Below, one piece after another: positions 1 through 34,490 of a stretch of DNA of 34,490 nucleotides. The notes under the pieces are model-generated. The model had not been told where the DNA came from. It saw only the letters and a program-made list of their open reading frames with translations, and searched no databases. The stretch is from positions 1-34,490 of the forward strand of contig CADBFJ010000021.1 in the NCBI GenBank assembly GCA_902793915.1, in the 5' to 3' direction. Positions within the stretch are counted from its first letter, which is position 1. Each line of letters starts with the position of its first letter. The translations under genes were made by a program, and so were the position numbers. The stretch comes from an uncultured Ruminococcus sp. (GTDB lineage Bacteria; Bacillota; Clostridia; Oscillospirales; CAG-272).

Positions 1-678
1 AAACCCGCAAAAGAGGAATCCATGAAAAAGGCGGCAGGCTACTACCTTGCTGTCAAAGAGATTGCAAAAGAACGGAATTACCGCTCGATCTCGATCAAGG
101 ACGTGGACGGCATGAAGAAGCTTTGCGGCTTCCCGCCGGCACCGATCTTCATGCTTCTCTCGGAAGACGGATATACGACCATTCCCGAAAACGACAGCCT
201 CGGCGCCGTGACCCAGCTCCTCATGAACAAGCTGACGGGGCAACTCGCAGGCTATCTCGAATTCTACGAATTCTTTGAAAAGAGCGTTCTTGCCGGCGTG
301 CCGGATTTCGTTGCCGCCGATATGGTGGATGGCGACACCTACACGGTGCTTCCCGCCGCGTTCGGACTTCTCGACGAGGGCATTCTCAACGTTTCCAAGG
401 TCAAAACCGGCGTCGTTACGATGTCGCGCCTGACCTACAGCAAGGGCAAATACACCATGCAGATGCTCCTCGGCAACGGCAAAACGCCGCCCAAGTGGGA
501 GGAATGCGGCTGGGATCAGCCTGCGCCTCAACTCTCGGCGCTTGAAATCGAGATCCCCGACGTCGAACGCTTTGCCGAGAACGTTGCCTGCCAGCACTAC
601 ATCATCACCTACGGCGATAACAGAGAAGCGATCCGCAACCTCTGCAAGATCCTCGGCATTGACGTTCTGGAACTTTGA
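1..678 (+). CDS. L-fucose/L-arabinose isomerase family protein, C-terminal half (probably 5'-partial)
   Basis: The translation resembles the central and C-terminal region of FucI/AraA-family aldose-ketose isomerases. The frame is open from base 1 (KPAKEES before Met at 22). An AAGAGGA sits 5 nt before ATG 22, so a start at 22 cannot be excluded. Confidence 0.65.
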   Translation, partial: KPAKEESMKKAAGYYLAVKEIAKERNYRSISIKDVDGMKKLCGFPPAPIFMLLSEDGYTTIPENDSLGAVTQLLMNKLTGQLAGYLEFYEFFEKSVLAGVPDFVAADMVDGDTYTVLPAAFGLLDEGILNVSKVKTGVVTMSRLTYSKGKYTMQMLLGNGKTPPKWEECGWDQPAPQLSALEIEIPDVERFAENVACQHYIITYGDNREAIRNLCKILGIDVLEL

Positions 679-689
679 GGAGGCGCCGC

Positions 690-1394
690 ATGTACAAGAA
701 TTACAAAATCCGCGCCCCTTATTTTGAGATCGGCCCCAAATGCTTCATGTGGGGCGAGCGGATGCTGAAGCTTGCCAAAAAGATCGACGAGATCGCTTAC
801 AAATACGACCTTGATGTCATCGTGACGCCGCAGTATGCCGACATTCGTCTGTTGGCCGAGAACACCAAGTATATCCACGTTTACGCCCAGCACATGGACG
901 CGCTCTATCCCGGACGAGGACTCGGTTCAGTGCTTCCCGAATCGATCAAAGAGGCGGGAGCCGTCGGCGTCATGCTCAACCATGCCGAAAAGAAACTGAC
1001 GCTCGATGAGATCAAAGCGACGATCGCGCGCGCCGACGAGGTAGGACTTGCCACCATCGTTTGCGCCGACAGCGTCGAGGAGATCAAACAGGTCGCGCTC
1101 ATGGCGCCCAACCTCATCGTCGCCGAGCCGACCGAACTCATCGGGACAGGAGTTGCGAGCGATATGGGCTACGTCAGAGACACCATCGAGGCGGTCAGAA
1201 AGATTAACCCCGATATCATGGTGCTTCAAGGCGCGGGTATTTCCGGTCCCGACGACGTGGCAAACGTGATTCGCGCCGGCGCACAGGCGACCGGTTGCAC
1301 GAGCGGCGTGTTCAAGGCAAAAGACCCCGAAGCCGCCGCAGAAGAAATGCTCTACACGCTCCGCAAAACATGGGACGAGGTACACGGAAAATGA
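690..1394 (+). CDS. Triosephosphate isomerase family protein (archaeal-type TIM paralogue)
   Basis: GAGGAGG lies 7 nt upstream of ATG 690. The motifs MLNHAEKK (catalytic His region) and VAEPTELIGTG (catalytic Glu region) are typical of archaeal-type TIM. The protein is about 234 aa. Confidence 0.8.
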   Translation: MYKNYKIRAPYFEIGPKCFMWGERMLKLAKKIDEIAYKYDLDVIVTPQYADIRLLAENTKYIHVYAQHMDALYPGRGLGSVLPESIKEAGAVGVMLNHAEKKLTLDEIKATIARADEVGLATIVCADSVEEIKQVALMAPNLIVAEPTELIGTGVASDMGYVRDTIEAVRKINPDIMVLQGAGISGPDDVANVIRAGAQATGCTSGVFKAKDPEAAAEEMLYTLRKTWDEVHGK

Positions 1395-1990
1395 AAGACG
1401 AAACTTTGCGTCTTGCGATGAACGCTTTTGCGATTGAGAGCGAGTCGCTCCTCGAAACTGCAAAAGTCCTTGACGAGAAAGAGTTTACCAAAGCTGTCGA
1501 GGCGCTGGTCAAAGCACCGCGCATCGCCGCGACCGGCTGTGGACACAGCGGCATCGCCGCGCGTCACTTCGCGCACCTGATGTGTTGCGTCGAGCGCCCG
1601 GCGCGCTTCCTCTCGCCCGCCGAAGCACCGCACGGTGCTCTCGGCTTTCTGCAAAAGGGCGACGTCCTCGTTTGGGCGTCGCGCGGAGGCAAAACCGACG
1701 AGCTGACGAAAATCCTGGAAATTGCAAAAGGGAAGGGCGTCACGATCATCGGCGTTACCGAAGCGCTCGATTCTCCCTTGGCAAAGAAATCGGACATTCT
1801 GCTTGCCATGAAGGTGACAAAAGAAACCGATCGCTTTAACTGCCAGGGCACGACGAGCTTTGCCGTGACCAACGCGATCTTTGACGCATTGCAAACCGCC
1901 GTCATGGAGGAAAGCGGCTTTGTCAATGAAGAATTCGCCGTGATCCACCCAAACGGCGCGGTCGGAAAGCGACTGAACAAAAAAGGATAA
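1391..1990 (+). CDS. SIS-domain phosphosugar isomerase (KpsF/GutQ/6-phospho-3-hexuloisomerase-like)
   Basis: The start overlaps the upstream stop as ATGA. The ATGCGHSGIAARHF SIS nucleotide/sugar-phosphate loop is present, followed by a GVTIIGVT segment. Confidence 0.85.
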   Translation: MKDETLRLAMNAFAIESESLLETAKVLDEKEFTKAVEALVKAPRIAATGCGHSGIAARHFAHLMCCVERPARFLSPAEAPHGALGFLQKGDVLVWASRGGKTDELTKILEIAKGKGVTIIGVTEALDSPLAKKSDILLAMKVTKETDRFNCQGTTSFAVTNAIFDALQTAVMEESGFVNEEFAVIHPNGAVGKRLNKKG

Positions 1991-2002
1991 CCTGACCTTT
2001 CT

Positions 2003-2899
2003 ATGAAGAAAAAAGAATTTGCTTTCATCATCGTAGCCGGCCTTATGTGGGGCTCCTCCTGCCTCTTTATCCACGCGCTCTCTCCGCTTGGGTTTAGCGT
2101 AGGGCAGATGGTGTCGGCACGCGGCGTGGTGTCCTTTGTCGCCATGGCGCTTTACGCACTGCTTTTTAACCGAAAGAGTTTTCGGATAAAGCTTTTGGAT
2201 CTGCCGCTTTTCTGTGGCATGGGCGTCCTTCTCTTTGCAACCGCTTATTTCTACTACCTCGGTGTGCAAAGAACCTCACCCTCCACGGCGGCAGTGCTCA
2301 TGTATATGGCGCCTGTCTATGTGCTGATCTTTTCGGTCATCTTTTTTCACGAGCACTTTACGCCGGCAAAAGGCATCTCGATCTTCGTCATGCTCGTCGG
2401 CTGTGCACTCGTCTCGGGGGTCGTCGGGGGCCTTGCCTTCGACTTTGTCGGAATGTTGTTCTCCTTTCTGTCGGGCGTTTGCTATGCGGCTTACAGTCTC
2501 TTTGCAAAGCTTGCGGCAAAACAGGAAAAAGACACGGTATCCCTCTCGATTTATTCTTATTTTGCTATGGCGATCGTTTCGCTTTTCTTTGCAAAACCCG
2601 TGGAAATGGCAGGCTTTATCGCAAAAGAACCGGCAAAATCGATTCCGCTTCTCGTCGGCATCGGTCTTGTGACCTTCGTTATCCCGTATTTTCTCTATAC
2701 CGTTTCGTTTCGGCGTCTGCCTGCCGGAACCGTCTCGGCGCTTGCCGTCTTGGAACCGCTTGCCGCAACGCTTTACAGCGTTTTCTTCCTTGGCGAGCGG
2801 CTGACGGTGGCTTCGGGCATCGGCGTTTTCCTGATTCTTGGGGCGATCGTTGCCCTCGGCATTTTTACCGGCAGAGAGCCAACCAGTACCGAAAATTAA
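2003..2899 (+). CDS. EamA/DMT-superfamily transporter
   Basis: 298 aa and highly hydrophobic, with about 10 predicted TM segments in a two-EamA-repeat architecture. The RBS is weak, so the start is uncertain. Confidence 0.8.
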   Translation: MKKKEFAFIIVAGLMWGSSCLFIHALSPLGFSVGQMVSARGVVSFVAMALYALLFNRKSFRIKLLDLPLFCGMGVLLFATAYFYYLGVQRTSPSTAAVLMYMAPVYVLIFSVIFFHEHFTPAKGISIFVMLVGCALVSGVVGGLAFDFVGMLFSFLSGVCYAAYSLFAKLAAKQEKDTVSLSIYSYFAMAIVSLFFAKPVEMAGFIAKEPAKSIPLLVGIGLVTFVIPYFLYTVSFRRLPAGTVSALAVLEPLAATLYSVFFLGERLTVASGIGVFLILGAIVALGIFTGREPTSTEN

Positions 2900-2929
2900 A
2901 ATTTTACATACAAAAAAGGAGTTTTTATC

Positions 2930-3550
2930 ATGGAATTCAAAGTGTATCAAAAGGAACTCGAACTGCAATCGAGAGGTTGGATCCCGACCTTCCACGACGT
3001 CTCGAAGGAGATCATTGAGATCGTCAAGGCGTCCGGCGTAAAGAACGGAACCGTTTGCATCGCCTCTCACCACACCACCTGCTCGGTCATGGTGCAGGAA
3101 TGCTCGCACGATATCGACAGCTTCGACCTCGAATTCTTACAGCACGACCTGCTCGACATCATGCGCAAACTCGTTCCCGATTTCAAGGAAGAGCACCAGT
3201 ATCGTCATCCCGGCCCGATCCATGCAAAGTTTGGCCGCTTTGTCAACGAGCCCGGCGACTTCACCAGCATGAACACCGACGGACATCTTCGTTCGGTCTT
3301 CTTCGGCAGAAGCGAGACCATGACCATCAAGGACGGCGTTCTGGACGGCGGCGAGTTCGCACACGTCTATTTCGTCGACTGGGATCAGGTCAGAGCAAGA
3401 CGCCGTCAGCTTAACGTCACGGTCATGGGCACGACCGATAAGGTCGAGGACCGCAAGTGGAACAACGGTGAAGTCATCAACACCCTGCACAAGTTCACCG
3501 ATGAAGAAAAGGGCGACGACGTCCACTACACGCTCCAACAGCAGAGATAA
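2930..3550 (+). CDS. YjbQ/UPF0047 family protein (secondary thiamine-phosphate synthase family), extended form
   Basis: AAGGAG RBS. It has the YjbQ-like core (TVCIASHHTTCSVMVQE ... DGHLRSVFFGRSETMTI ... GEFAHVYFVDWD) plus an internal insertion and a C-terminal tail of about 40 aa. Confidence 0.7.
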   Translation: MEFKVYQKELELQSRGWIPTFHDVSKEIIEIVKASGVKNGTVCIASHHTTCSVMVQECSHDIDSFDLEFLQHDLLDIMRKLVPDFKEEHQYRHPGPIHAKFGRFVNEPGDFTSMNTDGHLRSVFFGRSETMTIKDGVLDGGEFAHVYFVDWDQVRARRRQLNVTVMGTTDKVEDRKWNNGEVINTLHKFTDEEKGDDVHYTLQQQR

Positions 3551-3578
3551 AATCGTTCCGAGATAGGAGAATCTTTCT

Positions 3579-4259
3579 ATGAAACTCATTCTTGATACCG
3601 CGAATCTCGAAGATATCCGCTATTTCAACACCTACTACCCGATCGTGGGCGTGACCACCAACCCGACCATCCTCTCGCGCGAGGGCGGCGACATCGTCGC
3701 TCACCTGCACGAGATCCGCAAGATCATCGGCAACAAGGAACTGCACATTCAGGTCACCGAGACCGATTACGATGCGATGGTCAAAGAAGCGAAAGCGATC
3801 GTCAAGGCCTTTGGAAACAAAGAGACCGTCTGCGTGAAGATCCCCGCCACCGATGTGGGTCTGCGCGCCACCAAAGCGCTCGCCGAAGAGGGCTATCGCA
3901 TCACCGTGACCGCCGTCCTTTCTGCGGGACAGGCTCTCCTTGCCGCAAATGCAGGCGCCGCCTACGTGGCTCCCTATGTCAGCAGACTGGAGAACATCGG
4001 TGCCGACGGCGTGGGAACCGTAGCCGAAATTCAGGAGATCTTTGACGCCGCGGGAACCGACACCCAGATTCTTGCCGCCAGCTTCAAGACGGCGCGCGAA
4101 GTGCTCGACGTTGCCCTGACCGGTGCCGGTGCCGCTACCGTTTCTGCCGACGTGATGAAACGCCTCCTGGCACACACCACGACCGATACATCGATCGCGG
4201 GCTTTGCCGCCGACTGGGAAAAAGCATTTGGCAAAAAAACGCTCGGGAGCATGCTCTAA
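3579..4259 (+). CDS. Fructose-6-phosphate aldolase / transaldolase family class I aldolase (TalC/Fsa-like)
   Basis: TAGGAGA RBS. The N-terminus is MKLILDTANLEDI with GVTTNPTIL. The Schiff-base lysine context VCVKIPAT is present. The 226-aa length is typical of the short Fsa/TalC subfamily. Confidence 0.9.
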   Translation: MKLILDTANLEDIRYFNTYYPIVGVTTNPTILSREGGDIVAHLHEIRKIIGNKELHIQVTETDYDAMVKEAKAIVKAFGNKETVCVKIPATDVGLRATKALAEEGYRITVTAVLSAGQALLAANAGAAYVAPYVSRLENIGADGVGTVAEIQEIFDAAGTDTQILAASFKTAREVLDVALTGAGAATVSADVMKRLLAHTTTDTSIAGFAADWEKAFGKKTLGSML

Positions 4260-4265
4260 AACACG

Positions 4266-5312
4266 ATGAAACAATATCTTTTACCCAAGACGGGCAAATT
4301 CTTCAAAGTCAATCTGCACTGTCACACGGTTTGCTCGGACGGCAGGCAGACTCCCGAGGAAGTCAAAGAGTTGTTCAAAGCAAACGGATATTCCGCCGTC
4401 GCGTTCACCGATCACGAGATCATGCTCGATCATTCGGATCTAAACGATGAAGACTTCATCGCCTTGACCGGTTACGAATACGGTCTCGATAAAAACCCGG
4501 TCAACCCCTTTCCCGCGCTCTACGAAGGCGCGCTGATCTCGCGCCAGCACGTGGAAAAGGTGCATCTCAACCTCTATTCCAAAGACCCGCACGATACCCG
4601 CATGGTTTGCTGCGATCTCGATTACATCTGGGGAAACGCCAGAAAGTATCTCGACGAGGCGCGCTATGTGGGGGACCCTCACTACCAGAGAAAATACACG
4701 GTGGAAGGGGTCAACGAGGTCATTCGCGCGGCAAAAGAGCGGAATATGCTTGTCACTTACAATCATCCCAACTGGTCGATGAACACGCGCCATCTCTATT
4801 GCTCGCTCGAAAATCTGACCGCGCTTGAAATTCTGAACGGCGATGCCATGAGCAGCAGCGATATGGCCGACGCGACGCACGTCTATCAGGAAATGATGCG
4901 TGCAGGGAAGCGGATCCTTTGCGTCGGCGGCGACGATAACCACTCGAACGAAGCCAGCGGTCTTGCCTGGACGATGATCAAGGCCGAAAAGCTTTCTTAT
5001 GCCGATCTGATCGACGGGCTGGAACAGGGCAACTGCTACGCGTCAAGCGGCCCCGAGATCAAAGAACTCTATGTCGAAAACGGTAAAGTCACCATCAAAA
5101 CCTCTGATGCGGTAGGCATCTTTCTCCATACCGCGGGCAGACGCACCGACTGCAAAACGGTAAGACCCGGCGAGACGCCTGTTACCGAGGCGACCTTTGC
5201 CTTGCAGTCGCACGACCTTTTGTTCCGGATCTCGGTGCGCGATCTCTACGGCAACCACGCCTACACACGATACTACTATTTTGACGAACTGAAAGAACAG
5301 ATTGTCGATTAA
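4266..5312 (+). CDS. PHP-domain metal-dependent phosphoesterase
   Basis: The N-terminal LHCHTVCSDG ... AFTDHE His-rich motifs match the PHP (polymerase and histidinol phosphatase) fold. The gap to the upstream gene is 6 nt. Confidence 0.75.
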   Translation: MKQYLLPKTGKFFKVNLHCHTVCSDGRQTPEEVKELFKANGYSAVAFTDHEIMLDHSDLNDEDFIALTGYEYGLDKNPVNPFPALYEGALISRQHVEKVHLNLYSKDPHDTRMVCCDLDYIWGNARKYLDEARYVGDPHYQRKYTVEGVNEVIRAAKERNMLVTYNHPNWSMNTRHLYCSLENLTALEILNGDAMSSSDMADATHVYQEMMRAGKRILCVGGDDNHSNEASGLAWTMIKAEKLSYADLIDGLEQGNCYASSGPEIKELYVENGKVTIKTSDAVGIFLHTAGRRTDCKTVRPGETPVTEATFALQSHDLLFRISVRDLYGNHAYTRYYYFDELKEQIVD

Positions 5313-5323
5313 AGGGGAAAGAT

Positions 5324-6580
5324 ATGGATCAAGCAACCGAAATCAAGGAACCTCTATATGGGCGGGACAGAAGGCAAGCGATCCTAGTATTGCTCGCTTT
5401 TCTGATCTACTCGCTCTTGCTCGCGTCAAGATATGCTTTTAGCGCAAGTATCCTTTCGATCGAAGCCTACTACGGCGTCAGCCACGCCGAAGCAGGATGG
5501 GCTTTTACCCTTTTTAACATTTCCTATGGGATCGTTCAGCTCGTTCACACCTTTTTTTGCAAACGCTATTCCAGCCGCTATGTGATCGCGGGGATTTTGC
5601 TTGTGACAGGCGGATTGCAACTGGTACAGTATTTTCGCCCGCCTTTTGTCAGCCTCGCCTATCTTTGGCTTGTTTGTGGGCTTGTGCAATCGGCGTTTTG
5701 GCCGACCTTTATCTACATGCTCAGCCAGGCGCTTGACGAGCGCTACATGAAAAAAGCCGTGCTCGCATTTGGCTTTTCGGCACTCTTCGGCAAGGTTCTC
5801 GAATACGGCGGACGCGCATTGCTCGGCAATGACCGTTTTCAGTTTCTCTTTCTCGGAAACGCCGTTTTGCTTGCCTCTCTCGGCTTTGTATGGCTGTTTG
5901 CCTGCAACAAACTGACGCTTGGCAAAGCAGAACCGCAGAAAGAAGAAAGCACAAATGTGAGCGCCGGCAAAAAGGCGCTTCCGCTCGCTATGATCGTTTT
6001 CCTGACGATCTGTTCTGTTTTGGTCATTCCCGCCAACTTTATCCGGGAAGGCGTTTCCACCTGGATGCCTTCCATATTGACCGAGCAGTTCGGGCAGGGC
6101 GACCGCCTTTCGCTCATTCTTACCATGGCGCTCTCGGTAACGGCGCTTCTCGGGACCTATCTTGCGGTCGGCGTTAATCAGTTGATCAAAAACTATCGCA
6201 CGTTGCTGTTGCTTTTCTTCGCTTGTACGGCACTTTTTGTCGGCGGCGCAATTCTGGCTATGCGGGGCGGGTACACGATCTTGCTTGTGATTTCTGCCGG
6301 CTGTGCGATCTGCCTTGGCAGCGCGATCAACACGGTGCTCATCACCATGTTGCCGCTTGCGATGCGCGATGAGGTCAATTCCGGATTTCTCGCCGGACTG
6401 CTCAACAGCGCCGCTTATGTCGGCGTCGCGGCAAGCACCTATGGCATGGGGTGGATCGCCGATCAGGCAGGCGGTTGGAGTCGGGTGTTCGTTGTTTTGC
6501 TTGTAATGTCGCTTTTCTCGCTGGCACTGTCGGCTGTTAACCTCTTTTTCGGCAAAACGCAGAGCAAAACCGATGCTTGA
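5324..6580 (+). CDS. MFS transporter
   Basis: AAGGGGAAAG RBS. 418 aa with about 12 hydrophobic segments and a central charged loop (KAEPQKEESTNVSAGKK) in a 6+6 MFS arrangement. Confidence 0.85.
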   Translation: MDQATEIKEPLYGRDRRQAILVLLAFLIYSLLLASRYAFSASILSIEAYYGVSHAEAGWAFTLFNISYGIVQLVHTFFCKRYSSRYVIAGILLVTGGLQLVQYFRPPFVSLAYLWLVCGLVQSAFWPTFIYMLSQALDERYMKKAVLAFGFSALFGKVLEYGGRALLGNDRFQFLFLGNAVLLASLGFVWLFACNKLTLGKAEPQKEESTNVSAGKKALPLAMIVFLTICSVLVIPANFIREGVSTWMPSILTEQFGQGDRLSLILTMALSVTALLGTYLAVGVNQLIKNYRTLLLLFFACTALFVGGAILAMRGGYTILLVISAGCAICLGSAINTVLITMLPLAMRDEVNSGFLAGLLNSAAYVGVAASTYGMGWIADQAGGWSRVFVVLLVMSLFSLALSAVNLFFGKTQSKTDA

Positions 6581-6595
6581 CAAACAAAATCAAAG

Positions 6596-6627
6596 AGGCT
6601 TGGATGTTTTCATCCAAGCCTTTTTTT
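6596..6627. terminator. Bidirectional rho-independent terminator between the MFS gene and the convergent AraC gene
   Basis: Stem AGGCTTGGATG / CATCCAAGCCT with loop TTTT, followed by TTTTTT and preceded by an A-rich run. Confidence 0.8.
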
Positions 6628-6632
6628 GTCTT

Positions 6633-7493
6633 TTATTTTTCTTTGATCGATAGATTTGAAACCGGGCTTAAGTCTTTTGCGTCGGTTCTTCGGTATTGTG
6701 ACGGGGTCATGCCAAAACGCGTGCGGAACAAACGAATATAGTTGGAAAGATCGGGGAAACCAGATTCCACGCAAGCGTCTGTTACGCTTCTGCCTTCGCG
6801 CAAAAGCTCTCTCGAATAGGCAAGCCGACGGTTTTCCAAATAGGTTTTCGGCGTCATCTGAAAATACTTGCGGAACAGCTCGCGCAAACGAAAAGAGGAA
6901 ATGTGATATTTTTCCAGAAAATAAGAAAGCTCGTGAACCTTTGAGAGGTTCTTTGAGATGTCGTCCAAGATCATTTGGAGTTCCTCGGGGAGCTTTTCGC
7001 CCTTTGCGGGCGTTCCGAGGCAATCGTGCCAAAGAGAGAGAAGTTTTACCATGGCGGCGTATTCGGCGAGCGGCTCGTTCTTTTCATAAAGAGAGACAAG
7101 CGCCGCGGCTGTGTCGAGGATCTCGAGCCGCGCTGCTTCGCTTGCAGGGGAGAGCAGATTTTGTTTCTTTGCTCCCGTGTGTAAAAAATCTCCAAAGAGA
7201 AATTCCGAATCCGAGCGGAACCAAAAGCAGTAATGCTTGTGCACCGTTTCTTTGTTCAGTACACAGTTGTGGACTTCGTTCGGGCGCGACAGCACCGTGT
7301 CTCCCGGCTGCAGGCGGCAGAGGTTTTCCCCCACGAGGAAGGAAACGTCTCCCTCCATAAGCAGATAAAATTCAAGACAATCATGAATGTGCGGCGCAAA
7401 GCGCTCGCTGTGCAGTTCCGATCCGTCAAGACAGTAGTATTGTAGTTCAGTCTGCGAAAGCCCCGGAATTTCTACGGTAGAATACTCGTTCAT
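6633..7493 (-). CDS. AraC family transcriptional regulator (cupin sensor domain plus HTH)
   Basis: The start is at the Met of MNEYSTVE, preceded by GGAGGAG. An N-terminal cupin-like HIHDCLEFYLLMEGD segment is present. The C-terminal dual HTH (YLENRRLAYSRELL ... SNYIRLFRTRFGMTPSQYR) is typical of AraC/XylS regulators. Confidence 0.9.
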   Translation of the reverse strand: MNEYSTVEIPGLSQTELQYYCLDGSELHSERFAPHIHDCLEFYLLMEGDVSFLVGENLCRLQPGDTVLSRPNEVHNCVLNKETVHKHYCFWFRSDSEFLFGDFLHTGAKKQNLLSPASEAARLEILDTAAALVSLYEKNEPLAEYAAMVKLLSLWHDCLGTPAKGEKLPEELQMILDDISKNLSKVHELSYFLEKYHISSFRLRELFRKYFQMTPKTYLENRRLAYSRELLREGRSVTDACVESGFPDLSNYIRLFRTRFGMTPSQYRRTDAKDLSPVSNLSIKEK

Positions 7494-7586
7494 TGGCTCC
7501 TCCGTGTTTTGAGAAGGTTTACAACAACATTCTACCACATTTTTTTAAAAATGGGATAAAAATATGCATTTTTTAAAAAATCTCAC

Positions 7587-7636
7587 AAAAAAAGTACGGA
7601 GGAAACTTTTGCAAAAGCTTCCTCCGTACGATTTTT
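7587..7636 (-). terminator. Long hairpin terminator ending the pduL/NifU-like/GGGtGRT operon (also has a T-run on the plus strand)
   Basis: GTACGGAGGAA (7594-7604) pairs with TTCCTCCGTAC (7619-7629), with an inner CTTTTGCAAAAG palindrome. It is flanked by an A-run at 7587-7593 (a T-run on the minus strand) and by GATTTTT on the plus strand. Confidence 0.8.
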
Positions 7637-7643
7637 GATTGTC

Positions 7644-8657
7644 TTATTTCTGCAGTGCTTCCTGGATAGCGACTGCAACTGCGACGGTCATACCGACCAT
7701 CGGGTTATTGCCGGCACCGATGAGTCCCATCATCTCAACGTGAGCGGGGACCGAGGAGGAGCCTGCGAACTGTGCGTCGCTGTGCATTCTGCCCATGGTA
7801 TCGGTCATGCCGTAAGAGGACGGACCTGCTGCCATGTTATCGGGGTGGAGGGTACGACCCGTTCCGCCGCCCGATGCGACCGAGAAATACTTAAATCCGT
7901 TCTCCACACACCACTTTTTGTAGGTGCCTGCGACCGGGTGCTGGAATCTGGTCGGGTTGGTGGAGTTACCGGTGATCGAAACGCCGACCTTCTCGAGCTT
8001 CATAATGGCAACGCCTTCGGGGACGTTGTCAGCGCCGAAGCAACGGACGTTGGCTCTGGGACCCTTGGAGAAGGGCACGGTCTTTACGACCTTCACGGTT
8101 TCGGTGTAGGGATCAAACTCGGTCTGGCAGTAGGTAAAGCCGTTGATGCGCGAGATAATGTAAGCGGCGTCTTTTCCAAGACCGTTGAGGATCACGCGCA
8201 GGGGCTTGTTGCGAACCTTGTTGGCGTTGAGCGCGATCTTGATCGCGCCCTCTGCGGCTGCAAAGGACTCATGTCCTGCGAGGAAGCAGAAACATTCGGT
8301 CTCTTCGGAGAGGAGCATTTTGCCGAGGTTGCCGTGCCCCAAGCCGACCTTGCGGTTTTCGGCGACCGAACCGGGGATGCAGAAGCTTTGCAGACCGATG
8401 CCGATGTTGGCGGCAGCGGTTGCGGCGCTCTTGTCGCCGGTGCGTTCAGCCTCTTTCAGCGCGATTGCCGCGCCGACCGTGTAAGCCCACTTTGCGTTCT
8501 CAAAGCAGATGGGCTGGGTTTCCTGCACGATGGTGTAGGGGTCGATGCCGACCTTGTCGCAAATGGTTTTGCATTCGTCGATCGACGAAATGCCGTATTG
8601 TTTCAGGACGCCGAGAATCTTGGCTTCCCGTCTTTCATAACCTTCAAACTGTGCCAT
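7644..8657 (-). CDS. GGGtGRT-family protein (function unknown)
   Basis: GGAGG RBS. 337 aa. A literal GGGTGRT motif is encoded at 7851-7871. The length and motif match the family named GGGtGRT. Confidence 0.9.
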   Translation of the reverse strand: MAQFEGYERREAKILGVLKQYGISSIDECKTICDKVGIDPYTIVQETQPICFENAKWAYTVGAAIALKEAERTGDKSAATAAANIGIGLQSFCIPGSVAENRKVGLGHGNLGKMLLSEETECFCFLAGHESFAAAEGAIKIALNANKVRNKPLRVILNGLGKDAAYIISRINGFTYCQTEFDPYTETVKVVKTVPFSKGPRANVRCFGADNVPEGVAIMKLEKVGVSITGNSTNPTRFQHPVAGTYKKWCVENGFKYFSVASGGGTGRTLHPDNMAAGPSSYGMTDTMGRMHSDAQFAGSSSVPAHVEMMGLIGAGNNPMVGMTVAVAVAIQEALQK

Positions 8658-8673
8658 GTTTCTCTACCTCCTA

Positions 8674-9399
8674 TCAGTCTTTGCGCGGGTCAATGTACTT
8701 CACGGCGCCGTCTTCGGGATTGAATCTGCCGTAATGTCCCATTGCCTTCTTGTATGCTTCGTTGGGTTCCATACCTTTTTTGATGAAGTCGGTCATCTTG
8801 CCGAGCGAGACGAACTCGTAGCCGATGACTTCGTTGTTTTCATCGAGTGCCATGCGGGTGCAGTAGCCTTCGGTCATCTCAAGGTAGCGGACGCCTTTTT
8901 CTTTCGTGCCGTACATGGTACCTACCATCGAACGGGCGCCTTTGCCGAGGTCTTCCATACCTGCGCCGATCACAAGACCGCCTTCCGAGAAGGCAGACTG
9001 CGAACGACCGTAGACGATCTGCAGGAAGAGTTCTCTCATAGCGGTGTTGATCGCGTCGCAAACGAGGTCGGTATTCAGGGCTTCAAGAATGGTTTTGCCG
9101 GGCAGGATCTCTGCTGCCATAGCGGCAGAGTGGGTCATACCCGAGCAGCCGATGGTCTCAACCAGGGCTTCTTCAATGATGCCGTTCTTCACGTTGAGCG
9201 AGAGCTTGCAGGCGCCCTGTTGAGGAGCGCACCAGCCCACGCCGTGGGTATAGGCGGAAATGTCGGAAATCTGTTTTGCCTGGATCCATTTGCCTTCCTC
9301 GGGCAGGGGAGCCGGGCCGTGGTCGCAACCCTTTCTCACCACGCACTGATGTTCTACTTCAGCGCTCATGGCATAGGGGCGTTCACTTACGTTGCTCAT
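8674..9399 (-). CDS. NifU/IscU-like Fe-S scaffold-domain protein with an uncharacterised C-terminal domain
   Basis: AGGAG RBS. It has an IscU-like cysteine pattern (GWCAP..GACKL, GCSGM, LVCDA) followed by about 110 aa that I do not recognise. Confidence 0.75.
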   Translation of the reverse strand: MSNVSERPYAMSAEVEHQCVVRKGCDHGPAPLPEEGKWIQAKQISDISAYTHGVGWCAPQQGACKLSLNVKNGIIEEALVETIGCSGMTHSAAMAAEILPGKTILEALNTDLVCDAINTAMRELFLQIVYGRSQSAFSEGGLVIGAGMEDLGKGARSMVGTMYGTKEKGVRYLEMTEGYCTRMALDENNEVIGYEFVSLGKMTDFIKKGMEPNEAYKKAMGHYGRFNPEDGAVKYIDPRKD

Positions 9400-9444
9400 G
9401 TCTCTTTCTCCTTTTTTTATGTTAATCTTTTGAATGAACGGAAT

Positions 9445-10020
9445 TTATGCCAAAACCTCGCCGTAGACTTCGCCAAAGGCGGAGGCGGCATTGCACTCGT
9501 CGGTGTCAATGTGCATGGCGAGCGCAAAGTTGGGGTTGACGCGGACGACCACGTCGTCAAAAATGAGCGAACGCTCGGAGTTGATCTTGACCTTGACGAT
9601 CTGCTTGTCCTTGACGCCGAAGGCTTCGGCATCGGCGGGGGTCATGTGAATGTGGCGCTTTGCGATGATGACGCCTTCGTTGATCGTGATCTCTCCTGCG
9701 GGACCGACAAGTTTAAGACCCGGAGTTCCCGCGGTGTCACCGCTCTCGCGGACCGGCACGCCGGCAAGTCCGAGTGCACGCGCGTCGGTGTAGGAAAGCT
9801 CGACCTGATTGGATTTTCTCTCGGGACCCAGAACGCTGACTGCGAGGCTGCCTTTGGGGCCGACGAGCGTGATTTTTTCATTGCCGCAGGCAAACTGCCC
9901 GGGTTGGCTGAGCATCTTTTTGACGGTCAGCTCGGCGCCCTTTCCATAGAGCGCTTCAACTGCTTCTTTCGTCAGGTGAATGTGTCTTGCGGAAGTTTCG
10001 ACCAAGACTTTCTTTTCCAT
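9445..10020 (-). CDS. pduL: Phosphate propanoyltransferase PduL-like (acyl-CoA:phosphate acyltransferase)
   Basis: The start is at the Met of MEKKVLVE. Two PduL repeats each carry the RHIH motif (SARHIHLT and AKRHIHMT). About 191 aa. Confidence 0.85.
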   Translation of the reverse strand: MEKKVLVETSARHIHLTKEAVEALYGKGAELTVKKMLSQPGQFACGNEKITLVGPKGSLAVSVLGPERKSNQVELSYTDARALGLAGVPVRESGDTAGTPGLKLVGPAGEITINEGVIIAKRHIHMTPADAEAFGVKDKQIVKVKINSERSLIFDDVVVRVNPNFALAMHIDTDECNAASAFGEVYGEVLA

Positions 10021-10080
10021 AATTTCAAAAGACCTTTCTTTCAAATTTCGCTTTGGGGCATTTTTACCCCAGACACAATC

Positions 10081-10109
10081 ATTATAGCATATCCTTTTTG
10101 TTTTGTAAA
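10081..10109 (-). promoter_or_regulatory. Sigma-A-type promoter for the pduL operon
   Basis: On the minus strand the sequence reads TTTACA, a 17-nt spacer, then TATAAT with a TGc extended -10. It lies about 60 nt upstream of the pduL start. Confidence 0.6.
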
Positions 10110-10200
10110 GCAGTCTTTGCAACAAAATCGCTTTACATAGGAAGAAATTTTGCGGTTCATAATAGTTTCAAACAGTGAAAAAACGCGAAGGAGTGTAAGA

Positions 10201-10899
10201 ATGGAACCCAAACGAAAAGATCGTCCCGAAGTTGCCGAGCTTTTCCATATCAAAGCGGAGAACGAGCCGTTTCCCTGCATTTCCATTATTGGGCAGATCG
10301 AAGGGCATTATTTGCTCGGAGACGGGCAAAAAGCGACCAAATACGAAGAAATTTTGCCGCGCCTTGTTTCCATGGAGCAGGACGAAGAAGTGCGAGGACT
10401 GCTCATTTTGCTCAACACGATGGGAGGCGACGTGGAAGCCGGCATGGCGCTCTCGGAGCTCATCGCCTCTCTCTCCAAGCCGACCGTCTCTCTGGTGCTC
10501 GGCGGAGGACACTCGATCGGCGTGCCGCTTGCCACGGCTGCGGATTATTCTCTCATCGTTCCAAGTGCCACGATGACGGTACACCCGGTCAGGATCAACG
10601 GCACGGTGCTCGGTGTTCCGCAATCCTTCCTCTATATGAGCGAAATGCAAAAACGGATCATTGGTTTTATCTGCGCCCACTCAAAAGCGAAGGAAGAAAC
10701 GATCCGAGAGCTCATGATGCGCCCCGACCAGCTCGCCACCGACTGCGGTTCTGTGCTCGAAGGAAAGGAAGCGGTCGAGTATGGGATTATCGACGAAGTA
10801 GGCGGGCTTTCGCGCGCGATGGAGAAACTGCGCGAACTTTCCAAAACTCCTGCGAAAAAACTCTCTCAAAAAGACGAAAAAAGGGGCGGGAGCACTTGA
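10201..10899 (+). CDS. tepA: ClpP-family translocation-enhancing protein TepA
   Basis: AAGGAG RBS 7 nt before ATG 10201. It closely resembles my recollection of B. subtilis TepA/YmfB (IIGQIEGH, LNTMGGDVEAG, SKPTVSLVLGGGHSIGVP, TMTVHPVR). Confidence 0.85.
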   Translation: MEPKRKDRPEVAELFHIKAENEPFPCISIIGQIEGHYLLGDGQKATKYEEILPRLVSMEQDEEVRGLLILLNTMGGDVEAGMALSELIASLSKPTVSLVLGGGHSIGVPLATAADYSLIVPSATMTVHPVRINGTVLGVPQSFLYMSEMQKRIIGFICAHSKAKEETIRELMMRPDQLATDCGSVLEGKEAVEYGIIDEVGGLSRAMEKLRELSKTPAKKLSQKDEKRGGST

Positions 10900-10924
10900 A
10901 ACCGAAAAAGAAGTGTGCTATAAT
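10896..10924 (+). promoter_or_regulatory. Sigma-A-type promoter upstream of the exonuclease/thiI genes
   Basis: TTGAAA, a 17-nt spacer, then TATAAT with a TGc extended -10. Confidence 0.6.
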
Positions 10925-10992
10925 ATAGTGAAAATTATTTGTCTTTTTATAAGACGATCGAATAAACCACCGAAAAACGGTGAGGAGGACCC

Positions 10993-12075
10993 TTGAAAGA
11001 GAGCATGAAACTGCGGTCGGGTGCGACCATTCCGCAGCTGACGCCCGAAGCGGCAAAGGAAAAAAGCTACCTGACCCGCGCGGCGCTGATACAAATGCAC
11101 CTGACCCCATCCGGAAGCCCCGTTGCGTTTTTTGAAAACCCCGACGGGAGCATTACTTATTTTTTTGACCCGACGAAATTGGTTGAAACGCCGCCCGAAC
11201 TCTGGTACGCGCCGAAGCAGAAGACCGAGACGATGACGACCGAGAACGGTCGAAAACTCATCAAGATGAACACGCGCCGCGCCGCCGCCTTTGGATATTA
11301 CACCAAAGAGCGCCTCTCGCAGATGAACTACGACGTCATTGAAGAACCGGTCGCTTATACCACGCGCAGAGATAAGAGCGTCGCCTATTTCTACGATAAA
11401 AAGACGGCGATCAAGCGCCCTCTCCTGTGCGTCAAGTGCGGCAAAGAGGTGCGCTATCGCCACAAGCTCTGCCGCGCCTGTTTTGAAGAAGATCTCGTTT
11501 TGCGCAGGGAAGAGGGCGACGCCTATCGCGCTCAACACTTCCACGCAAAGAGGGAAGAGGTACTCTTCTTCGATTTGGAACTCACCGGCGTTTATGATCA
11601 CGACGAAATCCTTTCGATCACGATCATCAACGGCAAGGGCGAAATTCTTATGGACACGCTGGTAAAACCTGCCCGCAAAAAACGCTGGAAGCAGACCGAA
11701 AAGATCCATGGAATTACGCCGGATATGGTGCAGGATGCGCCGACGCTCGTTGAGCTGACCCCGCGCATCAAAGAGATCTTTGCCGGTGCAAAGCAACTCA
11801 TTGCTTACGGGATTTCAACCGATTACAGCCACATCAAAAAGATCTATGAAACAAAGGAAGAGCAGGAAGCTTTGCGCGAAAAGACGCGTTGCGCCGCGGT
11901 CGAATTTGTCCGCTACCGCAACGAGCACGAGCCCGAATTTCTGCACGCCTCGCTCGGCGACGCCATGGCAATGCTCGGCGTTGAGTGGGACGGCGTTGCC
12001 CACACCTCGATCGCAGATACGATCGGTTGTGCAAAGGTCTGGGAAAAGCTTTTTCCCAACTACTACGACGATTGA
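10993..12075 (+). CDS. DEDDh (DnaQ-like) 3'-5' exonuclease with an N-terminal tandem-repeat domain and CxxC-CxxC zinc ribbon
   Basis: GAGGAGG RBS. The start is TTG at 10993 (alternative ATG at 11005). Exo motifs are FFDLELTG, AYGISTDYSHI and HTSIADT. The N-terminal region of about 190 aa is not recognised. Confidence 0.75.
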   Translation: MKESMKLRSGATIPQLTPEAAKEKSYLTRAALIQMHLTPSGSPVAFFENPDGSITYFFDPTKLVETPPELWYAPKQKTETMTTENGRKLIKMNTRRAAAFGYYTKERLSQMNYDVIEEPVAYTTRRDKSVAYFYDKKTAIKRPLLCVKCGKEVRYRHKLCRACFEEDLVLRREEGDAYRAQHFHAKREEVLFFDLELTGVYDHDEILSITIINGKGEILMDTLVKPARKKRWKQTEKIHGITPDMVQDAPTLVELTPRIKEIFAGAKQLIAYGISTDYSHIKKIYETKEEQEALREKTRCAAVEFVRYRNEHEPEFLHASLGDAMAMLGVEWDGVAHTSIADTIGCAKVWEKLFPNYYDD

Positions 12076-12086
12076 AAGGGGAGACT

Positions 12087-13268
12087 ATGAAAGAACTGCT
12101 CCTCTGCAAATATGGCGAGCTCATCTTAAAAGGGAGCAACCGCCGTTATTTTGAAGACACGCTTTGCAAAACGCTGCGTTTCCGCGCAAAGCATTACGGT
12201 TCTTTTGCCATCAACCGCTCGCAAAGCACCATTACGATCGAGCAGAAAGACGATAACTGCGATCTCGACGGGCTGTTTGACGCAGTCTCCAAGGTCTTTG
12301 GTATTTCGGCGGTCAGCCGTTGCGTCGTTTGCGACAAGACGATGGAGAGCATCGAACAAACCGTGCGCGACTATCTGCCGCCTTACCTTGCGGGCAAAAA
12401 GACCTTCAAAGTTGAATGCAAGCGCTCGGACAAGACCTTTCCGCTCGGGTCGATCGAACTTGCCGCCGAAGTGGGCGGAGTGATCCTTTCGATGATGCCG
12501 AAACTGAAAGTCGACGTCCACAACCCAGAAGTGCTTGTGCAGGTGGAGATCCGCCAATACGGCGCCTATATCCACGCAGGGCAGTTCAAGGGCGCCGGCG
12601 GTATCCCGATCGGCACGAGCGGCAAAGCGCTCCTCCTGCTTTCGGGCGGGATCGATTCACCGGTCGCGGGATACATGATCGCCAAGCGCGGCGTTCAGCT
12701 CGAAGCCGTGCATTTTGAATCCTTCCCCTACACCAGTGAGCTTGCGCGAGAAAAAGTCATTCGCCTTGCGCGTCAGATATCGGGATACACAGGCTCGTTC
12801 AACCTGCACGTCGTTTCCTTGACGCACATTCAGGAAGAACTCGTCAAGTCTTGTACCGAGGATTATTTCACGCTTCTTTTGCGCCGCTACATGATGGCGA
12901 TTGCCGATAAAATCGCGCACGCGACCGATTGCGGCGGCATCGTCACAGGCGAGAGTTTAGGGCAGGTCGCGTCGCAGACCATGCAGGCGATCGGCGTGAC
13001 CGATCCCATGTCCTCTCTTCCTGTCTTCCGCCCCTGCATCGGGCTTGACAAAGAAGAGATCATCGGGTTTGCCCGCAAGATCGGCACCTTCGATATTTCG
13101 ATCGAGCCTTATGAGGATTGCTGCACGGTCTTCACGCCACGCCATCCCATGACCAAACCGAAGCTCGAAAAGGTCTTGGAAGAAGAGAAAAAACTCGATT
13201 TTGACGCACTGGTGGAAGAAGCGCTCGCAACCGACAAGGTCGAGCGCATCCGCACAGAGTTCAATTAA
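12087..13268 (+). CDS. thiI: tRNA 4-thiouridine(8) synthase ThiI (short form without rhodanese domain)
   Basis: AAGGGGAG RBS. It has an N-terminal ferredoxin-like/THUMP region and the PP-loop LLLSGGIDSPVA. The 393-aa length is as in Firmicutes ThiI. Confidence 0.9.
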   Translation: MKELLLCKYGELILKGSNRRYFEDTLCKTLRFRAKHYGSFAINRSQSTITIEQKDDNCDLDGLFDAVSKVFGISAVSRCVVCDKTMESIEQTVRDYLPPYLAGKKTFKVECKRSDKTFPLGSIELAAEVGGVILSMMPKLKVDVHNPEVLVQVEIRQYGAYIHAGQFKGAGGIPIGTSGKALLLLSGGIDSPVAGYMIAKRGVQLEAVHFESFPYTSELAREKVIRLARQISGYTGSFNLHVVSLTHIQEELVKSCTEDYFTLLLRRYMMAIADKIAHATDCGGIVTGESLGQVASQTMQAIGVTDPMSSLPVFRPCIGLDKEEIIGFARKIGTFDISIEPYEDCCTVFTPRHPMTKPKLEKVLEEEKKLDFDALVEEALATDKVERIRTEFN

Positions 13269-13320
13269 GAATGAAAAATGAAGACTTTTCCAAATTTCAA
13301 CGAGAAAGAGGAACAAGGAT

Positions 13321-13881
13321 ATGGAACAAAAGTATTACCACATGACGATTGCTGGTTGTGAGCGCGATCTGCCGCTTTGCCGCCTGAACGACGACCTGAT
13401 GATCGCGGGCTTTGTAATTTTTGGCGATCCCGAACTGACCACCGCCTGCGCAAAGGAACTGCTTGCAAAAGCGCCTGCGTACGATTATTTGATCACCGCA
13501 GAGGCAAAGGGTATTCCGCTCGTTCACGAGATGGCGCGCCTTGCGGGAAATCAAAAGTATTTCCTGGCAAGAAAGAACCCGAAGCTCTATATGACCGGCG
13601 TCTTTGAAGCTACCGTGCGTTCGATCACCACCGAAAAAGTGCAAAAGCTCTATCTCGACAAGGTCGACGCAGACCTTATGCGCGGTAAAAAGATCCTTAT
13701 CGTCGACGACGTAATCTCGACCGGCGAGTCTCTCCACGGTCTGGAACAGCTTGTGGAACTTGCCGGCGGCATCATTTGCGGTCGCATGGCGATCCTCGCC
13801 GAGGGCGACGCCACCAAGAGAGACGATCTCATTTATCTCGAACCCCTGCCGCTCTTTGATAAGACCGGCAAAGCCATTTGA
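13321..13881 (+). CDS. Phosphoribosyltransferase family protein (purine/adenine PRT-like)
   Basis: It carries the PRPP-binding motif KILIVDDVISTGESL. 186 aa. Confidence 0.8.
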   Translation: MEQKYYHMTIAGCERDLPLCRLNDDLMIAGFVIFGDPELTTACAKELLAKAPAYDYLITAEAKGIPLVHEMARLAGNQKYFLARKNPKLYMTGVFEATVRSITTEKVQKLYLDKVDADLMRGKKILIVDDVISTGESLHGLEQLVELAGGIICGRMAILAEGDATKRDDLIYLEPLPLFDKTGKAI

Positions 13882-13913
13882 TTTTTTGCTTTCAGAGCGG
13901 AAAGGAATTTTTT

Positions 13914-15139
13914 ATGGAAAGAACCTACATCGGAACCATCACGCCGGGCGCAAAGTACAAGATCTCGGGCTTCATTGAAAACCTGCGAAACAAGCGCACC
14001 ATGGCGTTCCTCGTCGTGCGCGACATCACCGGCAAGATCCAGGTGACGCTCGAAAAAGAGAAGCGCCCCGATTTGGCGGCTTTGGTCGATCAGATGACGC
14101 TCGACTCTGTCATCACGGTCGAAGGTGACGTCGTCGCCAACGATTTTGTGAAAATGGGCGGCAAAGAACTTCTGCCCGAATCCATCAAGATCGAATCGAT
14201 CGCCGAGCCGCTCCCGATCGCGGATGACTCCGAGATCGACTCTCGCATGGACTTCCGTTGGATCGATATGCGCAGGGAAAAGAACCAGCTCATGATGCAG
14301 ATGCAGACGACTCTGACTGCCGCTATGCGCGAGTTCCTTCTTGCGCGCAACTTCGTCGAGATCCATACCCCGAAGCTCATCGGAGCTGCGAGCGAGTCGG
14401 GCTCTGACGTTTTTGAAGTCAAGTATTTTGATACCAAAGCCTACCTTGCCCAGTCGCCCCAATTCTACAAACAGATGGCGATGGCATCGGGGCTTGACCG
14501 TATCTTTGAAAGCGGTCCCGTGTTCCGCGCCGAAAAGTCCTATACCAACAAGCACGCCACCGAGTTCACCGGTTTCGATCTGGAATTCAGCTACGTGACC
14601 TCTTGTGACGACGTGATGCACATGGAAGAAGAACTGCTTGCTTACGCCTTTGCAAAGGTGGCTGAAAAGCACGGCGAGAAGATCAAAGAGCTGTTCGGCA
14701 AAGAAGTGATCGTTCCGACCGTTCCGTTCCCGCGCATGAAGCTCTGCGACGTTTACAAAGAACTCGAAGAGCGCTACGGATACAAGGTGACCGATGAAGT
14801 CAAGGGCGACCTGACCACCGACGCTACGACGCCAAAGAGCGCGCGTTCTATCATATGCGTGACGAGCGCGGGGTGCCTATGGGCTACGACCTCATCTGGC
14901 GCGGCTGTGAGATCACGACCGGCGCCGTCCGCGAGCACCGCTACGAGATCCTCAAAAAGCAAGCCGACGAAAAGGGACTTGGCAAGGACGTGGAGTTCTA
15001 TCTCCAGTTCTTCCGCTACGGTTGCCCGCCGCACGGCGGCTTCGGCTTGGGCCTTGACCGCATGACCATGCTCTTCCTGGGGCTTTCGATCAAAGAGGCA
15101 GAGTTCCTCTTCCGCGGACCCAACCGCCTCACTCCGTAA
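13914..15139 (+). pseudogene. aspS: Aspartate--tRNA ligase, archaeal/eukaryal type (class IIb), with its reading frame disrupted near 14820-14835
   Basis: The N-terminal OB fold and catalytic motifs 1 and 2 (AQSPQFYKQ, FRAEKSYTNKHATEF) are in frame 0 up to GDLTTDA. The C-terminal part (RYDAKERAFYHMRDE ... GCPPHGGFGLGLDRMTM ... FRGPNRLTP) is in another frame (ORF 14855-15139). The frame-0 continuation is a nonsense tail running to 15065. Confidence 0.8.
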
Positions 15140-15156
15140 CAATCAAAAAAGAAAGG

Positions 15157-15185
15157 GAAGGTTTGCAGAAATGCAAACCTTCTTT
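15157..15185 (+). terminator. Rho-independent terminator after aspS
   Basis: Stem GAAGGTTTGCA / TGCAAACCTTC with loop GAAA, followed by TTT. Confidence 0.8.
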
Positions 15186-15193
15186 AAAAGGAT

Positions 15194-16495
15194 ATGGTAG
15201 AATTACTTTCCCCCGCGGGGAATTTTGAAAAACTGAAAGCGGCGCTTTTGTTCGGAGCCGACGCAGTCTACTGTGCGGGGCAGGCGTTCGGGATGCGCTC
15301 GGCTGCTGAAAACTTTACGGTCGAGGAGCTTTACGAGGCGGTCGCCTACACGCACGAACGCGGGAAAAAACTCTATTTGACCGTCAATACGCTCCCGCAC
15401 ATGGACGAATACGACGCGCTCAAAAACTTTCTTGTCGCGATCAAGGATGCGGGGATCGACGCTTTCATCGTCGCCGACCTCGGTGTGATGACGCTTCTGC
15501 GCAAGATCATTCCGAACGCGGAAATTCATATTTCCACCCAGACCAGTGTGGTCAGCTCATCGGCAGTCAAAGCCTATGCGGCGCTCGGCGCCAAACGCAT
15601 CGTTCTGGCGCGCGAACTGACCTTGCGCGAGATCAAGGCGATCCGAAAAGAAGTGCCCGAGGAGATCGAACTCGAGGCATTTATCCACGGCTCTATGTGC
15701 GTCTCTTACAGCGGCAGATGCCTGCTTGCCAACGCCTTAAATCGGCGTGACGGCAACCGCGGCACCTGCACGCAACCCTGCCGCTGGAACTATACGATCG
15801 TAGAGGAAAAACGCCCGAACGAGCCGCTTCCGATCGAAGAACAAGAGGGCATTGGGACTTTTATCATGTCCTCGAAAGATCTTTGCATGATCGAGCATAT
15901 TCCCGAACTCATGGAGAGCGGGATCTCCTCGTTTAAGATCGAGGGGCGCATGAAGAGCGCCTATTACACGGCGGTGGTGACCAACGCCTACCGCCTTGCG
16001 ATTGATACCTATTTGAAAGACCCCGCGGGATACCGTTTTGATCCGGCATGGCTTTCTGAACTCGAAAGCGTCTCGCACAGGGAATACGGCACGGGATTTT
16101 ATTTCGATGACCCGATGGAAAACCCGCAACTGGTTTCCAAGTGCGGCTATCTGCGCGAAAAAGCATATTTTTCCACCGCGATCGAATATGATGAGGGCGA
16201 AGCCCAAACCATCAAGTCCTGCGGCGTTTCTCTTGAAACTGCCGATGGAAAACTTTATCGCTTTATTCAAAGAAACAAAGTTTCTGCGGGTGAGGATGCA
16301 GAACTGATTTCCCCCGGTAAAGTCGGCGCCGCTTTCCAAGTGAAAGAACTTTACGCGCCTGACGGAACGCCGCTCGAATCAACGCCGCATCCCTCGATGA
16401 TCTACTGGTGCCGCGTACCGCTTGACGTAAAAGTCGGCGACATTCTCCGTGCGGGATACGGAAAAGGACTGGAGGAAAGGGCAAAAGATATCTGA
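15194..16495 (+). CDS. Peptidase U32 family protein (RlhA/TrhP-type RNA hydroxylation enzyme family)
   Basis: The N-terminus MVELLSPAGNFEKLKAALLFGADAVY is characteristic of U32. A Cys-rich segment (CVSYSGRCLLAN ... CTQPCR) is present. 433 aa. Confidence 0.9.
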   Translation: MVELLSPAGNFEKLKAALLFGADAVYCAGQAFGMRSAAENFTVEELYEAVAYTHERGKKLYLTVNTLPHMDEYDALKNFLVAIKDAGIDAFIVADLGVMTLLRKIIPNAEIHISTQTSVVSSSAVKAYAALGAKRIVLARELTLREIKAIRKEVPEEIELEAFIHGSMCVSYSGRCLLANALNRRDGNRGTCTQPCRWNYTIVEEKRPNEPLPIEEQEGIGTFIMSSKDLCMIEHIPELMESGISSFKIEGRMKSAYYTAVVTNAYRLAIDTYLKDPAGYRFDPAWLSELESVSHREYGTGFYFDDPMENPQLVSKCGYLREKAYFSTAIEYDEGEAQTIKSCGVSLETADGKLYRFIQRNKVSAGEDAELISPGKVGAAFQVKELYAPDGTPLESTPHPSMIYWCRVPLDVKVGDILRAGYGKGLEERAKDI

Positions 16496-16511
16496 AAGGA
16501 TCTTTGTCCTT

Positions 16512-17396
16512 ATGTTCTTTGAGTATCTCAAAGCGCTCCTCTATGGCATTTTGGAAGGCGTGACCGAGTGGCTGCCGATCAGCTCCACCGGACACCTGAT
16601 TCTCCTTGCCGACCGCCTGCCGTTTGCTTTTTCAAGCGATCCGATTTTTCTTTCGGAGTTTTGGGAGTTTTTTGAAGTGGCGGTGCAACTGGGCGCGATT
16701 CTTGCCTTGCCGGTTTTGTTCTCCGAGCGGATCTTTCCGCCGAAAAAAGAGTCAAGTCCTTTGCAAAAAGCCGTATGGAAACAGCTTTGGAAGCGGGTGA
16801 TTCTCGCCTCGATCCCGGCGGCGCTTGCCGGGATCCTGCTCGATCGTTTCCTCGAGCATTTGACCGGCAAAGATTTGCAAGACTGGCTCTATCGCCCGCC
16901 TGTCGTGGCGCTGACCTTGATCCTTTATGGCATTGCTTTTTTGTGTGTGGATCGGCGCGGGCGTTCTTTTTCGGTTTTTTCGATCGAGGAGATCTCAAAT
17001 CGAAAAGCGTTTGCCGTCGGTGCGTTTCAGGCGCTTTCGCTCGTTCCGGGAACTTCGCGTTCGGGTTCTACGATCCTCGGCGCTACGGCGCTCGGGATCG
17101 CACGAAAACCCGCGTCCGAGTTTTCCTTTTTCCTTGCAATTCCCGCGCTTTGCGGCGCGTCCTGCCTTAAGGCGATCGGATTTTTCGGCTTTTTGCGCGA
17201 AAGCCGGACAGTACTGACGGGTACTGCCGCCGGTCTGCTTTTTGTCGGTTGTCTTGCATCCTTTTTGGTTTCGTTGGTCAGCATCCGCTTTTTACTCAAT
17301 TTTGTGGGACGACATTCGTTTCGGGCGTTCGGAATTTACCGGATTGCGCTCGGGGCGTTCGTCCTTGTCGATCTGTTTTGGAAAGGAGGTTTTTGA
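16512..17396 (+). CDS. uppP: Undecaprenyl-diphosphate phosphatase
   Basis: It has the EGVTEWLPISSTGH motif at the N-terminus and the PGTSRSGSTI motif. It is a polytopic membrane protein. Confidence 0.9.
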   Translation: MFFEYLKALLYGILEGVTEWLPISSTGHLILLADRLPFAFSSDPIFLSEFWEFFEVAVQLGAILALPVLFSERIFPPKKESSPLQKAVWKQLWKRVILASIPAALAGILLDRFLEHLTGKDLQDWLYRPPVVALTLILYGIAFLCVDRRGRSFSVFSIEEISNRKAFAVGAFQALSLVPGTSRSGSTILGATALGIARKPASEFSFFLAIPALCGASCLKAIGFFGFLRESRTVLTGTAAGLLFVGCLASFLVSLVSIRFLLNFVGRHSFRAFGIYRIALGAFVLVDLFWKGGF

Positions 17397-17397
17397 A

Positions 17398-17988
17398 GTG
17401 GAAGAAAAACTGAAAATCCCGTATCCCGTCATCGTGGAAGGGAAGTACGACCGCCAGCGGCTCGAATGTGTAATGGCGGGAAAGATCCTTACGACCGACG
17501 GCTTCGGCGTGTTCAAAAAGAAAGAACTCTTGCAGCTCTTTCGTACGCTCTCCGAAAAGACCCCTCTCATTTTGCTGACCGACAGCGACGGGGCGGGGAA
17601 GCTCATTCGCTCCTATTTGACCTCCGCGATTCCGAAGGATCGGCTCATCCAACTTTACGTGCCGAGGATCGAGGGCAAGGAGAAAAGAAAAGCCGCGCCG
17701 TCCGCCGAAGGCATTTTGGGGGTGGAAGGCATGGAGCAAAAACTGCTTTTTGACCTGCTATCTCCCTATGCGGATCCGCAAGCGGTTGAAAAGCGGCTTA
17801 TGGATAATCCGCTTTCCAAAACAGATCTTTATCTCGACGGTCTTACCGGCCGTCCCGATAGCAAGATCAAACGGGACGAGCTTGCCGAACGTCTCGGACT
17901 TCCTTCCGGGATGACACCGAGCGCGTTTCTCTCTGCGCTTCGCATTTTGCTTTCCTATGAAGAATACTGCTCGCTCGTCGGCAGATGA
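17398..17988 (+). CDS. Toprim-domain protein (RNase M5-like / YusF-DUF4093 type)
   Basis: AGGAGG lies 8 nt before GTG 17398, one nt after the uppP stop. The Toprim motifs VIVEGKYD and LLTDSDGAG are present. Confidence 0.7.
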   Translation: MEEKLKIPYPVIVEGKYDRQRLECVMAGKILTTDGFGVFKKKELLQLFRTLSEKTPLILLTDSDGAGKLIRSYLTSAIPKDRLIQLYVPRIEGKEKRKAAPSAEGILGVEGMEQKLLFDLLSPYADPQAVEKRLMDNPLSKTDLYLDGLTGRPDSKIKRDELAERLGLPSGMTPSAFLSALRILLSYEEYCSLVGR

Positions 17989-17996
17989 TAAAAAAA

Positions 17997-18035
17997 GAAC
18001 CGCAGGGGGATACCCTGCGGTTCTTTCCTTTGTTT
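17997..18035. terminator. Bidirectional terminator between the Toprim gene and the convergent zinc-ribbon gene
   Basis: Stem GAACCGCAGGG / CCCTGCGGTTC with loop GGATA. An A-run precedes it and a T-rich tract follows. Confidence 0.8.
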
Positions 18036-18067
18036 CGGAGTTCTATCTCACAAGATGAAGAGAGAGA

Positions 18068-18388
18068 TTACTCCTGCGCTTTCTTCCTTTTCTCGAAGCA
18101 CGCACTGCAGTAGACGGGTCTGTCGGGAGACGGCTGGAAGGTCAGCTTTGCCTCTCCGCCACAGTCTGCGCAAACCGCCGTGAAGTATTCACGGGGTGCT
18201 CTGCCTGCGTTTTTCTTGGCATCGCGGCAGGCTTTGCAAGCCTTGGGCTTGTTGAGGAAGCCTTTTTCCGCATAGAATGCCTGTTCGCCGGCGGTGAACA
18301 CAAACTCTTTGCCGCAATCCTTGCAGACCAGAGTTTCATCCACAAACTGGGTTTCATTCTCTGCATTGTAGTTTTCGGTCTCGATCAT
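18068..18388 (-). CDS. Zinc-ribbon protein with CxxC...CxxC and CxxC-x17-CxxC modules
   Basis: CKDC-x25-CKAC (with the FYAEKGF segment) and CADC-x17-CSAC are present. 106 aa, with an AGAGGG RBS. Confidence 0.75.
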   Translation of the reverse strand: MIETENYNAENETQFVDETLVCKDCGKEFVFTAGEQAFYAEKGFLNKPKACKACRDAKKNAGRAPREYFTAVCADCGGEAKLTFQPSPDRPVYCSACFEKRKKAQE

Positions 18389-18481
18389 CTCTGTACCCTC
18401 TTTTGTGTATTTACCGATCTGCGGACTGGCTACCGCAATCTCTGCCGCAAAACGGCAACGCTTTTTTAAGCTATATCGGCA

Positions 18482-19048
18482 TTAAGGATTCGGAATTGTG
18501 CTTCGTAACTTTTGGCGGATGCGATAGATCGCGTTGGTCACCGACTTTTCGTCCTTTCCAACCCGTGCGGCAATTTCCCGCGGCGTTCTGCCGGCAACGA
18601 AAAGCCACCAGACCTTTGACTCGTAGTCCGAAAGCTGTTCCTGCACTTTGCGGCAAAGCTCGTGGTAGGACTCGTCCTCGATCACAATGTCGGTGGGGCT
18701 GGGAACCGCTACTCCGTCGTCAGGGAACTCATCCACGGTCGGTTCCTTTTTGGAGCGCAGGTAGGAAACAATACCGTTGTAGATGCAGGTCCTGGCAAAA
18801 GGAATAAAAGCGGCGTCCGCTTTTGCGGGGTCAAACTTGAGGACGGCTTGGTGGAAAGAAAGCGTTGCTTCCTGCTCCAGTTCGCCCTTGTCAAGTCTTT
18901 GGTTCCCGGAACAAAAGTGGTGCACAAGCGCTTCCAACATTGGGCGGAAGGAGCGGAGCAGTTCCTCAAACGCCGCATCGTCTCTTGCTTTTGCTTTTTG
19001 GATGAGAGAGAGCAGTGCATCTTCGTTCAGGAAAAGAGATTCGCTCAT
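18482..19048 (-). CDS. Sigma-70 family RNA polymerase sigma factor (region 2 plus region 4)
   Basis: Region 2-like segments are DDAAFEELLRSFRPMLEALV and FIPFARTCIYNGIVSYLR. The region 4 HTH is GRTPREIAARVGKDEKSVTNAIYRIRQKL. The start is taken as ATG 19048, with 19084 as an alternative. Confidence 0.8.
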   Translation of the reverse strand: MSESLFLNEDALLSLIQKAKARDDAAFEELLRSFRPMLEALVHHFCSGNQRLDKGELEQEATLSFHQAVLKFDPAKADAAFIPFARTCIYNGIVSYLRSKKEPTVDEFPDDGVAVPSPTDIVIEDESYHELCRKVQEQLSDYESKVWWLFVAGRTPREIAARVGKDEKSVTNAIYRIRQKLRSTIPNP

Positions 19049-19115
19049 ACAGTTACCAATGCCTTTCTTCGGGACAACCGTCAAAAGATACGAATGTAAT
19101 TCTGTATCACCTTTT

Positions 19116-19143
19116 AGTATATCACAATTTTGACGAATGTCAA
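19116..19143 (-). promoter_or_regulatory. Sigma-A-type promoter for the sigma-factor gene
   Basis: The minus strand reads TTGACA, a 16-nt spacer, then TATACT with a TGa extended -10. The -35 element is embedded in the palindrome TTGAC-GAAT-GTCAA (19130-19143). Confidence 0.6.
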
Positions 19144-19261
19144 GATGGTTTTAGGGGATTTTTTTGTCGAAAATGAACATATTTTTAGCCGAGTGGGGAT
19201 AATTGACAAACGAAAGAAGCGCTTTTTTTGCTCTTTTGACAAGTTCTTGCAATAACTTTAT

Positions 19262-19310
19262 CTAAAATAAACAATCTGCGGACAACATTCTTGTTGAAGT
19301 TTGTCCGCAG
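19262..19310 (-). terminator. Rho-independent terminator after the DUF4364 gene
   Basis: A 10-bp stem CTGCGGACAA / TTGTCCGCAG is followed on the minus strand by ATTGTTTATTTT. Confidence 0.75.
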
Positions 19311-19369
19311 AAGTTCGTTGGAAAAAGCCGAAAATGCAGGATGAACGTTGGACTTTCGGGCTGTGCGAC

Positions 19370-19936
19370 TCAAAAAACGGGTTTGTCGAAGAGGTAATCC
19401 ACATTGCCGGAAAGCAGTGCGATCATGCCGCGGTAGATCACTTCGGGTCGGTCGCGGAAGGTTTCGCGCATCTGGCGCGCCCGGTATTCCGAATCGACCG
19501 CAAGTTTGGTGGAGAGTAAAACTTTGCCGTCCTCTTTGAGCGTCAGTGTGACGTAATAGGAGCGGTCTCCCGCGCTTTCGGTATCACATTCGACCGTGAC
19601 CTTCCGTTGCTTGAAATCAAGATAGCGCAGCGCTGCGGAAAGGCTTTTGTCAAGGATCGAGGGAAGGATCTCGCCACCGAGTTCTTCGGCGACCACGATC
19701 CCGCGCTTTGTGACGGCGTAGAGCGGTTCGTCCTTGTCGTTCTTTCCGACTTCTTCGATCAATCCGAGGTCGAGCATTTCGTGAAAAGCGACCGCAAAAT
19801 CAAGGTAGAGGATGAAGTCGGTCTGCATCACGATGTCGTTGATTGTTACGTAGTCGAGCGGGTAGTGGATATTTTTCATCAGGTAGAGGACAAAAATCTT
19901 CACCTGGTTCATGTTTCCGATGTGAGGCAAAACCAA
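19370..19936 (-). CDS. DUF4364-family protein (probable winged-helix regulator)
   Basis: The overall sequence resembles the clostridial DUF4364 family. GGAGG lies at 19939-19943. The start is ambiguous among TTG 19936, TTG 19930 and ATG 19912. Confidence 0.7.
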   Translation of the reverse strand: MVLPHIGNMNQVKIFVLYLMKNIHYPLDYVTINDIVMQTDFILYLDFAVAFHEMLDLGLIEEVGKNDKDEPLYAVTKRGIVVAEELGGEILPSILDKSLSAALRYLDFKQRKVTVECDTESAGDRSYYVTLTLKEDGKVLLSTKLAVDSEYRARQMRETFRDRPEVIYRGMIALLSGNVDYLFDKPVF

Positions 19937-19994
19937 TCCCTCCTTTTTTGTTTTTTCATTTTACCATGTTTTTTGCTTTTTTTCAAGAGCTTTC

Positions 19995-20023
19995 TTGCAA
20001 AAAGCACTTGTTTGTGTTATACT
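19995..20023 (+). promoter_or_regulatory. Sigma-A-type promoter for hom
   Basis: TTGCAA, a 17-nt spacer, then TATACT with a TGt extended -10. It lies 40 nt upstream of ATG 20063. Confidence 0.6.
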
Positions 20024-20062
20024 GTTTTCAAAGTTGAAACACAGCATGGAGAGGATATTTTT

Positions 20063-21280
20063 ATGATTCAAATTGCCATTCTCGGGTTTGGCGTGGTCGG
20101 CAGCGGCGCTGCGGAAGTCCTGACCGAAAACAAAGCGCTGATCGCCGCGCATTGCGGAGAAGAGCTTAATATCAAATACATTCTGGATCTGCGCGAGTTT
20201 CCCGATCATCCCTTGGGAGATCGCGTGATCCACGACGTCAATCTGATCCTTAACGATCCCGAAGTCCGCGTTGTTCTGGAAATGATGGGCGGCTCTCATC
20301 CGGCGTACGATTTTACCAAAGCCGCACTGCTTGCCGGCAAGAGCGTGGTTACCTCCAACAAGGAAGTGGTCTCGAACTTCGGCGTCGAGCTCTTGAAAGT
20401 GGCAAAAGAGAAGGGTGTTTCCTATCTCTTTGAAGCCAGCGTCGGCGGCGGTATTCCGATCATCCGCCCGCTTCAGACCGATCTTTCTTCCAACGAGATC
20501 CTCGCGATCAGCGGGATCCTCAACGGAACAACCAACTATATCCTCACCAAAATGAAAAACGAGGGCGCGGCGTTCTCGGACGTTTTGAAAGAAGCCCAGA
20601 GACTGGGATATGCCGAAGCCGATCCGACCGCCGACGTCGAAGGGATTGACGCCGCACGCAAGATCTCGATTTTGGCGGCGCTCGCTTTTGGGAAGTTGCA
20701 GGATCCCAAAACGATCTCTACCGTCGGTATCAGCGGCATTACGAAGGACTATACCGCGGTTGCCGAGCGTTTCGGCTCTGTGGTCAAGCTTATCGGACAC
20801 ACCGAAAAGGTCGAGGGGAAAGTGCTTTCGTTCGTTTCTCCCTGTCTCGTTCCCGACTCCAACCCGATCGCGCACGTTGACGGCGTGTTCAACGGGATCC
20901 TCGTGGATGCCAATATGCTGGGACGGAGCTTCTTCTACGGCGCGGGGGCAGGCAAGCTGCCGACCGCAAGCGCGGTGGTAGCGGATCTCATTCAGATCGC
21001 AAAATCTTTGCAGAAGCCGCCGAAATGCCCGACTTGGGAGACGGCAAGCGAAAAAGACCTTGCCGCGACCGACGCGTTTGTTTGCCGCCGCGTTTATGCG
21101 GTGGAGGGCTGTCACAAGTGCGCTGAAAAGGCAAGTGCCGCGTTTGGAAGCGAGCGCATCGAGTTCTTTGACGGCGGATTTTTCGCAATTCTTGTACCCT
21201 CTATGAGCGGAAAAGCAGCGGCGGAACGCTTTGCCAAAACCGGACTTGCCGCAAAATTCGTTTTGCCGGTTCTCGATTGA
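20063..21280 (+). CDS. hom: Homoserine dehydrogenase (with C-terminal ACT-like domain)
   Basis: GGAGAGGA RBS. It has the Rossmann motif ILGFGVVGSG plus the VTSNKE, EASVGGGIPII, GILNGTTNYIL and AEADPTADVEG motifs. Confidence 0.9.
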   Translation: MIQIAILGFGVVGSGAAEVLTENKALIAAHCGEELNIKYILDLREFPDHPLGDRVIHDVNLILNDPEVRVVLEMMGGSHPAYDFTKAALLAGKSVVTSNKEVVSNFGVELLKVAKEKGVSYLFEASVGGGIPIIRPLQTDLSSNEILAISGILNGTTNYILTKMKNEGAAFSDVLKEAQRLGYAEADPTADVEGIDAARKISILAALAFGKLQDPKTISTVGISGITKDYTAVAERFGSVVKLIGHTEKVEGKVLSFVSPCLVPDSNPIAHVDGVFNGILVDANMLGRSFFYGAGAGKLPTASAVVADLIQIAKSLQKPPKCPTWETASEKDLAATDAFVCRRVYAVEGCHKCAEKASAAFGSERIEFFDGGFFAILVPSMSGKAAAERFAKTGLAAKFVLPVLD

Positions 21281-21349
21281 TTTTTCCTTTTCATACATGA
21301 TAGGTCGTAAAATGGCGGATACTTTCAAAAAATCCTTCAGAGGTACCCG

Positions 21350-22723
21350 ATGAAACAAGCCGTTTCCGAACAAGAACGCCGGGACGAGATGCTCTCTCGT
21401 CCCGTTTCGCGCGTCGTTGCAAAGTTGGCTTTGCCCGCCGTGGTGACGCAGCTCATTACGCTGATTTATAACACGGCGGATACCTATTTCGTATCGCAAA
21501 TCAACAAATCCGCATCGGCGGCGGTTGGGGCGGCTTTTGCCGTTATGTCGCTCATCCATGCGGTTGGGTTCGGGTTTGCCATGGGAGCGTCAAGCCTGTG
21601 CAGCAGGAATCTTGGCGCAAGCAAGAAAAAAGACGCCGAAGTCTATGCCAACAGCGCTTTTGCGGGGGCAATTCTCTCGGGCGTCCTTTTGTGTGTTCTG
21701 GGGCTTTCGCTTTTGCATCCGATCCTGCATCTCGTGGGCTGCTCCGAAACGATGCTCCCTTATGCGATCCCTTATGCAAAATGGATCCTCTTTGCCGCAC
21801 CGCTCCTTTGCGGAACCTTTGTCCTCAACAACGTGTTGCGCTCGGAAGGGCAGGCTGCCTATTCGATGATCGGCACGCTCAGCGGCGGCTTTCTCAACAT
21901 GGCGCTTGATCCGCTCTTTATTTTCAAATTCAACATGGGAACGGCGGGCGCCGCGCTCGCAACCGCGATCGGCATGGGGGTTAGCTTTCTCGTCCTTCTC
22001 GCCCGCTATCTTTCCGGGAGAACCATTATCAAACTGGGCTTTTCCAAGATCAGCCGCCGACCGAAAACCTATTGGCAGATCCTTTCCACCGGCTTTCCCA
22101 CCATTTGCAGGCAGGGCTGGGCGAGTGTGTCTGCGGCGGCGCTGAACACCATGGCGGTCGGCTATGGGGATGCGGCGGTTGCTGCAATGGCAATTGCAAA
22201 CAAGTGCTATATGCTGGCGCGCAACATCGTCCTTGGCGTGGGACAGGGTTTTCAGCCTGTTGCGGGTTACAACTACGGAGCAAAGCAATACGACCGCACC
22301 AAACGCGCTTTTTGGTTTTCCACCTGTGTGGGCAGCGCTTTTTGCGTCGTGCTTTGCGCGGCCTTTGCCGTCTTTTCAAGGCAGATCATGGGGCTTTTTA
22401 TCAAGGACGATGAGGTGATCGCTTTCGGGAGCGCCGCGCTGCGCTTTTGCAGTATGGTTCTCCCCGTACTTGCCTTTTCGACCTACGTCAATCAGCTTTA
22501 CCAAAGCCTTGGCTTTCGCTGGCAGGCGACCCTGCTTGCTTCGCTTCGGCAAGGGATCTTCTTTTTGCCGATCGTTCTTTTGCTCCCGCGCCTTGTGGGA
22601 GAGATCGGCGTCCAGGCGGCGCAACCGCTTTCGGATTTTTTCACCTTCCTTGTATCGGTACCATTTCTCATCGTCTTTTTGAAAAAGCATCTGAAAGATC
22701 CCAATCAAACGAAAAGTCCGTAG
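21350..22723 (+). CDS. MATE family efflux transporter
   Basis: 457 aa with 12 TM segments. The N-terminal LALPAVVTQLITLIYNTADTYFVSQ motif is typical of MATE/NorM-like pumps. Confidence 0.9.
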   Translation: MKQAVSEQERRDEMLSRPVSRVVAKLALPAVVTQLITLIYNTADTYFVSQINKSASAAVGAAFAVMSLIHAVGFGFAMGASSLCSRNLGASKKKDAEVYANSAFAGAILSGVLLCVLGLSLLHPILHLVGCSETMLPYAIPYAKWILFAAPLLCGTFVLNNVLRSEGQAAYSMIGTLSGGFLNMALDPLFIFKFNMGTAGAALATAIGMGVSFLVLLARYLSGRTIIKLGFSKISRRPKTYWQILSTGFPTICRQGWASVSAAALNTMAVGYGDAAVAAMAIANKCYMLARNIVLGVGQGFQPVAGYNYGAKQYDRTKRAFWFSTCVGSAFCVVLCAAFAVFSRQIMGLFIKDDEVIAFGSAALRFCSMVLPVLAFSTYVNQLYQSLGFRWQATLLASLRQGIFFLPIVLLLPRLVGEIGVQAAQPLSDFFTFLVSVPFLIVFLKKHLKDPNQTKSP

Positions 22724-22746
22724 TGTTCGCTACGGACTTTTTCTTT
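22712..22746. terminator. Bidirectional terminator between the MATE gene and the convergent mecA-like gene
   Basis: Stem AAAAGTCCGTAG / CTACGGACTTTT with loop TGTTCG. The stem overlaps the MATE stop codon and has T-runs on both strands. Confidence 0.7.
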
Positions 22747-23334
22747 TCAGACGCAAGAGGCAAGGATCGAAACAGCCGAGGAAAGACAGATGATTTTTCC
22801 GTATTCCGAAAGGTAGAGCTTTGCGTCGGTCACGCTCTCCTGCCTGCCGTATTCCGAGAGGAATAAGAGCTCCTCGGGCATTTCAAACGGATGCCCCGAG
22901 AGAATGCCGAGAAAGAGAAAACAAGCGTTTTTCTCATCGATGTAGGCTTGGCTCTCTCCGATGTATCCCATGCGGTAAAGTCGTTTGCAAGCCAAGAGAA
23001 GCGCCTCCATTTCGGAAAAGCGGAAGGCGTATTCTTTATGAAACCCCGCAATTCCCTTCGGCGGTCGCGGAGCGTCTGTCACCTCTTTTTCTTCCTTTTC
23101 GTTTAAGTGACTGATGAACATTTCGCAACCGCCCTCCCTCGACGGAAAATACTGGATTGAAAGCTCGCTCTCGCCCGGATCAAAGCCGCAATCTTCTTTG
23201 ATTTCGGCAAGAAGCATTCGGAACGCGCTGTGCAGTTCCTCTCCCTCGTCATCGGGATCCAGATGAAAGCGCTCAACGTCGTCGGATGTGAGCATAACTT
23301 TCAGCCTGCAATGGCTTATGCGGATGAGTTCCAT
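22747..23334 (-). CDS. Adaptor protein MecA-like
   Basis: The start is at the Met of MELIRISHCRLKVMLTSDDVERFHLD (MecA-like N-terminus). An acidic linker is present. The C-terminal LSEYGKIICLSSAV resembles the MecA C-terminal domain. The upstream part of ORF 22747-23718 was rejected. Confidence 0.7.
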   Translation of the reverse strand: MELIRISHCRLKVMLTSDDVERFHLDPDDEGEELHSAFRMLLAEIKEDCGFDPGESELSIQYFPSREGGCEMFISHLNEKEEKEVTDAPRPPKGIAGFHKEYAFRFSEMEALLLACKRLYRMGYIGESQAYIDEKNACFLFLGILSGHPFEMPEELLFLSEYGRQESVTDAKLYLSEYGKIICLSSAVSILASCV

Positions 23335-23437
23335 AGCGATTCCTTCCCGAATATCTTTCGATATTCTCGTTTGCCTTATAGTATCATTATAATCGTGAGG
23401 AAAGCAAAATGGAACCCCTAAAAATCTGGTAATTTCG

Positions 23438-23467
23438 TTGACAGCCCGATCTGTTCCGTGGTAAAAT
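23438..23467 (+). promoter_or_regulatory. Candidate sigma-A promoter for nnr
   Basis: TTGACA, an 18-nt spacer, then TAAAAT with a TGg extended -10. Confidence 0.5.
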
Positions 23468-23499
23468 GGTAAAAACTGCAAGCCGAGGAAAAAAACGCC

Positions 23500-24993
23500 A
23501 TGAAACCTCTTGTTACCGCTGAAACACAAAAGAAGATGGAAGAAATTTCCATCAAAAATCAATGCACCGAGCGGGATTTGATCGACCGAGCCGCAAAAGG
23601 GCTTTTTTCGGCATACGATTGGCGCTCCCCGGCGCTCATTGTTTGCGGGAGCGGAAACAACGCTTCGGACGGATATGCGCTCGCCCTGCTTTTGCGGGCG
23701 GCAAGGATCGATTGTCATATCCTTTGCCTGACCGAAAAAGCGACCGAAGCGGGAAAAGAACTCCTTGCCGAGTGCAAAGCAGCCGGTATCCCGATCTTTT
23801 TCTATGACGAAGCCTTTTCTCTTTCACCCTATGAAGAAATTGTGGACTGTATGCTGGGGATCGGTTTTTCGGGCAAGCTGCGCTCTCCCTTTTTAGAAAT
23901 GATTGCGAAAATCAACGCCAGCGGAAAACCTGTGATCTCCGCGGACATCAACAGCGGACTTGCATCTGACAGCGGGCAGGGAAAAGACGCAATCCGATCG
24001 GATCTGACCGTTACGTTCGGAGAGCGCAAGGCGGGGCTTTATCTTGCCGACGGCAGGGACCTTGTCGGGCGCGTGGAGTGCATTGACATCGGACTTGAAC
24101 GCGCGTCTTTTCGGCTTGCGCTTGCCGAAGCCGAGGATTTCTCCGATCTTTTGAAAGCGAGAAAACACAACTCCCACAAAGGGGATTACGGCTATGTTTC
24201 GATCTTCGGCGGCTCTGCCGAATATGCCGGTGCGATCAAGCTCGCAAACCTTGCGCTTTCGGCTTTGCGTTCGGGGTGCGGCGTCTCTCGTTTGATCCTG
24301 CCTGCCTCGCTTGCGGGGAGTGTTTCCCCCTATCTACTGGAAAGCACGCTTTGCCTTCTTCCCGACAAGGACGGGCACGCGCTGTTTGACGAAGAAAAAC
24401 TCGCCGCGGCACTGGCGCGGCAAAAGGCGCTTGCCATTGGGATGGGGTGGGGGAAGTCGCCCGAAAACAAAAAGATCCTCACTTGGGTTTTGGAGCATCT
24501 TGAGATTCCGCTTGTCATCGACGCCGACGGGCTGAACACGCTTGCCGAACTGGACGAAGCCCTGCTTGCTTCCTATCGCGGTCAGGTGATCTTGACACCC
24601 CATGCAAAAGAGTTTGAGCGCTTGACAAAGATCCCGATGGGTGAGATCCTGCAAACCCCTTTGGAAATTGCAACAAATTACGCGAAGCGCACGGGGGCGA
24701 TCCTGCTCCTCAAAGGCGCTACCACCATTGTTACCGACGGCGAAAACACCCGCCTTGTGGCAAGAGGTTGCCCCGGCATGGCAACTGCGGGGAGCGGCGA
24801 CGTCCTTTCGGGGATCCTTGCGGGGCTGCTCGGATATTTGCCGCCGGAATTGCATACTGTTTCTTTCGGAGCCTACCTCGCCGGAGTCGCGGGGGAACTT
24901 GCGGAAGCCGAGGTGGGGAGCGTGAGCATGACTTCGTCGGATACGGTGCGAAAAATCCCGCAAGCCATTTCGCTTTTTTTGCCAAAAACTTGA
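23500..24993 (+). CDS. nnr: Bifunctional NAD(P)H-hydrate repair enzyme (epimerase plus ADP-dependent dehydratase)
   Basis: The N-terminal YjeF_N domain has CGSGNNASDGYALA. The C-terminal carbohydrate-kinase-like domain has GDYGYVSIFGGSAEYAGA and ATAGSGDVLSG. Confidence 0.9.
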   Translation: MKPLVTAETQKKMEEISIKNQCTERDLIDRAAKGLFSAYDWRSPALIVCGSGNNASDGYALALLLRAARIDCHILCLTEKATEAGKELLAECKAAGIPIFFYDEAFSLSPYEEIVDCMLGIGFSGKLRSPFLEMIAKINASGKPVISADINSGLASDSGQGKDAIRSDLTVTFGERKAGLYLADGRDLVGRVECIDIGLERASFRLALAEAEDFSDLLKARKHNSHKGDYGYVSIFGGSAEYAGAIKLANLALSALRSGCGVSRLILPASLAGSVSPYLLESTLCLLPDKDGHALFDEEKLAAALARQKALAIGMGWGKSPENKKILTWVLEHLEIPLVIDADGLNTLAELDEALLASYRGQVILTPHAKEFERLTKIPMGEILQTPLEIATNYAKRTGAILLLKGATTIVTDGENTRLVARGCPGMATAGSGDVLSGILAGLLGYLPPELHTVSFGAYLAGVAGELAEAEVGSVSMTSSDTVRKIPQAISLFLPKT

Positions 24994-25089
24994 CTTTTTT
25001 GACAAGGTGTGATAAACTGAAAGCTGTATGGAATCGGAAAAGGACTTCCGCTTTTTTTACGAAACATCAATTATAACAGAGGTAGTATA

Positions 25090-25953
25090 ATGAAGTACGT
25101 TGTCTTGTACAATCCGCTGTCTGCGGGCGGCACGGGTAAGGTCGCCGCAGAAAAGGTCCGCTCTTTGATCCCGGATGCCGAATGGAGTTTTTCGGACGTT
25201 CGAGAGATCGGTTCCACAGCTTCTTTTTTTGCGTCCCTTTCTCCCGAGGATGCCGTTGTGCTGACCGGTGGAGACGGTACGCTCAATCATTTTGCAAACG
25301 ATGTCGACGGGCTCGATATTCCAAATAAAATTTTCTATTTTGCAGGTGGTACCGGAAACGATTTCCGCACCGACGTGGCTCCCGGCAACGAGGGGCTCAT
25401 TGAAATCGGCGAGTACCTAAAAGACCTGCCGACCGTTACGGTCAACGGCGTGACCCGCCGTTTCCTCAACGGCGTTGGCTACGGCATTGACGGCTATTGC
25501 TGTGAAGTCGGCGACAAGCTGGCAAAAGAATCGAATAAACCGGTCAACTATACCGCGATCGCCATTAAAGGACTTTTATTTTACTACCATACCACCAAAG
25601 CAACGATCACGGTGGACGGCAAGACGCACGTTTTTGAGCACGTCTGGCTTGCGCCGACCATGAAGGGTCGCTATTACGGCGGCGGTATGATGGTTGCCCC
25701 CGCGCAGGATCGTAAGAACCCCGACGGCAGCGTTACGGTCGTTGTGATGCACTGCCGCAGCAAACTCAAGACGCTTGCCGTTTTTCCCTCTATCTTTCAG
25801 GGGAAACATATCGAGCACCCCGAAATGGTCTCGACTTTTACCGGACACGAGATTACCGTGCGCTTTGATCGTCCGACCGCCCTCCAGATCGACGGCGAAA
25901 CGGTCCTGAACGTGACCGAGTATAAAGTTTCGACCGGCAGAAAGACAGACTAA
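25090..25953 (+). CDS. Diacylglycerol/lipid kinase family protein (YegS/BmrU type)
   Basis: GGDGTLNH motif. The 287-aa length and DAGK catalytic-domain layout fit the family. Confidence 0.85.
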   Translation: MKYVVLYNPLSAGGTGKVAAEKVRSLIPDAEWSFSDVREIGSTASFFASLSPEDAVVLTGGDGTLNHFANDVDGLDIPNKIFYFAGGTGNDFRTDVAPGNEGLIEIGEYLKDLPTVTVNGVTRRFLNGVGYGIDGYCCEVGDKLAKESNKPVNYTAIAIKGLLFYYHTTKATITVDGKTHVFEHVWLAPTMKGRYYGGGMMVAPAQDRKNPDGSVTVVVMHCRSKLKTLAVFPSIFQGKHIEHPEMVSTFTGHEITVRFDRPTALQIDGETVLNVTEYKVSTGRKTD

Positions 25954-25958
25954 ACAAG

Positions 25959-26756
25959 ATGTTAAATCTCATCTTCTTTCTTTTCGGCGGAGCGGGGGCG
26001 TGCGCGCTGTGCGCCGCAGCAAGCCTTTCCTTTTGGTGGTTAGCACCGCTTTGGATCGGCTTTTATCTTGCTTTGACGCTTGTCTTTTTCCTTCTCTTCC
26101 TTTTGCTTGTGCCGATCGCGACCCGCAAGCCGAATCCCGCAAAGCCAAACCGCTTTTCCATGCGGCTTTTGCATTTTATGGCCGCGTGGCTTATGGGATT
26201 TTTCTGGGTGCGCGTCAAAAAAGAGGGCTTTGAAAAGATCCCCTCCGGTCCTGTGGTGCTGATCGCCAATCATGTATCCAACTTTGACCCGATCGCGCTC
26301 ATGTCAGTTTACACGGATAAAATCATCTTTATTTCCAAAGAGTCTAATTTTCACATCCCGATCGCGGGTGCACTGATGCGAAAAGCCGGTTATCTTTCGA
26401 TCGACCGCGAGAACGGCATGCGCGCGCTCCGCACGCTCAAGACTGCCGCTGACCTTGTGGCAAACGAAACAGTCAGCGTCGGCATCTACCCCGAAGGCAC
26501 GCGAAGCAAAAGCGGGGAATTGCAGGAGTTTAAGGAAGGCGCTTTTTACCTTGCCAAAAAAGCAAAGGTGCCGGTTGTGGTCATGGCGACTTCCAACACA
26601 CAAAAAATCTCTCCCGCAAAGCGCATTTTGCGCCCCTTGACGGTCAAACTCCGCGTACTCGATGTCTGGCAGCCGGATTTGATTGCCGCGGCTTCTTCCG
26701 CCGAGCTTGCCCAAAAGGCGCATGACGCGATCCTTGCGGGGCTTGCCAAGCTTTAA
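25959..26756 (+). CDS. plsC: 1-acyl-sn-glycerol-3-phosphate acyltransferase
   Basis: It has the NHVSNFDP (HX4D) and YPEGTRS motifs and N-terminal TM helices. Confidence 0.85.
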   Translation: MLNLIFFLFGGAGACALCAAASLSFWWLAPLWIGFYLALTLVFFLLFLLLVPIATRKPNPAKPNRFSMRLLHFMAAWLMGFFWVRVKKEGFEKIPSGPVVLIANHVSNFDPIALMSVYTDKIIFISKESNFHIPIAGALMRKAGYLSIDRENGMRALRTLKTAADLVANETVSVGIYPEGTRSKSGELQEFKEGAFYLAKKAKVPVVVMATSNTQKISPAKRILRPLTVKLRVLDVWQPDLIAAASSAELAQKAHDAILAGLAKL

Positions 26757-26757
26757 G

Positions 26758-27420
26758 ATGCTCGGATTTGATTTGATCTTTCCCGCAAAGAATGCCGATC
26801 TTTCTGCTTTTCTCCTTGCGGCAAAAGAGAAAAAGATTGCCTCTCTTGGCGTCTTGTCGATCGGAAACGAGCCTTTTTCGGGCGAGCTTTCGATTCCCTC
26901 GGCAGACCGGAAAGAAAACGTCTTTTGTTTTTTCCGCTTTCCCTACGAAAACAGGGTCTGGGATCTCTCGCAAGCGGACGAGCTTTTCGCTCTCGCTTCT
27001 GAAATGAACTCCACAAACGAGGGGTTTCTTTTGACCTATCGGTCTGTTTGCAAAGCGGCGCTCGAAAAGAGCAATTGCGGTTTTGCCTTCGGACTGGAAG
27101 CCGTCGGCGAGTTATGTTTCTCGCCGATTTACCGCAAAACGATGCTCGATCTGACCGATCGTCTTTTCCATAATGAAATGGCGCTCGGCTATGCCGAACG
27201 GCATCCGATCTTTGATCTTTCCCCTTGCGTGCTTCGGCGCACAGGAGAGAGGCGCGGAGATCTTTTGCCCGCATCCTTTGCCAAGACGCCGTGCGAAGTG
27301 GGGAAGGGTGTAAAAAACACATTGCTTTCCGCGCGCTCTGCCGGTGTTGGCAGTTTTGTGACCTACGAAAACTCGGGGTGGGAACGCCACCCTATCGCAC
27401 CCAATAAGGAGGTCCTATGA
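26758..27420 (+). CDS. Hypothetical protein (no family recognised)
   Basis: ATG 26758 lies 1 nt after the plsC stop. The stop overlaps the glyA start as ATGA. The 220-aa composition is plausible, whereas the competing antisense ORF is Arg-rich junk. No motif was recognised. Confidence 0.5.
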
Positions 27421-28655
27421 ATTTTTTTGATGAACTTGCAAACTATGACAAAGAGGTTTTTGACGCCTGCGAGCTCGAACTGAACCGCCAGCGCGAGAAC
27501 ATTGAACTCATCGCGTCTGAAAACGTGGTTTCCAAAGCCGTGCTCCTGGCGGCGGGAACTGTTCTGACGAATAAATATGCCGAGGGCTTTCCCGGTCACC
27601 GTTACTATGGCGGATGCCAATGCGTTGACATTGTGGAAAACCTTGCCATTGAGCGTGCCAAAAAGCTCTTTGGAGCGGAACACGCCAACGTGCAGCCTCA
27701 TTGCGGCGCAAGCGCCAATCTGGCGGTTTTCTTTGCGCTCCTGAATCCCGGTGACACGGTCATGGGGCTCAATCTCGCGCATGGCGGGCATCTTTCGCAC
27801 GGTTCTCCCGTCAACATCTCGGGCAAGTATTTCCACGTCGTTCCATACAGCGTGGACGATAAAACCGAGATGCTTGATTACGATAAGATCCGTGAAATCG
27901 CGCTTGAGTGCCGACCCAAGCTTATTGTGGCGGGCGCCAGCGCGTATTCGCGCATCATTGATTTTGCAAAATTCCGCGAGATCGCCGACGAGGTGGGGGC
28001 ATATCTCATGGTCGATATGGCGCACATCGCGGGGCTCGTTGCGGCGGGGCTCCATCCCAGCCCGGTCCCATATGCCGACGTGGTGACTACGACGACGCAT
28101 AAGACTCTGCGCGGTCCGCGCGGAGGACTCATCCTTTGTAAAGCCGAGCTTGCAAAACAAATCGACAAAGCTGTTTTCCCCGGCACGCAGGGCGGACCTC
28201 TCATGCACATCATCGCCGCCAAAGCGGTCGCTTTCGGCGAGGCTTTGACCGACGAATTTAAGGAGTATCAGAAAAAGATCCTCTCCAATTCCAAGGCGCT
28301 TTGCAAAGCAATGCAGGAGGAGGGCTTCCGCATCGTCTCGGGCGGAACCGACAACCACCTCATCCTTGTGGATCTGCGCTCGTTCGGCGTGAGTGGAAAA
28401 GAACTGGAACACCGACTGGACGAAGTGCATATCACCGCTAACAAGAACGCCATTCCCAACGATCCGGAAACGCCTTTTGTCACCAGCGGGATCCGACTTG
28501 GAACGCCAGCTGTGACCAGCCGCGGGTTCGGAGAAGCCGAGATGAAGCAGATCGCTCATTGGATCAAATTGATCGCTACCGATTTTGAAGGCTCGAAGGA
28601 TCGCGTTCAAAAAGAAGTTATGGCACTTTGCAAAAAGTATCCTTTGTACGAATAA
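27417..28655 (+). CDS. glyA: Serine hydroxymethyltransferase
   Basis: AAGGAGG RBS. The motifs [25 protein letters not shown] and [15 protein letters not shown] (PLP lysine) are present. Confidence 0.95.
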
Positions 28656-28688
28656 ATTTCAACATCAAAAAAGGGAGGAAGCTTTACC

Positions 28689-29246
28689 ATGAAAGAGAAG
28701 ATCAAAAAAGTGAAAGAAAAGGTCAAAAAAGAGCGGGTCGGCTTTTTTGCCGAGTTCAAGGCGTTCATCACCAAGGGCAACGTGCTTGACCTTGCCGTCG
28801 CAGTCGTCATCGGCGCCGCATTCGGCAAGATCACGTCCGGACTTGTGAACTACATCATCACGCCTTTGACCAGCCTGTTCCTTGGTGACATTGATCTTTC
28901 AAGTGTCAAAACCGTCCTGCGCAAAGAGGTTCTGGATGCCGCAGGGGAGGTCGCAAAGCCGGAGGTCGCACTCCAATGGGGTCTTTGGCTCCAGACGATC
29001 ATCGACTTTCTCATCATCGCGCTCTGCGTTTTTATCATCCTGCGCTTGGTAAGAAAAGCCGAGTCGATCGTTAAGGCAAAAGAGATTGCCGCAAAAGCCG
29101 AAGCGGAAGCCAAAGCAAAAGCTGAAGCCGATGCAAAAGCTGCCGAAGAAGCCGCCAGAGCAGAAGCGCTCAAAGCACGCGAAGACGAATTTTATGCCAA
29201 CGTGAAGGAGCAGACCGAACTGCTCCGCAAGCTGGCAGAAAAATAA
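28689..29246 (+). CDS. mscL: Large-conductance mechanosensitive channel MscL with charged N- and C-terminal extensions
   Basis: GGGAGG RBS. The core is FKAFITKGNVLDLAVAVVIGAAFGKI. An extra Lys-rich N-terminus and an Ala/Glu/Lys-rich C-terminal tail are present. Confidence 0.9.
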   Translation: MKEKIKKVKEKVKKERVGFFAEFKAFITKGNVLDLAVAVVIGAAFGKITSGLVNYIITPLTSLFLGDIDLSSVKTVLRKEVLDAAGEVAKPEVALQWGLWLQTIIDFLIIALCVFIILRLVRKAESIVKAKEIAAKAEAEAKAKAEADAKAAEEAARAEALKAREDEFYANVKEQTELLRKLAEK

Positions 29247-29266
29247 TCGTATTTTTCATTCAAAAA

Positions 29267-29301
29267 CAGGGTTCCGAACCACTCGGGACCCTGCTTTTTT
29301 T
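29267..29301 (+). terminator. Rho-independent terminator after mscL
   Basis: Stem CAGGGTTCCGA / TCGGGACCCTG (one G-U pair) with loop ACCAC, followed by CTTTTTTT. Confidence 0.8.
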
Positions 29302-29313
29302 CGCAAAAAAACC

Positions 29314-29342
29314 TTTACAAAGCAAGTGCTTTGTGATATAAT
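29314..29342 (+). promoter_or_regulatory. Sigma-A-type promoter for the pseudouridine synthase/tex pair
   Basis: TTTACA, a 17-nt spacer, then TATAAT with a TGa extended -10. Confidence 0.65.
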
Positions 29343-29375
29343 CATATAATTGGAAATCACGAAGGAGGTGGCGCT

Positions 29376-30086
29376 TTGCGGCTCGATAAATACCTTTCGA
29401 ACCTCGGCGTTGCCAGCCGAAAAGAAACGGCGAAAGCCGTGCACGCAGGACTTGTCCTCGTGAACGGAGAAGTCGCCTCGAGCGCTGACTGCAGGGTCGA
29501 TGAAACCCAAGATACCGTCACTTTCTGTGGGCGGAAGATCGTTTGGCAAAAGTTCGTCTATCTTCTTCTCAACAAGCCGGCGGGGGTTCTCTCCGCCACC
29601 GAGGATGGGCGCGGTGCCACCGTGCTCGATCTCTTACCCGAAGAATACCGCCGCATGGGCGTCTTTCCCTGCGGGCGGCTCGATAAAAATACGAAAGGCT
29701 TTTTGCTCCTGACCAACGATGGAGATCTTTGCCATAGGCTCCTCTCGCCCAAATACCACGTGGAAAAAAACTATCTTGTCAAGGCGAAATTCCCGGTGTC
29801 AAACGAGGATCTTACCGCTCTTGAAGCGGGACTCGATTTGGGCGATTTTCAAACGAAGCCCTGCCGTGCCGAACGGGTCGATGAAAAAACGATCCATCTG
29901 ACTCTGACCGAAGGAAAATTTCACCAGGTCAAAAGAATGCTCGAAGCGGTGCATAATCAAGTGGTGGAGCTTACCCGCATCTCTTTTGGAGGCATTGCGC
30001 TCCCGGACGATCTCTCGGAAGGCGATTTTCGCCCGCTTACGGAATCCGAACGAAATACCCTTTTTGCGAAAGGAAATCAAGTATGA
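29376..30086 (+). CDS. RsuA/RluB-family rRNA pseudouridine synthase (S4 domain plus catalytic domain)
   Basis: GAAGGAGG lies 7 nt before TTG 29376. The S4 domain is MRLDKYLSNLGVASRKE. The catalytic Asp motif is GRLDKNTKGFLLLTNDG. Confidence 0.85.
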   Translation: MRLDKYLSNLGVASRKETAKAVHAGLVLVNGEVASSADCRVDETQDTVTFCGRKIVWQKFVYLLLNKPAGVLSATEDGRGATVLDLLPEEYRRMGVFPCGRLDKNTKGFLLLTNDGDLCHRLLSPKYHVEKNYLVKAKFPVSNEDLTALEAGLDLGDFQTKPCRAERVDEKTIHLTLTEGKFHQVKRMLEAVHNQVVELTRISFGGIALPDDLSEGDFRPLTESERNTLFAKGNQV

Positions 30087-32245
30087 CCATTGCAAAGCAA
30101 CTGGCAGAAGAACTCCACCTCGGGGTGGAACAGGTGGAGAAAACGATCGCGCTGATCGACGAAGGAAACACCATTCCTTTTATTGCGCGTTACCGCAAGG
30201 AAGTGACGGGAAGTCTTGACGACGAAGTTCTCCGCGAACTTTTCGACCGTCTGAATGCGCTCCGCAATCTCGAAAAGCGCAAACAGGAGGTCATAGATCT
30301 CATTACGGCGCAGGAAAAGATGACCGATGAGATCCGCGCGGCGATCGAAAATGCCAAGACCATTACCGAGGTCGAGGACATCTACCGTCCCTTCCGCCCC
30401 CACAGAAAGACGCGGGCGTCGGTGGCAAAAGAGAAGGGGCTGGAGCCTTTGGCAGAGCTGATCCTTCGCCAGGATCCGACCTATACCCCCTCGATCGAGG
30501 AACAGGCGGACGGCTTTATTAGCGAAGAAAAAGGCGTTGCCACGCGCGAAGAGGCGCTCTCTGGCGCCAAGGATATCATCGCCGAGATCGTTTCGGATAA
30601 CGCCGAGTTCCGCAAGGAGATTCGTCGGCTCACCATGCAGTTTGGTACCATTTCGTCCAAAGCCGCAAAAGAAGAAGACTCGGTTTATGCGCAGTATTAT
30701 GAATATGCGGAACCCGTGGCAAAGATCCTCCCGCACCGGGTACTTGCCTTAAACCGCGGTGAAAAAGAGGAGTTTCTCAAGGTTTCGATCTCGGTTGACG
30801 AGGAACTGATCTTAAAATATCTCTTCTCCGAAATGATCCTCGGAAACCGCAGCCCTGCAGAACCATACGTGGAAGAAGCGATCCGCGACGGCTACGATCG
30901 ACTTATCGCACCCTCCATTGAAAGGGAGGTACGGAGCGACCTTTTTGACAATGCTTCGGAAGGCGCGATCAAACTCTTTGCGGATAACCTTTCGCATCTG
31001 CTCATGCAATCGCCGCTCAAGGGCAAGGTCGTCATGGGCTTTGACCCCGGCTATGCCCACGGTTGTAAACTGGCTGTCGTCGATCCGATCGGCAAGGTGC
31101 TTGACACTGCCGTGATCTACCCGGTCAAGCCACGGGAAGAGATCGAAAAGAGCAAAGCGATCGTAGAGCGCCTGATTAAAAAACATCACGTTGACGTGAT
31201 CGCCATCGGTAACGGTACCGCATCCAAAGAGAGCGAAATTTTCATCGCGGGGCTCCTCAAGGAGATTCCCGAGGATGTCAAGTATATCGTTGTCAGCGAA
31301 GCGGGCGCCTCAATCTATTCGGCTTCCAAACTCGCTGCCGAGGAGTTCCCGGATTTTGACGTCATGCAGCGTAGCGCGGTTTCAATCGCCCGTCGCTTGC
31401 AGGATCCGCTTGCGGAGCTGATCAAGATCGATCCCAAAGGCATCGGCGTGGGACAGTATCAGCACGATATGAAGCAGGCGCGCCTCGATGAGGCGCTCGG
31501 CGGCGTGGTGGAAGACTGCGTGAACGCCGTGGGTGTGGACGTCAATACCGCTTCCTATTCGCTCCTGTCTTATATCTCGGGCATCAATCTTGCCTCCGCC
31601 AAAAACATTGTGAAATACCGCGAAGAAAGCGGCGCATTTACCACGCGACAACAGCTCAAAAAGGTTCCGCGCATCGGTGACCGAGCCTTTGAGCAGGCGG
31701 CTGGATTTTTGCGCGTCCCGGGCGGCAAAGAGATTTTTGACAACACCGGCGTGCATCCCGAGTCCTACGACGCGGCGGAAAAGCTCCTTGCACGCTTTGG
31801 ATACACCAAAGCTGACGTTGCGGCGGGGAACTTGAAAGAACTTTCCACCAAAGCCGAAGGCGTTGGAGTTGCAAAACTTGCCGAAGAACTCGGCGTCGGC
31901 GTGCCTACGCTGAAAGATATTCTGACCGAACTCGAAAAGCCGGGCAGAGATATCCGCGATACACTGCCGCCACCGGTTCTGCGCGACGACATCCTTTCGC
32001 TCGAAGACCTCAAACCCGATATGGAACTGACCGGTACCGTGCGGAACGTGATCGACTTCGGCGCGTTCGTCGATATCGGTGTCCACCAGGACGGCCTTGT
32101 CCACATTTCGCAACTGGCGGATCGTTTTGTCAAGCACCCTTCCGAGGTGGTGAAGGTTGGCGACGTGGTCAAGGTTCGCGTACTGTCGGTCGATGTGGCG
32201 AAAAAACGAATCGCCCTGACCATGCGTTCTCGCCAAAAGCAGTAA
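30083..32245 (+). CDS. tex: Tex-like transcription accessory protein (YqgF, HhH and S1 domains)
   Basis: The start overlaps the upstream stop as ATGA. The N-terminal [13 protein letters not shown] motif is present. The C-terminal S1 domain is [27 protein letters not shown]. 720 aa. Confidence 0.9.
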
Positions 32246-32366
32246 TTGTGCAGATTGCACAAGAAGTAAGGGCGAATTTTGGGAAATAAAACCCTTTCAT
32301 TTTGCATGGATATTTGGTACAATATATTATATTCAAGTATTATGCCCCGACGTAGGAGGAATGTTT

Positions 32367-33479
32367 ATGGCAAGCCTGTCTTTGCGGCACATTTATAAAA
32401 AGTATCCGGGCGGCGTCACCGCTGTTTCGGATTTCAATCTTGAGATCAAGGATAAGGAGTTTTTGGTGCTCGTCGGTCCCTCCGGTTGCGGCAAATCCAC
32501 CACGCTCCGTATGATTGCAGGTCTGGAAGAAATCTCCGAAGGCGAACTCTTCATCGGCGACCGTCTGGTCAATGATGTGGCGCCCAAAGATCGTAAGATC
32601 GCCATGGTGTTCCAGAACTATGCACTTTATCCTCATATGTCGGTCTTTGAGAACATGGCGTTCGGTCTGAAACTCAGCAAAGTGCCGAAAGAAGTCATTA
32701 AGAAAAAGGTCGAAGAAGCCGCAAGAATTCTCGATATCACCCACCTGCTGGAAAGAAAGCCGAAGGCTTTGTCCGGCGGTCAGAAACAGCGTGTGGCGCT
32801 CGGTCGTGCCATCGTGCGCGATCCGCAGGTTTTCTTACTTGACGAGCCGCTCTCCAACCTCGATGCAAAGCTCCGTGCCGCAATGAGAACCGAGCTGACC
32901 AAGCTCCACAACAGCGTGGGAACCACTTTCATTTACGTTACGCACGACCAGGTCGAGGCTATGACCATGGCAACGCGCATCGTCGTTATGAAAGACGGTC
33001 TCATTCAGCAGGTTGCAACTCCTCAAAAGCTTTACGATGAACCCGTCAACATCTTTGTTGCAGGGTTTATCGGCACTCCGCAAATGAACTTTATGACCGG
33101 CACGCTTGAGAAGCGCGACGACGGCGTTTACTTCCTCTATGAAGGCAACGCGCTGAAGCTTCCCAAAGAAAAAGCCGAGGATCCCAAACTTGCCGACTAT
33201 ATCGGCAAAGAAGTGGTCTGCGGTTTGCGTCCCGAGTGCATTGAGGACGCTCCCGATCCCGAAAAGTTCAAAGACGCAATGGTGGAAGCCAACGTCGACG
33301 TTACCGAGCTTATGGGCGCCGAAATCTACCTCTACCTCAACGTGGGCGAAGAGGGCAGACTTATCGCAAGAGTTTCGGCAAGATCGACCACCAGAGCCGG
33401 GGAAACCGTTAAAGTCGGCTTTGACATGGCAAGACTTCACATCTTTGACAAGGACACCGAGCGGTGCATCCTTCACTGA
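32367..33479 (+). CDS. Sugar-type ABC transporter ATP-binding protein (MalK/MsmX/UgpC-like), monocistronic
   Basis: AGGAGGA lies 6 nt before ATG 32367. It has Walker [10 protein letters not shown], the signature LSGGQKQR, Walker B FLLDEPLS and a C-terminal MalK-like regulatory/OB domain. Confidence 0.9.
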
Positions 33480-33485
33480 TTTTTC

Positions 33486-33517
33486 AAAAAACCGCCCTCG
33501 GGGCGGTTTTTTGCTTT
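33486..33517 (+). terminator. Rho-independent terminator after the ABC ATPase gene
   Basis: AAAAAACCGCCC-TCG-GGGCGGTTTTTT followed by GCTTTT. Confidence 0.8.
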
Positions 33518-33530
33518 TGAGAGGAGCAAA

Positions 33531-33986
33531 ATGAACGAGTTTGATCAAACCATGATGCGGCGCGCGCTCACGTTGGCAAAAGAGGCGGGAAACGCGGGAG
33601 AAATCCCTGTCGGCGCCGTTGTAACGATCGGAGAGCGGATAATTGCCGAGGCTGCCAACGAGTGTGAGACATCTTTTGACGCTACCGCGCACGCGGAAAT
33701 GCTGGCGCTCTCAAGAGCCTGCGCGGCGCTTGGAACAACCCGCCTTTCGGACTGTACGCTCTACGTGACGCTTGAGCCTTGCCCCATGTGCGCGGGTGCA
33801 ATTCTGCACGCAAGAGTGGGTCGAGTGGTTTTCGGTGCAAAGGACGCGCGCGAAGGGGCGTTTGGGAGCCTTATGAACCTACCTGCATATCCTCTGGAAA
33901 GCCGTCCCGTGGTTGAAAACGGGCTTTTCAAAGACGAAAGTCTGGAGCTTTTGTCGTCTTTCTTCCAAAAGAGGCGTAAAATGTGA
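33531..33986 (+). CDS. tadA: tRNA adenosine(34) deaminase
   Basis: GAGGAG RBS. The zinc-binding motifs HAEMLAL and PCPMCAGA are present. 151 aa. Confidence 0.9.
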   Translation: MNEFDQTMMRRALTLAKEAGNAGEIPVGAVVTIGERIIAEAANECETSFDATAHAEMLALSRACAALGTTRLSDCTLYVTLEPCPMCAGAILHARVGRVVFGAKDAREGAFGSLMNLPAYPLESRPVVENGLFKDESLELLSSFFQKRRKM

Positions 33987-34005
33987 AAAAACTTTGCCCG
34001 AACCC

Positions 34006-34034
34006 TTTACAAATAAGGGCTTTTCGGGTATAAT
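34006..34034 (+). promoter_or_regulatory. Sigma-A-type promoter for asnA
   Basis: TTTACA, a 17-nt spacer, then TATAAT. The -35 element lies in the loop of a two-tier hairpin (33997-34028). Confidence 0.55.
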
Positions 34035-34080
34035 AATTCTATTATAGTACCGATTCCATTTCGCATCCAAGGAGGTCTTT

Positions 34081-34490
34081 ATGCCAAACCTCATTCTTCC
34101 AAAAGACTATCATTCGCATCTGACCCTGCGCCAGACCCAATATGCCATCAAAAAGGTCAAAGACTTTTTTGAAAAAGAGCTTTCCGCTCAACTCAATTTG
34201 ATCCGCGTTTCGGCGCCTCTTTTCGTGACCGACGAGAGCGGGCTCAACGATAACCTCAACGGCGTGGAGCGCCCGGTCAAATTCGATATTCACGGCGGTC
34301 CCGATCTTGAGATCGTTCATTCGCTTGCCAAGTGGAAGAGATATGCCCTTGGCGAATATGGCTTTGAAGTGGGCGAAGGGCTTTACACCGATATGAACGC
34401 CATTCGCCGCGACGAAGTGACCGATAATTTGCACTCGATGTTCGTCGATCAATGGGATTGGGAAAAGATCATTACAAAGGAACAGCGTAC
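34081..34490 (+). CDS. asnA: Aspartate--ammonia ligase (asparagine synthetase A), 3'-partial at the window edge
   Basis: This gene is not in the ORF track because no stop is reached. AAGGAGG lies 5 nt before ATG 34081. My translation is [35 protein letters not shown]...[34 protein letters not shown]...FVDQWDWEK, which matches the E. coli AsnA N-terminal region as I recall it ([33 protein letters not shown]). Confidence 0.9.

What the first reader, a model, noticed from the sequence alone, without database searches (positions are those of the whole stretch)
7587..10109. Self-contained pduL-like / NifU-like / GGGtGRT operon with no known pathway context
Seen in the sequence: three minus-strand genes are separated by 44-nt and 16-nt gaps, and each has its own Shine-Dalgarno sequence. 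The unit is bounded by a near-consensus promoter (TTTACA-17-TATAAT, 10081-10109) and a long hairpin terminator (7594-7629), so it is an autonomous three-gene unit.

The products are:
- a PduL-type phosphotransacylase with both RHIH repeats;
- a 241-aa protein whose N-terminal half has the IscU/NifU cysteine pattern and whose C-terminal ~110 aa I cannot place;
- a 337-aa protein carrying a literal GGGTGRT motif (7851-7871).

Established knowledge: PduL interconverts acyl-CoA and acyl-phosphate, classically inside 1,2-propanediol microcompartment loci. To my knowledge the GGGtGRT family has no assigned function.

This locus has no shell proteins, no diol dehydratase, no aldehyde dehydrogenase and no acyl kinase nearby.

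Inference: the trio could be an Fe-S-dependent enzyme module acting on an acyl-phosphate or acyl-CoA intermediate, with the NifU-like protein as a dedicated scaffold or subunit. It is the best candidate in the window for an undescribed system.
Basis: partly seen in the sequence, partly recalled or inferred. Interest (0 to 1): 0.72.

Follow-up and report, generated by a model that had tools for sequence, protein, structure and literature searches.

The report
PduL plus conserved NifU-like/GGGtGRT pair
The three-gene operon is real, but its conserved core is only the NifU-like/GGGtGRT gene pair, a very abundant, very conserved, probably iron-sulfur protein pair of gut anaerobes with no known function; the PduL gene is joined to it in one lineage only.

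Summary
A near-consensus promoter (10109-10081), three minus-strand genes (PduL 9445-10020, NifU-like 8674-9399, GGGtGRT 7644-8657) and a 16-bp hairpin terminator (7629-7594) form one unit. No microcompartment, diol dehydratase or acetate kinase gene lies anywhere in the 34 kb.

- **The pair is the conserved unit.** The NifU-like gene sits directly upstream of GGGtGRT in 76 of 76 related genomes with upstream DNA. The same holds in spot-checked archaeal, Bacteroidota-type and ~50%-identical divergent loci.
- **PduL is a lineage addition.** It precedes the pair in 9 of 60 close relatives and in no other group. About 60% of PduL's own closest orthologues do carry the pair downstream.
- **PduL is probably the housekeeping enzyme.** It lacks the microcompartment targeting peptide and is most likely the cell's phosphotransacetylase.
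- **The pair has no characterised relative.** GGGtGRT has no structural or sequence homologue in the PDB. The partner has an IscU fold with an altered, invariant His-Cys4 set and an unplaceable C-terminal half.

Papers through 2026 report the pair (BT0173-4) as abundant and iron-repressed, with function unknown. I read it as an obligate two-subunit Fe-S protein. A catalytic role near phosphorylated acids is only inferred. It is a known unknown, not a new discovery.

The parts
10081..10109 (-). Sigma-70-type promoter TTTACA-17-TATAAT with a TG extension
   Evidence: 11 of 12 matches. It is the only strong promoter-like site on this strand between 7300 and 10400.
9445..10020 (-). PduL-type phosphotransacylase, 191 aa, without an N-terminal encapsulation peptide
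   Evidence: PTAC E 4.4e-78 covering residues 7-180; PRK15070 is above its cutoff; an independent gene call gives 191 aa. PMC4784909: the encapsulation peptide occurs only in microcompartment-associated homologues.
9400..9444 (-). 45-nt intergenic spacer with the AGGAG Shine-Dalgarno sequence of the NifU-like gene; no promoter-like site
8674..9399 (-). NifU-like subunit, 241 aa: an IscU-fold N-terminal half (about residues 48-130) with invariant H52, C57, C64, C85 and C114, and a conserved C-terminal half with no detectable relatives
7644..8657 (-). GGGtGRT protein (PF14057), 337 aa: a helical N-terminal domain, a Rossmann-like alpha/beta domain, and invariant Gly/His/Asp-rich loops (residues 263-300)
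7851..7871 (-). Codons for the GGGTGRT motif (residues 263-269), invariant in 95 family members
7594..7629 (-). Intrinsic terminator: a 16-pair hairpin followed by a run of T

Best explanation
The region is one promoter-to-terminator operon of an uncultured gut or rumen Clostridia bacterium. It joins two separate things.

(1) PduL without an encapsulation peptide and outside any microcompartment. It is most likely the cell's housekeeping phosphotransacetylase (acyl-CoA + Pi <-> acyl-phosphate + CoA). This is inferred from family membership and context.

(2) The universally linked NifU-like/GGGtGRT gene pair. I read it as an obligate two-subunit iron-sulfur protein of strict anaerobes.
- The IscU-fold subunit holds a permanently bound Fe-S cluster or metal through the invariant Cys57, Cys64, Cys85 and Cys114 (plus His52). 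This is inferred.
- The GGGtGRT subunit has a fold of its own: a helical domain, a Rossmann-like domain, and invariant glycine-, histidine- and aspartate-rich loops. Those loops are predicted disordered in isolation. I infer that they order against the partner and form the ligand or active site.

Shown: the conserved functional unit is the pair. PduL was placed upstream of it in one lineage, which co-expresses the pair with the acetate-forming branch.

The pair's reaction is unknown. My best guess is an iron-dependent enzyme of central fermentative metabolism that acts on or near phosphorylated acids (acyl-phosphate or phosphoglycerate level).

Confidence by layer: pair as the core and PduL as a lineage-specific addition, about 0.85; Fe-S heteromer, about 0.6; the phospho-acid role, about 0.3.
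For: - **Pair linkage.** The NifU-like gene is immediately upstream (gaps of about 15-30 nt) in 76 of 76 loci with upstream DNA. The same holds in a Methanobacteriaceae MAG, in other lineages, and in a divergent clade at 47-53% identity, where the two genes overlap.
- **No other conserved neighbour.** No other neighbour recurs in more than 10 of 81 loci.
- **Conservation.** GGGtGRT is 81% identical to an Alistipes copy, 77% to Treponema, and 73% to the archaeal MAG copy. Among 1.84 billion 50%-identity representatives there are only about two intact full-length clusters.
- **Invariant residues.** H52, C57, C64, C85 and C114 are invariant in the partner across 76 sequences. GGGtGRT has many invariant polar residues and a single invariant Cys206.
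- **Structure.** The N-terminal half of the partner has an IscU fold (Foldseek E 4e-4, probability 1.0). GGGtGRT has no PDB relative by sequence, profile or fold: the best Foldseek hit has E 0.011 and TM 0.24, to generic Rossmann-like domains. Its most conserved segment, 263-300, has pLDDT below 50 in the monomer model.
- **Literature.** BT0173-74 fall 11- to 13-fold in low iron (PMC10434189). The C. pasteurianum protein is listed among those that change with iron availability (PMC5395762). [quoted passage not shown] Transposon insertions in BT0173-4 partly relieve glucose repression of Cur, in the same screen that recovered pfkA, without a growth defect on glucose (bioRxiv 10.64898/2026.04.10.717545).
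- **Context hints for phosphorylated substrates.** PduL is here. The divergent clade has a conserved operon of apgM (iPGM, NF003104 above cutoff), NifU-like, GGGtGRT, a membrane protein, and His_Phos_1.
- **PduL.** It lacks an encapsulation peptide, and PduL homologues without one are proposed to replace Pta (PMC4784909, PMC5920165).
Against: - No complex, metal content or activity has been measured. I could not run a multimer prediction.
- The NifU-like model is of low confidence overall (pLDDT 64).
- The phospho-acid idea rests on gene neighbourhoods in two lineages and a modest 2-fold phenotype. In most genomes the pair stands alone among unrelated housekeeping genes.
- B. thetaiotaomicron insertion mutants grow normally on glucose, so the pair is not an essential glycolytic step there.
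- The rest of this genome is not available, so I cannot show that a canonical pta is absent.
Confidence: 0.6

Rival explanations
1. The three genes are one dedicated enzyme module: PduL supplies or removes an acyl-phosphate or acyl-CoA that the Fe-S pair transforms, so PduL is an integral member.
For: - The genes are co-transcribed from one promoter with short gaps.
- Of 64 close PduL orthologues (67-86% identity) with downstream DNA, 40 have the NifU-like gene downstream, 30 of them immediately. This includes copies whose pair has diverged to 70-72% identity.
- The divergent clade also links the pair to phospho-transfer enzymes.
Against: - PduL is absent within 10 kb in 51 of 60 close GGGtGRT loci.
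- It is absent in every spot-checked locus from other lineages, archaeal and divergent-clade loci included.
- Loci without PduL have their own promoter for the pair.
- In several linked loci a GDSL hydrolase gene lies in between.
- PduL orthologues without the pair are solitary genes.
- Shared synteny with the divergent ClpP-like gene suggests inheritance within one lineage.
Confidence: 0.2
2. The pair is an Fe-S cluster assembly, storage, delivery or repair device. The IscU-like protein is a scaffold, and GGGtGRT takes the place that IscS/NifS/SufS has in the known two-component systems.
For: - The partner has an IscU fold and conserved Cys residues.
- NCBI names the partner 'iron-sulfur cluster assembly scaffold protein'.
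- Expression responds to iron.
- In two Treponema genomes the hydG-hydF-hydE-like maturase genes follow the pair on the same strand.
- Insertion mutants grow normally on glucose.
Against: - The pattern differs from scaffolds. The first IscU ligand position is Gln, and four invariant Cys plus one invariant His suggest a fixed cluster rather than a labile one.
- IscU, NifU and SufU equivalog models score far below their cutoffs.
- GGGtGRT has no PLP-enzyme or ATPase signature and only one invariant Cys.
- Very high abundance and strong repression in low iron are unusual for assembly machinery. This point rests on my own knowledge of SUF/ISC regulation, not on a test here.
- The Treponema adjacency is a single lineage.
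Confidence: 0.2
3. The pair is a sensor or regulator (of iron, redox state or glycolytic flux) rather than an enzyme.
For: Transposon insertions in BT0173-4 raise Cur-dependent Roc about 2-fold in glucose. Many Fe-S proteins act as sensors (general knowledge).
Against: - There is no DNA-binding or signalling domain.
- The protein ranks among the highly expressed proteins in vivo, which does not fit a regulator.
- The effect on Cur is small.
Confidence: 0.05

Closest known systems
BT0174-BT0173 of Bacteroides thetaiotaomicron (the 'NifU' / GGGtGRT pair)
   Same: It has the same two families, adjacent and co-regulated. This is the only form in which the pair has been studied: it is repressed 11- to 13-fold in low iron, and it was hit in a screen for loss of glucose repression of Cur. 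The window's GGGtGRT is 81% identical to a Bacteroidota (Alistipes) copy.
   Different: In B. thetaiotaomicron the locus is described as these two genes only. Here a PduL gene is transcribed ahead of the pair from the same promoter. No function is known in either case. I did not have the B. thetaiotaomicron sequence itself to align.
IscS-IscU, NifS-NifU and SufS-SufU two-component Fe-S assembly systems
   Same: The N-terminal half of the partner has the IscU fold. The Cys equivalent to IscU Cys63, and probably the one equivalent to Cys106, are kept. It is always paired with one specific partner gene.
   Different: - The partner is GGGtGRT, not a PLP cysteine desulfurase.
- The first ligand Cys position is Gln.
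- Extra invariant residues are present (Cys57, Cys64, His52).
- There is an additional conserved C-terminal half of about 110 aa.
- Scores fall below the Pfam and NCBIfam family thresholds.
PduL phosphotransacylases outside microcompartments (for example Moorella, and PduL-Ack fusions)
   Same: It has the two-repeat PTAC architecture with both RHxH motifs, no encapsulation peptide and no shell genes nearby. These are the features described for PduL homologues proposed to replace Pta (PMC4784909, PMC5920165).
   Different: No acetate kinase gene is adjacent or anywhere in the window. Instead the gene heads the NifU-like/GGGtGRT operon.
Pdu/Eut/GRM microcompartment PduL
   Same: It belongs to the same Pfam family. 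The next-best NCBIfam model is the Gram-positive BMC EutD.
   Different: There is no N-terminal targeting peptide and no BMC locus. The score against the BMC_EutD_Gpos model (249 bits) is below its 315-bit cutoff.

Membership tests
PduL / PTAC phosphotransacylase (PF06130) | Full-length match to the family model, with both repeats each carrying an RHxH motif | tested here: met
   E 4.4e-78, profile positions 2-174 of 176. PRK15070 251 bits against a cutoff of 209. ARHIHL and KRHIHM are read.
PduL / PTAC phosphotransacylase (PF06130) | Phosphotransacylase activity | not testable with these tools
   Needs an enzyme assay with acetyl-, propionyl- and butyryl-CoA.
Microcompartment-associated PduL | N-terminal amphipathic encapsulation peptide ahead of the catalytic core | tested here: not met
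   The Pfam match starts at residue 7 of 191. Independent gene calls give 191 aa. The longer TTG-initiated ORF would run through the promoter.
Microcompartment-associated PduL | BMC shell genes (PF00936, PF03319) and a signature enzyme in the neighbourhood | tested here: not met
   Pfam scans of the likely genes of the 34.5-kb window found none.
IscU/NifU_N Fe-S scaffold (PF01592; TIGR01999, TIGR03419, TIGR01994) | Score at or above the family threshold | tested here: not met
   Pfam 21.7 bits against a gathering score of 22. NCBIfam 25.7 against 187.9, 21.5 against 192.4, and 18.7 against 92.5.
IscU/NifU_N Fe-S scaffold | IscU fold | tested here: met
   Foldseek of the model against IscU/ISCU structures gives E 4e-4 to 1e-2 and probability 1.0 over about 100-120 residues. 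The model is of only moderate confidence there (pLDDT about 65-80).
IscU/NifU_N Fe-S scaffold | The three canonical ligand cysteines (E. coli Cys37, Cys63, Cys106) with the neighbouring Asp39 | tested here: not met
   The HMMER alignments to IscU place Gln61 at the Cys37 position. Cys85 aligns with Cys63. Cys114 probably corresponds to Cys106 by its position in the following helix. Different extra invariant residues are present: C57, C64 and H52.
IscU/NifU_N Fe-S scaffold | Adjacent cysteine desulfurase partner | tested here: not met
   The constant partner is GGGtGRT. No desulfurase was found in the window.
GGGtGRT protein family (PF14057) | Full-length match and the GGGtGRT motif | tested here: met
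   621 bits against a cutoff of 27, profile positions 1-327 of 327. The motif is invariant in 95 sequences.
NifU-like/GGGtGRT two-gene module (BT0174-BT0173 type) | NifU-like gene immediately upstream of GGGtGRT on the same strand | tested here: met
   The gap is 16 nt here. The arrangement holds in 76 of 76 related loci and in the spot-checked loci.
NifU-like/GGGtGRT two-gene module (BT0174-BT0173 type) | Physical complex carrying an Fe-S cluster | not testable with these tools
   The tools offered no multimer prediction. It needs co-purification and spectroscopy.
FtsZ/tubulin GTPases (considered because of the GGGTG(S/T)G signature) | Homology beyond the glycine motif | tested here: not met
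   hhalign of the family profile against E. coli FtsZ gives a probability of 0.9%. No FtsZ or tubulin appears among the 50 listed Foldseek matches.

The most novel reading that the evidence does not exclude
The NifU-like/GGGtGRT pair is a previously unrecognised two-subunit iron-sulfur enzyme with a fold of its own. It would catalyse a high-flux, iron-dependent step of anaerobic central metabolism at the level of phosphorylated acids, for example a ferredoxin-linked conversion of an acyl-phosphate or phosphoglycerate-type intermediate. This would explain three things: its co-transcription with PduL here and with iPGM and a His-phosphatase in the divergent clade; its very high abundance in gut and rumen anaerobes; and its effect on glucose signalling in Bacteroides.
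Probability: 0.25. Interest if true: 0.85.

Novelty: new variant of a known kind. Interest (0 to 1): 0.55.

Why it matters
GGGtGRT and its NifU-like partner are among the highly expressed proteins of distantly related gut and rumen anaerobes (Bacteroidota, Clostridia, Negativicutes and Succinatimonas in the literature; Treponema and a methanogen MAG by genome search). They are as conserved as core housekeeping proteins and respond strongly to iron. Yet they have no assigned function, no solved structure and no detectable homologue.

Assigning their function would fill a visible gap in gut-microbe physiology and in metaproteome interpretation. This window does not solve that.

The comparison made here does narrow the problem:
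- The unit to study is the pair, not the trio.
- The partner is an altered IscU fold with a fixed His-Cys4 set.
- Two independent operon variants (PduL; iPGM with a His-phosphatase) point towards phosphorylated-acid metabolism.

Tried and rejected
1. **FtsZ/tubulin relationship**, suggested by the GGGTG motif. hhalign gave a probability of 0.9% and Foldseek listed no such hit. Rejected.
2. **Natural fusions of the two proteins as a Rosetta-stone clue.** The long 'GGGtGRT' and 'NifU-like' proteins in the databases (P0001, P0002, P0010, P0016, P0121, P0390, P0397) are internal duplications typical of metagenome mis-assembly, not fusions.
3. **PDB relatives of GGGtGRT** by sequence, profile or fold. 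None was significant.
4. **Relatives of the C-terminal half of the NifU-like protein** in Pfam, the PDB or Foldseek. None.
5. **A riboswitch or other known RNA upstream of the pair.** No Rfam match in the window or in five related loci. No conserved operator was obvious by eye in about 70 upstream regions.
6. **A conserved third gene around the pair in the main clade.** Recurrent neighbours are ordinary genes shared by sub-lineages. As judged by eye from the cluster representatives, these are ribosomal proteins L21/L27, ClpC/McsAB, an ABC ATPase, AspRS and an integrase.
7. **Resolving the PduL-linked genomes as a clade from GGGtGRT identity.** The protein is too conserved to resolve them. Shared synteny with the ClpP-like gene was used instead.
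8. **A published function.** Full-text searches for GGGtGRT, PF14057, BT0173/BT0174 and related terms found only omics mentions and explicit statements that the function is unknown.
9. **The longer TTG start for PduL** (226 aa, 10125). Rejected because it overlaps the promoter and independent gene calls use the ATG.
Full report
**1. Checking the observation**

| Gene | Coordinates | Length | Family evidence |
|---|---|---|---|
| PduL-like | 9445-10020 | 191 aa | Pfam PTAC E 4.4e-78; NCBIfam phosphate propanoyltransferase 251 bits against a cutoff of 209 |
| NifU-like | 8674-9399 | 241 aa | NifU_N E 2.4e-4, 21.7 bits, just under the 22-bit gathering score |
| GGGtGRT | 7644-8657 | 337 aa | PF14057 E 3.9e-187, full length |

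- Both RHIH motifs of PduL can be read in the sequence, as can the literal GGGTGRT at 7851-7871.
- The gaps are 45 and 16 nt, and each gene has a purine-rich ribosome-binding site.
- The consensus scan finds TTTACA-17-TATAAT with a TG extension at 10109-10081. It also finds a 16-pair hairpin with a T-run at 7629-7594.
- Gene calls made independently on other metagenome contigs carrying the same genes give 191, 241 and 337 aa.
- Pfam scans of the other likely genes in the 34.5 kb found no shell protein, diol dehydratase, aldehyde dehydrogenase or acetate kinase. The genes they did find:
  - a fucose-isomerase fragment, a TIM-like protein, EamA, UPF0047, transaldolase/FSA, PHP, MFS and AraC;
  - a ClpP-like protein, an RNase T-type exonuclease, ThiI, a class II aminoacyl-tRNA synthetase, U32 peptidase and BacA;
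  - a sigma factor, MatE, MecA, YjeF, SHMT, MscL and Tex.

**2. Is the trio a conserved unit?**

I fetched 80 species-level loci from genome assemblies whose GGGtGRT is 74-91% identical to the window's. Most are Clostridia. The set also includes Alistipes, Treponema, a Kiritimatiellae MAG and a Negativicutes MAG.

- A tblastn of the three window proteins shows the NifU-like gene directly upstream of GGGtGRT in all 76 loci that have upstream DNA.
- PduL lies within 2.2 kb upstream in only 8 of these loci plus the window. That is 9 of 60 loci with enough upstream sequence.
- In four of those a GDSL-type hydrolase gene sits between PduL and the pair.
- All-against-all clustering of the open reading frames of the 81 loci found no other neighbour shared by more than 10 loci. 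The PduL-linked loci also share a divergently transcribed ClpP-like gene, which indicates inherited synteny.
- Loci without PduL have their own sigma-70-type promoter and a leader of roughly 40-80 nt in front of the NifU-like gene (read by eye).
- Spot checks elsewhere again show the bare pair among unrelated genes. These were a Methanobacteriaceae MAG with archaeal-type neighbours and two other lineages.

Seen from PduL, the picture is less one-sided.
- 64 of its closest metagenomic orthologues (67-86% identity) have at least 300 nt of downstream DNA. Of these, 40 are followed by the NifU-like gene, 30 of them immediately.
- Of 31 with at least 1.8 kb downstream, 19 have the NifU-like gene and 18 have GGGtGRT.
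- The unlinked orthologues are solitary genes. Some still sit next to the ClpP-like gene.

So the trio is a recurrent operon form within one lineage of uncultured gut or rumen Clostridia. The universal unit is the pair.

**3. What the parts are**

*PduL.* The Pfam match begins at residue 7, so there is no N-terminal extension. According to PMC4784909 the encapsulation peptide is found only in homologues associated with microcompartment loci, and homologues without it may replace Pta in the Pta-Ack pathway. Moorella humiferrea is an example with pduL and no pta (PMC5920165). I therefore read this PduL as the housekeeping phosphotransacetylase. That is an inference, because I cannot see the rest of the genome.

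*NifU-like protein.*
- The AlphaFold model is of modest quality (pLDDT 64).
- Its N-terminal half matches IscU/ISCU structures (Foldseek E 4e-4, probability 1.0). The C-terminal half matches nothing.
- In alignments to IscU the first ligand position (E. coli Cys37) is Gln61, and Cys85 aligns with Cys63.
- H52, C57, C64, C85 and C114 are invariant across 76 sequences, including the ~50%-identical divergent clade and the archaeal copy.
- Four invariant Cys and one invariant His look more like a fixed cluster or metal site than a labile scaffold site. This is inference.

*GGGtGRT.*
- The family is strikingly narrow and conserved. A search of 1.84 billion 50%-identity representatives gives essentially one main full-length cluster, one divergent one at 50% identity, and fragments.
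- Identity to the window's protein is 81% for Alistipes, 77% for Treponema, and 73% for the archaeal MAG copy.
- Ninety-five aligned members share over a hundred invariant positions, many of them polar, and a single invariant Cys at position 206.
- The model (pLDDT 82.5) shows a helical N-terminal domain and a Rossmann-like alpha/beta domain.
- The most conserved stretch, residues 263-300 (GGGTGRT...MTDTMGRMHS...FAGSS), has pLDDT below 50. That would fit a segment that folds only against a partner or cofactor.
- No PDB entry is related by sequence, profile or fold. The best Foldseek hit has E 0.011 and TM 0.24, to generic nucleotide- or phosphate-binding Rossmann-like domains such as phosphofructokinase.
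- The resemblance of GGGTG to the FtsZ/tubulin signature is only local (hhalign probability 0.9%).

**4. What is known from papers**

- Full-text searches found no functional study.
- Papers from 2024 and 2025 call the protein poorly characterised and its role unclear.
- In B. thetaiotaomicron the pair is BT0173-BT0174. It falls 11- to 13-fold in low iron (PMC10434189).
- Transposon insertions in BT0173-4 were recovered in the same screen as pfkA and an M16 peptidase locus, a screen for loss of glucose-dependent inhibition of the regulator Cur. The effect was modest (2-fold) and growth on glucose was normal (bioRxiv 10.64898/2026.04.10.717545).
- The Clostridium pasteurianum protein is listed among those whose abundance changes with iron availability (PMC5395762).
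- It is highly expressed in vivo in distant gut taxa and appears in rumen metaproteomes.

**5. A second operon context**

The divergent GGGtGRT clade is 47-54% identical to the window's protein. Three mutually diverged examples keep the overlapping or adjacent NifU-like gene, which is 47-53% identical to the window's. All three show the same operon, in this order:
1. An archaeal-type cofactor-independent phosphoglycerate mutase, above the NCBIfam equivalog cutoff.
2. The NifU-like gene.
3. GGGtGRT.
4. A 315-326 aa protein with N-terminal membrane helices and no family match.
5. A His_Phos_1 phosphatase or mutase.

Together with PduL here and the pfkA-like phenotype in Bacteroides, this is the basis for my guess that the pair works near phosphorylated acids. 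The guess is weak. The main-clade pair usually stands alone.

**6. Verdict**

Shown:
- A real, autonomous operon.
- An invariant two-gene core.
- PduL added in one lineage only.
- No characterised homologue for GGGtGRT or for the C-terminal half of its partner.

Inferred:
- The pair is an obligate Fe-S heteromer (about 0.6).
- PduL is the housekeeping phosphotransacetylase (about 0.7).
- The pair has a metabolic role at the acyl-phosphate or phosphoglycerate level (about 0.3).

Rivals:
- An Fe-S assembly, storage or repair device (0.2). The IscU fold and the hydG/hydF/hydE-like genes after the pair in two Treponema genomes support it. The altered ligand set and the expression pattern weaken it.
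- A sensor (0.05).

The pair is a known unknown: it is catalogued in Pfam and mentioned repeatedly in omics papers. The window therefore offers a new operon variant of a known but uncharacterised kind, not a new system. It remains a worthwhile experimental target.

Noticed in passing
L081:5997-10606, L085:6006-10548, L088:2572-8580: A divergent GGGtGRT clade (47-54% identical to the window's protein) has a conserved operon. In order: an apgM-type phosphoglycerate mutase, the NifU-like gene, GGGtGRT, a 315-326 aa membrane-anchored protein with no family match (one has a weak SLATT-like N-terminus), and a His_Phos_1 phosphatase or mutase. L088 has an extra 304-aa membrane protein. In L081 the operon lies near a transposase and XRE-type regulators.
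   Followed up: partly
L067:11554-14238 and L068:11725-15494: In two Treponema genomes the pair is followed on the same strand by a radical-SAM/BATS protein (HydG-like), HydF (Pfam HydF dimer and tetramer domains) and a second radical-SAM protein (HydE-like). These are the [FeFe]-hydrogenase maturase genes. In L029 the HydF and HydG-like genes lie about 9-10 kb away.
   Followed up: partly
window 10150-10899 (+): A ClpP-family (non-canonical, TepA-like) gene is transcribed divergently from PduL. This ClpP-like/PduL arrangement is kept in all nine PduL-linked loci. It is also kept in PduL orthologues that lack the pair downstream (L156, L167).
   Followed up: partly
proteins P0001, P0002, P0010, P0016, P0121, P0390, P0397: Database 'long' versions of GGGtGRT (438-494 aa) and of the NifU-like protein (291-336 aa) contain internal tandem duplications of slightly different copies. 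They look like metagenome mis-assemblies of strain mixtures, not fusions or real domain duplications.
   Followed up: yes
window 7635-8723 (+) and 8656-10140 (+): Long open reading frames (362 and 494 aa) run antisense to the three genes. Their codon-position GC pattern differs from that of the likely genes (lower GC3). They are shadow ORFs of GC3-rich genes, and they misled a naive longest-ORF gene caller on the related loci.
   Followed up: yes
window 1-7538: Downstream of the operon's terminator lies a block of sugar-metabolism-type genes: a fucose-isomerase C-terminal fragment, a TIM-like protein, an EamA transporter, UPF0047, transaldolase/fructose-6-phosphate aldolase, a PHP-domain protein, an MFS transporter and an AraC-family regulator. 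The AraC gene next to the operon is not a conserved neighbour of the pair.
   Followed up: partly
L012, L016, L035, L060; also L120-L122, L124: In part of the PduL-linked lineage a GDSL/SGNH hydrolase gene (about 210 aa) lies between PduL and the NifU-like gene on the same strand. In the metagenome loci this is inferred from a spacing of about 0.75-0.9 kb.
   Followed up: partly
L156:947-3307, L167:435-2834: Some PduL orthologues without the pair lie about 1.7 kb downstream of a glycyl-radical enzyme (PFL-like plus Gly_radical domains, confirmed by Pfam for L156). A PHP-domain gene and the ClpP-like gene lie in between.
   Followed up: no
L091:4048-5751: A Methanobacteriaceae MAG contig carries the pair, with GGGtGRT 73% identical to the window's. 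Its neighbours look archaeal (ATP-dependent DNA ligase, ThiC, DUF2099) and a rubredoxin gene lies next to it. Such high identity between an archaeon and bacteria suggests horizontal transfer, unless the contig is mis-binned.
   Followed up: no
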